From: an uncultured Candidatus Rokubacteria bacterium
GTDB taxonomy: Bacteria > Methylomirabilota > Methylomirabilia > Rokubacteriales > DASRDR01
Reading direction: 5' to 3'
DNA length: 64,000 nt
Assembly (NCBI GenBank): GCA_963826115.1
Contig: CAWGVS010000012.1
Coordinates: 256,001-320,000 of the forward strand
The notes under the pieces are model-generated. The model ran no database searches. It saw nothing but the letters and a program-made list of their open reading frames with translations, and was not told where the DNA came from. The stretch's first letter is position 1, and every line of letters starts with the position of its first letter. Made by a program: the position numbers and the translations under genes. This document shows, in pieces, positions 1 to 64,000 of this stretch.

Positions 1-514
1 CGACATGTTCCGGCACCTCCGGGACCACTACGACGGCGGCACGATCCACCGGCCCGGCCGGAAGGACGGCGATCCCGAGGGCTGGTCGGTCTGCATGCAT
101 CCGGAGCCGGCGACCGGCGCGACGGCGGCGGCCATGGTGGCGGAGCTCGGGCGGGAGGGACCGGTGATCGCCTGGTGCGCCCAGACGACCCCGTGCACGA
201 GCGTGTTCCTCCCGGTCGCCGTCGGGGCGGCGCTGCCCGAGGCGCTCACGTCGGGGGTGGGCGAGCCCGACGGGCGGTCCGCCTGGTGGCTCATGAAGGC
301 GCTCGGGGACGAGGTGATGCGCGACCCGGTCGGGCGGACGCCCGCGGTCCAGCGCGTCTGGCACGCGTGGGAGCGGGAGCTCCTCGCCGCGGTCGCCGGC
401 GCCCGGACCGCGCTGGGCCGGGACCTGGCCGGGCGGGTCGAGGAGATGCTCCGACGGCGCGAAACGCTGCTGAGACAGGCGGCGGCGGCGCCGCTCGCCG
501 CCCACGGAGGATAG
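1..514 (+). CDS. Peptidase C69/secernin-like protein, C-terminal part (runs off window start)
   Basis: LRDH...SVCMH...TAAAMVAEL...PCTSVFLP...SAWW motifs resemble the C69/secernin C-terminus; frame is open from the window edge. Confidence 0.65.
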   Translation, partial: DMFRHLRDHYDGGTIHRPGRKDGDPEGWSVCMHPEPATGATAAAMVAELGREGPVIAWCAQTTPCTSVFLPVAVGAALPEALTSGVGEPDGRSAWWLMKALGDEVMRDPVGRTPAVQRVWHAWERELLAAVAGARTALGRDLAGRVEEMLRRRETLLRQAAAAPLAAHGG

Positions 515-518
515 CGCC

Positions 519-2108
519 ATGAGCCCGCGCCACCGCCCGTCGATGCCCTCCCGCCGGGACCTGCTCGTGGGGGCCGCCGCGCTCGGCGCGGCCGGGACCG
601 TCGGCCCCGCCATCCTGCGCCGGGCCGCCCACGCGCAGGAGCCGCGCGCCGGCGGCGTGCTGAAGGTCGCCATCATCGGCGAGCCGCCCTCGCTCGACGC
701 CCACTGGACGACGGCGAGCCTGACCTACGACGTGACCGCGCACCTCTACGAGCCGCTCTTCACGCTGGACGAGCGCTACGGCGTCGTCCCGATGCTGGCG
801 GAGGGCCACGCCGTCTCGGACGGGGGCAAGACCTGGACGATCCGCCTCCGCCGCGGCGTGCCGTTCCACAACGGGAAGGAGTGCGCCGCCGAGGACGTGG
901 TCGCCTCGCTCACGCGGTGGGGCCGGATCGCCAGCGTCGGGAAGGGGCTCTTCAAGAACGTGCAGAGCTTCCAGGCGAAGGACCGGTACACGGTGGAGCT
1001 CCGCTTCGGGGGCTGCTCGGGCCCCGTGCTGGCGGCGCTGGCCAACACCAGCCAGTTTCCGGCGATCTACCCGAAGGAGGTCGTGGACGCGGCGGGCGAC
1101 GGCCAGATCAAGGACTTCATCGGGACCGGGCCGTTCCGCTTCGTCGAGCGGGTCCCCGATCGGCACACGCGCATGGCGCGCTTCGACAAGTACGCGGCGC
1201 GCGCCGAGGCTCCCAACGGCTACGGCGGGCGGCGGACCGCGTACGTGGACGAGCTCCAGTTCATCCCGGTGCCAGACGTGTCGGTGCGGGCGGCCGGCGT
1301 CGAGTCGGGCGAGTTCCACTTCAGCGACTGGATCGCCCCCGACAACTACGAGCGCCTGACCCGCAACTCGCGGCTCGACGTCATGCTCGTCAAGCCGAAC
1401 GAATGGGTCAGCGCCATCTTCAACAAGAAGCAGGGCCCGTTCGCCAATCGGGCGCTCCGCCAGGCGTTCCTCGCCGCCCTCGACATGGAGCCGATCATGC
1501 GGTCCGCGGTCGGCGCGCCGGAGTTCTACCGCCTGGACCCGAGCCTGATCTTCCGGGAGCAGGTGTGGTGGTCGGACGTCGGCAAGGACGTCTACAACCG
1601 GCCGGACAAGGAAAAGGCCCAGCGGCTCATGCGGGAGGCCGGCTACAAGGGCGAGCCGATCCGCTGGATGGCGACCCAGTTCTACGACTGGATGTACAAG
1701 TCGGCGCTCGCCGCCAAGCAGCAGCTCGAGGACGTCGGCTTCAACATCGACCTCCAGGTGCTCGAGTGGGCGACCGTCGTCCAGCGCCGCAACGATCCCA
1801 AGCTCTACGACGTCTTCACCACCGGGATCGGCTTCAACACCGACCCCTCCCAGATGGTCGTGCTCTCCTGCGACTGGCCGGGCTGGACGTGCGATCCGAA
1901 GCTCGACGCGCTCCAGTCCCGGATGGCGTGCGAGACCGACTTCGCCCGTCGCAAGGCGGTCTGGGAGGAGATCCAGCGCTGGTTCTGGGACGAGGTCCCG
2001 GTGGTCAAGCTCGGCGACTTCTTCACGCTCCGCGTCAAGCAGAAGACCGTGGCCGGCTACGCGAACCGTTACCGGCCGTTCTTCTGGAACGTGGGGCTCC
2101 GGGCCTAG
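519..2108 (+). CDS. ABC transporter substrate-binding protein, family 5 (peptide/nickel), Tat signal
   Basis: SRRDLL twin-Arg signal; LYEPLFTLD...PMLAE, LRRGVPFHNG, IGTGPF motifs; GGAGG SD upstream. Confidence 0.9.
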   Translation: MSPRHRPSMPSRRDLLVGAAALGAAGTVGPAILRRAAHAQEPRAGGVLKVAIIGEPPSLDAHWTTASLTYDVTAHLYEPLFTLDERYGVVPMLAEGHAVSDGGKTWTIRLRRGVPFHNGKECAAEDVVASLTRWGRIASVGKGLFKNVQSFQAKDRYTVELRFGGCSGPVLAALANTSQFPAIYPKEVVDAAGDGQIKDFIGTGPFRFVERVPDRHTRMARFDKYAARAEAPNGYGGRRTAYVDELQFIPVPDVSVRAAGVESGEFHFSDWIAPDNYERLTRNSRLDVMLVKPNEWVSAIFNKKQGPFANRALRQAFLAALDMEPIMRSAVGAPEFYRLDPSLIFREQVWWSDVGKDVYNRPDKEKAQRLMREAGYKGEPIRWMATQFYDWMYKSALAAKQQLEDVGFNIDLQVLEWATVVQRRNDPKLYDVFTTGIGFNTDPSQMVVLSCDWPGWTCDPKLDALQSRMACETDFARRKAVWEEIQRWFWDEVPVVKLGDFFTLRVKQKTVAGYANRYRPFFWNVGLRA

Positions 2109-2860
2109 CCTCCGGCCGGACCCCGCCCGCGGTCGATCGGCCGCGACGGCGGCTCGACGCGCAGGCCGACCAGGCGCTCCATCGTCGCCGGGTCCTCGCG
2201 AAGGTCCGAGGACCGCCCGCGGTGGGCGACCCCGCCGCCCTCGAGCACGACCGCCGTCTCCGTGAGGGACAGCGCGAGCTCGACGTGCTGCTCGACCAGG
2301 ACGACGGCCACGCCCTGCTCCGCCCGCACGCGCCGGACCGCGGCGACCAGCTCCTCGACCACGATCGGCGCGAGCCCTTCCAGGGGCTCGTCGAGCAGCA
2401 GAAGCGCGGGGTTCGTCATGAGCGCCCGCCCGATGGCGAGCATCTGCTGCTCCCCGCCCGACAGGTGGTCCCCGCGGCTCTTCCGGCGCTCCGCGAGCCT
2501 CGGGAAGAGCGCGTAGACGCGCCCCAGGTCCCACGGGCCCGGGCGCGCTGCCACCGCGAGGTTCTCCTCGACGGTCAGGGAGGGAAAGACCTCGCGCTCC
2601 TGGGCGACCCAGCCAAGGCCGGCGAGCGCGCGGCGATGGGGCGGGACCGCGCCGAGATCCCGGCCGCGCCACCGGAGGGCGCCCCGGGTCACGTCGGCGA
2701 GGCCCATGATCGCGAGGAGGAGCGTCGTCTTCCCCACCCCGTTCCGGCCCAGCACGGCCAGGCTGCCTCCGGGCGCCACGTCGAGCGTGACGGCGTCGAG
2801 GACCACCGCGTCGCCGTAGCCCACGCGCACGCCGTCCACGGCGAGCAGCGGCTCAGTCAT
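2105..2860 (-). CDS. livF: Branched-chain amino acid-type ABC transporter ATP-binding protein (LivF-like)
   Basis: GRNGVGKTT Walker A, LSGGEQQM signature, LLLDEP Walker B, VEQH. Confidence 0.9.
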   Translation of the reverse strand: MTEPLLAVDGVRVGYGDAVVLDAVTLDVAPGGSLAVLGRNGVGKTTLLLAIMGLADVTRGALRWRGRDLGAVPPHRRALAGLGWVAQEREVFPSLTVEENLAVAARPGPWDLGRVYALFPRLAERRKSRGDHLSGGEQQMLAIGRALMTNPALLLLDEPLEGLAPIVVEELVAAVRRVRAEQGVAVVLVEQHVELALSLTETAVVLEGGGVAHRGRSSDLREDPATMERLVGLRVEPPSRPIDRGRGPAGG

Positions 2861-3611
2861 GCCGGCCTCGGCCCAGGTACACCTCGCGCACCCGCGGATC
2901 CGCCGCGACCTCGGCGGGCGGACCCTCCATCAGGATCTGGCCGCCGACCATGACGACGATGCGCCGCGCGAACCGGAACACGACGCTCATGTCGTGCTCG
3001 ATGAACAGCACCGCGATGTCCTCGGAGAGGCCGTCGATCGCGTCGAAGAGCTCCGCGCTCTCGCCCTTCGGCACGCCGGCAGCCGGCTCGTCCAGCAGGA
3101 GCACCGCGGGCCGCGTGGCGAGCGCGAGCGCGATCTCGAGCAGGCGCTGCTGGCCGTAGGCGAGCTCGCGGATCGGTCGGCGCCAGCTCAGGCCGAGCCG
3201 CAGGGACACGAGGATCTGGTGCGCCTCGTCGAGCGCCTCGCGAAAGGCCGGGAGCCGCCGCCAGAACACGCCCGCGACCCCCCGCCGCTCGCACACCGCC
3301 AGCGCCACCGCCTCGAGGGCCGTGAGGTGCGGGAACAGGGTGTTGATCTGGAAGGTCCGCACCAGTCCCCGCTTGACGCGGGCCTCGGGCGCGAGGCTCG
3401 TGATCTCCTCGCCCCCGAGGTAGATGCGCCCGCGGTCGGCCGGGAGCATGCCGGTGATCATGTTGATGAGCGTGGTCTTGCCGGCGCCGTTCGGCCCGAT
3501 GAGCGCGTAGCGCTCGCCCCGCGGCAGCGTCAGCTCGACGCTCCGGGCGACGACGAGCGATCCGAAGCTCTTGTCGAGCCCGCGGGTGGACAGGGCGGCG
3601 GGCGCGGTCAG
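2853..3611 (-). CDS. livG: ABC ATP-binding protein (LivG-like); probable CTG start
   Basis: Frame extends upstream of the listed ATG (3461) through GPNGAGKTT Walker A to a CTG at 3611-3609 overlapping the livM TGA; LAYGQQRLLEIA, LLLDEP, IEHDM. Confidence 0.85.
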   Translation of the reverse strand: MTAPAALSTRGLDKSFGSLVVARSVELTLPRGERYALIGPNGAGKTTLINMITGMLPADRGRIYLGGEEITSLAPEARVKRGLVRTFQINTLFPHLTALEAVALAVCERRGVAGVFWRRLPAFREALDEAHQILVSLRLGLSWRRPIRELAYGQQRLLEIALALATRPAVLLLDEPAAGVPKGESAELFDAIDGLSEDIAVLFIEHDMSVVFRFARRIVVMVGGQILMEGPPAEVAADPRVREVYLGRGRHD

Positions 3612-4603
3612 GCCGCCCTCCGAGACCGCGCGCCGAGGCGCGCCAGGCCCCCGAGGATCCCCCCCGGAAACCCCATCACGACGGCGACGAGCAGGAGGCC
3701 GATCCAGAAGTACCAGTACTGGGGGTTGATGCCGGAGAAGCGGTCACGGGCGACCATGAAGATGAGCGCCCCGATCAGGCCGCCGTAGAGGCGCCCGGCG
3801 CCGCCCAGCACCAGCATGACCACCAGCTCGGCCGACCGCTGGAAGCTCAGCACCTCCAGCGCCACGGTCTGGGTCGTCTGGGCCAGGAGCGCGCCGGCCA
3901 CGCCGGCCATCACCGCCGACATCGTGTAGATCCGGCGGACGTGCACCCGGCTCGACACGCCGATCGCCGGCATCCGGGTCGCGTTCTCCCGGATGCCCCG
4001 CAGCGAGAGCCCGAACGGCGAGTACGTCATGCGCCGGGCGCCGAGAAAGATCAGGAAGAGCACCGCCAGCGAGTAGCCGAACGCCGTGTAGCCGTAGAGG
4101 TCGAACCGCAGGTGGCCGAGGAGCGGCCAGGTGCGCACGCCCTGGAGGCCGTCGGCGCCGCCGGTGAGCCAGTGCGCCCGGTTCGCCGCCTCGTGGAGCA
4201 GCACCCCGAGGCCCAGCGTGATCATGATCAGGGCCAGATGACGGACGCGCGCGATGACGAAGCTCGTGGCGTAGCCGACCGCGCCGGCCACCGCCGCGCC
4301 GATCACGAGGCCGGACAGGGGCTCGCCCCACCCGCGCTGCGAGACGATCCCGGCGGCGTAGGCGCCCAGGCCGAAGAACGCCGCGTGGCCGAGCGACACG
4401 ATGCCCGCGTAGCCGAGGATCAGATCGAGCGACAGCGCGAACAGCGCCGTGATCGCGACCTGGCTGGCGAGAACCAGGTACGACGGCGCCAGGAGTAACG
4501 GGAGCGGGGCGGCCAGCCAGAACAGGACCTCCAGCGGCCGCCACCGCGTCTCCGCCTCGGCCCACTCGAGGGGCCCCGCGGTCGCCCCCGAAGCCCCGCC
4601 CAT
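3608..4603 (-). CDS. livM: Branched-chain amino acid ABC permease (LivM-like)
   Basis: Hydrophobic; LILGYAGIVSLGHAAFFGLGAY, TGGADGL, SPFG..LRGIREN. Confidence 0.9.
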   Translation of the reverse strand: MGGASGATAGPLEWAEAETRWRPLEVLFWLAAPLPLLLAPSYLVLASQVAITALFALSLDLILGYAGIVSLGHAAFFGLGAYAAGIVSQRGWGEPLSGLVIGAAVAGAVGYATSFVIARVRHLALIMITLGLGVLLHEAANRAHWLTGGADGLQGVRTWPLLGHLRFDLYGYTAFGYSLAVLFLIFLGARRMTYSPFGLSLRGIRENATRMPAIGVSSRVHVRRIYTMSAVMAGVAGALLAQTTQTVALEVLSFQRSAELVVMLVLGGAGRLYGGLIGALIFMVARDRFSGINPQYWYFWIGLLLVAVVMGFPGGILGGLARLGARSRRAA

Positions 4604-4606
4604 CGC

Positions 4607-5470
4607 TCAGCGCCTCCCGAGCAGGCCGGCCGGGCGCCACATCAGCAGGCCGACCATCACCAGGTAGATGAGGAACGCGCCGAGCTCGGGCACGTAGTAC
4701 TTGCCGGCGACGTCGCTGATCCCGAGGACGCTCGCGGCCACGAAGGACCCGCCGATCGACCCGAGCCCGCCCACCGACACGACGATCAGGACGTACACGA
4801 GGTAGGTGAACGCGAACGCCGGATCGAGGCCGACGATCTCGATCGCCAGCGCGCCCCCGAGGCCCGCCAGCCCGCTGCCGAGGGCGAAGGTGATCGCGAA
4901 GGCGCCGTCGACGTCGATCCCGAGGCCGCGGGCCATGCGCTGGTTGTCGACCGCCGCGCGCACCCGGGCGCCGAACCGCGTCCATTCGAGCGCGGCCACC
5001 AGGGCCCCCGCGACGACCACCGCCGTCGCGGCGAGGAAGAGGCGATACACGCCGAGCCGGACCCCGGCGACGGCCAGCGCGCCCCGCAGGTACGGAGGCA
5101 TCGTCACGGGCTGCTGCACCGTGCCGAAGACGTAGGCCGCCGTCGCGGCGGCCATGAACGTGAGCCCGATCGTCAGCAGGCACTGGTCGAGCTCGCCGGC
5201 GCGGTAGAGGCGGCGGTAGAGCGTCCGCTCCAGCACGACGCTCGCCGCCGCCGCCGCCAGGAAGGCGACGGGCAGCGTGACGAGGAAGGGCCAGCCCAGG
5301 CGGCTCATCAGGGTCACGGTCACGTAGCCGCCCAGCATCGCGAAACTCGTGTGCGCCAGGTTGACGAAGTTCATCATCCCCAGCGTCACCGAGAGCCCCA
5401 CCGACAGGAGGAACAGGAGCATCCCGTAGGCGAACCCGTCGAACAGGATGCCCACGACCGGCGCGAGCAC
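4607..5470 (-). CDS. livH: Branched-chain amino acid ABC permease (LivH-like)
   Basis: GLSVTLGMMNFVNLAH, TRFG..VRA, GGLGS, RPAGLLG. Confidence 0.9.
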   Translation of the reverse strand: MLAPVVGILFDGFAYGMLLFLLSVGLSVTLGMMNFVNLAHTSFAMLGGYVTVTLMSRLGWPFLVTLPVAFLAAAAASVVLERTLYRRLYRAGELDQCLLTIGLTFMAAATAAYVFGTVQQPVTMPPYLRGALAVAGVRLGVYRLFLAATAVVVAGALVAALEWTRFGARVRAAVDNQRMARGLGIDVDGAFAITFALGSGLAGLGGALAIEIVGLDPAFAFTYLVYVLIVVSVGGLGSIGGSFVAASVLGISDVAGKYYVPELGAFLIYLVMVGLLMWRPAGLLGRR

Positions 5471-5510
5471 GAGGCCCTGGCCGCGACCGATCAGCCGGCG
5501 AGGCCGGCGG

Positions 5511-6689
5511 TCATGGCTTCATGCGCGCCTTCACCGGATCCTTGACGTTCTCCACCTTGTCGAACTCGACGTTCTTGAGCTGGCCGCCGACGCTCTCGAC
5601 GCGCCGGATGTACACCGTCTGGATGATGTCGCGCGTATCGGGGTCGATCGAGACGGGCCCGCGGGGGCTCTCCCAGCGCATGCCCTTGGCCGCCGCGATC
5701 AGGGAGTCGCCGTCGGTCTTGCCGCCCGTCTTCTTGAGCGCCTCGTAGATCAGGTGGATGCCGTCGTACCCGCCGATGCTGTAGATGTTCGGGTTCCGTC
5801 CGTAGGCGTCGTGGTAGGCCTTCACGAACTCCCGGTTCAGCGCGGAGTCGTGGTTGTAGTCGTAGTGGTACGCGGTGACGATCCCGAGCCCGGCCTCGCC
5901 CATGCTCCGGAGGGCCTCTTCCTCGGTGATCTCCCCCTGTCCCAGGACGCGCATCGTCTTCGGGTCGACGCCGCGATCGGCCAGGGCCTTGCCGATCGCG
6001 GCCGGCTGCACGCCGCCCGGCACCCAGATGTAGATCGCCTCGGGATTCAGGTCCTTCGCGCGCTGGACGAAGGCCGAGAAGTCGGGGTTGGCCAGCGGGA
6101 ACCGCACCGACCCGATGATCTCGCCGCCCGCCTCCTTGAACGCGCGCTGGAACGCGCCCTCGGCGTCGTGCGCCGGGCCGAAGTCGGAGACCATGGAGTA
6201 GACCTTCCGGACGCCGCTCTTGAAGGCCCACGCGCCCAGGGACTCGTTCAGCTGCGGCGTGGTGACCGAGGTGCGCGCGATGTACGGCGACTTGGTCGTG
6301 ATGATCGACGTGGCGGCGTTCATGACCACCATGAACTTCTTCGCCTCGGCCGAGACGTCGGCCGCCGCGAGGGCGTTGGGCGTGAGCACGAAGCCCGCGA
6401 GCATGTCCACCTGGTCGCGGACGATCAGCTCCTGCGCCAGGCGCTTGGCGACGTCCGGCGCGGCGCCGCCGGTGTCGCGGCGGATGAATTCGAGCTTCCG
6501 GCCGGCGACCGTGTCGCCCTTCTGCTTCACGTAGAGCTTGATCGCGTTGTCCATCTGGGTCGCCGTGTCGGCGAACTGCCCGGAGTACGGCATGATCACG
6601 CCGATCTTGATCGTGCCCTGGGCGTGCGCCGCCGTGAGGGAGGCGATCGAGAGCGCGAGACCAACGAGTCCGGCCACGAATCTGTTCAT
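5511..6689 (-). CDS. Periplasmic binding protein, Liv/Peripla_BP_6 family (possibly aromatic acid-binding)
   Basis: Signal peptide MNRFVAGLVG..AHA; IKIGVIMPYSG, ESPRGP; GGAGG SD before ATG 6689. Confidence 0.85.
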   Translation of the reverse strand: MNRFVAGLVGLALSIASLTAAHAQGTIKIGVIMPYSGQFADTATQMDNAIKLYVKQKGDTVAGRKLEFIRRDTGGAAPDVAKRLAQELIVRDQVDMLAGFVLTPNALAAADVSAEAKKFMVVMNAATSIITTKSPYIARTSVTTPQLNESLGAWAFKSGVRKVYSMVSDFGPAHDAEGAFQRAFKEAGGEIIGSVRFPLANPDFSAFVQRAKDLNPEAIYIWVPGGVQPAAIGKALADRGVDPKTMRVLGQGEITEEEALRSMGEAGLGIVTAYHYDYNHDSALNREFVKAYHDAYGRNPNIYSIGGYDGIHLIYEALKKTGGKTDGDSLIAAAKGMRWESPRGPVSIDPDTRDIIQTVYIRRVESVGGQLKNVEFDKVENVKDPVKARMKP

Positions 6690-6993
6690 GGACCCTCCCT
6701 GGTTCGACATCGGCGTGACGGCCGCATCCTCTGAGTCCGCGCGGAGTCCCCGCCGCGAACGGGCGGGCGCCGGGCGGGCGCGCCTAGGGTAACGCGGCCG
6801 GCCGGCCGGAGCCAGTGTCTTCTCGCGGGGCCACCGGAGCTCCGTGCTAGGATCGGCCTCGGCACGTGAACACGCGGTGGAGCATCCACGCAGCGACCCG
6901 ACTGGCTCCGCGCCGGCGTGTCCGACCGCCTGCCGCACCGGCCCCCGCCCGATCGTCCGCCGACCCGCCGCGCCAGCCGGCCGGGCTCCCCTG

Positions 6994-9915
6994 ATGCCGG
7001 CCGGCAGCGGCGCCTCGCCGGGCCGGACCCGCCGCTGGCAGTTCCGGCTCCGCGTCCACATCGCCACCATGTTCGTGGCGGTCATCGCCGCCGCCGGGCT
7101 CGCCATCGTCGGCTACGGCTACCGCGCGACGTCGCGGCTGCTTCTGTCCGCCGGCGACGACGAGTTCCTCCACGTGGCGGAGCGCACTGCCGGCCATGTC
7201 CGGGCGCTCCTGGCCCCCGCCCGGCTGCTGGTGGAGCTCCTCGCCCACCATCGCATCACGGGGACCACCGACCTGGCGGCGCGGCTCGATTCCTTACCGT
7301 TCCTGACCACCGCCCTCGCGGCGCACCCCGAGATCTCCGCCGTGTACGTCGGCTTCGCCAACGGCGACTTCTTCCTGGTGCGCTCGCTCCCGGAAGCCGT
7401 GCGGCCGGGCCTGGGCGCGCCGCCAGACGCGGCGTTCCTCGTCCAGAGCCTGGCGGCCACCGACCGGCCCACCCCGGGCCGCTACATCTTCGTGGACGCG
7501 CGGCTCGGCATCCTCCGGAACGAGCCCCGCCCGGCCTACCGGTTCGACCCGCGGACCCGGGACTGGTACCAGCGCGCCACGGCGACCACGAGCCTCGTGC
7601 GCACGAATCCCTACGTGTTCTTCACCACCCGCGAGGTCGGCACGACGCTCGCGCAGCGGGCCGCGGCCGGGGGGACCGTCGTCGGCGTGGACATCACGCT
7701 CCAGGAGCTCTCGCGGCACCTCGCCGAGTCGCGCGTGACCTTTTCCGCGCAGGTCGCCCTCGTCGACCGGCTGGGCCTGGTGATCGCGTATCCGGACGCG
7801 GCCCGGCTCGTCCGCACCGCCCCGGGGGGCGAGGCCGGGCTCACCCGGCTCGCGGATCTCGGCCAGCCCGCGCTCGGCCAGCTCCTCGCCGCGCCCGCCG
7901 GGTCGGCCGGCGGCCACGTCGCGCTGTCCCTCCCCGGCGGGGAGTGGGTGGGCGCCAAGCGCGGCGTCGACATGGACGCGGGCGAGCCGCTGATCCTGCT
8001 CCTGGCCGCTCCCCGCCGGGAGCTGGTCGCGGAGGCCCGCGGTCTCGCGCAGTGGCAGGTCCTCATCGGGCTCGCCGTCCTCGGCCTCGCGCTGATCGTC
8101 GTCTGGCTCTCCGCGCGCCTCATCTCCCGGCCGCTCGAGACGCTGACCCGGTCCGTCGAGCGCATGGGCGGCGGCGATCTCGACACGCGGCTCCCCGCGA
8201 TCTGGAATCCCTTCGAGGTGAGCGCCCTCCGCGACATGACCGACCACATGCGGCGGCAACTGCGGCGCAACATCGAGGAGCGCGCCGCGCGGCTCGCGGA
8301 GGAGCAGCGCCGGGCCCGGGAGCTCGAGATCGCCCGGAACATCCAGCAGTCCATGCTCCCGGCGGGGAGCGCCGCGCCCCTCGACGGCCGGTGCCGGATC
8401 GCGGCGATACTTCAGCCTGCCCGCGAGGTCGGCGGGGACCTCTACGACTTCTTCCCGCTGGACGGCCAGCGGCTCGTCATCACCATCGCCGACGTCGCGG
8501 ACAAGGGCATGCCCGCCGCGCTCCTGATGGCGCGGGTGACCGGGCTCCTGCGCGCGATCGGACGCGGCGAGACCGGACCCGACGAGATCCTCCGGGAGCT
8601 CGACGCGCGGCTCTCCGAGGGCAACGACATGTGCATGTTCGTCACGATGGCGTGCGCGGTCCTCGACGGCGAGAGCGGCGAGCTGCGCTTCGCGAGCGCG
8701 GGCCACGAGCGGCCGCTCCTGCGGCGGGCCGGCGGCGCGACCCGCGTGCTCGTGACCGAGGGCGGGCCCGCGCTCGGCCTGGACGCCCGCGAGGGATTCC
8801 CGGTGTGGGTCGGGTACCTGGCGCCCGGCGACGCGCTGGTGCTCTGCACCGACGGGGTGACCGAGGCGTTCGACGCGGCGGGCGAGGCCTTCGGCCTGGA
8901 GCGGTTCCGACAGGTCGTCGCCGAGGCGCGCACGGACGCGCTCGACGCCCTGCCGGGCCGGCTCGTGGAGGCGATCGAGCGGTTCTCCACGGGCGGGTTC
9001 CCGCGGGACGACATGGCGATGGTGGCGCTCCAGTACCGGCCCACCGGCGTGCGGGTGGACGCGGCCGGCGTGGAGTCCTGGCAGCTCGCGGTGGCCAGCG
9101 AGCCCGACGCGCTCGCCGCCGCGCTCCGCGCCATCGAGGGCATCCTGCGGGCCCGGGGCGTGCCGGCCACCACCCACCACGACTGCGTCCTGGCTCTGGA
9201 GGAGCTCCTCGCCAACGTGATGACCCACGCCTATGGCGGCCAGCCCGGCCGGGAGGCGCGCGTCGAGATCCGGATGCCGCCGGAAGAGATCCAGGTCCGG
9301 ATCGAGGACGCGGGGCCGCCCTTCAATCCCCTGGAGGCGCCCGAGCCGGACCTCGAGGCACCCTTGGCCGAGCGGCCGATCGGAAAGCTCGGCCTGGTCC
9401 TGATCAAGCACCTCGCGACCCGCTGGGAATACGCGCGCGAGGGCGCGGCCAACGTCCACACGCTCCTGTGGACACGACCGGCCGAGACGTCAGACGGGGC
9501 GTCGCTCGAGACGGCGACGGCCCCCGGAGAAGGAGGAGAGATGAGCCTAGACATCGAGACCGGCTCGAGTCCGACCGAGCGACGGGTGACGCTGCGCGGG
9601 CGCCTCGACAGCCTCACCGCCCCCAACCTGGACGCCGAGCTCGCGCCCGTGCTGGACGACCGTGCCGTCACGTCCCTCGTGTTCCAGCTGGAGGGCCTCG
9701 ACTACATCAGCAGCGCGGGCATCCGCTGCATCATCCGCGCGCGCAAGGCGGTCGAGGGACGCGGCGGCACTGTCGCCATCGTCAACGCGCAGCCCGCGGT
9801 CCGCAAGGTGTTCGAGATCGTGAAGGCGCTCCCCTCCGATCAGGTCTTCGCGAGCCAGGCCGAGTTCGACGCCTACCTCGACCGGATGCAGCGCCGGGCG
9901 CGCGAGACCCGCTGA
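6994..9915 (+). CDS. Membrane Cache-HAMP-PP2C(SpoIIE/RsbU)-HATPase(RsbW)-STAS(RsbV) fusion protein
   Basis: Two TM segments around a Cache-like domain (DPRTRDWY, PYVFF); IQQSMLP, EVGGDLYD, IADVADKG, TDGVTEA, DDMA (PP2C); LEELLANVMTHAY, D.GPPFNP, G.LGL (RsbW); GRLD, LDYISSAGIR (STAS); no internal stop. Confidence 0.85.
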   Translation: MPAGSGASPGRTRRWQFRLRVHIATMFVAVIAAAGLAIVGYGYRATSRLLLSAGDDEFLHVAERTAGHVRALLAPARLLVELLAHHRITGTTDLAARLDSLPFLTTALAAHPEISAVYVGFANGDFFLVRSLPEAVRPGLGAPPDAAFLVQSLAATDRPTPGRYIFVDARLGILRNEPRPAYRFDPRTRDWYQRATATTSLVRTNPYVFFTTREVGTTLAQRAAAGGTVVGVDITLQELSRHLAESRVTFSAQVALVDRLGLVIAYPDAARLVRTAPGGEAGLTRLADLGQPALGQLLAAPAGSAGGHVALSLPGGEWVGAKRGVDMDAGEPLILLLAAPRRELVAEARGLAQWQVLIGLAVLGLALIVVWLSARLISRPLETLTRSVERMGGGDLDTRLPAIWNPFEVSALRDMTDHMRRQLRRNIEERAARLAEEQRRARELEIARNIQQSMLPAGSAAPLDGRCRIAAILQPAREVGGDLYDFFPLDGQRLVITIADVADKGMPAALLMARVTGLLRAIGRGETGPDEILRELDARLSEGNDMCMFVTMACAVLDGESGELRFASAGHERPLLRRAGGATRVLVTEGGPALGLDAREGFPVWVGYLAPGDALVLCTDGVTEAFDAAGEAFGLERFRQVVAEARTDALDALPGRLVEAIERFSTGGFPRDDMAMVALQYRPTGVRVDAAGVESWQLAVASEPDALAAALRAIEGILRARGVPATTHHDCVLALEELLANVMTHAYGGQPGREARVEIRMPPEEIQVRIEDAGPPFNPLEAPEPDLEAPLAERPIGKLGLVLIKHLATRWEYAREGAANVHTLLWTRPAETSDGASLETATAPGEGGEMSLDIETGSSPTERRVTLRGRLDSLTAPNLDAELAPVLDDRAVTSLVFQLEGLDYISSAGIRCIIRARKAVEGRGGTVAIVNAQPAVRKVFEIVKALPSDQVFASQAEFDAYLDRMQRRARETR

Positions 9916-9954
9916 CCGCCGCCCCGCGGCCGGCGATCGGGCCGGGCTCCGGGA

Positions 9955-9983
9955 TTGACGCCGCGCGGCGGGCCCGCTACCGT
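9955..9983 (+). promoter_or_regulatory. Putative sigma-70 promoter for the phyH-like gene
   Basis: TTGACG-N17-TACCGT, ending 18 nt before ATG 10002. Confidence 0.5.
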
Positions 9984-10001
9984 GGGCCGGCGCCTCGTCG
10001 C

Positions 10002-11027
10002 ATGCACGCCCTCGAGAGCTCGATCGCGCTCGTCGCGGACGGCCCCGCCCTCGCCCGGCGGATGGCCCGGGACGGGTATCTCTACCTGCCCGGCCTCCTG
10101 CCCACGGAGGCGGTGTCTGGCGTCCAGGCCGACGTCGCCGCGATCGCGCGCGACGCGGGATGGCTGCGGGCCGACGCGCCCCTCGCCGCCGCCGTCGCGG
10201 ACCCGGGCGGCTTCTGCGTCGACCCCGACCCGCGGTATCTCGAGGTCCTGCGCCGGATCAACCGTCTCGAGCGCTATCACGCGTTGAAGCACCACCCGGC
10301 GCTGCTTGGCCTCTTCGAGCGCCTCCTCGGCGCCCCCGCGTTCCCGCACCCCCGGGTGCTGATGCGGAACATCTTCCCGGGCGCGCCCGAGTACACGACC
10401 AAGGCGCACCAGGACTACCCGAACGTGCAGGGGACCACCGAGGTGTACACGGCGTGGATCCCCCTGATCGACTGCCCGTCCGAGGTCGGCGGGCTCCAGG
10501 TGGCGCGCGGCTCCCACCAGCTCGGCGTGCTCGACTTCGGGATCGGCAACGGCGCGGGCGGCATCGAGATCCTCGACCCGCTCGAGGACCGGTGGACGGG
10601 CGGCCCCATGCGCGTCGGGGACGTGCTCGTCTTCCACAGCCTCACGGTGCACAAGGGGATCGAGAACCGGAGCGCGCGACTCCGGATGTCCATGGACTGC
10701 CGCTTCCAGCGCGTGCGCGACCCGTTCAACCCGGACAACGCCAACCCCGACGGCCAGCCCCTCCGCTGGGAGGACGTCTACGCGGGGTGGCGATCCGACG
10801 AGCTCCAGTACTACTGGACTCGGCTCCCGCTCACCTCCGCGGCGTTCGACCGGACGTGGTTCGACCGGCGGGACGCGCTCGGATTCGAGCTCGGCGAGGC
10901 CGGCGACCCCCGCGCGCGCTCGGTGCTCCAGCGGATCGTCGCGCGCGACGCCGACCCTCGGAAGCGCGAGCGGGCCGCGCGGCTCCTCGCCGCCCTGGAC
11001 GCGGGCGACCCCTCCCCCCGCGCCTGA
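10002..11027 (+). CDS. Phytanoyl-CoA dioxygenase (PhyH) family Fe(II)/2OG oxygenase
   Basis: RDGYLYL, HQD facial triad, [29 protein letters not shown]. Confidence 0.85.
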
Positions 11028-11064
11028 CGCGCGGGGTACGAGGGTTCCGTGAGTCTCCCCGGCG

Positions 11065-11665
11065 CGCCGTCGCCTGCCACGCCCAGCCGATGCGCGAGTC
11101 GCGGAGCCGCGCCGACGCGAAGAGGGCGAGGAGCGCCGCGACCAGGAACAGGTAGTAGTACTGGCCGTTCCGCGTCGCCGCGTAGCCGAGGAAGTGGGGC
11201 GCGTCGATTGTCACGATCCCGCTCGGCCCGCCCGGTGATGTTGATCGGCCGGTCCAGGTTGATGAGGAGCAGGTACGTGATCTCGCCGAACCCGAGCGTC
11301 ACGATGGCCAGGTAGTCGCCGCGGAGCCGGAGCGTCGGCGCGCCGATCAGGACGCCGGCCAGCGCGGTCACGACGACGACGATCGGCAGGATGACGACCG
11401 TCGGCCAGTGGACGCCGAAGTGCGGCGACGCGAGGAAGGCGTAGATGTACGAGCCGATGCCGAAGAACGCCACGTAGCCGAGGTCGAGGAGGCCGGCGAA
11501 GCCCGACGACGACGTTGAGGCCGAGGGCCAGCGTCGCGTAGAGGCCGATGCGCGTCGCCACGCCGATCCAGTAGTCGTTCGGGGCCACCAGCGGGAACAG
11601 GATCGCCGCCGCCAGGAGCGCGGCGCCGAGCCACCGGCGGCGCGGTCGGCTCGCCCGGCGCTCAT
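11065..11665 (-). pseudogene. livM: LivM-like permease, frameshifted and 3'-truncated
   Basis: LivM segments (LGLNVVVG / [16 protein letters not shown] / [17 protein letters not shown] / SRIGWAWQA) lie in different frames with indels near 11640, 11503 and 11228; similarity stops near 11070. Confidence 0.75.
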
Positions 11666-12606
11666 CAGACCTTCTCCGACTCCGGGACCGACTCGCCGAG
11701 CAGGCCCGCCGGGCGGACGACGAGGGTCACGATCAGGATCACGAAGGCCACCACGTCCTTGTACGCGGGATTCATGAACGTCACCGCGAGGCTCTCCACG
11801 AGCCCGAGGATCAGCCCGCCGAGCATCGCGCCCCGGATGTTCCCGATCCCGCCGAGCACCGCCGCCGTGAACGCCTTGAGCCCGGCCGAGTAGCCCATGA
11901 AGAAGTCGATCTGCGTGTAGTAGAGGCCCACCAGCACGCCGCCGGCCCCGCCCAGGGCGGACCCGAGGAAGAACGTGACGCCGATCACCCACCGGACGTT
12001 GACGCCCATCACCGCGGCCATCTCGCGGTCCTCGGCCACCGCCCGGATGGAGCGCCCGAGGGTCGTGCGCTGCACCAGGAGATTCAGGCCGCCCATCATC
12101 AGGAGGGCGCCGCCGATCATCACGAGCACCAGCACGGACACGCTCACGCCGCCGATGTCGAACGTCCACGCCCGCGGGAACAGGAGTCCGGTCATGAAGA
12201 CCTTCATGCGGGCGCCCTGCGTCAGCATGATGGCGTTCTGGATGAAGATGGACGCGCCCACCGCGCTGATGAGGGGGCCGAGCCGGGTCGCGCCGCGCGT
12301 GTAGAGCGGCCGGTAGGCGAAGCGCTCGAGGGCCGTTCCCACGAGCCCGGCGCCCGCCATCGCCAGGGTCAGCATCAGCGGCAGAACCCAGATCGGGTGG
12401 AGGCCGCCGATCTTCTCGCGAAGCAAGAGGGCCAGCACCCACCAGCCCACGTACGCGCCGATCGTGAAGATGTCGCCGTGCGCGAAGTTGATCATGAACA
12501 GGATGCCGTACACCATCGTGTAGCCCAGCGCGATGAGGCCGTAGACCGAGCCCAGCGCCAGCCCGAAGACGAGCTGCTGCGGCAAGATCTGGAGGATGTC
12601 GCTCAC
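11665..12606 (-). CDS. livH: Branched-chain amino acid ABC permease LivH
   Basis: [49 protein letters not shown]; GTG start at 12606. Confidence 0.9.
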
Positions 12607-12631
12607 CGCGCCGGGTCCTTCCCCGCCGGGC

Positions 12632-13363
12632 TCACGCGGACGCCGCCTCGTCCACCTCGCCGAGGTACGCGCGGCGGATGTGGTCGGCGCGGAGCAGCGC
12701 GTCGGCGGTGTCCGTGACGACGATGCGGCCGTTCTGGAGCACGTAGCCCCGATGCGCGATGCCAAGCGCCACCGTCGCGTTCTGCTCGACCACCAGGATG
12801 GTGGTCCCCTGCCGGTTGATCGTCTGGATGATGTCGAACACCTGGTCGACGAGGGCCGGCGAGAGACCCATCGACGGCTCGTCCATCAGCAGGAGACGCG
12901 GCCGCGCCATCAGCGCGCGGGCCATGGCCAGCATCTGCTGCTCGCCGCCGGACAGCGTGCCGCCCTTCTGCTGCGCCCGCTCGCGGAGCCGGGGGAACAG
13001 CGTGTAGACGCGCTCCAGGTCCTGGCCGAGCTCCGCCGGGGACTCGCGGCGCCGCGTGTAGGCGCCCATCGTGAGGTTCTCCCACACGGTCATGCGCCCG
13101 AAGATCCGGCGCGCCTCGGGAACGAGGGAGATGCCGCGGCTCACGATCGATTCCGTCGGCAGCCCGTCGATGCGCTGGCCCTCGAACTCGACGCGCCCCT
13201 GACGGGGCCGCACGATCCCGAGGATCGTCTTCATCGTGGTGGACTTCCCGGACGCGTTCCCGCCCAGGAGGCAGACGATCTCGCCCGCCCGCACCTCGAG
13301 GTTCACGGACTTCAGGACCTGGATGGGCCCGTAGTAGGTGACGACGTCCGCGAGCCTAAGCAC
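12632..13363 (-). CDS. livF: ABC ATP-binding protein LivF
   Basis: GGNASGKST, LSGGEQQMLA, MDEPSMGL, VEQN. Confidence 0.9.
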   Translation of the reverse strand: MLRLADVVTYYGPIQVLKSVNLEVRAGEIVCLLGGNASGKSTTMKTILGIVRPRQGRVEFEGQRIDGLPTESIVSRGISLVPEARRIFGRMTVWENLTMGAYTRRRESPAELGQDLERVYTLFPRLRERAQQKGGTLSGGEQQMLAMARALMARPRLLLMDEPSMGLSPALVDQVFDIIQTINRQGTTILVVEQNATVALGIAHRGYVLQNGRIVVTDTADALLRADHIRRAYLGEVDEAASA

Positions 13364-14146
13364 GGCCGCCCCGGCGCCCCAGGTACGCCTCGAGGACGGC
13401 CGGCGTGTCCCGGACCGCCTCGAACGCGCCCTCGGCGATCTTCGTCCCGTGGTCGAGCGCGACGACGCGCTCGCAGATCCCGCGGACCAGGCCCATGTCG
13501 TGCTCGATCAGCAGGATCGCGACGCCCCGGTCCCGGATCCGGACGATGTCCCGCATGAGCTCGCGGGTCTCGGTGGGATTCATGCCGGCCGCGGGCTCGT
13601 CGAGGAGGAGGAGCCGCGGCTCGGTAGCGAGAGCCCGCGCGATCTCGAGCCGCCGCCGGTTCGCGTAGGAGAGCGTCCCCGCCGGCTCGGCGATCCGGGG
13701 CCGCAGCCGGTCGCCGAAGAGCCCGAGCAGGACCTCCGCGCGCTCCCGGGTGCGCTGGACCTCTGCGCGCACCGCGGGGACGCCGAGCAGCACGCCCGCG
13801 ATACCGGCGCGCGTGCGACAGTGCATCCCCACGAGCACGTTCTCCAGCACGGTCATCTGGTTGAACAGCCGCTGGTTCTGGAACGTGCGCGCGATGCCGA
13901 GCGCCGTGATGGCGTGGAGGGGAGCCCGGCCAGCTCCGCCGGCGCGCCGGCCGGCCCGAGAAAGGTCATGCGGCCGGCGGTGCTACGGTAGATCCCCGTC
14001 AGGAGGTTGAAGACCGTCGTCTTGCCCGAGCCGTTGGGCCCGATCAGGCCGACGATCTCGCCGGGCTCGACCCGGAGGTCGAGCTCGTGGACGGCCCGGA
14101 GGCCGCCGAAGGCCTTGCTGAGACGCTGCGTCTCCAGGAGGGCCAT
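13356..14146 (-). pseudogene. livG: ABC ATP-binding protein LivG with a 1-nt frameshift near 13915 (pseudogene or sequencing error)
   Basis: N-half (GPNGSGKTT) and C-half (GIARTFQN, LSYANRRRLEIA, LLLDEP, IEHDM) are in different frames; one C is missing in CTCCCCTCC(C)ACGCC. Confidence 0.8.
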
Positions 14147-14174
14147 CGGCGGCCGGCCGGGCGCTGGTCCGGTC

Positions 14175-15317
14175 CTACTTCACGACCAGGGTCTTGACCT
14201 GCTCGAAGCCGGTCCCCTTCACCTGGTAGACGAAGATGACGCCGCCGGCGACGTCGCCCTTGTCATCGAAGGTCAGCGGAATGCCGAGAATGCCCTTGTA
14301 CTCCTTGGTGGCGCGGACCGCGTCGCGGATCGCCGCCCGGTCCGTCTTCCCCACCTTCTTGATCGCCTCGAGGATGATGTTGGCCGCCTCGTACGCGAGG
14401 GGCCCGTAGGAGCTGACCGGGCCGTACTTCGCCTCGAACGACTTCACGAAGGCGGCTGCGGCCGGGATCTTCTTCAGGTCGGGCGCGAGGAAGGTGACGT
14501 AGTTGCCCTCCGCCGCGCCGCCCGCGGCCTGGATGTAGTCCACCGGCTCGAACTGGCCGTCCGGGCCGATCATCCGGACCTTGCCGAGGCCCACGTCCGG
14601 CAGCTGCTTGGCGATGAGCGCCGCCTCCGGCGCCCACAGGCTCGCGTAGATGACGTTCGTATCCTTGGGAAGCGTGCCGAGCACCGCGCGGAAGTCCTTG
14701 TCCCCCGCCCGCACCACGTACCGGAGCGCGGTGGCGCCCATCGCCTTCGCCTTCTTCTCGACCTCGTCGGCGGCGCCCTTCGGCCCCGTCGTCCCGTCGT
14801 CGAAGATCGCGATCTTCTTCGCCTTGAGCTCCTCGATGGCGAAGATGGCGCCGGCCGGGCCCTGCGCGTCGTCGCGCGCGCACACGCGGTTCGTGTTCTT
14901 GAGGCCGCGGTCGGTCACCTTCGGGTTCGTGCAGCCCGGGCTGATGAGGGGGATCGCAACCCGCTCCAGCACCTCGGAGACCGGAATGCACGTCACGCTG
15001 GTGATCCCCCAGACGGCGCCCATGACGGCGGGATCGGCCGCGACCTTCTCCGCCGCCGCCACGCCCACCTGCGGGTTCCCCTGGTCGTCGGCGTCCATGA
15101 CCTCGATCTTCTTCCCGAGGACGCCGCCCTTCGCGTTCCACTCCTCCACCGCCAGCTTGACGGCGTTCGCGACTTCCTGCCCCTGCTTCGCGAGCGGCCC
15201 CGTGAGGGGCACGCCGGCCGCGATCTTGATGGTCTGCTGGGCCTCGGCCGCCGGCCCGGCCAGCGCAACGGCTAGGGCGAGCCCCACACCCACGATCATT
15301 CGTCCGCGCATTCGCAT
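14175..15317 (-). CDS. livK: Branched-chain amino acid ABC substrate-binding protein (LivK/LivJ-like)
   Basis: Signal peptide; PLTG, DDQGNP, RVCARDDAQG, TFDDKGD; AAGGAGG SD. Confidence 0.85.
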   Translation of the reverse strand: MRMRGRMIVGVGLALAVALAGPAAEAQQTIKIAAGVPLTGPLAKQGQEVANAVKLAVEEWNAKGGVLGKKIEVMDADDQGNPQVGVAAAEKVAADPAVMGAVWGITSVTCIPVSEVLERVAIPLISPGCTNPKVTDRGLKNTNRVCARDDAQGPAGAIFAIEELKAKKIAIFDDGTTGPKGAADEVEKKAKAMGATALRYVVRAGDKDFRAVLGTLPKDTNVIYASLWAPEAALIAKQLPDVGLGKVRMIGPDGQFEPVDYIQAAGGAAEGNYVTFLAPDLKKIPAAAAFVKSFEAKYGPVSSYGPLAYEAANIILEAIKKVGKTDRAAIRDAVRATKEYKGILGIPLTFDDKGDVAGGVIFVYQVKGTGFEQVKTLVVK

Positions 15318-15357
15318 CAGTTCCTCCTTCGCTGGTGAATGACGACCGCGTGCCGGG

Positions 15358-16674
15358 TCAGGGCAGCGCGCGCTCCGCCTGCAGATCGGCCACCGCCTTG
15401 CCCACCGCCACCGCCGTCTCCTCGATCTCACGGTCTCCGTGGACGGCCGAGACCCACCCATGGTTGGCGGACATGTCGACGCCGTGCAGGATCAGCGCGC
15501 AGCGCCACTTGTGAACCAGGCTCGCGTCCCGCTTCTTCCCCGCCTCGGGTGGCCCCTCGAGCGAGATGTGGCAGACGGAGACGTCCCCGTACGCGACGCA
15601 CGGCGCCCCGGCCTTCCGGAAGACGTCGTTGAGCGCGGCGCGCAGCTCCGCCCCGCGGGCGTTGGCGGTCTCGTGGTGCTTGCCGTCCGCGATCTGGGAC
15701 AGCATGGAAATCCCCGCCGTCGCGGTGAGCGGGTTGGAGTTGTAGGTCCCGTTCTGCGCCACGCGGCCCTGCCGGTTCCGCAGCGCATCGGTACCGAACG
15801 CCATCTGGCTCAAGATCGCGCGCTTCCCGCACACCGCTGCGCCCGGCAGCCCGCCCGCCACGATCTTCGCGAGGGTGGTCATGTCCGGGGTGATGCCGTA
15901 GTACTCCTGCGCCCCGCCGGGCGCGTAGCGGAACCCGGTGATGACCTCGTCGAAGATCAGCACGAGGTTGCGGTCGGACGTGAGCTGGCGGAGGTCCTTC
16001 AGAAAGCCCGGGTCGATCGGATCGGTGCCGGCCTGGGCGCCGCTCGGCTCGAGGATCACCGTGCCGATGTCGTCGCGGCTCTTGACCAGGCGCTCAAGGG
16101 CGCCCATGTCGTTCGCGGGCGACAGCAGCACCTCGCCGAGCACCGGGCCGGGGATCCCGGCCGACATGGGGATCTCGAAGGGCGGGTTCACACCGGTCGC
16201 CACGCCGTCGGCCCAGCCGTGGAAGTGGCCGGTGAACTTCACGAGCTTCGGCCGGCCAGAGTAGGCCCGCGCCAGCCGGATGGCGAGGTGCGTCGCCTCC
16301 GTCCCCGACATCGTGAACCGCACCATCTCGGCCGAGGGGATGAGCTTCGTGATCCAGTCGGCCCACTCGACCTCGAGCTTGTGGCACGCGCCGTAGTGCG
16401 TGCCGAGGCTCACCTGCCGCTTCACCGCCTCGACCATCGCGGGGTGGGAGTGCCCGAGGAACAGGGCTCCGTGGCCCATCCAGTAGTCGATGTACTCCCG
16501 GCCGTCCACGTCCCACTTGCGGGGCCCGGCGGCCCGCGCCACGTAGAGCGGGAAGGGAACCAGGTGGCGGCTGTCGTGCGTGATCCCGCCCGGGATGATG
16601 CGGCACGCCTTCTCCCACTCCGTCCAGGAGCCTGGCAGGGCCTTGCGGTATCGCTCGGCGATGGTCTCGCCCAT
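15358..16674 (-). CDS. Class-III PLP aminotransferase (GSA-aminomutase-like, not canonical HemL), copy 1
   Basis: WDVDGREYID, SGTEAT, FHGW, LIFDEVITGFR, PD...LAK(PLP)IVAGG. Confidence 0.85.
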   Translation of the reverse strand: MGETIAERYRKALPGSWTEWEKACRIIPGGITHDSRHLVPFPLYVARAAGPRKWDVDGREYIDYWMGHGALFLGHSHPAMVEAVKRQVSLGTHYGACHKLEVEWADWITKLIPSAEMVRFTMSGTEATHLAIRLARAYSGRPKLVKFTGHFHGWADGVATGVNPPFEIPMSAGIPGPVLGEVLLSPANDMGALERLVKSRDDIGTVILEPSGAQAGTDPIDPGFLKDLRQLTSDRNLVLIFDEVITGFRYAPGGAQEYYGITPDMTTLAKIVAGGLPGAAVCGKRAILSQMAFGTDALRNRQGRVAQNGTYNSNPLTATAGISMLSQIADGKHHETANARGAELRAALNDVFRKAGAPCVAYGDVSVCHISLEGPPEAGKKRDASLVHKWRCALILHGVDMSANHGWVSAVHGDREIEETAVAVGKAVADLQAERALP

Positions 16675-16824
16675 GGGAAGATCCTCCTCAGTAGGGGCGC
16701 CGCTCCGCGAGCCGCGCGCCCGTTCCGGTGCGTCGGACGTAGGCGTCTACTATGAGACCCGCACGCCCCCCGTCAAGACGCCCCGAACGGGGCGCGGGGA
16801 CCGACGGCGCGGGCGGGAGCCGCG

Positions 16825-17973
16825 CTACGCGGTCGGGGTCAGCCGCGCGGCCCGCGTCACGTGGTTGTCCCAGCGGGCCGCGGAGATGAACGGCGTGGAC
16901 AGGGCCGTCGTCCGGCCTTCGCGCGGATCCACGCGCACGGCCCCGCCGCGGCCACTGGTCAGGAGGAACGCGCCGGACGTCTCGTCGGCCGCGAGGCCGC
17001 ACCCGTCCGGGAGGTCGACCGTGCCGACCACGGCGGCCGTCGCGAGCTCCCAGAAGACCGCCACGCCGCCGCGCGGACACGAGACTCCGAGGAGCGTGCC
17101 CGTGGCGTCGACCGCCGCGGCGCCGCAGTACCCGCGCATGCGCGGCGTCACCGCCGGCCCCGCGTCGAGCACGGTCAGGCCAGCGCGGCGGCGCCAGACC
17201 GCCGCCAGGGGCACGAGGTCGTCCACGTCACCCTCGTCCTGGGCGGCGACCGCGATCAGGTCGCCCTGTCCGATCGCCAGGTGCCGAAGGCTCAACCGCC
17301 AGAACGGCTCGGGCAACCGCCCCTCGGCGAGGAGACGCCCGTCGCGCGCCGCGAGGAGCGCGAGGGTCGGGCGCATCCGGTCACGGTCGAGCTTGACGCC
17401 CGGCGCGTCGGCGTGCGTCACGATGCCGCCGTTGGCGACCACCAGCGTCTGCCCGTCCCCGAGGACCGCCACCTCGTGAGGGCCGACGCCGTGGCTCGCG
17501 ACCTCCCCGATTCGCCGGTATCCGCGATCGGGATCGTAGCGGCCGATGAGGCCCTTCCCCTCGTCCCCGACCTCCTCGGTCGCGCAGAGGAGCCCGCCGT
17601 CGCCCGTGTAGGTCCCGTGGCCGCAGAAGTGCCGGCCCGGCGCCGCCTCGATCGTGGCGAGGGCGCGCCCGCCGACGAGGTCGATCACGGTCGCCGTGCG
17701 TCCGGGTCGCCGCGAGAACAGAACCGCCTCCGGCCGGCGCGGGTGCACGGCGAACGCGTGGCCCCGCCCGGCCAGGACGACGTCGAGCGCCGGCGCGCCC
17801 GTCGCGTCGAAGCCGCTCGCGTGCGGCTGGCCGAGCGTGTCGTTCCGCGCGCTCAGGTAGAGCGCGCCGCCGGGCGCCGAGTCCGCGGCGCTCGGCGTCA
17901 GGAGCAGCGCGCCCAGCCCCGCGAGGAGCGCTCGACGGGTCAGGGGGCCGGGCTCAGTCGCCGTCGAGCGCAT
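16825..17973 (-). CDS. DUF1513 family Tat-exported beta-propeller protein
   Basis: TRRALL Tat motif; RGH, RRPG, HFCGHG, GVGPHE, VANGGI, SLRHL, WDNH. Confidence 0.85.
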   Translation of the reverse strand: MRSTATEPGPLTRRALLAGLGALLLTPSAADSAPGGALYLSARNDTLGQPHASGFDATGAPALDVVLAGRGHAFAVHPRRPEAVLFSRRPGRTATVIDLVGGRALATIEAAPGRHFCGHGTYTGDGGLLCATEEVGDEGKGLIGRYDPDRGYRRIGEVASHGVGPHEVAVLGDGQTLVVANGGIVTHADAPGVKLDRDRMRPTLALLAARDGRLLAEGRLPEPFWRLSLRHLAIGQGDLIAVAAQDEGDVDDLVPLAAVWRRRAGLTVLDAGPAVTPRMRGYCGAAAVDATGTLLGVSCPRGGVAVFWELATAAVVGTVDLPDGCGLAADETSGAFLLTSGRGGAVRVDPREGRTTALSTPFISAARWDNHVTRAARLTPTA

Positions 17974-19090
17974 TGAATCCGAGCGGGAGGTCGAGCGCGG
18001 TGGTGAGGTGCTCGGCCACGGCGTGGCTCAGGCCTCGAACCTCCTTCAGGAGGCGCGCGACCGCGGGGCGCGTCCGCGGGGTCTTCACCGCCACGTCGAG
18101 GGTGCCCGGAATCCGGTCGGCCGCCGCGATGCAGGCGTCGAAACCGCGGCGCAGCCGGGCGTCGATCTCGGGCGCCGCCGCGACCTCCCGGACGAAGTCG
18201 CTGAGCCCCCATCCGCCGTCGCCGAGATAGAGCGCGCGGGCGGCGGCCAGGTTCAGCCGTAGGTTCCGGAGCGACCGGCCGCTCCGCCATTCCTCGGCCA
18301 GCATCGGACGGGCCCCCGCCACGGAGGGCCCGAGCGGCCGGGCGAGCTTGAGGCTCTCGATCCGCTGGAGCGCGCCGTGGAGGCTCCGGAGGAGCTCCAT
18401 CGTGGCGTCCTTCGGCTCCGGGTAGGCCGCGTTCCCGGGCCCCGCGGTTTCCATCCGGCGCGCGTACGCGGTCTCGCCGCCGGTCCACTCGCGGTGCACC
18501 TCGCCGGCGATCGTGGTCGCGTTCCGCGCGATCGCTTCGAGCACCTGGCAGCGACGCGCCGTCTCGTCACCGCCTCGCCGGAAGGCCGCCAGCGCGCCCT
18601 CGTCGAAGAGGAGACGCTCCACCGCCGGGAGCCCCTGGACGGCCGCGCTGACGTGCCGGAAGCCCTCGACGGTCAGGACCGCCGCGTCGCGTCCGGCGAG
18701 GAGCTCCGCGAGCTGCCGTCCCGTGGCGTTCCGGGGATCGGGCCAGAACGCGAACCGCTCGGCGCGGAGGCGTGACTGGATCGGTCCGGCCTGGACGTGC
18801 TCGACAGTTTGCCAGGCGTCGGCGGCCCCGTGATACGCGGTCCGGACCTCGTCGAGCGCCGCGGTCGCCGGCGCCTCGCAGAAGCGGCGGGCGGCGGCCT
18901 CCAGGTCGGCGGTCGCGCCGGCGAGCCGCGCATAGCGGGGCACCACGTGATGCGTGACGAACGACTCGTTCAGTCGCCGGTACGCCGGCTCGCGCTCCGC
19001 GTCGGCGCCGGCAGGGCCCGCGAGCAGGACGGTCCACACCGCGGCCAGGACGACCGCCCGCCACGACCCTCCTCGCCGGGTGGACGTCAC
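17954..19090 (-). CDS. Imelysin-like protein (IrpA/PibA type, GxxxxE)
   Basis: Signal peptide; FWPD.RN, VQGLPAVE.LLF, KL..PLG, C-terminal GFNALDGD. Confidence 0.85.
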   Translation of the reverse strand: MTSTRRGGSWRAVVLAAVWTVLLAGPAGADAEREPAYRRLNESFVTHHVVPRYARLAGATADLEAAARRFCEAPATAALDEVRTAYHGAADAWQTVEHVQAGPIQSRLRAERFAFWPDPRNATGRQLAELLAGRDAAVLTVEGFRHVSAAVQGLPAVERLLFDEGALAAFRRGGDETARRCQVLEAIARNATTIAGEVHREWTGGETAYARRMETAGPGNAAYPEPKDATMELLRSLHGALQRIESLKLARPLGPSVAGARPMLAEEWRSGRSLRNLRLNLAAARALYLGDGGWGLSDFVREVAAAPEIDARLRRGFDACIAAADRIPGTLDVAVKTPRTRPAVARLLKEVRGLSHAVAEHLTTALDLPLGFNALDGD

Positions 19091-19099
19091 GGGACGATC

Positions 19100-20683
19100 C
19101 TAGAGCGACCCCAGGAACGCCAGCAACGCCTCGCGCTCCTCGGGAGTCATCCGGACGACGCGCTGCTTGGCGGCCTCCGCCTCGCCGCCGTGCCAGAGCA
19201 CCGCCTCGAGGAGACTCCGCGCGCGGCCGTCGTGCAGGAAGCGCGTGTGGCCGCTGACGACGGGCGTGAGGCCGATGCCCCAGAGCGGCGGCGTCCGCCA
19301 CTCCTGTCCGGTGGCCCGCCCTTCCGGCCGGTCGTCGGCGAGCCCTGGCCCCATGTCGTGCAGCAAGAGATCCGTGTAGGGCCAGATGAGCTGGCGGCTC
19401 AGCTCGGGCCGCTCGGGCTCGACGCGCGTCAGGTACTTCGCCGTGTGGCACGCCGGACAGCCCGTCCGATAGAAGGCCCGCTTCCCGCGCAGCACCTCCG
19501 GAGCGTCGACGCGACGTCGGAGCGGCACCGCGAGGTTCCGGGCGTAGAAGACGACCAGGTCGAACATCGTGGGCGCGACCTCGACGCCGGGAGGCTCGTC
19601 CGCCCCGGACGGCGCGCCGCGACAGAGCGCCTGGGCCGCCGTGCAGTCTCCCGCCGCCGCGGGCAAGAGCTCCGTCGACAGCCCCATGTCGCCGCTGAAC
19701 GCGCCCGCCGTCTGGTCCCGGATCGTCGCGCGGGCCGCCTTCCAGCCGAACCGACCGAGCATCGGCCGCCCGTGCTCCATGCTCCACACGGAGTTCGGAC
19801 GTCCCGAGATACCGTCGCCGTCGCGGTCGTCGGGATCCGCGCGCGCCAGGATGTCGGCTTCGTCCACCAGCTCCAGCAGGCCGAGCCCGATCATCGGTGC
19901 CGCCACCCGGGGCGAGACGAGAACGTCCGATCGCATCGGCCCGTACCCGAGATCCACGATCTGATAGCGGGGCCGCCGCAGGTGGACGATCGCGCCGCCG
20001 TGGAGGGCCACTGGGCGGTCCTCGTAGGTGATCCGCACGCGGGCCTCGGGTGCGTGGCCCTGGATCGCGAACCCCTGGAGCTGCCCCCCGTAGGTCGGCT
20101 CCGGCACGATCGTCTGCCGGCCTTCCTCGATCGCCTGGCGCTCGGCGTCCGTGCCCGGCGGCACGCTCAGCCGGAACAGCATCGTGGTGCCATCTCCGTC
20201 CGGCCACCGGCCGCCATCGGCGGGGTGCCCGCGGCCATCCTTCAGGTGACAGCTCTGGCAGGAGCGGGCGTTGTAGAGGGGGCCGAGCCCGTCCGACGAC
20301 TTCGTGGACGACGGCGCCGAGACCCACAGCTTCCGGAAGATCCCGTCGCCGACCTTGAAATCGAGCTGCTGCGCGAAGGTGAGGGTCGACGAGAAATGGG
20401 AGAACGAGCTGCGGCCGACCGCGTGGCGCGACGTCGCCGCGCCGCCCGGCAGCTCCTCGTCGGGCTCGGGCGCCGAGAAGTCGCGGGGCGGCGCGAGCAG
20501 CGCCGCCCGATCGGTGGCGTCGAGACCCGGCGCCGGCGGGGACTCCGGCCCGTCGGCGCCGAGGACCCCCGCCAGCACGACCAGTCCGGCCGCCGCGGCC
20601 AAGAGGGCGCCCAGCGCGGCCCGGGGCAGGCGGGGGGCGAGTCCCGCGCCTCGCCCCCTGTCCGCTCCCCGCGCCGCTTGCAT
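19100..20683 (-). CDS. Di-haem oxidoreductase (DUF1111/DHOR family)
   Basis: DGLGPLYNARSCQSCH, GRFGWKA, CPACH, PYTDLLLHDMG, WRTPPLWG, LHDGRAR. Confidence 0.9.
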   Translation of the reverse strand: MQAARGADRGRGAGLAPRLPRAALGALLAAAAGLVVLAGVLGADGPESPPAPGLDATDRAALLAPPRDFSAPEPDEELPGGAATSRHAVGRSSFSHFSSTLTFAQQLDFKVGDGIFRKLWVSAPSSTKSSDGLGPLYNARSCQSCHLKDGRGHPADGGRWPDGDGTTMLFRLSVPPGTDAERQAIEEGRQTIVPEPTYGGQLQGFAIQGHAPEARVRITYEDRPVALHGGAIVHLRRPRYQIVDLGYGPMRSDVLVSPRVAAPMIGLGLLELVDEADILARADPDDRDGDGISGRPNSVWSMEHGRPMLGRFGWKAARATIRDQTAGAFSGDMGLSTELLPAAAGDCTAAQALCRGAPSGADEPPGVEVAPTMFDLVVFYARNLAVPLRRRVDAPEVLRGKRAFYRTGCPACHTAKYLTRVEPERPELSRQLIWPYTDLLLHDMGPGLADDRPEGRATGQEWRTPPLWGIGLTPVVSGHTRFLHDGRARSLLEAVLWHGGEAEAAKQRVVRMTPEEREALLAFLGSL

Positions 20684-20697
20684 CGAGACCCGCCTGG

Positions 20698-21987
20698 CTA
20701 CTTCTTCTTGTCCTTGGCCACGTCGTCCGGCTTGTCCAGGCTGTCGGAGCCCTCGAACTTGATCGCCTTCAGCTTCAGCGCCGCGACGACCCGCTCGAAC
20801 GTCTTCGTCTGGTCCACCAGCCCGTCGATGACCGCCTGGACGACGGCGTTCCCCTCGGGGTTGTTGGGGCCGATCATCTGATCGTACCGCTCCTTCGTCT
20901 CGGCCCGCTCCTTCAGCCGCCGCACGGCGGCCAGCGTCGTCTCGAGCTTCGTCGCCATCTCGCGCTGGAGGTCCGGCGCCACCTCGCCGAGCAGCGCCGC
21001 GAGCGACGGGCCCTGGACCACGCGGCCGTCGACCCGCACGTAGCGGCCGTTGTAGACGTTCGACATGCCGACGATGTCGTAGTAGTGCGAGTTGTGCGTG
21101 TTGTCCGAGAAGCAGTCGTGCTCCTCCTCGGGGTCGTGGAGGAGGAGACCGAGCTTCATCCGCTCGCCCGCCAGCTCTCCGTACGACAGGCTCCCGAGGC
21201 CGGTCAGGATCGCGGCGAGCCCGGTATCCGGCCGACCCTTGGTGAGCTCCTTCCGCGCCTGTCCGCCCGGGGCAAACTGCCGCGCGATCCAGGCCAGGTC
21301 CTCGACGAGCAGCTCGGAGGCGGCCGTGAGGTACTGGGCGCGCCGGTCGCAGTTGCCGTGCGTGCAGCTCGTCCGGCTGTAGTCGGTCCACGGCCGGTTG
21401 CCCGCGCCCGGCCCTGTCCCGTTGAGGTCCTGTCCCCAGAGGAGGAACTCGATCGCGTGGTAGCCGGTGGCCACGTTCGCCTCGACGCCGCCGATCTCGT
21501 GCAGCTCGTGCAGGACCTTCTTGGTGATCGTGGACGCGTCCAGGCTCTTCGCGCCGACCTTGAGGCGCTTGTTCGCGATCACGTTGGCGGTGTAGTAGGG
21601 GTTCGAGTCCGACGCGTTGCCGTACTGCCCCTCGACGTAGTCGATCAGCCCCTCGTCCAGCGGCCAGGCGTTGACCTTCCCCTCCCACTCGTCCACGACG
21701 CTGTTCCCGAAGCGGAACACCTCGGACTGCATGTAGGGCTCGCGCGCCGCGATCCACGCCTCGCGCGCGGCCTGGAGGGTGGCCTCGCTGGGGTTGTCCA
21801 CCAGCGCCTTCGTCGCCTTCTGGAGCCGGCGGGCGCGCGCGAGGGCGTCCTCGTAAATCGCCTGCCCGATGTCCGCGTACGTCTTCACGACATCGGCGCG
21901 GTCGGTCTGCGCGACACCCGGCGGCGGCGCGCTCAGGACGAACGTCGCCGCGAATCCCGCGACGAGGGCGGCTCGTACGAATCTCAT
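20698..21987 (-). CDS. Imelysin family iron-regulated protein (ICMP-like, HxxE)
   Basis: VNAWPLDEGLIDYV, TGYHAIEFLLWGQD, YGELAGERM, EHDCFSDNTH; GGAGGAG SD. Confidence 0.9.
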   Translation of the reverse strand: MRFVRAALVAGFAATFVLSAPPPGVAQTDRADVVKTYADIGQAIYEDALARARRLQKATKALVDNPSEATLQAAREAWIAAREPYMQSEVFRFGNSVVDEWEGKVNAWPLDEGLIDYVEGQYGNASDSNPYYTANVIANKRLKVGAKSLDASTITKKVLHELHEIGGVEANVATGYHAIEFLLWGQDLNGTGPGAGNRPWTDYSRTSCTHGNCDRRAQYLTAASELLVEDLAWIARQFAPGGQARKELTKGRPDTGLAAILTGLGSLSYGELAGERMKLGLLLHDPEEEHDCFSDNTHNSHYYDIVGMSNVYNGRYVRVDGRVVQGPSLAALLGEVAPDLQREMATKLETTLAAVRRLKERAETKERYDQMIGPNNPEGNAVVQAVIDGLVDQTKTFERVVAALKLKAIKFEGSDSLDKPDDVAKDKKK

Positions 21988-22016
21988 GACACTCCTCCCC
22001 GCGTCCCGGCGGGCGC

Positions 22017-23432
22017 TCACTTGTAGGTCACCGACACCTTGCCGAACAGCTCGTGCTGGTCCGACGCGGCGGTCTGCCGGGCCGCGCCCCCGCGCTCGAG
22101 ATCGCTGTACCGGTACTCGCCGGACAGGCCGACGCTGATGTCACCCTTCTCGTAGATGATCCAGCCCGCGCCGAGGCTGATCCGGTTGCGGACCGACCAC
22201 ACCCCGGTCGTGCTCGCCAGGCCGTCGTCCCAGAAGTGGGTGTAGCGCAGGCCGAGCTCCACCTTCTCGATCGGCCGGTAGTAGAGCCCGAAGCTCACCT
22301 GCTTCTCCTTGAAGCTCCGGCCGAGCCGCACGGGCGTCGTGGTCGACTCCCCGGTGGCGGGATCGGTGGCGCTGATCTGCTGGACGTAGTCCTCGCGGGA
22401 GAGCGCCATGTAGAACTCCGCCTCGGCGGTCAGCGGTCCCCAGGTGTAGCCGCCCCAGAGACCCGCGGTCTGGTTCCGCCGGCCCGCGCCCGGCTCGCTC
22501 GAGATCCCGCCCCCGACCGTGAGGTCCGGCAGCGGCGTGACGTTCACCGCTCCGATGAACGACTGGATGTTGTCGGACGCGTCGGCCAGCCCGACCGAGC
22601 TCGCGCGGACGATGGTCACGTTGTCGAAGAGCGTGGACCCGAAGAAGTGATCCATCAGCTCTTCCTGCCGATAGGCGGTGAAGGAGGCGTCCAGGCCCCA
22701 CAGCGCCTTGTTCTTGTAGCCGAGAGTCACCCCGACCTGGTTCGCCTCGTAGGCGTCCTTGGACGGCGTGTCCGTGACGAGGTGCTCATAGAAGGCGCCG
22801 AAGGGCTGCGTCCGCTTGCCGATCACGAAGTAGAGGGGGAATCCGTCCTCCTGCTCGAACGTGATCGTCGCCTCGTCGACCACCACCGCGCTGTCGGCCT
22901 CGGCGCCGCCGTCCGTGGTGTCCGACCCGAAGTACTCGCTCTTGAGCACCAGCTTGCCGGTGATGTAGTCGGTGGGCTTGAACTCGAAGTCGACCTCGGC
23001 GTCGCGGAGGAAGATGTCGGAGGTCGAGCCGCTGTTGCGGTCGCCGAGATTGCCGTAGCGCCGCCAGCGCACCTCGCCCTCCAGGGTCACCGAGATCGAG
23101 ATCGCCGCCTCGTCCTTCTCGGCCATCTCGGTCAGGATCTCGTTGCGCACCTGGCCGACGGCCTCGTTGAGCTGCGCCTCGGTCACGGGGGCCTGACCGG
23201 GAGCCGGCGCCGCCGAGGCCGGTGCGGGCGCGGGGACCGGCGACGCGGGAGCCGCCGCCTTCTGCGCGGCCTCCTCGGCGGCCATCTCGCGCTTCAGGGC
23301 GTCGACATCCTCCTGGGTGAGGATGCCCTTCCGGATCAGGAGCTTCAGCAGGGCGTCGTCCGACCCGGCCTGGGCCGGCGTCACGCCGAGGAGTCCCACC
23401 ATGAGCACCGCCAAGAGCCCGACCCTGCGCAT
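22017..23432 (-). CDS. Outer-membrane porin, LbtU-like (putative iron/siderophore porin)
   Basis: Signal peptide; LL..L..KGILT.E N-terminal motif; amphipathic beta strands; VDEATI, GKRTQPFG; terminal aromatic residue; GGAGGT SD. Confidence 0.6.
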   Translation of the reverse strand: MRRVGLLAVLMVGLLGVTPAQAGSDDALLKLLIRKGILTQEDVDALKREMAAEEAAQKAAAPASPVPAPAPASAAPAPGQAPVTEAQLNEAVGQVRNEILTEMAEKDEAAISISVTLEGEVRWRRYGNLGDRNSGSTSDIFLRDAEVDFEFKPTDYITGKLVLKSEYFGSDTTDGGAEADSAVVVDEATITFEQEDGFPLYFVIGKRTQPFGAFYEHLVTDTPSKDAYEANQVGVTLGYKNKALWGLDASFTAYRQEELMDHFFGSTLFDNVTIVRASSVGLADASDNIQSFIGAVNVTPLPDLTVGGGISSEPGAGRRNQTAGLWGGYTWGPLTAEAEFYMALSREDYVQQISATDPATGESTTTPVRLGRSFKEKQVSFGLYYRPIEKVELGLRYTHFWDDGLASTTGVWSVRNRISLGAGWIIYEKGDISVGLSGEYRYSDLERGGAARQTAASDQHELFGKVSVTYK

Positions 23433-23522
23433 CTCGACCTCCCGGTCCGGTCAGGACCGTCGTTCAGGCGCGGGGCGTGGGGCCGCTGGCCGCTGGGACA
23501 CCGCTTCGCGTCGCGAACCGCG

Positions 23523-23753
23523 TCAGCCCGTGCGGGGGCCGCACACCTCGCAGGTCGAGAGCCCCGCCACCGGCAGGACGACCACCCGCTTGCAACGCCG
23601 ACACTTCAGCTCCACCCCGCCCGGCCGGAGCCGCGCCAGGAGACTCCCGCAGCCGCACCGGCAATCGCGCGCGGGATCCGTCACCGAGGGCTCCAGCCGG
23701 ACGTCGGGCGCGCGATCCGGCACGCGACCGGACGGCGCGGGGCGGGAGGTCAT
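23523..23753 (-). CDS. Small zinc-ribbon protein, Mu Com-like
   Basis: RCGCGSLLA...VELKCRRCK pattern plus an extra CEVC; lies between the promoter and the porin gene; AGAGGAG upstream. Confidence 0.6.
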   Translation of the reverse strand: MTSRPAPSGRVPDRAPDVRLEPSVTDPARDCRCGCGSLLARLRPGGVELKCRRCKRVVVLPVAGLSTCEVCGPRTG

Positions 23754-23809
23754 CCGGAACTCTTCTCCTCTTCGTCGGGAACCGGCCCTTGCGTCGGGCC
23801 AACCAGAGC

Positions 23810-23841
23810 GTTAAGTATCCTTAACTCAATCGCCCTGTCAA
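23810..23841 (-). promoter_or_regulatory. Promoter of the iron-uptake operon with an overlapping palindromic operator
   Basis: TTGACA (23841-23836)-N16-GATACT; inverted repeat GTTAAG-N4-CTTAAC at 23810-23825 in an AT-rich patch. Confidence 0.6.
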
Positions 23842-23996
23842 CCCTAATTCGTGGACGTCGCCCGCCGCGCCGCCGGGCGCCCGGGGGCCGACCCGCCTGG
23901 CCAGTGCACCGCCCGGCGTGGGGACGGGCTCTCGATCGGAGTGGCCTATACTCGGGCCCGGACTCGCGCCCGGATGACGGGCGCCCTGGAGGCGTG

Positions 23997-24887
23997 ATGG
24001 CGAGCGACCCCGGCCCGGGCCTGGTGGTGGGCACCGGCGACTTCGTCTACGACGTGGTGCGACCCTGGGGCGCGCTGCCCCCCGGCTGGACCCTGGGGCT
24101 CGTCAGCCACGTCGCCGTGGACTCGCGGGATCGCGTGTACTTCTACCAGCGCAAGGACCCGCCGGTCCTCATCTTCGACGAGGCCGGCCACTTCCTCGAC
24201 GGCTGGGGCAGCCAGCGGCTCCGCGACGCACACGGGATCTTCATCGGTCCCGACGACCACGTCTACCTCTGCAACCGGGACGAGCACGAGGTGCTGAAGC
24301 TCACGCGCGAGGGACGTGTCGTGCTGACCTTGGGTCACCGGGGCCGACCCGCCCTCCAGGCGCCGTTCAATCACCCCGCCGACGTTGCCGTATCCCCCGA
24401 CGGCGAGATCTACGTGGCGGACGGGTACGGGAACTCGTCGGTGCACCGGTTCTCGGCCGACGGTCGGCACCTCGGCTCGTGGGGCGCGCCCGGAGCGGAG
24501 CGCGGACAGTTCACGACTCCGCACGGCATCTGGGTCGACCGCCCGGACCGCGTGCTGGTCGCCGACCGGGAGAACAACCGGGTCCAGCTCTTCAGCCCCG
24601 AGGGCGATTACTACGACGAGTGGCGAGACCTCTACCATCCGATGGACATCTACGTCGACGCCGCCGGCATCGTGTACGTGACCGACCAGATCCCGCGCAT
24701 CAGCATGTACGCGCCGGACGGCCGGCTCCTGGCGCGGGGGCGCCCGGTGAACGTGGGCGCCCACGGCGTGTGGGGCGACTCGCGCGGGAACCTCTACCTC
24801 GCCGAGGTCGGCGTGAACCAGGTGACCAAGCTCGTCCGGCGACACCCCGTCGCCCCCGAGCCCCCACCCGGGCCGGCCCGTCCATGA
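23997..24887 (+). CDS. NHL-repeat protein (peptidyl-alpha-hydroxyglycine lyase-like)
   Basis: VAVDSRDRVY, AHGI, FNHPADVAV, YVADGYGN, PHGI.VD, VADRENNRVQ. Confidence 0.85.
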   Translation: MASDPGPGLVVGTGDFVYDVVRPWGALPPGWTLGLVSHVAVDSRDRVYFYQRKDPPVLIFDEAGHFLDGWGSQRLRDAHGIFIGPDDHVYLCNRDEHEVLKLTREGRVVLTLGHRGRPALQAPFNHPADVAVSPDGEIYVADGYGNSSVHRFSADGRHLGSWGAPGAERGQFTTPHGIWVDRPDRVLVADRENNRVQLFSPEGDYYDEWRDLYHPMDIYVDAAGIVYVTDQIPRISMYAPDGRLLARGRPVNVGAHGVWGDSRGNLYLAEVGVNQVTKLVRRHPVAPEPPPGPARP

Positions 24888-25798
24888 GGCTCGCCGTCAT
24901 GGGCGCCGGCGCCGTCGGCGGCTACATCGGCGCGCGGATGGCCGCCGCCGGGGCGGAGGTGTCGCTCCTGGCGCGCGGGGCGCATCTCGCGGCGATCCGC
25001 GCGCACGGGCTCGCGGTCGAGAGCCCTCTCGGCGACACGCGGCTCGTGCCGGCCGCCGCCACGGACGACCCGGCGACGGTGGGGCCGGTGGACGTCGTCC
25101 TGCTGGCGACCAAGCTCTACGACGTGGAGGCGGCGGCCAGCGCGATCGGGCCGCTCGTGGGCCACGACACCGCCATCGTGTGCCTGCAGAACGGCGTCGA
25201 CGCCATGGACATCGTGGCCCGTCGCCACGGTCGCGCGCGCGTCGTGGGGGGCGTGGTCATGATCAACGGCGAGATCGTGGCGCCGGGCGTCATCCGTCAC
25301 CACGCGCTGAACCGCCTCACCCTGGGCGAGCTCGAGTGGCGCGAGGGGCGCCTCGCCCGCCTCGTGGCCCTCGGCAACCGCGCCGGGATCGAGACCGTCC
25401 CGAGCGACGACATCCGCCTCGACATCTGGCGCAAGTTTCTCGTCCTCGCGCCGATGGCGGCGCTGAGCGCCATGACCCGCGCGCCGCTCGGTGCGATCCG
25501 CGCGCACGCAGCGACGTGGCGGCTGGCCGAGCTCGGCATGCGGGAGGTGGTCGCGGTGGCGAACGCCCAGGGCGTCGCGCTCACCGAGGAGGACGTCCGG
25601 CGCACGCTCGCGTTCGTGCAGGGCATGCCCGACACCTGGCGGGCGTCCCTGGCTGCGGACCTCGCGCACGGGCGGCGCCTGGAGGTCGACTGGCTGGCGG
25701 GCGCCGTCGCACGGCTCGGCGACGCCGCGGGGATCGCCACTCCGTTCCACCGCGTCGCGCTCGGCGTGCTCGCGCCGCACGCCGCCGGCGCCCCCTGA
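24884..25798 (+). CDS. panE: 2-dehydropantoate 2-reductase (ApbA/PanE family)
   Basis: GAGAVGG, ARG.HL, LQNG, W.K, S...D...GRRLE; ATGA overlap with the upstream gene. Confidence 0.85.
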   Translation: MRLAVMGAGAVGGYIGARMAAAGAEVSLLARGAHLAAIRAHGLAVESPLGDTRLVPAAATDDPATVGPVDVVLLATKLYDVEAAASAIGPLVGHDTAIVCLQNGVDAMDIVARRHGRARVVGGVVMINGEIVAPGVIRHHALNRLTLGELEWREGRLARLVALGNRAGIETVPSDDIRLDIWRKFLVLAPMAALSAMTRAPLGAIRAHAATWRLAELGMREVVAVANAQGVALTEEDVRRTLAFVQGMPDTWRASLAADLAHGRRLEVDWLAGAVARLGDAAGIATPFHRVALGVLAPHAAGAP

Positions 25799-25816
25799 GA
25801 GCCGGAAGGAGCCCCG

Positions 25817-26065
25817 ATGGACTTCGTGGAGGAGCGGGATTTCACCGTGAGGCTGGATCTCCGTTGCACGTTCGCCGACGGCTACGAGGGGGAGCTGGAC
25901 GGCTACGCGTGGCTGCGCGAGTTCCACGACCGCATCGCCCCGCGCCTGGTGGAGGCGGCGGTCCGCGCGATCCGCGCGCACCCCGGCTGGACGGTGCGCC
26001 CCGGTAACCGGGGCCGTGCGCTGGAGGACGAGGTGACGCTGATCGTGGAGCGGGCAGTCGACTGA
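25817..26065 (+). CDS. Conserved-looking hypothetical protein (82 aa)
   Basis: AAGGAG SD, typical codon usage, same strand as the operon. Confidence 0.7.
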   Translation: MDFVEERDFTVRLDLRCTFADGYEGELDGYAWLREFHDRIAPRLVEAAVRAIRAHPGWTVRPGNRGRALEDEVTLIVERAVD

Positions 26066-26083
26066 CAGGCGTCACGCCGCAGC

Positions 26084-26111
26084 CGGCCGGGCTCCGTCCG
26101 GAGCCCGGCCG
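26084..26111. terminator. GC hairpin between convergent genes
   Basis: Perfect 12-bp IR CGGCCGGGCTCC/GGAGCCCGGCCG with 4-nt loop; no clear U-tract. Confidence 0.5.
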
Positions 26112-26137
26112 ACCGAGACGTAACGCGTGTGAGGCGC

Positions 26138-26740
26138 TTACTTCTTCTTCGCGGGAGCGGGCGCCTTCGGGGTGGCCGCCGCCGGCATGGCCGCCGCGAG
26201 ATCCTTCGACCACTTCTCGATCGACGCGAGCACGCTCGCCAGCTTCTCCTTGGCCTCGGCCGGCGAGTTCGCCAGCGTGGTCTTCGCCGCCGCGAGCGAT
26301 TCCTTGGCGGCCTTCTCGTCGGCCTCCCAGGCCTTCTTCACGTCCGGCTTCATCTTCTTGGCGGCAGCGTGGGCCTGCTTGTCGAGCCCCGCCCACGCGG
26401 CCTCGGCCGCGGCGATCCCCTTCTCCACCTCGGCCTGCATCGCCGTCTTGCCCGACACGGCAGCCTTGGCCGCGTCGTCGGCGAGGCCCTTGGTGCGCTC
26501 GTACGCCGCCTTGGCCTCTTTGTATTTCTTCTCGCCCATCAGGCTCTCTGCCTGCTTCTGGACGTCGGTCACGGCCTTGTAGGCGGGACCGGCGTACTTG
26601 TCGGCCTCGGCCGACTTCGCCGCGGCGACCGCCGAATCGGCGGCCTTCTTCTCGGCCTCCGGAGGCGAATCGCAGCCTGCCACCAGCAACGCGACACCCG
26701 CGAGCACCGGCACTGCCCACCGCACGCTGAACCGCTTCAT
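26138..26740 (-). CDS. Ala/Lys-rich helical lipoprotein (DUF4398-like)
   Basis: Lipobox LVAG-C; A.A.KYA motif; AGGAGG-like SD. Confidence 0.7.
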   Translation of the reverse strand: MKRFSVRWAVPVLAGVALLVAGCDSPPEAEKKAADSAVAAAKSAEADKYAGPAYKAVTDVQKQAESLMGEKKYKEAKAAYERTKGLADDAAKAAVSGKTAMQAEVEKGIAAAEAAWAGLDKQAHAAAKKMKPDVKKAWEADEKAAKESLAAAKTTLANSPAEAKEKLASVLASIEKWSKDLAAAMPAAATPKAPAPAKKK

Positions 26741-26856
26741 TTCAGGAGCCCCTCCGTCCCTCGGACGACGTGATGTGTGTAGGATGGATCCAGACTTCCG
26801 ACCGGAAAGCATACGCCAAGTCCGCCCCCCGGTCGACCCGTGCTAGCATCCCCCCG

Positions 26857-27873
26857 ATGCCGCCCTCGAGCCGCCTGGACCGCCTCCGCGACACGGCCCG
26901 CCGGCAGCCCGTCGACCGGCCCCCGTACGCGTTCTGGCGGCGTTTCCCGACCGCCGACCGGTCGCCGGCCGGCCTGGCCCAGGCAACCCTCCGGTTCCAC
27001 GATCGCTACGGATCGGACTTCCTCGCGGTGGCGCCCCCGGCCGGGTACGCGGCCCAGGCCTGGGGGTGCGTGGAAGCCGAGGCGGCGGGGCCCGACGGGA
27101 GCCGCGCCTGCGCCCGGTGCGCCGTGGGCCGGCCCGAGGACTGGCGGCAGATCCGGCCGGTCGATCCCGCGGCGGCCCCGGGCTACGCGGACGTGGTCGA
27201 GACGCTCGTGCGCGTGGGATTCGACCGCCGGATCGGTGACGCGCCCGTCCTCGTGGTCCTGCCCGCCCCGTCCGCCGTCGCGGCCCGCCTGGGCGGTGGC
27301 CGGCTCGGGTTCCATCTCCGCGAGTGGCCGGGCGCCGTGGGCGACGCCCTCCAGGCCATCGCCGAGACGCAGATCCGCTTCGCCGAGCTCTGCCTCGGCG
27401 AAGGCCTCGCGGGGGTGCTCTACGCCGTGGACGCGCCGGACGAGCCCGCGCTCGGCGCCGGGGCTTACGCCGAGCTCCTCGAGCCGCACGACCGCACGGT
27501 CCTGTCGGCCCTCGACGGCCGCGCCACCCTCCGCGTGGTGCAGGCGGCCGGCCCGGTCCCGTTCGCGCGCGTGGCGACCTGGCCCGCCGACGCGGTCGCG
27601 TGGGTCCCCGGTCCCGGCCAGCCGGCCCTGGCCGACGGTCACGCGCGCCTCCGGACGGCCGCGCTGGGGGGGCTCGATGCCCGCGCGCTCCGAGACGAGC
27701 CGCCGTCGCGCGCGGTCGACGCCGCCCGGGCCGCGCTCGCGAGCGTCGGCGAGCAGGGGCTGGTCGTGGGGACGCCCGGACCCATCTGGCCCGATACGCC
27801 GGACGAGGTGCTCGTCGCCGTCATCCGCGCGCTAGGAGGCTCCCCCCGGCCAATCCTCGGCCTCGCCCGCTGA
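26857..27873 (+). CDS. Uroporphyrinogen decarboxylase/MtaA-CmuA superfamily protein (divergent)
   Basis: DRPP..FW..F N-terminus, GG.D, C-terminal PG......TP.E TIM-barrel pattern. Confidence 0.65.
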   Translation: MPPSSRLDRLRDTARRQPVDRPPYAFWRRFPTADRSPAGLAQATLRFHDRYGSDFLAVAPPAGYAAQAWGCVEAEAAGPDGSRACARCAVGRPEDWRQIRPVDPAAAPGYADVVETLVRVGFDRRIGDAPVLVVLPAPSAVAARLGGGRLGFHLREWPGAVGDALQAIAETQIRFAELCLGEGLAGVLYAVDAPDEPALGAGAYAELLEPHDRTVLSALDGRATLRVVQAAGPVPFARVATWPADAVAWVPGPGQPALADGHARLRTAALGGLDARALRDEPPSRAVDAARAALASVGEQGLVVGTPGPIWPDTPDEVLVAVIRALGGSPRPILGLAR

Positions 27874-28615
27874 CCGCCCGGGCGAGGAGCCGGTCGAGCC
27901 AGTCCGCGCGCTCCATGCGTCGCAGGACGCGCGCGACGTGCGCCTGGTACGCGCGGCTCGGCGAGCCCGGGTGCCACGCGCGCGGGTTCGGGAGGCTGGC
28001 GGCGAGCTGGGCCGCCTCGAGCGGACCGAGGTCCGCGGCGGCCTTCCCGAAGAACCGTCGCGCGGCCGCCTCGGCGCCGTAGATTCCCGGTCCGAACTCC
28101 ACGACGTTCAGGTAGAGATCGAGGATCCGGCGCTTCGAGAGCGCGCGCTCGAGCTGCCACGCGAGGATGGCCTCGCGCACCTTTCGGAGCGGGTTGCGTG
28201 AGGGCGTCAGCCAGAGGTTCTTCGCGAGCTGCTGGGTGATGGTCGACGCGCCGCGCGGGAGCTCCCGCCGCTCGACGGCCCGCTCGAGCGCATCCTCGAC
28301 CTCGTCGAGATCCACGCCGCCGTGGGCGAAGAACTTGATGTCCTCGGCCACGATCACCGCGCGTTTGAGGGGCAGCCCGATGGCGGCGTAGGGGGCCCAG
28401 GTCCACTGGACGCGGTCGTCGCGCCCCGCCGCCCGCTGCTCGGCCCGGTAGCGCTCGATGAACGCCGTGGTCCGCGGCGGCCGGGTGGCCAGGGGGGCGA
28501 CGCGCGGCCACGCCCACGCCTCGTAGGCGACCCACGCGCCGACGGCCAGGAACCCGAGGAGCGCCAGCCGGCGCCCGAGGCGACCCCGCCTCCCTCGTCG
28601 AGCCACGCGCGCCAC
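27821..28615 (-). CDS. mtgA: Monofunctional peptidoglycan transglycosylase
   Basis: AED.KF..H.GVD, RGASTITQQLAKNL, RK..E, K.RIL.LYLN..EFG. Confidence 0.9.
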   Translation of the reverse strand: MARVARRGRRGRLGRRLALLGFLAVGAWVAYEAWAWPRVAPLATRPPRTTAFIERYRAEQRAAGRDDRVQWTWAPYAAIGLPLKRAVIVAEDIKFFAHGGVDLDEVEDALERAVERRELPRGASTITQQLAKNLWLTPSRNPLRKVREAILAWQLERALSKRRILDLYLNVVEFGPGIYGAEAAARRFFGKAAADLGPLEAAQLAASLPNPRAWHPGSPSRAYQAHVARVLRRMERADWLDRLLARAVSGRGRGLAGGSLLARG

Positions 28616-28667
28616 GGCGTCCAGTCTAGCTCTTGCGCCCTCCGGGCCGAGCCGTCACCATGACCCG

Positions 28668-30143
28668 GTGAATCGCCGCGTTCTCGGCCAGGCGCGGCTC
28701 GCCTGGCTCGACCGATACATCATCCCGCGCGAGACGCCGGTCGCGCCAAGCCGCTGGCACCAGCACATCGTGCAGCGACGGGTCAGCCGCCTCGATCACC
28801 TCCGGCCCCACCGGCTCAACTGGGAGGCGCTCAAGCATCCCGAGGCCGCGCCGGCGGACGGGGACGACACCCTCACCCCGCGCCGGCTCGCGGGCATCCG
28901 GTGGTCCTGGCTCGACGGGCTCTTCACCACGGTCAGCGAAAACCTCTACCTCGGCTTCATCGTGCTCTACGCGCTCGCGTACGGGGCGAGCACGAGCCAG
29001 CTGGGGCTCCTGGCGGCGGTCCAGAACCTCCTCGGCGCGGTCTCCCTGTTCCCGGGGGCGCGCGCCGCCGACCGGGTGCGTCACCGGAAGCCGCTGGTGA
29101 CGTGGACGGTCGGCGGCTTCGCGCGCGTCGCCCTCCTCGCGCTCGCGCTCGTGCCGTGGCTCACCGACGTGCCCGGGCCGGCGATCTGGCTGATCATCGT
29201 CCTGAACGGCGTCCGCTCGTTCATGTCGAACTTCGGCAATCCTGCGTGGACCGTCCTGGTGGGCGACCTCGTGCCGCCGCGTCTTCGCGCTCTGTACTTC
29301 GGGAACCGGAATCTGATGATCATGCTGGCCGCGCTCCTGGTCGCGCCGCTCGCCGGCTGGCTCATCAAGGCCGGCAACGGATGGCTCGGTCACCCCTACC
29401 TCGGCTACCAGGCGGTCTTCACGCTCGCGTTCCTGACGGGCCTGGCCGGAACGGCCTGCTTCCTCCGCATCCCGGAACCGCACCGGGTGCTGCGGGCTCG
29501 AGTGGTCACCTCGGAGGGCGGTGGCCTCTGGCGAGAGCTCGCGCGTAACCGGGCGTTCGTCGGCCTGGTCGTGAGCGGATTCGTGTGGAACCTCGCGCTC
29601 CAGGTCGCCGCGCCCTTCTTCAACGTCTACCTGGTCCGCCACCTGGGCGCGGGCGTCGGCACCGTGGGCATGCTCGCGGGCGTGAACACCCTCTTCGGCC
29701 TGATCGGCAGCGGCCTCTTCGGGCGCGTGATGGACCGGCTCGGGGCGCTCAAGACGCAGGCCCTGAGCGGCCTCCTCATCCCGGTCATCCCCACCGCGTG
29801 GATCTGGGTCACCGCGCCCTGGCAGGTGGGCGTCCTGGAAGCCTACGCGGGCCTCGTGTGGGCCGGCTACAACCTGGCCAACTTCGCCCTCATCCTCGAG
29901 CTCACGCCGGCCGCCCACCGACCGCAGGCCGTCGCGCTCTACCAGACGGTCGTGTTCGCGAGCGCGGTGGTGGGGCCGCTCCTCGGTGGCTGGCTCGCCG
30001 ACACGTTCGGGTTCCACGTCATCTTCGCCGCGAGCGGCGCCGGCCGGCTGCTCGGGATCCTCCTCTACATCTGGCTCGCCGTCTGGCCGATCCTCGGCGC
30101 GCGCGGCGCGCGGCCGGCGGCGGCGCCGGCCGGGGGCGGGTAG
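28668..30143 (+). CDS. MFS transporter
   Basis: About 12 hydrophobic helices; GRVMDRLG motif A; start codon uncertain. Confidence 0.8.
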   Translation: MNRRVLGQARLAWLDRYIIPRETPVAPSRWHQHIVQRRVSRLDHLRPHRLNWEALKHPEAAPADGDDTLTPRRLAGIRWSWLDGLFTTVSENLYLGFIVLYALAYGASTSQLGLLAAVQNLLGAVSLFPGARAADRVRHRKPLVTWTVGGFARVALLALALVPWLTDVPGPAIWLIIVLNGVRSFMSNFGNPAWTVLVGDLVPPRLRALYFGNRNLMIMLAALLVAPLAGWLIKAGNGWLGHPYLGYQAVFTLAFLTGLAGTACFLRIPEPHRVLRARVVTSEGGGLWRELARNRAFVGLVVSGFVWNLALQVAAPFFNVYLVRHLGAGVGTVGMLAGVNTLFGLIGSGLFGRVMDRLGALKTQALSGLLIPVIPTAWIWVTAPWQVGVLEAYAGLVWAGYNLANFALILELTPAAHRPQAVALYQTVVFASAVVGPLLGGWLADTFGFHVIFAASGAGRLLGILLYIWLAVWPILGARGARPAAAPAGGG

Positions 30144-30148
30144 GCGCG

Positions 30149-31789
30149 GTGCTCCTCTCCAACGGGCGCATCTACACCCTCGACGCCGCCGACCGCGTCG
30201 TCGACACGCTGGTCGTCCGCGAGGGCCGCGTGGCCTTCGCCGGCCGTCGCGGGGACATCAACGCGCCCGCCGGGGAAACCGAGATCGATGTCGGCGGGCG
30301 GGCCGTGCTGCCCGGCCTGGTGGACGCCCACGGCCACCTCATGTACCTGGCGCGCCTGCGCCTGACGCTCGACGTCGCGGGGCTCGCCTCGGAAGCCGCG
30401 TGCGCCGCCCGGGTGGTCGAGCGCGCGGCCACCGTCGCGCCGGGCGAGTGGATCGCCGGCCGCGGATGGGACCAGAACCGGTGGCCGGGCGCGCAATATC
30501 CACGCCGGGAGTCGCTCGACCGCGCGGCGCCGGGCCATCCCGTGGCCCTCACGCGCGTCGACGGTCACGCGATCTGGGCGAGCTCGGCGGCCCTCCGGAT
30601 GGCGGGCATCGACCGGCACACGCCGGACCCGCCGGGAGGGCGGCTCGAGCGCGACGCCCACGGCGAGCCGACGGGCGTGCTGATCGACACCGCCCAGGAC
30701 CTCCTGCGGCGCGTGGAGCCGCGCCCCCGCCCGGCGCAGCTCGAGGGCGCCGTGCAGGCGGCGATCGCCGACTGTCTCGCCGTCGGGCTCACCGGCGTCC
30801 ACGAGATGGGCGCCGACCTGGACGCTCTCGCCGCGTATCGCCGGCTCGTCGCGCGCGACGCGTTCCCGTTCCGGAACGCGGTCGCCCTCCGCGGCGCCGA
30901 TCCCGCCGCGTGGCAGGCGGCGCTCGAGGGCGGCCCCGAGCGCCACGGCGACGGCCGGCTGGTCGTGGGGGCCGTGAAGCTGATGGCCGACGGGGCGCTC
31001 GGCTCTCGCGGGGCGGCGCTCCACGCGCCGTACTGCGACGACCCCGAGAATCGCGGGCTCCTCCTGCTGCCGCCGGACGAGCTCGAACGGCGCGCGCGCG
31101 CCGCGGCCGAGCGCGGCTTCCAGGTCTGCGTGCACGCGATCGGCGACCGCGCCAACACGCTCGTCCTGGACGCGCTCGAGGCGGTGCTCCACGGTCGCGC
31201 GAGCGCGGCCGGCGGCCGCCTGGCGGCCGTGCCGGGCCGGGATCCGCGTCACCGGGTCGAGCACGCGCAGATCCTGGCGGAGGCGGACATCCCGAGGTTT
31301 CGCGGGCTCGGCGTCCTGCCGAGCATGCAGCCGACGCACTGCACCTCGGACATGCCCTGGGCCGACGCGCGGCTGGGGGCGGACCGGCTGCCCGGCGCCT
31401 ACGCCTGGCGCTCGCTCCTCCGGACGGGGACGATCATCGCCGGCGGGTCGGACTTCCCGGTGGAGCTCCCGAATCCGTTCCACGGGATCCACGCCGCCGT
31501 CACGCGACGCCCGCGGTCGGGCCCGGATCCCGGGTGGCAGCCCGAGCAACGCATGACCCGGGCGGAGGCGGTCCGCGCGTTCACCGCCTGGAACGCGTAC
31601 GCCGCGCACCAGGAGGCCCTCCTCGGCACGCTCGTGCCGGGGAAGTGGGCGGACCTGGTCGTCTGCTCGGCGGACGTCTTCACGTGCCCGGAGATGGAGA
31701 TCGAGGCGATCGAGCCGGTCCTGACGCTGGTCGCGGGCGAGATCGCCCTCGACCGGCGCGGCGAGATTGGCGGAAGCCGAAGCGGCTGA
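30149..31789 (+). CDS. Amidohydrolase 3 family (YtcJ-like) metal-dependent hydrolase
   Basis: NGRIYT, LPGLVDAHGH, KLMADGALGSRGA, HAIGDRAN, RVEHAQ, GSDFPV. Confidence 0.9.
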   Translation: MLLSNGRIYTLDAADRVVDTLVVREGRVAFAGRRGDINAPAGETEIDVGGRAVLPGLVDAHGHLMYLARLRLTLDVAGLASEAACAARVVERAATVAPGEWIAGRGWDQNRWPGAQYPRRESLDRAAPGHPVALTRVDGHAIWASSAALRMAGIDRHTPDPPGGRLERDAHGEPTGVLIDTAQDLLRRVEPRPRPAQLEGAVQAAIADCLAVGLTGVHEMGADLDALAAYRRLVARDAFPFRNAVALRGADPAAWQAALEGGPERHGDGRLVVGAVKLMADGALGSRGAALHAPYCDDPENRGLLLLPPDELERRARAAAERGFQVCVHAIGDRANTLVLDALEAVLHGRASAAGGRLAAVPGRDPRHRVEHAQILAEADIPRFRGLGVLPSMQPTHCTSDMPWADARLGADRLPGAYAWRSLLRTGTIIAGGSDFPVELPNPFHGIHAAVTRRPRSGPDPGWQPEQRMTRAEAVRAFTAWNAYAAHQEALLGTLVPGKWADLVVCSADVFTCPEMEIEAIEPVLTLVAGEIALDRRGEIGGSRSG

Positions 31790-32093
31790 AGGGGCCGCTC
31801 CCGCCCATCCGGGGCGGCCGGCCGATCAGTCCCGGATGGGCATCCCGCGGTCGTCGAGCTGGGGCGGGCCCGCCCACCCCCGGAGGCCGCGCCCGCTGCC
31901 GGCGCCGGGCCTCCTCGATGGCCATCCGGGCCTCGTTGCGGCGGGACCGCCGACCGGGCCGCTCTTCGACCACGGTCGGCGGGGCCGCGCTGAGGGTCGG
32001 CCCAGCCGGTGCGGGCGTCCGCGACCGGGTGAGCTCCGTCACCAGGAGCGTCGCCAGCACCAGGGCGAGCGCGAGGTTGATCCAGCGCAGCAC
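31680..32093 (-). CDS. Hypothetical small membrane-anchored protein
   Basis: N-terminal hydrophobic helix directly after pilX; the 3' end overlaps the convergent gene, so the boundary is doubtful. Confidence 0.35.
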   Translation of the reverse strand: MLRWINLALALVLATLLVTELTRSRTPAPAGPTLSAAPPTVVEERPGRRSRRNEARMAIEEARRRQRARPPGVGGPAPARRPRDAHPGLIGRPPRMGGSGPFSRFGFRQSRRAGRGRSRPRPASGPARSPRSPSPGT

Positions 32094-32117
32094 GCGTCGG
32101 GACCCGCCCTCAGCGGC

Positions 32118-34349
32118 CTACTGGAAGATGCCCAGGCGCCAGCTGTAGCTGTCGATCCCGAGCGACGTCGCCGCGGTGAAGTTCGGGAAGCCGGGGAACG
32201 CGGGCGGCGACAGCGCGCGGTACCGGAGCCGCTCGTCGTACACCCAGTCGCGCGCGTACCCGGTGTTCGACGACGGCTGCCCGAACGTCCCCATCGTCTT
32301 CTGGACGACGCCGCCCAGGACCGTCGAGATGCCGCGGTACGAGCCGTTCGGGTCGTCGAAGCTGAACTGCCCGCTCGGCTCGGCGTTGCCGCTCGAGTTC
32401 GCGACGAAGAGCATGGCGTGAGTCTGGAGGTCGCCCGTGAGCGCGGCGGACAGCCGGATGCCGCCCGGCATGCCGAGCCCCCACGACACGACGCCGAGCA
32501 CGTTCTGGACGTCCAGCTGGTCGTCGGCGCTCGTGCCGCTCGCGTCACCGGGGATCGGATCGCTGAAGATCAGGTCCGCGCCCCGCGGCTCCACGCGGAG
32601 GTTCAGCTGGCCGGCGATGAAGATGTTTCCATCGGCCGCCACCGTCATCCGCATGCCGCGCGTCAGCGTCACCGTGTCCTGGTAGATCGCATACGTCGGG
32701 CTCAGATCGATACCGCCGTTGGTGTTGCTGCCGGAGCCGGTCACGGGGCTCACATAGGTGCCCCGCCGGAGCCCGTGGAGCGTGCTCGCGTTCCCCGCCG
32801 TCCCCGTTGTGCCGATGTTCCCGGTGGCGAAGATGACGCCGCGGTCGGTAGCCGTGTCGGGGCTGAAGACGCCCGTGAGCGTCTGATCGCGCAACGCCGA
32901 GGTGACACCCGTGTCATCCCACCACTGGGTGCCGCTGGCGCTGCACGTGCCGCCAGGCGAGCCCTGCGCACTCGTCTTCAGGCATTGGCGCCGAACTCGC
33001 GTCTGCCCCGCACCCGGCTGACCCTCCTCGATGATGGTCCGCTTGTCCACCGCCGTGTAGATGACGATCGTCTGGCCGGTCGCCGTGCTCGAGAGGAGAA
33101 TCTCCCGCGCGTCGCCGGTCACGAAGATGCCGCCGGTCAGGGCGCCGTTGGCGCACACGTTCGACACGATCACCGGGACGGCGCAGTTCAGCACCGGCAG
33201 GCCCGAGAGATTCGCGGCACCCACGCAGGAAACGGTCGACACGGCCCGCGCCACGCAGGCCTGGGCGAGCCGGTCCGCGGGGTTGTTCCCGCCGGGGAAC
33301 GGAATCGGGTCGATGGCGACCGTGGTCGGGTCGAAGTCGTAGCCGCGCGTGAAGCCCGAGCAGTCCACCGACTTGCACAGGATGCCGGGGTCGCCGCCGA
33401 GAAGCGGCCAGTCGCGGGACGAGCTGTCCCGGCTCAGGTTCGTGGCGCTGCCCGCGTTGTTGAACCGGGTCGTGGTCAGGGTCTGGGTCGCCTCGCTCTT
33501 GAAGACCGGTCCCTCGTTCCCCGCCGTGTTGATGTCGCCGAGGATGCTGAACCGCGTGTTCGTGTGGACGGGCCCCGTGTAGGTGTGCCGGTAGCTCATC
33601 CACGGGTCGCCGGAGCCCGCGTCCTGAAACTGGTCGATGAAGTGCGCGTACTTCACGAACTCGGCGTTCAGCGCGATCCGGAACGAGCCCTGCGTGTTCA
33701 AGGGCACCGAGGAGTCGTGGATGATCCACTGCTGGCGCGCGCGCCCAGACGTGCCGCTCGACTCGATGCGCCACACGTAGGTGAAGACCGCCCCGAGCCC
33801 GCCGTTCGTGATCGCAGGCGGGATCGTCGGGTGCGTGCTCACGATCACCCGCGTCGTGAACGCCAGGTTGGCCGGGCAGCCCCCCGTCCCTGGGCACGTG
33901 ATCGTCATGACCGTCTGCTGCGCGTCCGGGATGCTCCCAACCGCGCTGTAGTTCGGCTCCGCGCAGCCGCCGGAGCAGCTCTGGAACGCCGGGCCGCTCG
34001 AGGGCACCGCGAAGTCCCGGATGAACTGGGCGCCCCCGTTGGCGCTGTTGTACGTCGCCACGAGCGCGGTCTTCATGGCCGGCCGGCCCGTCGCCGAGAC
34101 GGCCGCCGGCAGATCGACGCTCAGCCGCTGCAGGAGCAGCTTCCGCCCCCAGTTGGCCCCGGCCTCGGCGGCGTAGGCCGCCTGCGCCTCGTCCTTGGTG
34201 AGCTGGGCGATCATGGTCTCGTTGCGCGCGAGGATGACGAGCGCCGCGATCATCGTGCTGAGCAGCACCATGCCAGCGATCGCAGCGAACAGGGCCACCC
34301 CCCGCTCGTTCCGGGCCGGAGCAGCGAATCGGACCGCGAATCTAGACAT
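32118..34349 (-). CDS. pilX: PilX-like minor pilin with large C-terminal (DUF4900-like) domain
   Basis: ERG|VAL prepilin site without E5, A.YAAEAG, GPVHTN, W.YD.RL....PP.FP; AAGGAGG SD. Confidence 0.75.
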   Translation of the reverse strand: MSRFAVRFAAPARNERGVALFAAIAGMVLLSTMIAALVILARNETMIAQLTKDEAQAAYAAEAGANWGRKLLLQRLSVDLPAAVSATGRPAMKTALVATYNSANGGAQFIRDFAVPSSGPAFQSCSGGCAEPNYSAVGSIPDAQQTVMTITCPGTGGCPANLAFTTRVIVSTHPTIPPAITNGGLGAVFTYVWRIESSGTSGRARQQWIIHDSSVPLNTQGSFRIALNAEFVKYAHFIDQFQDAGSGDPWMSYRHTYTGPVHTNTRFSILGDINTAGNEGPVFKSEATQTLTTTRFNNAGSATNLSRDSSSRDWPLLGGDPGILCKSVDCSGFTRGYDFDPTTVAIDPIPFPGGNNPADRLAQACVARAVSTVSCVGAANLSGLPVLNCAVPVIVSNVCANGALTGGIFVTGDAREILLSSTATGQTIVIYTAVDKRTIIEEGQPGAGQTRVRRQCLKTSAQGSPGGTCSASGTQWWDDTGVTSALRDQTLTGVFSPDTATDRGVIFATGNIGTTGTAGNASTLHGLRRGTYVSPVTGSGSNTNGGIDLSPTYAIYQDTVTLTRGMRMTVAADGNIFIAGQLNLRVEPRGADLIFSDPIPGDASGTSADDQLDVQNVLGVVSWGLGMPGGIRLSAALTGDLQTHAMLFVANSSGNAEPSGQFSFDDPNGSYRGISTVLGGVVQKTMGTFGQPSSNTGYARDWVYDERLRYRALSPPAFPGFPNFTAATSLGIDSYSWRLGIFQ

Positions 34350-34363
34350 CGGGAGTTCCTCCT

Positions 34364-35089
34364 TCAGGGCACGTTGCGCGCACGCGCTTCGGACGTGAGC
34401 GTCTTCGTCACAGCCTGGCCGCTGATGGTCGCGCGGCCCGTCAGGGTGATGACCACCCGTCGGACCCGAGCGCGGTTCGCATCGGACAGGGTCGAGCAAG
34501 CCGTCGCGGAGATAGCCGGCGGCACCAGTTGCGTGTTCGGCGAGGCGTCGTCCGGCCCGGTGAAGTACTGGAACATGTCGACGCCGGCGGGGTTGGCCAC
34601 CAGATCCCGCGCGAGCTCCTCGGCGCCCGTGGAGACGGCCACCCAGGCCGCGCCGGCGTCCGGCTGGCCGCCCAGCGTCCCCCGCGTCTCACGGAGCGGC
34701 GAGCCCGTCGCCGGAGTCGTGGGCCAGAAGAAGAACACGTTCTCGTCGGGGTCCTGCACGTCGGCGTCGCCGTTCAGGTCCGCGTAGAGCCGGACGCAGT
34801 TCCGGCCCGCCTCCCGGAACGCGGTGAACGCCGGGTTGTTGGGCGTCGCGCCGCCGCCCCAGGGCTTGTTCTGCGGGTTGACACCCGCCGCCTGGATGAT
34901 GTGCGTCACCCGGTCCATCGCCACACGCACGTTCTGCTGGAGGTCGGTGACCTCCGAGCTCTGCATGTAGCTCTTCTGGGACTGCTCGATCAGGACGAGG
35001 ACGCCCGCGACCAGGAGGGTCCCGACCGCAAGCCCGACCATGATCTCGACGAGCGTCGTCCCCAGCTGGTTCCTGCCGTGTCTCAGCAT
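34364..35089 (-). CDS. pilW: PilW-like minor pilin
   Basis: QLG|TTLVEIMV prepilin motif; QQN.R.AMD...I..AG; C-terminal RN. Confidence 0.75.
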   Translation of the reverse strand: MLRHGRNQLGTTLVEIMVGLAVGTLLVAGVLVLIEQSQKSYMQSSEVTDLQQNVRVAMDRVTHIIQAAGVNPQNKPWGGGATPNNPAFTAFREAGRNCVRLYADLNGDADVQDPDENVFFFWPTTPATGSPLRETRGTLGGQPDAGAAWVAVSTGAEELARDLVANPAGVDMFQYFTGPDDASPNTQLVPPAISATACSTLSDANRARVRRVVITLTGRATISGQAVTKTLTSEARARNVP

Positions 35090-35099
35090 CGCCGTGCCC

Positions 35100-35525
35100 C
35101 TAGCTTCCCCGCGTGAAGATCATCGTCAGCGCCACCGACTGCTCATCCCCGGAGCTGTTCTTGTAGAACACCGACACGACCACGGTCTTCGTGCCGACTT
35201 CCGGCGCGTCGTTGGTGATGCCAATAGTCCGGCGGTAGTTAGGGTAGCTGATGCTCGAGTACGTGAGGCTGCCGTAGCCGGTCGTCAGCGGGAACGTGGT
35301 CCCGTTGACCAGCTCGTCGGTGTCCAGGTCGTACGCGCGGTTCCGCATGTCCTCGAGCACCCGGCGCGCCAGGAAGGTCGCGGTCGTCGCCTGGTCGCCG
35401 CCCTGGATCGCCATGCTGCCCGGCGCAAACGCCGCGGCCAGCCCCATGAGGGCAACGCCGAGCAGCAGGAGCGCCACCATGAGCTCGACGAGAGAAACGC
35501 CTGCCTGCTGTCGCCGGATGGTCAT
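35100..35525 (-). CDS. pilV: PilV-like minor pilin
   Basis: QAG|VSLVELMVAL prepilin motif; A..LA...LE; ATGA overlap with the upstream gene. Confidence 0.75.
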   Translation of the reverse strand: MTIRRQQAGVSLVELMVALLLLGVALMGLAAAFAPGSMAIQGGDQATTATFLARRVLEDMRNRAYDLDTDELVNGTTFPLTTGYGSLTYSSISYPNYRRTIGITNDAPEVGTKTVVVSVFYKNSSGDEQSVALTMIFTRGS

Positions 35526-36043
35526 GGACATGTCGCCGTCCCCGTGCACGAGCGCACGCGGCCGGGGGTATTCACCTCCACCCGCCAGGTCGTGCCGCTC
35601 GGATAGGTCACTAGCACGCTGCCGTTGCCGGTCGAGGTGGAGCCCTTGGCGTCGAACCGGATCTCGGACGGCGTCGCGGACACCGTGGCGCCCCCGATGA
35701 CCGCCTCGACGACGTCGGGCGGCCGGTTCGCGGGGCACGTGTTGCCCGTCGGCGTTCCGGCCGTGCAGATCGTGGAGATCTGCGTGCTCGTGAAAATCAC
35801 CCGGTACGTGGCGGTCGTGCCGATGGCGTTCTGCCGGGCGTTCCGGAGGGTCTCGACCACCTGCTCGGCCCCCCCTCGGGTCTTGAGGTCGGGCATGATG
35901 GACCCCAGGAAGGGCAGGCTGGCCACCGCAAAAATGGTGATGATGGAGGCCACGACCACCAGCTCGGTCAGGGTCATCCCTGCCTCCTGGCGCATGGCCC
36001 GGCATCCGCCCACCGCTCGAGTCCGGAAAACGTCAGTCGTCAT
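35522..36043 (-). CDS. FimT/FimU (GspH-like) minor pilin
   Basis: EAG|MTLTELVV prepilin motif; LR.AR..AI; I.F...G; GRV. Confidence 0.8.
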   Translation of the reverse strand: MTTDVFRTRAVGGCRAMRQEAGMTLTELVVVASIITIFAVASLPFLGSIMPDLKTRGGAEQVVETLRNARQNAIGTTATYRVIFTSTQISTICTAGTPTGNTCPANRPPDVVEAVIGGATVSATPSEIRFDAKGSTSTGNGSVLVTYPSGTTWRVEVNTPGRVRSCTGTATCP

Positions 36044-36068
36044 GACTCACCTCGCCGCAGGCAGCTAG

Positions 36069-36085
36069 AGCAACGGTCATGCCAA
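36069..36085 (-). promoter_or_regulatory. Sigma-54 (-24/-12) promoter of the pilin cassette
   Basis: TTGGCATGACCGTTGCT matches TGGCAC-N5-TTGCW with exact GG-N10-GC spacing, 25 nt before the ATG. Confidence 0.75.
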
Positions 36086-36361
36086 ATACCTCCGCCCTCT
36101 GGATCCGATTCAGGCTGCTCGCCAACTGCGCACGGGCCAATAGTAGAGGAATTCCGCCAACAGTATCGAATGGGGATCCCGGGGTGGCGTCCAGACCGAC
36201 GGGACTGGTGACGATCCACGTCAGGGGCCTGCCGTGGCGTGGCAGGAAGGGGGTGTCAACATGGCTGCGTCACAACTCCTCAGATGATGACTATCCGGCG
36301 CCCTTGGTGTCGGCGGCACCGCCGGATCGAGACCCTGGGCCCGCGTCGGGCGCGCGTACTC

Positions 36362-37249
36362 CTAGTGGTGGCAGGTCACGCACTCGAGCGGTCCCCGCCG
36401 CTCGGCGTGGCACGAGACGCACCAGCCCATCGTGAGAGGCGCCACCTGGGCAACGCGCTGCATGCGCTCGACCGGCCCGTGACACGTCTGGCAGGCGAGC
36501 CCCACCTGGACGTGGCGCTTGTGCGGGAAGTAGACGAACCCGGCGAGCTTGTGGACGCGAACCCAGGGGATCGCCTGCTGCCGATTCCAGTGCTCGTGGA
36601 TCTTCTGCACCTCGGGGTTGCCCTGGGCCGCGACGAGCTTGTGACAGCCCATGCACCGCGCGACCGACGGCAGGCCGGCGAACGTGCTACGGCGTGCATC
36701 GGCGTGGCAGAACTGGCAATCGATCCCGTACGAACCCGCATGGATCGCGTGGCTGAACTCGATCGGCTGGGCGGGCGCCGGCGCGATCGGGTGGACCGGG
36801 GGCGCTGCGAGCGGGCGATACGGCGGCTGCGCCAGCGTCCGGATGTACGCGACGACATCCCGGATCTCGCGATCGGTCAGGAGCCGACCGAACCCGGGCA
36901 TCTGGGGCGCGAGGCCGACCGCCGCCGCGCCGTCACGGACGATGGTCGTCAGGAAATCGTCGGTGAGCGGGTTGAGCAGCCGGCCGGCCGTGAGGGGCGG
37001 CGGCTTGATCGGGAGGGCGGCGGCCCCAGGGCCGTCCGCCGTCCCCGTCGCCCCGTGGCAGGTGGCGCAATGCCGCTCGAAGACGGCCCTCCCGGGATGG
37101 GCGGGCCCGGTCGGGGCGGCGGGCTGCCCGGCGACCGGGCGCGCCGCCGGGCCCCACGCGACGAGCGCCCACGCGCCCGCGAGGGCCACCGCCCACCACC
37201 GGCCACCGGGGACCGGGCGGCGGGCTCGTCGGAGCCCGAGTCGGCCCAT
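36362..37249 (-). CDS. Hexahaem cytochrome c: class-I monohaem domain fused to an ActA/QrcA-like pentahaem domain
   Basis: CATCH + MPGF; QPI.FSH..HAG, CQFCH, CMGCH, CQTCH, MGWCVSCH, CVTCH. Confidence 0.85.
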   Translation of the reverse strand: MGRLGLRRARRPVPGGRWWAVALAGAWALVAWGPAARPVAGQPAAPTGPAHPGRAVFERHCATCHGATGTADGPGAAALPIKPPPLTAGRLLNPLTDDFLTTIVRDGAAAVGLAPQMPGFGRLLTDREIRDVVAYIRTLAQPPYRPLAAPPVHPIAPAPAQPIEFSHAIHAGSYGIDCQFCHADARRSTFAGLPSVARCMGCHKLVAAQGNPEVQKIHEHWNRQQAIPWVRVHKLAGFVYFPHKRHVQVGLACQTCHGPVERMQRVAQVAPLTMGWCVSCHAERRGPLECVTCHH

Positions 37250-37270
37250 GCCCGGGGTGCGAGGGGGCGG

Positions 37271-38599
37271 CTAGACCGCCCCTTCCGCCTGGAGATCGGC
37301 CACGGCGCGGGTCACCGCCTGCACGGTCTCCTCGATCTCGCGGTCGGTGTGCACGGCGGACACCCAGCCGTGGTTCTGGGACATGTCGACGCCGTGCAGG
37401 ATCAGGGCGCAGCGCCACTTGTGGACGAGCCCCGGGCTCTTCGCCTTCGGCGCGCTCTTGCCCGGCGCCGGCGGCGGCCCGTCGAGCGAGATGTGGACGA
37501 TCGAGACATCGCCGTACGCGACCATGGGCGCGCCCGCTTTCCGGAACACGTCGTTGAAGGCGGTCCGGAGCTCGGCGCCGTTCGCGTTCGCCCGCTCGTG
37601 GTGCTTCCCGTCCGCGATCTGCGAGAGCATCGCGATCCCTGCCGCGGAGACGATGGGATTCGAGTTGTAGGTCCCGTTCTGCGCGACGCGCTTCGACCGG
37701 TTCCACTCGGGATCGTCGCCGAACGCCATCAGGCCGACGATGTCGCGGCGGCCGCAGACGGCGGCGCCGGGCAGGCCGCCGGCCACGATCTTGGCGAGCG
37801 TGGTCATGTCCGGCGTGACGCCGTAGTACTCCTGCGCACCGCCCGGGGCGTACCGAAAGCCGGTGATGACCTCGTCGAAGATCAGCACGGTGCCGCGGTC
37901 CTGGGTCACCTGCCGGAGGTCCTTCAGGAACCCGGGGTCGATCGGGAACACCCCCGCCTGGCCGCCGCTCGGCTCCAGGATGACGGCGCCGATGTCGTTC
38001 CGGCTCGCCAGGAGCTGCTCGACCGCCGCGATGTCGTTGGGCGGCGCGAGGAGGACCTCGCCCAGGACCCCGCCAGGGATGCCGGCGGACATCGGCACGT
38101 CGAACGGCGGATTCACGCCGGCCGAGACGCCGTCGTGCCAGCCGTGGAAGTGGCCGGTGAACTTCAGGACCTTCGGGCGCCCGGTGTACGCGCGGGCGAG
38201 GCGGAGCGCGAGGTGGGTCGCCTCGGTGCCCGACATCGTGAAGCGCACCAGCTCGGCCGAGGGAATGAGCCGGGTGATCCACTCCGCCCACTCGACCTCG
38301 AGCTCGTGGCACGCGCCGTAGTGGGTCCCGCGCGCGATCTGCCGCTGCACCGCCTCGACCAGCCCCGGATGGGAGTGCCCGAGGAACAGGGCGCCGTGCC
38401 CCATCCAGTAGTCGATGTACTCGCGGCCGTCGACGTCCCACTTGCGCGGGCCCGCGGCGCGCTCGATGTAGAGCGGGAACGGCGTGAGATACCGGCCGTC
38501 GTGCGTGATGCCGCCCGGGATCACCCGCCGGGCACGTTCCCAGCGCGCCCACGAGCCGGGCAGGGTCTTCCGGTACCGCTCGCTCACCGTCTCCCGCAT
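37271..38599 (-). CDS. Class-III PLP aminotransferase, copy 2
   Basis: Same motifs as 15358-16674, with long identical peptide stretches. Confidence 0.85.
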   Translation of the reverse strand: MRETVSERYRKTLPGSWARWERARRVIPGGITHDGRYLTPFPLYIERAAGPRKWDVDGREYIDYWMGHGALFLGHSHPGLVEAVQRQIARGTHYGACHELEVEWAEWITRLIPSAELVRFTMSGTEATHLALRLARAYTGRPKVLKFTGHFHGWHDGVSAGVNPPFDVPMSAGIPGGVLGEVLLAPPNDIAAVEQLLASRNDIGAVILEPSGGQAGVFPIDPGFLKDLRQVTQDRGTVLIFDEVITGFRYAPGGAQEYYGVTPDMTTLAKIVAGGLPGAAVCGRRDIVGLMAFGDDPEWNRSKRVAQNGTYNSNPIVSAAGIAMLSQIADGKHHERANANGAELRTAFNDVFRKAGAPMVAYGDVSIVHISLDGPPPAPGKSAPKAKSPGLVHKWRCALILHGVDMSQNHGWVSAVHTDREIEETVQAVTRAVADLQAEGAV

Positions 38600-39513
38600 C
38601 ACGCAGTCTCCTCTTGGCGCGTCGGGACCACCGGGGCGCGCCGCGTCTTCAGGTGTCCGACCAGTCCTCTCAGCGTCTCGAGCAATGCCTGGTGCAAGCC
38701 CAGCGGCAGGTTGTCGACCGACGGTTGGGCGACCCCCGTGAGGCCGTCCACGCCCCCCGCCCGGACCATCGCCCGCGTCAGTCGGGCCTCGTCCTTGGCC
38801 GTGTGGAGGAGCGCGCGGCCGGTCGCGAGGGCGAGATGCGCCGTCACGCCCCAGGCCCCCCAGTTCGAGGTCCCGGCGACGATCAAATGGTCGGTGCGCA
38901 CCACCGAGGCGATCTTGGCTCCGTTGGGGACGTCGCGCACGACCCGGGCCCGCACGCGCCCCATGCCGATCTCGTTCCCGCCGTCCCCGACGCCGATGGT
39001 CACCCGACCGGCCCGGCGGCGAAGGAACAGCGCGTCCAGCGGGGCGTTCACGCCGGCCACCGAGAGCCCACGGGCGTTGTAGTACCCCCCGTCCCGCGCG
39101 CGCCCGGGCCGCTCGATCGCGACGAGGTGCGTGGGCGCGAAGGTCTCGACCGTCTCGCGCGCCGCGCGGAGGGCCGCCGCCGGCTCCGCCGGCACCGGGA
39201 CGAGGTCCCGGGGCTCCCCGAGCGCGCGGAGGCACGCCTCGAGGAGGGGCGCCACCGGGGGGTCCGCGAGGTACACGACGCGCGCACCGAGACGGCGGAG
39301 GGCCCGGCCAAGCACCACCGTGCCGGACGGCCCGTCCGTCTCCGCCGCCCAGGTCGGCCGCGCGACGAATCCGGTCACCAGGACCACGCGCTCGGCCCGC
39401 GCCAGGCTCTGGGCGGCTGCCGCCATCGCGCCCGGCACGACGAGCCGCCCGATGCCACGCCCCCCCAGATCGAGCGCGCAGAGGGTCTCGACGGGGTCCA
39501 GAACCGGCGGCAT
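38599..39513 (-). CDS. DUF4392 / D-glutamate cyclase-like protein
   Basis: TGF, ETDGP.G, IERPG...DG.YYN.RG, GDGGNEIGMG, SNWG. Confidence 0.8.
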   Translation of the reverse strand: MPPVLDPVETLCALDLGGRGIGRLVVPGAMAAAAQSLARAERVVLVTGFVARPTWAAETDGPSGTVVLGRALRRLGARVVYLADPPVAPLLEACLRALGEPRDLVPVPAEPAAALRAARETVETFAPTHLVAIERPGRARDGGYYNARGLSVAGVNAPLDALFLRRRAGRVTIGVGDGGNEIGMGRVRARVVRDVPNGAKIASVVRTDHLIVAGTSNWGAWGVTAHLALATGRALLHTAKDEARLTRAMVRAGGVDGLTGVAQPSVDNLPLGLHQALLETLRGLVGHLKTRRAPVVPTRQEETA

Positions 39514-39958
39514 GGCCCACAAAGCCTAACATCGGGTCCCAGGGCGGACAACGCCGGCCCGACCCGCCGGGGCGTCCCGGCGCGTTCGGCCGGACCGGCA
39601 AACGAGCGCACCGCGGCTACGGGACCTCCCCCCCTCGACACGGGCGCTCGCGGACATGACTCGGGTATCGACGGCCGAGGAGGGGCAGGTTCCCGCCCAC
39701 GTTGAGCGCCCGCGCCGGCGCGATCCCGATGGCCGCACGGACGGGCCGGAAGCCCTCTTCGAGTCGCTCGGTCGATGTCGTCGGACGCGACGCGTGGAGA
39801 CGGCCGGCGAGCGCGGGTGCGGCGTCGCGCGGCGCAGCGGTCGACGGGCGGTCGGCGGCTATAATCGCCTGCGTGAGGTCTGTGCGTCGCGGGTGTCGGC
39901 ACCGGGCCGCTCGACTGATGCCGGAGGGCCCCGGCCGGCCCGGAGCCCGTCGCCTCCC

Positions 39959-40894
39959 ATGACGGCCGAGCCCGGCCAGTACCACCTGAGCCACCTCCGC
40001 TACCTCGAGGCCGAGAGCATTCACGTGCTCCGGGAGGTGGCGGCCGAGGTCGAGCGTCCGGTGCTCCTCTACTCGATCGGGAAGGACTCCTCGGTGCTGC
40101 TGCGTCTCGCGCAGAAGGCCTTCGCGCCCGCCAAGCTCCCCTTCCCGCTCCTGCACGTGGACACCGGGTTCAAGTTCGAGGAGATGTACGCGTTTCGCGA
40201 TCGGATCGCGCGCGAGAGCGGGGCGCAGCTCCTCGTCTGGCGGAACGCGGACGCGATCGCGCGGGGCACGAATCCCTTCGACCTCGGTACGCAGCGGTGC
40301 TGCGGACTCCTGAAGACGGACGCCCTCCTGACCGGGCTCCGCCATCACGGTTTCCGCGCGGCCATCGGCGGCGCGCGACGCGACGAGGAGAAGGCGCGGG
40401 CCAAGGAGCGGTTCTTCTCGGTCCGGGACGCGTTCGGCCAGTGGGATCCCAAGAACCAGCGGCCCGAGCTCTGGAATCTCTACAACGGGCACGTCGGACC
40501 CCGGGAGTCCATCCGCGTCTTCCCGCTCTCGAACTGGACGGAGCTCGACGTGTGGCAGTACATCTACGTCGAGAAGATCCCCATCAATCCCCTCTACTAC
40601 GCCCGAGAGCGCGACGTGGTGGTCCGCGGCGGACAGCTCATCGTGCTGGACGGGCCCTTCGCCCCGGGCGCCCGGTACGGCCCGGCGCCCGGCGAGCGCG
40701 TCGAGCGGGTCCAGTGCCGGTTCCGGAGTCTCGGCTGCGTGCCCTGCTCGGGGGCGATTCGCTCGGCGGCCTCTACCCTCGAGGCCATCGTCGAGGAGAT
40801 GCTGCTGGCGCGGACCTCGGAGCGCGGCACGCGGGTGATCGACCACGACGCCGATGGGTCGATGGAGACGAAGAAGCGGGAGGGTTACTTCTGA
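39959..40894 (+). CDS. cysD: Sulfate adenylyltransferase subunit 2
   Basis: [51 protein letters not shown]. Confidence 0.95.
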
Positions 40895-42792
40895 CCGTCG
40901 GGGCCCTTCTCCATCGGTCCCGGACCCGGGACCTCCTCCGGCTGTCGGTCATGGGCAGCGTCGACGACGGCAAGTCCACGCTCATCGGACGGCTCCTGCA
41001 CGACACGAAGGCGATCCACGAGGACACCCTCGCCACGCTGAAGGCGGACTCCGCCCGCGTCGGCACCGGCCCCGAGATCGACTTCGCGCTGCTGACGGAC
41101 GGGCTCAAGGCCGAGCGCGAGCAAAAGATCACGATCGACGTCGCCTACCGCTACTTCTCGACGCCCGCGCGGACGTTCATCATCGCCGATACGCCCGGCC
41201 ACGAGCAGTACACGCGCAACATGGTGACGGGCGCCTCGACCGCGAACCTCGCCATCGTTCTCGTCGACGCCCGGCAGGGCATCCTGACGCAAACGAAGCG
41301 GCATTCCTTCCTCGCGTCGCTCTTGGGCATCCCCCGGCTCCTCATCGCCGTGAACAAGATGGACCTGGTCGGGTACGCGGAGGCACCCTTCGACCGCATC
41401 GTCGCCGACTACCGCGACTTCGCCATCCGACTCGGTGTCGTCGATCTCCAGTTCGCGCCGATCAGCGCCCTCCACGGCGACAACGTCGTCGAGCGGAGCG
41501 CGCACATGCCCTGGTACCAGGGCGACCCGATTCTGCGATACCTCGAGCACGTCTACTCCGGCGGTGACCGGAACCTGGTCGACTTCCGCCTGCCCGTCCA
41601 GTACGTCCTGCGGCCCAATCCCGACTTCCGCGGGTTCGCCGGGCAGATCGCCTCGGGCGTCGTGAAGGCCGGGGACGAGGTGCTGGCGCTCCCGTCCATG
41701 CGGACGACCCGGATCGCGAGCATCCTGGGCCCGGAGGGCGCCTGTCGTCAGGCCTTCGCGCCGATGTCCGTCGCCGTGACCCTGGAGGACGACATCGACG
41801 TATCCCGTGGCGACATGCTGGTCCACCCCCGGAACCTGCCGAAGATGCAGGCGAGCTTCGAGGGCATGGTCGTGTGGCTGGCCGAGGAGCCGATGCGCCT
41901 GGATCGCCCGTACCTCGTCAAGCACACGACCCGGACGGCCAGGGCCACGATCCGCAAGGTCGGGTACCGGGTCGACGTGAACACGCTGAGCCGCCTGCCG
42001 CCCGCCCCGCTCGAGTTGAACGAGATCGGACGCGTCGCGCTCGAGGCCACCCAGCCGCTCCTCCTCGACCCGTACGCGCGGAACCGGTCGACCGGCAGCT
42101 TCATTCTCATCGACTCCGTCACGGGCAACACCGCGGGGGCCGGGATGGTCATCGACCGGGTGCCCGAGAGCGACCTGCACCCGCGCGGCTCCGCGGCGCC
42201 GCGGGCGCACGTCAGCCCCGAGGTCGGGCGCGTGTCGCCGGACGCCCGGGCCGGGCTCCTCGGCCAGCGCGCCGTGACCATCTGGCTCACCGGTCTCTCG
42301 GGATCGGGGAAATCGTCCATCGCGCGGGAAGCCGAGTGGCGGCTCCACTCGACCCACCGGCACGTCTACGTGCTCGACGGCGACAACGTCCGCTTCGGTC
42401 TGAACCGTGACCTGTCCTTCTCGAAGGCCGACCGCGCGGAGAACATCCGCCGCATCGCCGAGGTGGCCCGCCTCCTGAACGAGGCCGGCATCGTCGTGCT
42501 GGTGCCCGTGATCTCACCGTTCCGCGACGACCGCGAGATGGCTCGGCGGATCATCGGCGCGGACCGCTTTCGAGAGGTCCACGTGGCCACGCCGATCGAG
42601 GTGTGCGAGCGCCGTGACGCCAAGGGTCTCTACCACCGGGCGCGGGCCGGCGAGATCCCGGACTTCACGGGTATCTCCTCCCCGTACGAGCCGCCCGAGG
42701 CGCCGTTCCTGCGGCTCGACACGACGCACCGCACGGTCGACGAGTGCGTCGAGGAGCTGCTGACGCACGTGCGGCCACTCCTCGCACCGTAG
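40891..42792 (+). CDS. cysNC: Bifunctional sulfate adenylyltransferase subunit 1 / APS kinase; probable CTG start
   Basis: [31 protein letters not shown]; [27 protein letters not shown]; CTG at 40891 overlaps the cysD TGA and follows GGGAGGG. Confidence 0.92.
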
Positions 42793-42879
42793 GTTACCGG
42801 CGGGCGGCCCCGAGCGCGGCGCCCGCTCGGCCGGAGCGCGCCACGGCGACCGCGCGATCGTCGTGGCGCCAGGCGGACT

Positions 42880-43392
42880 CTAGGAGCCGCCGGCCGCCTG
42901 CTTGGGGCCGAAGAGCAGAAGCTCCGCCCAGGACCCTGTCTTGTCGAAGATGATCAGGAGCCCCTGCTTTCGGTAGTGGAAGGAGGGGCGGCCGGTCGAC
43001 TCCTCGGTCCCGACCGCGTCCGGCGGTCCCCAGCCGTTCGAGACGGAGCGGAACGAGAAGACGTGGGGCTTCGGATAGAGGGCCAGCGACCGCACCACGT
43101 CGGGGGCGAACCGCCCGCCGGCCTCGAGCCCGAAGCTGATGACCATGCGCTCCAGGCCCTGCGGGGCGCGCTCCCCGGCATAGGTCCATTCCGCCACGGT
43201 CCGGCCTTCCTCGACCATCGACCGCTCGCGGCTCGGGCGGCCGTACAGCCGCTCGACGTCGGCCCGGGTCGTCTCGCTCGGCGCGAGCCCGCCCCAGGTC
43301 TCCGCCCCGAGGTCGGCCGCGCCGACGAGGAGCCCGGCCACGACCGCGATGGCCCCGAGCGTCCGCCGCGCGCCGCGCCCGACGCGCCTCAC
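42880..43392 (-). CDS. Hypothetical exported protein (SmpA/BamE-like V...YG.P repeats)
   Basis: Signal-like hydrophobic segment; GTGA overlap with the citE stop. Confidence 0.6.
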   Translation of the reverse strand: MRRVGRGARRTLGAIAVVAGLLVGAADLGAETWGGLAPSETTRADVERLYGRPSRERSMVEEGRTVAEWTYAGERAPQGLERMVISFGLEAGGRFAPDVVRSLALYPKPHVFSFRSVSNGWGPPDAVGTEESTGRPSFHYRKQGLLIIFDKTGSWAELLLFGPKQAAGGS

Positions 43393-44267
43393 GGCGCGCC
43401 TCCAGCCAGCTGGGCGCGCTCGAGCGTGTCGCGGGCCATGTGGACGTGGACCGCGTCGACGAACTGGCCCTCGAGGCGCAAGGCGCCCCGGCCGCCGCGC
43501 TCCGCGGCCTCGTAGGCCGCGAGCACGCGCCGCGCCTCGGCCACGGCCTCGGCGGACGGGCTGAAGCAGCGGTTGGCCACCTCGATCTGGCTCGGGTGGA
43601 TCAGCGCCTTCCCGTCGAAGCCGAGGTCGGCGCCGAGCCGCGTGTGGCTCTCGAGCCGGTCGGGCTGCCCGAGGTCGAAGCAGGGGGAGTCGATGGCGTC
43701 GAGACCCGTCGCCCGCGCCACCAGGACGATGCGGCTCATCACGTGGAGCTCCGTCAGGCGGCCGGGCACCAGCCGCGCGCGCGTCTCCCGCGCCAGGTCC
43801 CCCGCCCCGTAGAAGAGGGCCGCCGCCCGCGGGACTGCGCGGGCCAGCGCCTCGAGACCGACAACGGCCGCCGCGGTCTCCACCAGGAGGTGGAAGCGGA
43901 TCCCTCCCGGCGGGCGCCCGCTCGCGCCCTCCAGTCGCGCGACGTCCGCGTCGAGTCGCGCGACGTCCACGGCGTCCGAGAGCTTCGGCAGGAGGAGGGC
44001 GTCGGGACCGAGCGGCACGACGGCGGCCAGGTCGACGGCGTGCTCCGCCGCACCGGACGCGTTCACGCGCACGATGCGCTCGCGGCCGCCGAAGTCCACG
44101 CGGCGCAGCGCCGCCACCACCCACTCCCGCGCCTGCGCCTTCTGCGCCGGGGCCACCGCGTCCTCCAGATCGAGGATGACCCCGTCCGCGGCCATCGCCG
44201 CCGCCTTGGCAATGCGCTCCGGTCGGGTCCCCGGCACGAAGAGAAGACTCCGCCGGAGTCGACTCAC
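43389..44267 (-). CDS. HpcH/HpaI aldolase / CitE-like CoA ester lyase
   Basis: RRS.LFVPG, DLEDAV, VRVN, LPK, VET, GF.GK..IHPSQ, VD..H. Confidence 0.88.
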   Translation of the reverse strand: MSRLRRSLLFVPGTRPERIAKAAAMAADGVILDLEDAVAPAQKAQAREWVVAALRRVDFGGRERIVRVNASGAAEHAVDLAAVVPLGPDALLLPKLSDAVDVARLDADVARLEGASGRPPGGIRFHLLVETAAAVVGLEALARAVPRAAALFYGAGDLARETRARLVPGRLTELHVMSRIVLVARATGLDAIDSPCFDLGQPDRLESHTRLGADLGFDGKALIHPSQIEVANRCFSPSAEAVAEARRVLAAYEAAERGGRGALRLEGQFVDAVHVHMARDTLERAQLAGGAP

Positions 44268-44881
44268 GCCCGTCCTCGCCGGTGCGAGAGCACCTCGAAC
44301 CCCGCCGCGCGCAGGGCGTCGATGATGGGCCGCAGCTCGCACGGCTCGAGCCGCACGCTGAACACCGTCTTCCCCTCGGACCCGGGGACCGCACCGACGC
44401 TGATGATCCGGCCGTCGTGGGCGCGAATGATCTCGACGATGCGCTCGTAGGCGTCCGGGCCGCCGGCCACTCCCACGTCGAGCCGCGTGGACTGGGTCAG
44501 GAGCCCGAGCAGCTCCACCAGGACCGCCAGGAGATCGGTCTCCGTGACGATGCCCACCAGGCGTCCTTGCGAGACCACCGGCACGCAGCCGATCTTCTTG
44601 ACCACGAGGAGGCTGGCCGCCTCCTCGACCGGCGCGTCGGGCCCCACGACGGTGAGGTCCTCGCTCATGAGCTCGCGGACCCGGGCCCGGGCCAGCCCCG
44701 GGGAGAGCAGCACGGGCCGGAGATCCCGGTCGGACAGAATCCCCACCAGGTGCCCGTCCTCCACCACGGGGAGGTGCCGGAACCGGTGGTCCCGCATCAG
44801 CCGGTAGGCATGCCGGGCAGTCTCGTGAGGCCGGACCGTCACCAGGTCGGTCGCCATGACATCGCGGACGGCAAGGCTCAT
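44264..44881 (-). CDS. CBS-pair + ACT domain protein (AcuB-like)
   Basis: V.D.M, RHLPVV, LVGI..D.D, IGC.PVV, LVGIVTETD. Confidence 0.85.
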   Translation of the reverse strand: MSLAVRDVMATDLVTVRPHETARHAYRLMRDHRFRHLPVVEDGHLVGILSDRDLRPVLLSPGLARARVRELMSEDLTVVGPDAPVEEAASLLVVKKIGCVPVVSQGRLVGIVTETDLLAVLVELLGLLTQSTRLDVGVAGGPDAYERIVEIIRAHDGRIISVGAVPGSEGKTVFSVRLEPCELRPIIDALRAAGFEVLSHRRGRA

Positions 44882-44971
44882 GACCGCGTTCTCCTCTCCC
44901 TACCCTAGCGCGACCCGCGGCCGGCGGCATGACGGTCCGGCGACGCGGGGCCCGCCGGAGCGCGCGGCCGA

Positions 44972-45982
44972 TCAGGCGAACAGGCGCGTGATCTCGTCCT
45001 GGTCGAACCGGGGGAGCGGCCCCGGCTGACCGTTCCGTGTCAGCACGACACCCGCGTCCCGCGGCACGACCCGTCCGATGAAGGCCGCGTCGATCCCTTC
45101 CCGCGCGAACGCGTGGAGCACGACCCCGGCGTCCGCCGGCGCGAGCGCCAGAAGCAGCGCGCCCGACGCGATGGTGCCCAGAGGATCGAGCCCGAACTCG
45201 CGGCAAAGCGCCGCGCCCGCGGAGAGGACAGGGATCCGCTCCGCCTCGACGGCGAGTCCCACGCCGGCCGCGTCGGCCACTTCCCAGAGCGCCGTGGCCA
45301 CGCCGCCCTCGGTGGGATCGTGCATCGAGTGGACGGGCACCAGCGTGGTCGCCAGCCGGGCCTCGGGCACGACGGATAGGTGCGCCGACAGGCCGCGCGC
45401 GCGGGCCAGCCAGGCCTCGTCGTACCCGCGAGCGCGGAGCTCGTCGGCCCGCACCCGCGCGATGATCGACGTCCCCTCCACCGGCACGCCCTTCGTGAGC
45501 ACGAGGGCATCGCCGGGGCGCGCCCCGCCGGTCGTCACGAGCCGCGTCTTGTCGACCTCGCCGAGCATGGTGCCGACCATGATCGGTCGATCGAGCCCGG
45601 GTGTCACCTCCGTGTGCCCGCCGACCAGCGCGACGCCGAGCGTCTTACACGCGGCACCCAGCTGGCCGAACAGGGTTCGCACCGCGTCCTCGGTCGTGCG
45701 GCCCTCCGGCAGGAGGCAGGTGGCGAGAAACCAGCGCGGCGCGGCGCCGCGCACTGCCAGATCGTTGGCGTTGACCACGAGCGCGTACCAGCCGAGGTCC
45801 TCCGTCACGAACGTGATGGGATCCGTCGTGGCCACGAGGTAGCGGTCCCCCATGTCCAGCACGGCGGCGTCCTCGCCGACCCGGGGCCCCACGACAACAC
45901 GCGGATCCGCGCCGGCGTGTTGCGCCAGCAGGTCGCGCAGAAGGTCCGGCCGGAGCTTGCCAAGGGGGAGCGTCGTGGCCAT
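44972..45982 (-). CDS. AIR synthase-related (PurM/HypE-like) protein
   Basis: GKL, GEDAAV, DPIT, NAND, GGHTE, MHDPTEGG, GLDPL..I.SG. Confidence 0.8.
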   Translation of the reverse strand: MATTLPLGKLRPDLLRDLLAQHAGADPRVVVGPRVGEDAAVLDMGDRYLVATTDPITFVTEDLGWYALVVNANDLAVRGAAPRWFLATCLLPEGRTTEDAVRTLFGQLGAACKTLGVALVGGHTEVTPGLDRPIMVGTMLGEVDKTRLVTTGGARPGDALVLTKGVPVEGTSIIARVRADELRARGYDEAWLARARGLSAHLSVVPEARLATTLVPVHSMHDPTEGGVATALWEVADAAGVGLAVEAERIPVLSAGAALCREFGLDPLGTIASGALLLALAPADAGVVLHAFAREGIDAAFIGRVVPRDAGVVLTRNGQPGPLPRFDQDEITRLFA

Positions 45983-46240
45983 GCGAGCCGGGCCAGTATA
46001 GCAAGCCTCCCCGGAGTGGATTTGCCCGCCCGCCGGGGCATTTCCGCGCGGCCAGTCGATTGGTCTCGCCCGGGGTCGCGACCTCGGGCGCGACGCAGAA
46101 GACGACCTAACCGATCGAGAACACAGGGGTATGGAGGCCCATCTCGGGAGCGGCGTAGGCCGGCGCTCGAGGAGGCAGTGCCCTTGCACCCTGCCGAGGC
46201 AACCCGGTCGCCCGGCGGCCGGAATGAGGGAGGGCTATCC

Positions 46241-47068
46241 ATGCGGACACGGGTGGGGGCGGTCGCCCCCTGGATCGCGCTAGGCCTGATGGCGGGAATC
46301 CTCACGGCCTGCGGCGGGGGCAGCAGCTCGAGCACCGGGCCTACCAGCTTCAGCGGCGGCGGCGGCGGCTCGGGGGCGACAATCCAGGGTCAGGTTCGGC
46401 GGAACGGAAGCGCCGCGCTCCACGAGTCCGCGGTGACCGTCGTCCTCCGTACGGCGCTTGGCGTCGGGATCGCCGAGGCGGCCGTGGGCGACCCGGTCGT
46501 GGGTTTCACAGTCAACCTCCTCAGCTGCACCAGCCCCGCGATCATCACCTCAACCACCACGGACGCTAGCGGTAACTTCCAATTCACGGGACTTGCCGCT
46601 GGGTGTTATGTCGTCCAGGTGGTGGACCTCCCGCCCAGCCTCGTGGTGCTGGGCACCTCCTCAGATGTCGTCGTCGGCGACGGTGACATCGGGACGGTCG
46701 TGGGCACCGCGACGGTGGCCACCGAAACCGGTGCGCCACCGCTCGTGACGATCGCCTCGGTCAACGTGGCGGCCGCGAACGTGAACGACCTTCTCCAGAA
46801 CAACGCTCAGGTGTGCCACGCCATCAGCATCGCCACGGCGGCCGGCGTCAACCCGCTAGATGTGATCAAGGCACGCCAGGCTGGCGGTGGCCACGGGTGG
46901 GGACAGGTGGCCCACCAGTTCGGCGTCCCGCCGAGCGTGCTGGGGAACCAGTCCTGCACGGAGACCCAGATCTCCAACACCGTGGCGCTCGCGGGCGGGA
47001 ACGGCAAGGGCAACGGAAACGGCAAGGGCAAGGGCAAGGGCAACGGGAAGGGCAAGGGCAACAGCTAG
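46241..47068 (+). CDS. Lipoprotein with a prealbumin/SdrD-B-like domain and Gly/Lys/Asn tail
   Basis: Lipobox LTAC-GGG; TTTD..GNFQF.GL..G.Y.V; GHGWGQVA; GGAGGG SD. Confidence 0.7.
   Translation: MRTRVGAVAPWIALGLMAGILTACGGGSSSSTGPTSFSGGGGGSGATIQGQVRRNGSAALHESAVTVVLRTALGVGIAEAAVGDPVVGFTVNLLSCTSPAIITSTTTDASGNFQFTGLAAGCYVVQVVDLPPSLVVLGTSSDVVVGDGDIGTVVGTATVATETGAPPLVTIASVNVAAANVNDLLQNNAQVCHAISIATAAGVNPLDVIKARQAGGGHGWGQVAHQFGVPPSVLGNQSCTETQISNTVALAGGNGKGNGNGKGKGKGNGKGKGNS
46996..47063 (+). repeat. Low-complexity GGCAAG/GGCAAC hexamer repeat encoding (GN/GK)n
   Basis: About 11 imperfect hexamer units at the end of the lipoprotein gene. Confidence 0.7.
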
Positions 47069-47088
47069 TCACCCTCCTCGATCCGAAC

Positions 47089-47121
47089 CCGGCGCCGCCG
47101 GCTCCCCGCCGGCGGCGCCGG
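47089..47121. terminator. GC hairpin between convergent genes
   Basis: 13-bp perfect IR CCGGCGCCGCCGG/CCGGCGGCGCCGG with 7-nt loop. Confidence 0.5.
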
Positions 47122-47185
47122 CCATCCCGCCCTCCCCCGATGTCAGCGACGCTGGGCCGCTATGGTCGAGCCGCGGCTTGGCGGC

Positions 47186-48751
47186 TCAGCGCGTGATGAT
47201 CTCGTACTCGTCCTTGTGGAGCCCGGGCACAGTCTGGACGGTGACCTTCCGCTGAATCCGCCGCTGGAGCACCTCCAGTCCCTCCGACTCCTCCTCCTGG
47301 AGGTACGCCGCCAGGTCCGGGTTCACGCGAATCAGCACCTCCTGCCCCGAGATGTCACGGGTGGCCACCTGGATCTTCCGGTAGATCTCGGCCGTGAGAC
47401 CCGGCGGCGACTTCACCACCCCCGTACCCTTGCAGGTCGGGCAGGGCTGCATCAGCAGCGAGTGCAGGCTCTGGCGCACGCGCTTCCGGGTCATCTCGAC
47501 CAGGCCGAGCTCGGAGATCTCGAGCACGTTCGTGCGCGACTTGTCGTCTCCCAGGGCGCGCTTCAAGGCGCGGAACACCTGGGCCCGGTGATCCTCCTGG
47601 TCCATGTCGATGAAGTCGATGATGATGATGCCGCCCAGATCGCGGAGGCGGATCTGCCGGACGATCTCGCCGACCGCCTCGAGGTTGATCTTGAGGATCG
47701 TCTCCTCGAGATCCCGCTTCCCGACATACTTGCCGGTGTTCACGTCGATCGACACGAGAGCCTCGGTGTGGTCGATGACGAGGTAGCCGCCGGACTTGAG
47801 CCAGACCCGCCGCCGGATCGCCTTGTCGATCTCCTTCTCGATCCCGCGCGCCTCGAAGACCGACTCCCGCTCGGCGTGCAGGTGGATGCGATGGGCGAGG
47901 GCAGGCACGAGGGCCTCGGCGTACTCGAGCGCCCGACGGTACTCCTCCTCGCCGTCGATCAGGATCTCCTCGATGTCGGCGGAGAAGAGGTCCCGGACTA
48001 CCCGGAAGACGAGGTCGCCCTCCTCGTGGAGCGCCGCGCGGGCCGGCGCCTGGGCGAAGCGCGCCTGGACCTGCTGCCAGACGCGGACCAGGAACTGGAT
48101 GTCGGCGCCGAACTCGACCTCGCCCTTCCCCTCCCCCACCGTGCGGACGATGAAGCCGCCGCCCCCGGGGGGCCGGAGGTTCCGGACGAGCTGCCGCAGC
48201 CGGTCCCGCTCCTCCGCGTCATGGATCCGCCGGGAGACGCCGAGGTGGTTCACCTGGGGCATGTACACGAGGTAGCGGCCCGGCAGGCTGATGAAGGAGG
48301 TGATCCGGGCGCCCTTGGTGCCGAGGGACTCCTTCGACACCTGGACCAAGATCTCCTGACCCTTGCGGAGGACGTCCTCGATGGGCGTGATCGCCCGCCG
48401 CTCGCGCTCGGGCGGGGCCTCGGGGGAGCGTCCGCCCTCGCCGCCGGCGCCGGGCTCCTCGCCTTCGAGCTCGATGTCGACGTCCTCGTCCTCGGCGAGC
48501 ATCATTCGCTCGTACTCGCCGAGGTTGGCGATGAAGTCGCCCGCGTAGAGGAAGGCGTCCTTGGCCAGGCCCACGTCGACGAACGCGGCCTGCATCCCGG
48601 GCAGGACGTTCGTTACGACGCCCTTGTAGACGTTCCCGACGATGGACCGGTGGCGGCGGCGCTCGATGAAGAGCTCGGTGAGGACGCCGCCGTCGAGGAC
48701 GGCGACTCGGGTCTCGCTGATACCGGCGTTGACCACGATCTGGCGTGCCAT
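47186..48751 (-). CDS. rng: Ribonuclease G (Rne/Rng family)
   Basis: VGNVYKG.V..VLPGMQAAFVD, KGAR, IDVNTG, RLRD.GG.I.IDFIDM, GLVEMTRKR, CP.C.G. Confidence 0.92.
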   Translation of the reverse strand: MARQIVVNAGISETRVAVLDGGVLTELFIERRRHRSIVGNVYKGVVTNVLPGMQAAFVDVGLAKDAFLYAGDFIANLGEYERMMLAEDEDVDIELEGEEPGAGGEGGRSPEAPPERERRAITPIEDVLRKGQEILVQVSKESLGTKGARITSFISLPGRYLVYMPQVNHLGVSRRIHDAEERDRLRQLVRNLRPPGGGGFIVRTVGEGKGEVEFGADIQFLVRVWQQVQARFAQAPARAALHEEGDLVFRVVRDLFSADIEEILIDGEEEYRRALEYAEALVPALAHRIHLHAERESVFEARGIEKEIDKAIRRRVWLKSGGYLVIDHTEALVSIDVNTGKYVGKRDLEETILKINLEAVGEIVRQIRLRDLGGIIIIDFIDMDQEDHRAQVFRALKRALGDDKSRTNVLEISELGLVEMTRKRVRQSLHSLLMQPCPTCKGTGVVKSPPGLTAEIYRKIQVATRDISGQEVLIRVNPDLAAYLQEEESEGLEVLQRRIQRKVTVQTVPGLHKDEYEIITR

Positions 48752-48896
48752 GGGTCGGTGGCTCCCGCAGAGACGCCAGGTCCGCCCGGGCCTGCCCGCC
48801 CCCCGCACCGCCCGGGGCGTGGGCGCGCGACCGGCCCATCGGGGCCGGCGCGCCCAGATCCCGCAGGACGGGGCGAACGGAGACGGAGCAGCATGC

Positions 48897-49973
48897 TCAA
48901 GCGAAGCGACGCATCCGCACGTTGGCAATCAGGGCGACGGCGCCGACGGCCGTCAGGAGGGCCGAGCCGCCATAGCTGAGGAAGGGGAGGGGAATTCCCA
49001 CCACCGGCAACAGCCCCGTCACCATCCCCAGGTTGATCAGCGCCTGGGTGGCGAGGAGCACGGTGGCCCCGGTGGCGAGCAGGCTGCCGAGCGCGTCCCG
49101 CGCCGTGGCCGCGACCTCGAAGCCGCGGAGCACGAGCAGGACGTACACGATCAGCAGCGCAATCGCCCCGAGGAACCCCCACGATTCGGCGAAGGCGGCG
49201 AACACGAAGTCGGTGTGGCGCTCCGGCAGGAACGCGAGGCGGCTCTGGGTGCCTCCGAAGAGGCCCTTCCCCGCCAGCTGGCCGGAGCCGATGGTGATCT
49301 TGGCCTGAATCACGTTCCAGGCTGTGCCGAGCGGATCCCGCGACGGGTCGACGTACACGAGGATCCGCTCGCGCTGGTAGTCGCGAAGGAGAAACCAGAG
49401 CGCCGGCAGCACGGCGAGGCCACAGCCGGCGAGCATTCCGAGGTGTCGCCAGCGGGCGCCGCCCACGATGATGAGGGCCGCCGCCACCGGCAAGAGCGTG
49501 AGCGCGGTGCCGAGATCGGGCTGCTTGACGATCAGGCCGACCGCGGGAAGCGTCAGCGCCAGCGGGATGACCACGCGGTCCCAGCCGGGCCGGTACGACT
49601 CCCGGGCGGCCAGGTAGACCGCCAGCGTCCCGATGAACGCCAGCTTGAACAGCTCCGAGGGCTGGAGGCCGATCGGCCCCACCTGGATCCAGCGCCGCGC
49701 CCCGAGGGCGGAGCGACCGGCGATCAGGACGCCGACCAAGGTCAGCAGGCCCAGCCCGTACGCCCAGCAAGCCCAGCGCGCGAGCGTGCGGTAGTCGACG
49801 GCGAGCACGACCATCGCGGCCACCGAGGCGATCCCGAGGGCGATCAGCTGCCGGGCGCCCAGGCGCGGCACGAGGGTCGACACCGTCACGAGCCCCGCGA
49901 CGATCAGGAGCCCGGCCAGCCCGAAGAGCTGCCAGTCGAACTGGACCAGGAGCCGGCGGTCAACGCGCAGCAC
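48897..49973 (-). CDS. rodA: Rod shape-determining protein RodA
   Basis: GARRWI, QPSE..K, QPDLGT, YQ..RI, FLPE.HTDF.F, G.PLP.LSYGGS; follows mrdA. Confidence 0.93.
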   Translation of the reverse strand: MLRVDRRLLVQFDWQLFGLAGLLIVAGLVTVSTLVPRLGARQLIALGIASVAAMVVLAVDYRTLARWACWAYGLGLLTLVGVLIAGRSALGARRWIQVGPIGLQPSELFKLAFIGTLAVYLAARESYRPGWDRVVIPLALTLPAVGLIVKQPDLGTALTLLPVAAALIIVGGARWRHLGMLAGCGLAVLPALWFLLRDYQRERILVYVDPSRDPLGTAWNVIQAKITIGSGQLAGKGLFGGTQSRLAFLPERHTDFVFAAFAESWGFLGAIALLIVYVLLVLRGFEVAATARDALGSLLATGATVLLATQALINLGMVTGLLPVVGIPLPFLSYGGSALLTAVGAVALIANVRMRRFA

Positions 49974-49989
49974 GATCAGGCCCGTCCCG

Positions 49990-51792
49990 TCACGGCAGGT
50001 TCGCCCGCGCGACCTTCTCGAGGAACACGGCCTTCAGGACCTCGCGCGCGATCGGGGCCGCCACCTGGCCGCCCAGGCCGGCCCGCTCCGCGAACACGAC
50101 GACGACGACCTGCGGCTCCTCGAGCGGCGCGAATCCCGCGAACCAGGCGTGGTCCTGGTCCCGCCGCTTGCGCTCGGCGTCGCTCCGGAACTCGTGGGTC
50201 TGGGCGGTGCCGGTCTTGCCACCCACGGTCACGCCCGGCACCCGCGCCAGCTTCCCGGTGCCCTCCGCGACGACCGCGCCGAGCGCGTCGCGCAGGAACT
50301 CGAAGATGACGGGGGCCACGTCGACGCGCCCCTGGATCTGCGGGGCCTCCTCGCGGATCAGCCGGCCGTCCGCCGTCGCGACGCGCTCGACGAGACGGGG
50401 CTTCCAGAGGGTGCCGCCGTTGGCGACCGCGGACATGAAGCGCGCCACCTGCAGCGGGGTGACCGTGATGAGGCCCTGGCCGATCGCCAGGCTCACGGTG
50501 TCGCCGGGGTGCCACTTGTCGTGCAGCGTGTCCCGCTTCCACGCCGGGGACGGGACGAGGCCCGGCCGCTCGCCGGTGAGCCCGCTCTCCGTCACGCGCC
50601 CGAGCCCGAAGGCCTCGGCCATCTGGACGATCTTCTCCGGACCGAGCTTCAGGCCGAGCTGGTAGAAGAACGTGTTGCACGAGTACTGGAGCGCCTCGTG
50701 GAGCGTGAGGGCGCCCCGGTCGTGGTCCTCCCAGTTGTGATAGGGGCGGCCGCCGAACAGCCACTGCCGCGGGCACGACAGGCGGTCGAACGGCGTGATG
50801 GCCTGGGCCTGGAGCCCCGCCGCGGCGACGACGATCTTGAACAGCGAGCCCGGCGGATACACGCCCTGCACGGCGCGGTTCAGGAGCGGCCGCGTCGGAT
50901 CCTGCACCAGCGCGAGCCACGTCTCGCGGTCGAGCGGGCGCGAGAAGCGCTCGACGGGATACGCGGGGTGGGACGTCAGCGCCAGCACGTCGCCGTTGCG
51001 CGGGTCCATGACGACGATCGCCCCCGCGCGGGCGCCGAGCGCGTCCTCGGCCGCCTGCTGGATCCGCCGGTCGATCGTCGTCCACATGTGGGCGCCGGGC
51101 ACCGGCTCCCGCCGATCGAGGACGCGGATCAGCCGGCCGTAGGCGTCGACCTCGACCTCCTCGCCGCCGTCCCGCCCCCGGAGGTGCTCGTCGTGGAGCC
51201 GCTCGAGCCCGGTCTGCCCGACGAGGTCGCCCCGACGGGTCCCGTTCCGGCCGATGTCCTGGTCCGACGCCTCGCGAACGTAGCCGAGCAGATGCGCCGC
51301 AAACCGGACTCCCGGGTACGCGCGCTGGGGCTCGACCTCGACCGTCACGCCGGGCAGATCGAGCCGCCACTCCTCGACGCGCGCGACCTCCTCGAGGGTG
51401 AGCCCGCGCGACAGCCGGATCGGCCACGGGGAGTCCGACGACACGCGCGCCAGCCGATCGCGGAGCTCGCTCTCCGGCACCTGGAGCAGCCGGGCCAGCC
51501 GCTCGACCAAGGCGCCGAGGTCCGGGACGTCCCGCGGCACCACGACGAGGGTGAACGCGGGCCGGTTGTCGACCAGCGGGAGGCCGGTGCGGTCGAAGAG
51601 GATCCCGCGGGGCGCGGCGATGGGCCGGAGCCGGAGCCGGTTCCGATCGGAGAGGGCCGCCAGCCGCTCGCCGCTCAGGATCTGGAGGTTCGCCAGCTGC
51701 CCGCCGACCACGAGGAACGCAATCCCCAGCGCGATGGCCAGGAGCCGCAGCCGGAGCCGCGGCGCGACCGGCGCGGGGCGGGGCCGGATCAT
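49990..51792 (-). CDS. mrdA: Penicillin-binding protein 2
   Basis: APRG.I.DR, YPPGSLFK (SxxK), SCN, KTGTAQ. Confidence 0.93.
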   Translation of the reverse strand: MIRPRPAPVAPRLRLRLLAIALGIAFLVVGGQLANLQILSGERLAALSDRNRLRLRPIAAPRGILFDRTGLPLVDNRPAFTLVVVPRDVPDLGALVERLARLLQVPESELRDRLARVSSDSPWPIRLSRGLTLEEVARVEEWRLDLPGVTVEVEPQRAYPGVRFAAHLLGYVREASDQDIGRNGTRRGDLVGQTGLERLHDEHLRGRDGGEEVEVDAYGRLIRVLDRREPVPGAHMWTTIDRRIQQAAEDALGARAGAIVVMDPRNGDVLALTSHPAYPVERFSRPLDRETWLALVQDPTRPLLNRAVQGVYPPGSLFKIVVAAAGLQAQAITPFDRLSCPRQWLFGGRPYHNWEDHDRGALTLHEALQYSCNTFFYQLGLKLGPEKIVQMAEAFGLGRVTESGLTGERPGLVPSPAWKRDTLHDKWHPGDTVSLAIGQGLITVTPLQVARFMSAVANGGTLWKPRLVERVATADGRLIREEAPQIQGRVDVAPVIFEFLRDALGAVVAEGTGKLARVPGVTVGGKTGTAQTHEFRSDAERKRRDQDHAWFAGFAPLEEPQVVVVVFAERAGLGGQVAAPIAREVLKAVFLEKVARANLP

Positions 51793-52271
51793 CGCCGGGT
51801 CAGGAGCCGGCCCGCCGGCAGGGCCAGGGCGGCCGCCGCCACGATGCCGTTGTACCCCGCCTGGGGGACGATGACGCGCGTGAAGATCTCACCGAGCGGC
51901 GCCGGATAGTGGAAGAGCTGGAGCAGGCCGAAGCGCATCAGCCCGTCGATGATCGTGGCCAGGATGGCGACGCCGATCGGAATGGCCGGCCGCGTCACGA
52001 GGACCCAACGCGGCAGGTCTCCGGCGACGAAGCCGAGCAGCGCCTTGGACAGCGCATGGAGCCCCAGGGGCCCACCGGCTACGGCGTCCTGCGCGAGGCC
52101 GAGCGCGAAGCCGGTGAGGCACCCCGCTTCCGCGCCGTACCGGAGCGCCAGGAGCACCGTGAGGATCACCGGCACGTCGGGCACGATGCCACCGACGCCG
52201 ACGACGGGCACCACCGTGCACTGGACGAGCGCCCCCCCGCTGACGGCGAGCACATAGAGAGGGAAGCGCAC
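51789..52271 (-). CDS. mreD: Rod shape-determining protein MreD
   Basis: Hydrophobic; PD, GF..GL..D, G...L; operon position. Confidence 0.85.
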   Translation of the reverse strand: MRFPLYVLAVSGGALVQCTVVPVVGVGGIVPDVPVILTVLLALRYGAEAGCLTGFALGLAQDAVAGGPLGLHALSKALLGFVAGDLPRWVLVTRPAIPIGVAILATIIDGLMRFGLLQLFHYPAPLGEIFTRVIVPQAGYNGIVAAAALALPAGRLLTRR

Positions 52272-52274
52272 GGC

Positions 52275-53126
52275 TCAGGACTCGGGGAACGCGGGGGCCA
52301 GATCGCCGCCGCCGGCCCCCCGCGGGAGCACGAGGAGCTCCTCGACGCTCGTGAGATCCACGGCCGGCTCGAGCTCCGCCGTGCGGAAGAGCCCGGTGGG
52401 CGCGTACACGCGCAACACTCGCCCGAGGGGTAGCCCCTTCGGGAAGAGCTCGCCGACTCCGGACGTCACCACGAGGTCGCCCGGCTGGAGCGGGTCCTCG
52501 CTCACGGCCAGCTTGATCCGGAGCCGCCCGCCGGCGACGCCCTCGACCAGGCCCTGGGCCCGGGTCCGGAGCACCGCGCCGCCGATGCTCGAGGCGGGAT
52601 CGGTGAGCACCTGCACCACCGCGGACTGCCGGCGGGCCACCGCGACGCGCCCGACGACCCCGCTCGTCACGATGACGGCCGCCAGGCGCTCCACGCCGTC
52701 GGCGCGGCCGCGGTCGATGGTGAGGCCGCGGGTGAACCCGTTCCAGTCGCGCGCCACGACCTCCGCGCCGAGCGTCCGCTCGGGCAGCCGCTCCCGGAGC
52801 GTCGCCAGCGTGCGGAGCCGGAGGTTCTCGGCCTCGAGCGCCTCCTGGCGAAGCTGGCGGAGTCGGAGGGCGACGGTCTCGGCCCGGAGGCGCGCCACCT
52901 CGGCGCGCAGGTGCTTCCAGTCGAGGTACCCGGCCCACAGTCCGGCCGCGCTCCGGTGCACGCGCGCGAACGCCATCTGGGCGGGCGCCGTGACCGTGGC
53001 GATGCCCTCGGCAAGCCACAGCCCTTCCCCGGGGCGGGTCTGCTGGGCGGTGAGGAGGGCCACAGCCGCCACCACGACGAGCCCCAGGACCGAGTACTTC
53101 CGGTAGCGGACCAGCAAGTCAAACAC
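52275..53126 (-). CDS. mreC: Rod shape-determining protein MreC
   Basis: EN.RLR, IDRG..DGV, GVVGRV, VVTSG....FPKG. Confidence 0.9.
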   Translation of the reverse strand: MFDLLVRYRKYSVLGLVVVAAVALLTAQQTRPGEGLWLAEGIATVTAPAQMAFARVHRSAAGLWAGYLDWKHLRAEVARLRAETVALRLRQLRQEALEAENLRLRTLATLRERLPERTLGAEVVARDWNGFTRGLTIDRGRADGVERLAAVIVTSGVVGRVAVARRQSAVVQVLTDPASSIGGAVLRTRAQGLVEGVAGGRLRIKLAVSEDPLQPGDLVVTSGVGELFPKGLPLGRVLRVYAPTGLFRTAELEPAVDLTSVEELLVLPRGAGGGDLAPAFPES

Positions 53127-53145
53127 GCCGGACCCTCCGGAGCGA

Positions 53146-54177
<1,032 letters not shown>

Positions 54178-54442
54178 CTAACCATCGCCTCCTGGGACGG
54201 ACTCAACGTCGGCTTCGACGATAGCACAACGCCGTTCGGGGGACCAAGTCTGGTTCTCAAGATATTTTCGCCTGTGTCCACCATAGGTTACACCCCTCAT
54301 CCGGGGGGTCATGCCTGGTCTCGACGGCGGAGAGCCACAAGGTGGGCCTCGCCTGACCCGGTCACGGGGCCCGCTTGACACCCCGCGCACCGTGCGCCCA
54401 TCCTCGGCCGGCGCCGGCCCACGCCCGGCGCTGCGCCGCACG

Positions 54443-54925
54443 ATGGAGCCCGACGCCGCTCGCCAGGCCGAAGAGTTCTTCCGCGCCGGTCACGCCGCGC
54501 ATCTGCGCGGCGACCTGGACGACGCGATCGAACTCTACCACCGGTCTCTCGCCTGCGTGCCCACCGCGGAGGCCCACACGTTTCTCGGCTGGTCCCTGTC
54601 CGCGAAGGGAGACTACGAGGGGGCCATCCGGGAGTGCCACCGGGCGATCGCGATCGATCCGGACTTCGGGAACCCCTACAACGACATCGGCTCCTACCTG
54701 ATCGCGCTGGGCCGGCCCATCGACGCGGTCCCGTGGCTCCGGAAGGCGATGAGCGCAGGGCGCTACGAGCCCCGGCACTATCCGCACGTGAATCTCGCCC
54801 GCGTCTACGTGAAGCTCGGACACATCGACGCGGCCATCGCCCAGCTGCGCGTGGCGCTGGCGATCACGCCTCAGTACCGGCCGGCTCGCACCGAGCTCCA
54901 CCGTCTGCTCGGCCTGCTGAACTGA
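54443..54925 (+). CDS. Tetratricopeptide repeat protein
   Basis: AEAHTFLGW, AI..DP.FGNPYNDIG; TTGACA-N18-CATCCT promoter candidate at 54375-54404. Confidence 0.85.
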   Translation: MEPDAARQAEEFFRAGHAAHLRGDLDDAIELYHRSLACVPTAEAHTFLGWSLSAKGDYEGAIRECHRAIAIDPDFGNPYNDIGSYLIALGRPIDAVPWLRKAMSAGRYEPRHYPHVNLARVYVKLGHIDAAIAQLRVALAITPQYRPARTELHRLLGLLN

Positions 54926-54949
54926 ACTGAGCGCGCGGGACGCGCCGGG

Positions 54950-55302
54950 CCAGAAAATAAGGAGCCCCGAGGGAGTCTGCGGCCCACTGCCGCGTCCGGC
55001 GCAGGCCGCCCCGCAGGTGAGGTCGCGGGACCCTCGGGGCCGGTGGTGCCTGGATCCTCCCAGGCGAGCCACCCTCGCTACTTAACGGGTGCGCACGACC
55101 TAGGAGGTCACCACCTCACAACTCACCGGTTGACTGCCACTCACGGCTGGACCACCTCCTTTCTCGGCGCACCCACCACGCGGGTCCAAGCACCCGCCAC
55201 CGAGAACCGGCCGCCGATTGCCGGCCCGCGGCTCGATCCGCTCCGCCCGGCTCTTCCGTCGGGTTCGGCGCGCGAGGGGGCTGTGTAAACCCCGATCGAC
55301 TC
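54950..55302 (-). ncRNA. Candidate structured RNA containing a 16S rRNA 3'-end-complementary segment and a short ORF (no family recognised)
   Basis: Intergenic; upstream promoter; at least 7 pairing elements; ends in a 10-bp closing stem followed by TCCTTATTTTCT. Confidence 0.55.
55100..55144 (-). CDS. Putative 14-aa peptide MSGSQPVSCEVVTS
   Basis: GTG 9 nt after AGAAAGGAGGT, TAG stop at 55102-55100. Confidence 0.45.
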   Translation of the reverse strand: MSGSQPVSCEVVTS

Positions 55303-55308
55303 GCGGAC

Positions 55309-55338
55309 ATCCTACGCTCGGCCCGGAAAGATTGTCTA
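55309..55338 (-). promoter_or_regulatory. Sigma-70-type promoter for the candidate RNA
   Basis: TAGACA-N18-TAGGAT, overlapping the HNH stop codon. Confidence 0.55.
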
Positions 55339-55659
55339 CGGGATTCTGTCCGCCTCATCCGCCAGGCGCTCGAGGTAGGCGGCCCACTCGACGGGGAGCA
55401 GGTACTTCTTCGCGGCGTTGCACGCGCGGCACGCGGGCACGAGGTTCGACCGGACGGAACGCCCGCCCCGGACCAGCGGGACGCGATGATCCATCGTGAG
55501 CTCCCGCGCCGGCGTGGGCTGTCCGCAGTACTCGCATCGTTCCCGGCCCAGTCGGCGCTTCCACCAGGCGCTCGCTCGGATCTCGCGGGCCCGGGCCTTC
55601 TCGCGCCGGACCTCCTCCGCGGTGACCGGGCTGACGAAGCCGCCCGCGGGCGGCGTCAG
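55336..55659 (-). CDS. Small HNH endonuclease; probable CTG start
   Basis: WW....C.YC....LTMDH.VP..RGG.S...N.V.AC..CN..K; CTG overlaps the upstream TGA. Confidence 0.85.
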   Translation of the reverse strand: MTPPAGGFVSPVTAEEVRREKARAREIRASAWWKRRLGRERCEYCGQPTPARELTMDHRVPLVRGGRSVRSNLVPACRACNAAKKYLLPVEWAAYLERLADEADRIP

Positions 55660-56282
55660 CGCGTCAGGACTCGCGCCAGGAGGTCGGACGGGTGGTAGTT
55701 CGTCGCGGGGTTCCATTGCTGGGGGCAGGCCGAGACCACGGCCAGGCAGTCCACGAACGCGCGCAGCAGTACCCAGTCCCCCGCCTCGGTCCGGGGCGGG
55801 CCGAACGTCACGCGCCCGTCCGGGCGCACGGCGACGTTCATGAAGAAGTTCACGGGTTGCGGGACGATCGGACAGCTCGCGCCGAGAGTCCGCAGGGCCG
55901 CGTGGAAGTTCTCGGCGCACGAGGCGTGTCCGGGGACGTGGTACTGCGCGTAGCGGGCCGGGTCGCAGGCCGCGAAGAGCATGTCGTGGACGCCGGGCGT
56001 CCGGTCCTCCTCGAACTGAAGCAGGGGCCGCCGGAGGCTCGAGAAGAACGACTGGCCGACCTCGGGGAACAGCCGGTCGATCTGGACGCGCGTGTGGGAC
56101 GCCGAGAGGTACTCGGCGGGATTCGCGGCGGCGAGCGTGAAGAAGTCCGCGCACCCGCGCCCCTCCACGTCCACGATCTGGACGTACTCGCCGGCCGCCA
56201 CTCGCAGTCCCACGCCGGTCCCGGCGGGGATGGAGAACTCTCGGCCGATCTTCAGGGCGTCGGCGCGCGCCGGATGGCCCAC
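55656..56282 (-). CDS. DUF1989 / urea carboxylase-associated family protein
   Basis: D.EG...ADF, HD....C....Y, C..N, N.FMNV, SACPQ. Confidence 0.85.
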   Translation of the reverse strand: MGHPARADALKIGREFSIPAGTGVGLRVAAGEYVQIVDVEGRGCADFFTLAAANPAEYLSASHTRVQIDRLFPEVGQSFFSSLRRPLLQFEEDRTPGVHDMLFAACDPARYAQYHVPGHASCAENFHAALRTLGASCPIVPQPVNFFMNVAVRPDGRVTFGPPRTEAGDWVLLRAFVDCLAVVSACPQQWNPATNYHPSDLLARVLTR

Positions 56283-56307
56283 GATGCCCTCCCCGTCCCG
56301 CGGGGGA

Positions 56308-57846
56308 TCAGGACGCCGGGCGCGCCGGGCGCTTCTCGAGCGCCAGGTCCTGGGCCCGCCCCGCCGGGACCAGGAACGCCGAGAGGAGCGCCAAGGACGC
56401 GATCCCGAGACCGACGAGGAACACGGCGTGCAGCGCGTTGGCGAGTCCCTGGCTGAACGCGCTCAGCACCGCCGGCGGGAGCGCGCTCCGGAGGGTCGGC
56501 TCGATCAGCGCGTCCGGGTGCGCGATGAGCGCTTCGAGCTGGGTCCGGGCGGGGCCGTCGAGCCCCCCCAGCACGGTCCGGAGCTGCCGGCCAAGCTCGG
56601 CGGACAGCACGGCGCCCATCACGGCCACGCCGACGGCCCCCCCGATCGACCGGAAGAAGGTGGTCGCGGAGGTCGCCGCGCCGAGATCCGCCTTGGGCAC
56701 CGCGTTCTGCACCGCCAGGAGGAGCGGCACCATGATGAGCCCCATCCCCATGCCCGCCAGCAGCATGTTCCGCCACGTGGCGGCCTGGGTCGTGCTGAGC
56801 CCCATGTGGCTCATGAGCAGGAACGCGACCGCGAGGCACATCATCCCGCCGACGACCGGCCAGCGGTAGCCGACGCGGAGCAGAAGCCGCGCCGACACGA
56901 CGGAGAAGGTCACCCACCCGAGGACGAACGGGGTCAGCGCTGTTCCCGCCTCCGTCGCCGTGCCGCCGAGCACGCCCTGGACGAAGAGGGGAATGAAGGA
57001 GATGGTGCCGAACATCGCCATGCCCGCCAGGAACCCGGTGACGGCCGCCGCCCGGAACATGCGGTTGGCGAACAGCCGGAGCGGCAGGAGAGGCTCCGGG
57101 GCGTGGCGCTCCCAGCGGGCGAACTCGACGAGCAGCCCCACCGAGAGGGCGGCCAGCACGGCGTGGCCGAGTCCGAACCGTCCCGCCCGGCCGCCCTCCA
57201 CGAGCGCGGCGAGGAGGCCCGCCAGGCCGGCGGTCAGCAGCGCGGCGCCGCGGAAGTCGACCTTCACCCCGCGCCGCGGGCGGTCGGTCCCGGCCAGCGC
57301 GACCCAGAGGATCGCGCCGGCGAGGAGCCCGAACGGGATGTTGACGAAGAACACCCAGTGCCAGGACAGCCGGTCGGTCAGGAAGCCGCCGATGAGCGGC
57401 CCGACGATCGACGCGAGTCCCCACGTGGCCGAGAAGTACCCCTGCATGCGCGCGCGCTGCTCGAGGCCGTAGAGGTCCGCGATGATCGTCATGCCGAGCG
57501 GGATGAGCGCCCCGCCGCCCAGCCCCTGGAGCGTCCGGCAAGCGATCAGGAACGCCATCGACGTCGAGAGGCCCGAGAGGACCGACCCGACGAGGAAGAT
57601 CGTGAGCCCCGAGAGGTACACGCTCCGGCGCCCGTAGAGGTCCGCGAACCGCCCCCAGAGCGGCATCGAGATGGTCGCGGCGAGGATGTACGCCGAGAAC
57701 ACCCACGAGTAGATGGCGAGGCCCCCGAGGCTCGCGATCACCGTCGGCATCGCGGTCGCGACGGCGGTCGACTCCATGGCGCCGAGGAAGAGCCCCAGCA
57801 TGACGCCCGAGACGACGAGCCCGCGGCGCGGCGGGGCCGCGGTCAT
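56308..57846 (-). CDS. MFS drug-resistance transporter (DHA2/EmrB-QacA family)
   Basis: TAMPT, W..S.Y, G..ADLYGRR, R.LQG.GGG, GP..GG, W.W.F..N.P.G, EP.LP..LF. Confidence 0.9.
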   Translation of the reverse strand: MTAAPPRRGLVVSGVMLGLFLGAMESTAVATAMPTVIASLGGLAIYSWVFSAYILAATISMPLWGRFADLYGRRSVYLSGLTIFLVGSVLSGLSTSMAFLIACRTLQGLGGGALIPLGMTIIADLYGLEQRARMQGYFSATWGLASIVGPLIGGFLTDRLSWHWVFFVNIPFGLLAGAILWVALAGTDRPRRGVKVDFRGAALLTAGLAGLLAALVEGGRAGRFGLGHAVLAALSVGLLVEFARWERHAPEPLLPLRLFANRMFRAAAVTGFLAGMAMFGTISFIPLFVQGVLGGTATEAGTALTPFVLGWVTFSVVSARLLLRVGYRWPVVGGMMCLAVAFLLMSHMGLSTTQAATWRNMLLAGMGMGLIMVPLLLAVQNAVPKADLGAATSATTFFRSIGGAVGVAVMGAVLSAELGRQLRTVLGGLDGPARTQLEALIAHPDALIEPTLRSALPPAVLSAFSQGLANALHAVFLVGLGIASLALLSAFLVPAGRAQDLALEKRPARPAS

Positions 57847-58163
57847 GCGTCGGCCCCTCGCCGCGTGGTGGCGCACTGGGCGCAGGGACACCGGCCGCGC
57901 AGCTCGACGTAGGGGATCGTCGACGCGTGATCGTCCTGCCACTGGACGCGGAGCGCCGACGGCTCGCGCCGGATCTCCGTCGGCCAGGCCTCCCCGGCCG
58001 GCGGACAGGCGCCGCACGGGCACGCCGCGCGCAGCATGGTGAACGGGTAGATGCTCCCGTGCCGGTCCTGCCAGGTCACGCCGAGCGCGTAGCGCCCCAC
58101 GAGGGACACGGCGTCGGGGCGATTCGGGTCGGCGCCGACCAGCGGGAGGAGCGAGCGGGCCAT
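57843..58163 (-). CDS. Tandem DUF971 (GBBH-N-like metal-binding) protein
   Basis: Two copies of W.D.H.S..P...LR..CPC..C; VGRYAL. Confidence 0.75.
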   Translation of the reverse strand: MARSLLPLVGADPNRPDAVSLVGRYALGVTWQDRHGSIYPFTMLRAACPCGACPPAGEAWPTEIRREPSALRVQWQDDHASTIPYVELRGRCPCAQCATTRRGADA

Positions 58164-58174
58164 GGGAGGCTCCG

Positions 58175-59146
58175 TCAGGCGCCGCGGGCCGCCGACGCCG
58201 GCGCGGCGCTCTGGCGGACCCGGGCGTGCGCCGCGAGGAGGTAGTGCGTCGCGAGGCTCCGGTGCGGGCGCCACGCTTTGGCGCGGCGTCGGACCGCGGC
58301 CGCGTCCCGCTCGCGGCCGCGGAAGCAGAGGACCTCGATGGCGCGCCGGACGCCGAGGTCGTCCGCGGGGCAGATGTCGGGCCGTCCGAGCCCGCGCGCC
58401 AGGAACCACTCGGCGGACCAGCGGCCCAGCCCACGGACCGCCGTCAGCCGCGTCACGACGACTTCGTCGGGCGCGGCGGCGAGCGCCGCCGGGTCGAGCC
58501 GGCCGTCCGCGAGCTCCCGGGCCAGTCCCACGATGTACTCGGCCTTGCGTTGCGAGAACTGCATGGCGCGCAGCTCCGCGGGCGGCGCCGCCGCCAGCGC
58601 GGCCGGCGCGGGGAACGCGTGGACCGTCACACCCTCGAACTCGAGCGGCGTCCCGTAGCGGCGCACGAGGCGCGCCCGCGTCGCGAAGGCGAACGCGAGG
58701 TTCACCTGCTGGGCGCTGATCGCACCCACCAGCATCTCGAACGGGTCCGGCGCGAGCGTGGGGCGCAGACCGAACAGCCCGCCCGTCGGCCGGACCAGCG
58801 GCGCGAGCACCGGATCGGCGGCCGCGGCCGCGTAGAACGCGCGGAGGTCCCATCCCTCGCCCAGGAGCCGCGCCGCTTCGTGCCGGAGGGCGGCGCGCCG
58901 CGCCGGCGTGTCCGGCCCCGCAAAGGCCAGCGTCGCCCGCGGCTGCGCGGGCGGGCCCGTAACCGTCAGGCGGAACGGGACCAGCCGGCCATCGACGCGG
59001 GCGACCCGGTGGAGCGTCCCATCACGATAGGGGCTGGCCGGGTCCGGGCCCCAGCGTCCGTAGCGCTCGAGGGTCTGGTGCGCGTTGAGCGGAGCCCGTG
59101 GTCGGAACGCGAAAACTGCCCGTCCGCTTCGTGAAGGCGCCAGCAT
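58175..59146 (-). CDS. alkA: DNA-3-methyladenine glycosylase II (AlkA family)
   Basis: FE.LV.AI..QQV, FP.P..LA, RKAEY, HhH RG.G.WSAE, P.DD.G, W.P.RS.A. Confidence 0.9.
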   Translation of the reverse strand: MLAPSRSGRAVFAFRPRAPLNAHQTLERYGRWGPDPASPYRDGTLHRVARVDGRLVPFRLTVTGPPAQPRATLAFAGPDTPARRAALRHEAARLLGEGWDLRAFYAAAAADPVLAPLVRPTGGLFGLRPTLAPDPFEMLVGAISAQQVNLAFAFATRARLVRRYGTPLEFEGVTVHAFPAPAALAAAPPAELRAMQFSQRKAEYIVGLARELADGRLDPAALAAAPDEVVVTRLTAVRGLGRWSAEWFLARGLGRPDICPADDLGVRRAIEVLCFRGRERDAAAVRRRAKAWRPHRSLATHYLLAAHARVRQSAAPASAARGA

Positions 59147-59285
59147 CGTGTTGTTCAGAGGGCCGAGCCGCCGAGGGGTGGTCCGGGCTCGACGGAAGTC
59201 GAGTCTAGCACAGGGGCGGGGCCTCGACAGCCGCCGCCCGCCGGCGATGCGGCGATCCCGCCCGCGCCCGGCATCGCGACCCGCT

Positions 59286-61109
59286 CTACCGGTGGAGATG
59301 GTAGGGGACGTTCGTGACGACGACGCCCTTCCGGAAGAGGAGGGCGCCCTTGATGAGGAGCGCCGTCTGGTTGTGGAGCAGGTGCTGCCACCAGCGGGCC
59401 GGCACGAACTCGGGAAGGACGATCGTGACCATCTCGTTCGGCGCCTGGCGCTGCAGGAGGTCGAGGTACTCCTGGAGCGGCCCGGTCACGGACCGGTAGG
59501 GCGACCGCAGCACGGCGAGCGGCATCCCGTCCGTGTACCTCGCCCACCGCTCCTCGAACCGGCGCGTCTGCTCGGGGTCCACCTCGACGTAGACGCCGCG
59601 CGCGGTCGGGGACAGGGCCTGCGCGTACTCGAGGGCCGGCAGCGTGCCTCGGTGGACGTCGCCGACCAGCACCAGCACGGCGTGGCCCGCCGGCGGCGGG
59701 CGGGGCACGACACCCTCCACCGAAAGCTGGACCGCCACGTCGTCGTAGTGGCGGCGGATCGTGATGAAGAGCGCGATCATGCAGGGGATCAGGACGACGA
59801 CGATCCAGGCCCCGTGGCTGAACTTCGTCATCCCGATGATGACCGCCACCACGCCGGTGACGAGCGCGCCCGTCCCGTTGACGATCGCGCGCATCGGCCA
59901 GCGGGGCCCGCGGTGGCGAAACCAGTAGCGCACCATGCTGGCCTGCGAGAGCGTGAAGGAAACGAACACACCCAGCGCGTAGAGCGGGATGAGGGCGTGG
60001 GTGTCACCTCGAAACGCCGCCAGGAGCCCGATCGAAAGGAGCGCGAGGATGATGATCCCGTTCGAGAACGCCAGACGGTCGCCGCGGTTCGCAAACTGAC
60101 GCGGGATGAACCGGTCCCGCGCGAGGAACGAGGCGAGCCGCGGAAAGTCCGCAAAGCTCGTGTTGGCGGCCAGGATGAGGATGAGCATCGTCACACCCTG
60201 GATCATGTAGTAGAGCGGAGACTCCCCGAAGACGATGCGGGCGAGCTGGGAGTTCACCGTCTCCCCTTCCACGGGCACGACGCCGAAGGCGTGCGCGAGG
60301 GCCGAGATCCCGAGGAAGAAGACGATCAGGATGCCGCCGAGGGCCAGCAGCACGCGGCGCGCGGTCTGGGACTCCGGGGGTCGGAAGGCCGGCACCCCGT
60401 CGGAGACCGCCTCGATGCCGGTCATGGCGGCGCAGCCCGACGAAAACGCCCGGAGCACGAGGAAGGCCGTGAGGGCCTCGGTGCCGCTGGCGACCGCCGC
60501 CGGCGCCGCGGCCCCGGCGGCGCCCCGGAACCACTGGATGCCGCCCCAGCCGAGCAGGATGGCGTAGGAGCCGAGGAACAGGTAGGTGGGCACCGCGAAC
60601 AATCGCCCCGACTCCCGCACGCCGCGGAGGTTGCCGACCGCGATGACCGCGACACCGATCACGCACAGCGTCACCCGGTAGGGGTAGAGCGGGCGGATCG
60701 CCGACGTGATCGCCGCGATGCCCGCGGCGACGCTCACCGCGACCGTCAGGACATAGTCGACCTGCAGCGCGGCGCCGGCGACCAGGCTCGGGTAGCGGCC
60801 GAGGTTCTCGCGCGTGACGACGTAGGACCCGCCGCCCGTCGGGTACGCGAGGATCGTCTGCCGGTAGGAGCTCACGACGATCGCGATCAGGACGCCGATG
60901 GCGATCGCGATCGGGAAGGCGAGATTCAACGCGGCCGAGCCCGCCAGCATGAGGATCAGCAGGATCTCCTCCGTCGCGTACGCGACCGACGACAGCGCGT
61001 CGGACGCGAAGATCGCGAGGCCGGTCAGCGGGCCGAGCCGCTCGTGCGCCGCGTGCGCCGTGGCGATCGGCGTGCCCAGGAGGATCCGCTTCACATTCTG
61101 GACGGACAT
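59286..61109 (-). CDS. APC-family permease, KimA/YdaO-like K+ transporter (copy 2)
   Basis: SDALSSVAYATEEIL, YP.GGG.Y, DYVLTVAVS, G.EA.S.GVP.F, LIPLYA.GVF, SPYRS, WW..LLHNQ. Confidence 0.88.
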   Translation of the reverse strand: MSVQNVKRILLGTPIATAHAAHERLGPLTGLAIFASDALSSVAYATEEILLILMLAGSAALNLAFPIAIAIGVLIAIVVSSYRQTILAYPTGGGSYVVTRENLGRYPSLVAGAALQVDYVLTVAVSVAAGIAAITSAIRPLYPYRVTLCVIGVAVIAVGNLRGVRESGRLFAVPTYLFLGSYAILLGWGGIQWFRGAAGAAAPAAVASGTEALTAFLVLRAFSSGCAAMTGIEAVSDGVPAFRPPESQTARRVLLALGGILIVFFLGISALAHAFGVVPVEGETVNSQLARIVFGESPLYYMIQGVTMLILILAANTSFADFPRLASFLARDRFIPRQFANRGDRLAFSNGIIILALLSIGLLAAFRGDTHALIPLYALGVFVSFTLSQASMVRYWFRHRGPRWPMRAIVNGTGALVTGVVAVIIGMTKFSHGAWIVVVLIPCMIALFITIRRHYDDVAVQLSVEGVVPRPPPAGHAVLVLVGDVHRGTLPALEYAQALSPTARGVYVEVDPEQTRRFEERWARYTDGMPLAVLRSPYRSVTGPLQEYLDLLQRQAPNEMVTIVLPEFVPARWWQHLLHNQTALLIKGALLFRKGVVVTNVPYHLHR

Positions 61110-61118
61110 GGCGAGCCG

Positions 61119-62942
61119 CTACTGCTCCAGGTGGTAGGGAACGTTGGTGACGATGACCCCCTTGCGGAAGAGGAGCGCCCCCTTGATGAGGAGGGCCGTC
61201 TGGTTGTGGAGGAGGTGCTGCCACCAGCGGGCGGGAATGAACTCCGGGAGGATGATCGTGACGAGCTGATCGGAGACCTGCCGCTGAAGGTGGTCGAGGT
61301 ACTCGAGGAGCGGCCCCGCCACCGACCGGTAGGGGGAGCGGAGCACCGCGAGCGGCATCCCGCCCGCGAACCGGCCCCAGCGCTCCTCGACCCGCCGGGT
61401 CTGCTCCGGCGTGATCTCGACGTAGACCCCGCGCGCGTCCTCGGAGAGCGCCCGCGCGTAGCGGACCGCCCGGAGGACGCCCCGATGGACGTCGCCGACC
61501 AGCACGAGCACGGTGTGCGTGGCCAGCGGGGGCTCCACCTCGGCCCCCTCGATCGAGAGCTGGCGCGCCACCTGGTCGTAGTGCCTGCGGACCGTGACGA
61601 ACGCCACCACCAGCGTCGGGATCAGCACGACGACGATCCAGGCCCCGTGCGTGAACTTCGTGACCGCGATGATCACCATGACCAGTCCGGTCGCGGTGGC
61701 GCCGATTCCCTGGACCGCGACCCCCGACACCCACCCCGGCTGGCGGCGTTTGAGCCAGTACCGGACCATGCTCCCCTGCTTCAACGTGAAGGAGAGGAAC
61801 ACCCCGACGGCGTAGAGCGGGATGAGGGCATGCGTGTCGCCGTGGAACACGACGAGGAGGCTCAGGCTGAGGACGGTCAGGATGAGGATGCCGTTCGAGT
61901 AGGCGAGGCGGTCCCCGCGGTTCGCGAACTGGCGCGGGACGAAACCGTCCCGCGCGAGGAACGAAGCGACTCGGGGGAAATCGGCGAAGCTCGTGTTGGC
62001 CGCCAGGACGAGGATGAGGGCGGTGACGGCCTGCACCAGGTAGTACAGCGGCGACTGCCCGAAGACCGCGCGCGCCAGCTGGGAGTTTGTCGTCTCCCCC
62101 GCAACCGGGACGATGTGGGCCATGTGGACCAGGAACGTGATGCCCACGAATAGCACGATCAGGATCACGCCCAGCGCCGCGAGCACCTGGCGGGCGTTCT
62201 GCGCCTCCGGCGTCCGGAAAGCGGGGACGCCGTCGGACACCGCCTCGATCCCGGTGAGAGCCGCGCAGCCCGATGCGAAGGCCCGGAGGGCGAGAAACAG
62301 GGTCAGCGCCTCGAGCCCGCGCGGAGCGACGCCCGCCGGCGGCGGCTCAAGGTCGCCATTGAGCCACCGGACGAACCCCCATCCGATCATCACGAGGTAA
62401 GCGCCGACAAAGAGGTACGTGGGGCCCGCGAAGAGCCGCCCGGCCTCCCGGACCCCGCGCAGGTTGACCACGGCGATCGCCACGACTCCCGCCAGGCACA
62501 GGGTGACGCGGTGGGGGTAGAGCGGGGGGATCGCGGAGGTGATCGCGTCGATCCCCGCCGCCGTGCTCACCGCCACCGTGAGCACGTAGTCGATCAGCAG
62601 CGCGGACCCGGCGACCAGGCTCGGATAGCGGCCGAGGTTCTCGCGGGTGACGACGTAGGCGCCGCCGCCTCGCGGGTAGGCGAGGATCGACTGCCGGAAG
62701 GACGTGACCACGATCGCGACGAGGACGGCGATCGCCAGCGCGATCGGCAGGGACGCGCCGAGCGCCGCGCTGCCGGCCGCGACCAGGACGAGGAGGATCG
62801 CCTCGGTCGCGTACGCGACGGAGGAGAGCGCGTCGGAGGCGAAGACCGCCAGGCCGGTGACGCGGCTGAGCCGCTCGTGCTGGTCGAGGCTGGTCGGGAT
62901 CGGCCGGCCGACGAGGACGCGCTTGATACGCTGGACGGACAT
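61119..62942 (-). CDS. APC-family permease, KimA/YdaO-like K+ transporter (copy 1)
   Basis: Same motifs and same length (607 aa) as the adjacent copy. Confidence 0.88.
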   Translation of the reverse strand: MSVQRIKRVLVGRPIPTSLDQHERLSRVTGLAVFASDALSSVAYATEAILLVLVAAGSAALGASLPIALAIAVLVAIVVTSFRQSILAYPRGGGAYVVTRENLGRYPSLVAGSALLIDYVLTVAVSTAAGIDAITSAIPPLYPHRVTLCLAGVVAIAVVNLRGVREAGRLFAGPTYLFVGAYLVMIGWGFVRWLNGDLEPPPAGVAPRGLEALTLFLALRAFASGCAALTGIEAVSDGVPAFRTPEAQNARQVLAALGVILIVLFVGITFLVHMAHIVPVAGETTNSQLARAVFGQSPLYYLVQAVTALILVLAANTSFADFPRVASFLARDGFVPRQFANRGDRLAYSNGILILTVLSLSLLVVFHGDTHALIPLYAVGVFLSFTLKQGSMVRYWLKRRQPGWVSGVAVQGIGATATGLVMVIIAVTKFTHGAWIVVVLIPTLVVAFVTVRRHYDQVARQLSIEGAEVEPPLATHTVLVLVGDVHRGVLRAVRYARALSEDARGVYVEITPEQTRRVEERWGRFAGGMPLAVLRSPYRSVAGPLLEYLDHLQRQVSDQLVTIILPEFIPARWWQHLLHNQTALLIKGALLFRKGVIVTNVPYHLEQ

Positions 62943-63012
62943 CGCGTCAGGCGGGCCCGGCCGGGGGCCGGACCGCCACCGTCACCACGGGTCGCCGGTC
63001 ACGTGGGCCGGA

Positions 63013-64000
63013 TCAGAATCGCTCGCGCCGGGCCAGCGTGGCGAGGTTGTCGAACCGCGTGTACTCCGCATGGAAGACGAGCTCGAGGCGCCCGGTCGGC
63101 CCGTTCCGGTGCTTGCCGATCACGAGGTCCGTCGTCCCGGGCTCGGCCTCGGGGCTGCCCTCCTTGCGGGCCAGGAACATGATCAGGTCCGCGTCCTGCT
63201 CGAGGGCGCCGGACTCGCGGAGGTCCGAAAGGCGCGGGAGGCCCTCGCCCCGCGCCTCGACCGCGCGCGAGAGCTGGGAGAGCGCCACGACCGGGACGTT
63301 GAGCTCCTTGGCGAGCGCCTTCAGGGAGCGAGAGATCTCCGAGATCTCCTGCTGGCGGTTCTCGGCCCGCCACCGACCCTGCATGAGCTGGAGGTAGTCG
63401 ATGACCACCAGCTCCAGCCGGTGCTCCGCCTGGATGCGGCGGGCTTTGGCGCGCGCCTCCAGGACCGAGAGATTCGCGGTGTCGTCGATGAAGAGCGGCG
63501 CGTCGTGGAGGCGCCCCGCGGCACTAACGATTCGGCCAAAATCCGACTGCTGCATGAAGCCCGAACGCACGCTGCGCGAATCCACACGGGCTTCGGAGCA
63601 GATGAGGCGCTGCACCAGCTGCTCCTTGGACATTTCGAGGCTGAAAATCAGGGCCGGTCGGCGCAGGTCCACGGCGGCATGCGCGGCGAGATTCAGCGCG
63701 AAGGCCGTCTTCCCGGTCGACGGGCGCCCGGCGATGATCACGAAGTCGGCGGGCTGGAGTCCCGACGTCAGCTTGTCCAGCTCGGTGAACCCCGTGGCCA
63801 GGCCGGTGATGTCCTGCTTGCGATGGTAGAGCAGCTCGATGTGCTTGATGGCGTCGTCGAGGATCTCGCGGACCGGGAACGCGCTCCGCTGGAAGCGACG
63901 CTGCGAGATCCGGAACAGCATCTGCTCGGCGCGGTCGAGGAGCGCCTGGACGTCGTCCGTCTCCTCGTACCCCTCCTGCACGATCTCGCGGGCCACCCGG
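63013..64000 (-). CDS. dnaB: Replicative DNA helicase (5' part outside the window)
   Basis: AGRPSTGKT, FSLEM, IDYLQLM, LSQLSR..E, LSDLRESGALEQDAD, K.RNGP. Confidence 0.97.
   Translation of the reverse strand, partial: RVAREIVQEGYEETDDVQALLDRAEQMLFRISQRRFQRSAFPVREILDDAIKHIELLYHRKQDITGLATGFTELDKLTSGLQPADFVIIAGRPSTGKTAFALNLAAHAAVDLRRPALIFSLEMSKEQLVQRLICSEARVDSRSVRSGFMQQSDFGRIVSAAGRLHDAPLFIDDTANLSVLEARAKARRIQAEHRLELVVIDYLQLMQGRWRAENRQQEISEISRSLKALAKELNVPVVALSQLSRAVEARGEGLPRLSDLRESGALEQDADLIMFLARKEGSPEAEPGTTDLVIGKHRNGPTGRLELVFHAEYTRFDNLATLARRERF

Follow-up and report, generated by a model that had tools for sequence, protein, structure and literature searches.

The closest described relative of the RNA discussed here is Ms_IGR-5, which Rfam lists as an “Actinobacteria sRNA” (RF02471). 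Ms_IGR-5 was first reported in Mycobacterium smegmatis. It has since been validated by RNA-seq in S. lividans (PMC8079986), reported from S. avermitilis as the transcription unit of an sRNA (PMC8780764), and re-detected in a 2023 study as ncMSMEG15794c, with a greater length than originally given (PMC10454040). Our literature search, with the original 2013 description (PMC3527728) and supplementary tables outside its scope, found no paper on the function of Ms_IGR-5, its micro-ORF or its complementarity to 16S rRNA.

There are three other types of RNA with which a structured, potentially translated small RNA can be compared. First, tmRNA (SsrA), which acts on ribosomes, is not known to have a Shine-Dalgarno (SD) site or a start codon. 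Second, 6S RNA and Ms1 are conserved, single-copy RNAs of 200–350 nt that titrate RNA polymerase. Third, rnTrpL/peTrpL of Sinorhizobium is presented in two papers (PMC6614838, PMC7298713) as a ribosome-dependent attenuator RNA that is released as a trans-acting small RNA. Here, we describe an RNA element of ~350 nt that is related to Ms_IGR-5, its distribution, its fold, and possible mechanisms by which it acts.

The element lies in a window of 64,000 nt, i.e., the whole stretch of DNA that was analyzed, from an uncultured Candidatus Rokubacteria bacterium (assembly GCA_963826115.1, contig CAWGVS010000012.1, positions 256,001 to 320,000); all coordinates are those of the window. Judged by its promoter, fold, terminator and conservation, the element runs on the minus strand from ~55302 to ~54952. 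It occupies a 410-nt gap between a gene for a small HNH endonuclease (55635–55336, minus strand; Pfam PF01844) and a TPR gene (plus strand, ending at 54925) that is convergent to it. On the minus strand, the gap contains, in order, a promoter, a hairpin with a UUUACACAG loop, further helices, an SD-like block, a 14-codon ORF, three hairpins, the stem of a branched domain, and a U-rich tail. A sequence-only reading of this DNA had proposed a self-contained, structured transcript, and all of the complementary segments that it listed are present where it placed them. The predicted minimum free energy of positions 54945–55310 (minus strand) is −200.3 kcal/mol, as compared to −183.5 ± 5.5 kcal/mol for shuffled sequences (z = −3.07; 0 of 100 shuffles as low), so the folding energy sets the element apart from its shuffled controls, a comparison that the same reading had suggested.

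The promoter (55309..55338, minus strand) comprises a −35 hexamer, TAGACA (55338–55333), that overlaps the stop codon of the HNH gene, an 18-nt spacer, and a −10 hexamer, TAGGAT (55314–55309). A pattern scan found one such sigma-70-like site, where 0.0 are expected in shuffled sequences. Twenty loci, from the family and its neighbors, retain both hexamers: the −35 hexamer as TAGACA or TTGGACA, and the −10 hexamer as TAGGAT in 19 rows and TACACT in one (L019). Conserved hexamers on either side of a freely varying spacer are what a real promoter would show, as originally proposed, and the position of the site implies a putative transcription start near 55302.

The 5′ domain contains two hairpins. 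P0 (55272..55304, minus strand) consists of GCGAG/CTCGC and GGGG/CCCC with a UUUACACAG loop. A CACA-loop hairpin with changed stems recurs in 43 of 62 non-actinobacterial loci, as compared to 7 of 62 shuffled controls, which bears out the first stem of the sequence-only reading. In Actinobacteria, 77 of 90 loci have CACA no more than 22 nt before the SD. We also observe that the P0 loop, CACA(G), is complementary in sequence to an invariant CUGUG of the ORF. The second hairpin, P1 (55199..55232, minus strand; 55232–29 with 55202–199, and 55226–20 with 55211–05), is 94.1% paired among 51 non-actinobacterial sequences, with two-sided changes in 7 of 11 pairs.

At the opposite end, the element has a branched terminator domain (54952..55041, minus strand) that is supported by covariation. 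Its 10/11-bp closing stem (55041–31 with 54973–63) covaries at 5 of 11 pairs, in line with the perfect stem that had been read there, and the two hairpins inside it covary at 3 of 5 pairs (T1, 55029–25 with 55014–10) and at all five pairs (T2, 55008–04 with 54984–80). The U-rich tail, recognized from sequence, spans 54963–54952 (minus strand). The element is thus a stand-alone transcript with its own conserved promoter and terminator, as had been claimed, and it has differing neighbors in different genomes (see below).

Assembled contigs from four soil RNA libraries, each from a different study, lie on the element. The longest, of 322 nt, covers 54961–55260 and has a sequencing adapter joined at 55260; others cover 54971–55205 (235 nt) and 55039–55250 (211 nt), and short contigs extend up to 55282. 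Such assembled contigs give neither strand, true ends nor abundance. The 3′ limit at 54961 agrees with termination in the U tail, and the 5′ limit near 55260 is consistent with either processing or less efficient mapping of the first 40 nt, which are less conserved. RNA cover is absent from the HNH-side flank (55303–55700) in the four runs and is seen on the TPR side only in run X3; we do not count these uncovered flanks as evidence for a discrete transcript. In runs X21–X23, almost none of the sampled words were present.

How widely is the element distributed? When its own genome was searched with a 401-nt query, one match was obtained, and the element is likewise single copy in each of five other genomes tested. 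Across the order, the query matches 38 of 41 relatives (a tally that takes in the unpublished genome G038) and 27 of 27 good-quality genomes, with identities from 95% down to ~70%. Of 200 genomes from the phylum with a completeness of ≥80% (the unpublished G038, G072, G103 and G205 included), 142 contain an exact two-motif pattern, while the backwards control gives 0. The pattern is found in 14 of 15 genomes of family f1, 113 of 127 of f2 and 11 of 12 of f8, and in 0 of 16 and 0 of 19 genomes of f7 and f13, two families of the same class. In f7 and f13, the RNA is apparently missing, or its sequence has moved beyond what the exact pattern recognizes.

An Rfam scan of 54000–56500 (E ≤ 10) found no family at threshold, with Ms_IGR-5 as the best match. 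The window scores 19.6 bits against RF02471 (E 0.11), or 20 bits genome-wide (E 0.05), where the gathering score is 45; it is the best RF02471 match of its genome, and the alignment covers the full model, positions 1–184. Two further sub-threshold matches, M23 (19.8 bits) and L31-Actinobacteria (17.8 bits), were judged to be due to chance. A pattern made from two sequence blocks shared with the Rfam family retrieved at least 119 stretches in a search of one genome per species. The labels of these stretches include Mycobacterium, Streptomyces, Kitasatospora, Pseudonocardia, Brachybacterium and others among the Actinomycetota, as well as Binatia, Thermodesulfobacteriota, Desulfuromonadales, Nitrospiria, Terriglobia/Acidoferrum and Gemmatimonadales; among the matches listed, those labeled Candidatus Rokubacteria/Methylomirabilota are closest to the window. 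When loci were rescanned with RF02471, all four actinobacterial loci scored as true members (63.6–175.8 bits, with the highest score, 176 bits, for Mycobacterium). Nine of 14 non-actinobacterial loci matched over the full length, 1–184, at 21.9–41.3 bits, and the other five (L075, L113, L097, L013 and L019) had no match at E ≤ 1. None of 14 control genomes, which include E. coli, B. subtilis and C. glutamicum, reached the RF02471 cut-off.

Since these sub-threshold scores are full-length and graded, the window is a remote homologue of RF02471, and not a member by the Rfam criterion; nor does it fit the “Actinobacteria only” restriction in the family name. The element had been called novel, with a match to an existing Rfam family named as the counter-argument. 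RF02471 is indeed matched, at 19.6–20 bits as compared to 45, such that novelty applies to the larger, multi-phylum form and not to the family as a whole. The element and Ms_IGR-5 are both stand-alone and single copy, and they share, in the same order, GGAGGUG(A/G)UCC, a short ORF, UGUGAGGUGG, a stop-codon hairpin, CAG(G/Y)CACC and a terminator. They differ in that the element has an additional 5′ domain of ~130 nt (P0 and P1) and a three-way terminator domain, and in the predicted peptide, which is MxxxxPV(S/I)CEVV(T/A)S for the element and Mxxx(W/R)TCEVAxx for Ms_IGR-5.

The genomic neighborhood bears on whether the element acts in cis. Within the order, mreB is located downstream on the same strand; in the window, the convergent TPR gene separates the two, and in two loci that lack the TPR gene, L010 and L009, mreB lies ~175 and ~340 nt past the element, respectively. 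Among the 37 order loci fetched, HNH is upstream in 33 and mreB is present in 16. This recurring one-strand HNH–element–mreB order, the proximity of mreB in L010 and L009, and the combination of a leader ORF with a terminator, which is the classic layout of an attenuator, would fit a cis-acting leader that governs read-through into the mreB–mreC operon. We consider such a role highly improbable. The element does have the layout of an attenuator, i.e., an ORF followed by a covarying terminator and a U-rich tail, but it lacks a conserved operon downstream. Its neighbors are unrelated in four actinobacterial genomes (SelO/hydrolase; aminotransferase/PknH-like; purK-purE; and pdxH/PAS protein) and in one from Binatia; the TPR gene stands between the element and mreB in the window; and inspection of the fold by eye found no alternative, antiterminator pairing. 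The 300-nt flanks of loci from other phyla contain no HNH gene, except for one partial match in L057, which is a duplicate of an order locus. The adjacency to HNH is confined to the order, and we treat it as local synteny. The earlier statement that the RNA is not a leader thus holds across phyla, because the neighboring genes differ; within the order, it is qualified by mreB, which is downstream on the same strand. An HNH–RNA pairing of the HEARO/IscB type was also considered, and was rejected because the HNH linkage is seen in order loci and not in the flanks from other phyla.

Upstream of the ORF is a maximal SD/anti-16S stretch (55144..55164, minus strand). Over positions 55164–55144, the RNA is complementary without interruption to the final 21 nt of the 16S rRNA of the same genome, and one of the pairs is G·U. 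With G·U pairs counted, the contiguous complementarity is 17–23 nt in the 37 order loci, 17–24 nt in 26 other non-actinobacterial loci, and 12–21 nt, mostly 17, in 90 actinobacterial loci, such that it spans 12–24 nt over all 153 loci. In the window, the complementarity extends into what we take to be the 3′ strand of helix 45. Pairing of this length could indicate an antisense partner of the 16S 3′ end, one that occupies 30S subunits while they are immature or idle, in order to serve 3′-end maturation, protection or hibernation, and is not productively translated; the 21 nt in the window and the 17–24 nt in the 63 non-actinobacterial loci are as such an RNA would have them. We regard this as unlikely. 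The part that is common to all phyla corresponds approximately to the free 16S 3′ tail, with mostly 17 nt (G·U included) in Actinobacteria, and thus represents a maximal SD site, not a general antisense RNA. Moreover, a purely antisense role requires no strictly conserved start codon, frame or stop codon.

The SD site lies in the single-stranded 5′ part of the RNA. In 148 of 153 loci, GGAGG and the start codon are 10–12 nt apart; the usual optimum is shorter. A candidate pairing of the SD with CCUCCU (55160–54 with 55108–02) is 99.2% paired and invariant, and because of this invariance it is indistinguishable from plain sequence conservation. The helix between the SD and the ORF end, as drawn in the Rfam model, does no better than shuffles in Actinobacteria (162 of 500).

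The SD site is followed by a micro-ORF (55100..55144, minus strand) of 14 codons, with a GTG start at 55144–42, a TAG stop at 55102–00, and the predicted product MSGSQPVSCEVVTS. Within it is the invariant UGUGAGGUGG (55111..55120, minus strand), which comprises the codons for Cys-Glu-Val plus one G and contains a second SD-like sequence, GAGGUGG. The ORF was compared in 156 loci, of which 37 came from BLAST and 119 from the pattern search; the latter include three duplicates of order loci. The 119 pattern loci were selected with both the SD and UGUGAGGUGG fixed, and the invariance of the two in this set is therefore by construction. The stronger statement comes from the BLAST-collected loci: UGUGAGGUGG is invariant in 37 of 37, with zero synonymous changes, and it is also in upper case in the Rfam consensus.

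An ORF of 12–15 codons, starting 7–13 nt past GGAGG, is kept in 153 of the 156 loci; the three loci that lack it (L043, L047 and L063) are chance matches to the pattern. Start codons are ATG (55 loci), GTG (39) and TTG (60), with CTG in 0, and stop codons are TAG (133), TGA (12) and TAA (10). The distance from CEV to the stop codon is always exactly three codons, the length of the ORF varies only by whole codons, and a 1-nt offset between the two main families sits exactly before the start codon. At the sequence level, then, the frame, start and stop of the ORF are conserved across phyla. PMC4974804 describes footprints of ribosomes on homologues of MS_IGR-5 from M. abscessus and M. smegmatis. 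Together with the 21-nt complementarity to the 16S 3′ end and the conserved micro-ORF, these footprints make it probable that the RNA interacts with ribosomes, as the sequence-only reading had supposed.

The conserved start, stop and frame, and the published footprints, would equally be expected of a gene for a bioactive peptide of 12–15 residues, with the RNA structure merely tuning its synthesis, whether the RNA is dual-function or purely coding. We think it improbable that the element is such a gene. Only C-E-V is constant in the peptide, and its codons do not change as nucleotides, not even at third positions, while residues 2–7 vary widely. Furthermore, the C-terminal codons covary as RNA base pairs, and no gene for processing, export or a partner is kept near the element in the actinobacterial and Binatia neighborhoods that we compared. 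The free variation of the first half of the peptide and the absence of synonymous change in UGUGAGGUGG suggest that the act of translation and the RNA sequence, but apparently not the peptide, are under selection. Two more specific roles for the ORF were rejected. A sensor of RF1, suggested by the bias toward TAG (133 of 153), does not fit the TGA stop of 12 loci, and a cysteine attenuator does not fit the presence of just one or two Cys codons, with no cysteine genes nearby.

We assessed the fold with a 63-pair model and 51 non-actinobacterial sequences, using shuffled (n = 500) and slid controls. The cells of the model are paired in 90.5% of cases, as compared to 84.8% when shuffled. Two-sided changes occur in 28 of 63 pairs, as compared to 14.7 in shuffles, with 0 of 500 shuffles as high and slid controls reaching at most 21 pairs; the corresponding numbers of two-sided cells are 180, 59.5 and at most 53. 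Most helices are thus backed by compensatory changes, which is the covariation among homologues that the sequence-only reading had proposed looking for. The fold includes multiway junctions and invariant unpaired nucleotides.

The ORF is the central strand of this fold, and its 3′ half pairs with the segment that precedes the terminator. In the long-range helix P_LR (55042..55115, minus strand), positions 55115–55109, in ORF codons 10–12, pair with 55048–55042, the segment just 5′ of the terminator stem. In the 51 non-actinobacterial sequences, P_LR (GGTGGT/ACCACC) is 98.7% paired and nearly invariant, with no two-sided change. The equivalent helix of Actinobacteria, 9 bp long, is 97.3% paired over 89 sequences and covaries at four of nine pairs, with 33 covarying cells as compared to 4.0 in shuffles (0 of 500 as high) and at most 12 in slid controls. 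The GGTGGTG/CACCACC helix noticed originally is thus supported by covariation in Actinobacteria. In the Rfam model of Ms_IGR-5, CAGYCACC is unpaired and the SD is paired with the end of the ORF, whereas covariation backs pairing of the ORF with CAGYCACC instead; the RF02471 model is probably wrong in this one helix (SD:ORF end).

Other helices enclosed in or adjoining P_LR vary in their support. P4 (GACC/GGTC; 55097..55109, minus strand), which carries the stop codon in its loop, covaries at two of four pairs in the 51 sequences, with GC21/UA21 and GC28/AU15, and the GACCT/AGGTC hairpin of the sequence-only reading is thereby upheld. P6 (GCCUGG/CCAGGC; 55048..55065, minus strand) is 92.1% paired, as expected from the proposed CCTGG/CCAGG, but just one of its six pairs has changed on both sides. 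Three other proposals fared less well. GCGGGT/ACCCGC is present but weak (58% paired), and two stems are not supported: the inner hairpin GCGAG/CTCGC is paired in only 50%, and TTCTCGGTG/CGCCGAGAA is interrupted at its two central pairs, in 30 and 34 of the 51 rows, respectively, with one of these two columns (col 71) covarying with an upstream GAGCCNCGG instead.

A candidate pseudoknot (55016..55127, minus strand) would join GGUGA in ORF codons 6–7 (55127–23) to UCACC in the T1 loop (55020–16). In 44 of the 51 rows, the two pentamers are found without any change, and because the pair is invariant, covariation is not informative here. The actinobacterial counterpart, GGAC:GUCC, is 92.1% paired, with GGAU:AUCC in three rows and 13 two-sided cells, as compared to 6.2 in shuffles (0 of 500). 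A contact between ORF codons 6–7 and the terminator-domain loop is likely, with modest support from these sequence comparisons.

A covarying fold as intricate as this one, with multiway junctions, invariant unpaired nucleotides, and a ribosome-binding site and ORF inside the fold, is what might be expected of an orphan riboswitch-like RNA, in which binding of a small molecule or protein decides whether the micro-ORF is translated. This we judge to be very unlikely, as there is no candidate ligand, no conserved regulated gene, and no similarity to an Rfam riboswitch at E ≤ 10.

We favor a different reading, to which we give roughly even chances of being right: the element is a remote, multi-phylum relative of Ms_IGR-5 that senses or titrates ribosomes, alternating between a closed, untranslated form and an open, ribosome-occupied form, with its output in trans. 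The long-range helices would open when a 30S subunit binds and the ribosome moves through codons 5–13. Because a translating ribosome must melt the contacts of the fold, the RNA would alternate between two forms, one compact and untranslated, the other open and occupied by a ribosome. Two such alternating forms would allow the RNA to sense or titrate free ribosomes, i.e., translational capacity. Since no downstream gene is conserved and the neighbors differ, the signal would be passed on in trans. The peptide itself would probably be incidental. A more far-reaching version, which we put forward only tentatively and consider rather doubtful, is a housekeeping-like, ribosome-gated RNA: an mRNA mimic that captures the complete free 3′ tail of the 16S rRNA, is translated over 12–15 codons through its own tertiary fold, and thereby reads or buffers ribosome capacity as a counterpart of 6S RNA. 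Ribosome gating, if it occurs, would span Actinomycetota, Methylomirabilota, Binatia, and parts of Desulfobacterota, Nitrospirota, Acidobacteriota and Gemmatimonadota.

How does the element compare with the three types of RNA introduced above? Like tmRNA, it is ~350 nt long, has pseudoknot-like contacts, and carries within it a short ORF with helices on either side; it is also, like tmRNA, proposed to act on ribosomes. Unlike tmRNA, it has an SD site and a start codon but no tRNA-like domain. Indeed, ARAGORN found no tRNA or tmRNA in 54000–56500, nor is there a match to RF00023 there, and a canonical tmRNA (178 bits) is located elsewhere on the same contig, in agreement with the original remark that tRNA-like ends are absent and that the RNA is not a tmRNA. 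Similarly to rnTrpL/peTrpL, the element is a small RNA that ends at a terminator, has a leader ORF of ~14 codons, and is proposed to work in trans; it differs in lacking both runs of regulatory codons and a conserved operon downstream, and in its far larger fold and maximal SD. Lastly, the element resembles 6S RNA and Ms1 in being a conserved, single-copy RNA of similar size, but its proposed target is the ribosome, it is predicted to be translated, it has no 6S-like central bubble, and it has no Rfam match to that family. In its proposed mode of action, the element comes closest to a leader-peptide attenuator RNA that has been liberated, or to a 6S RNA for ribosomes.

The complementarity to the 16S 3′ end, the micro-ORF, and the pairing of the ORF with the pre-terminator segment are described in no paper that we found. 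Ms_IGR-5, the “Actinobacteria sRNA” of Rfam, is far older and more widespread than its name suggests, occurring in at least six to seven phyla, mostly in soil bacteria, and its non-actinobacterial form is a larger RNA of ~350 nt. The conserved core is a micro-ORF, predicted to be translated, with the longest possible SD pairing, woven into long-range helices. This yields a concrete hypothesis, i.e., that the RNA may be a translation-gated switch, and the element can serve as a marker RNA for annotating uncultured lineages.

In the loop of the element's 5′ hairpin (window 55281–55285), a conserved CACAG is complementary to (C/U)UGUG at 55117–55121 on the minus strand, where the invariant block of the micro-ORF starts, and this pairing, read from sequence complementarity, could form a third long-range contact. 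In Actinobacteria, ACACA is found directly upstream of the Shine-Dalgarno stretch instead of CACAG in the 5′ hairpin loop.

The micro-ORF ends in TAG in 133 of 153 loci (window 55100–55102 and homologues). High-GC genomes normally make little use of TAG; its predominance here may be due to the palindromic CCUAGG/CUAG in the stop-codon hairpin. Two relatives, the homologous loci L025 (2078–2430) and L113, carry large insertions, of about 75 nt in one case and about 150 nt in the other, between this hairpin and the CCUGG hairpin; the intervening region tolerates expansion.

In an exact two-motif pattern search of genomes of the phylum, every matching genome had a single copy of the element, with the exception of one Rokubacteriales genome, G167, in which the core occurs twice (C9:872364–872410 and C9:874954–875000), on opposite strands and 2.5 kb apart. 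Within the same class, none of the 16 genomes of family f7 or the 19 of family f13 matched the exact pattern, many of them being at least 93% complete; this absence reflects either loss of the motif or its divergence. Separately, a contig labelled Gammaproteobacteria (L111) bears a typical mycobacterial-type element with the peptide MVDLWTCEVAAS, and is probably mis-binned.

Upstream of the element, the family preserves a gene succession of MFS transporter, DUF1989 and small HNH endonuclease (window 55336–57900, minus strand), with HNH present in 33 and DUF1989 in 17 of the 37 fetched loci. RF01766, the cspA thermoregulator, gave matches below its cut-off of 78 bits at two positions in the homologous locus L031 (1137–1444 and 1531–1973) and one in L022 (3968–4282), scoring 52.7, 45, and 35.9 bits. 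All lie about 1–2 kb or less from the element; such sub-threshold similarity suggests that cold-shock genes neighbor the element in these two loci.
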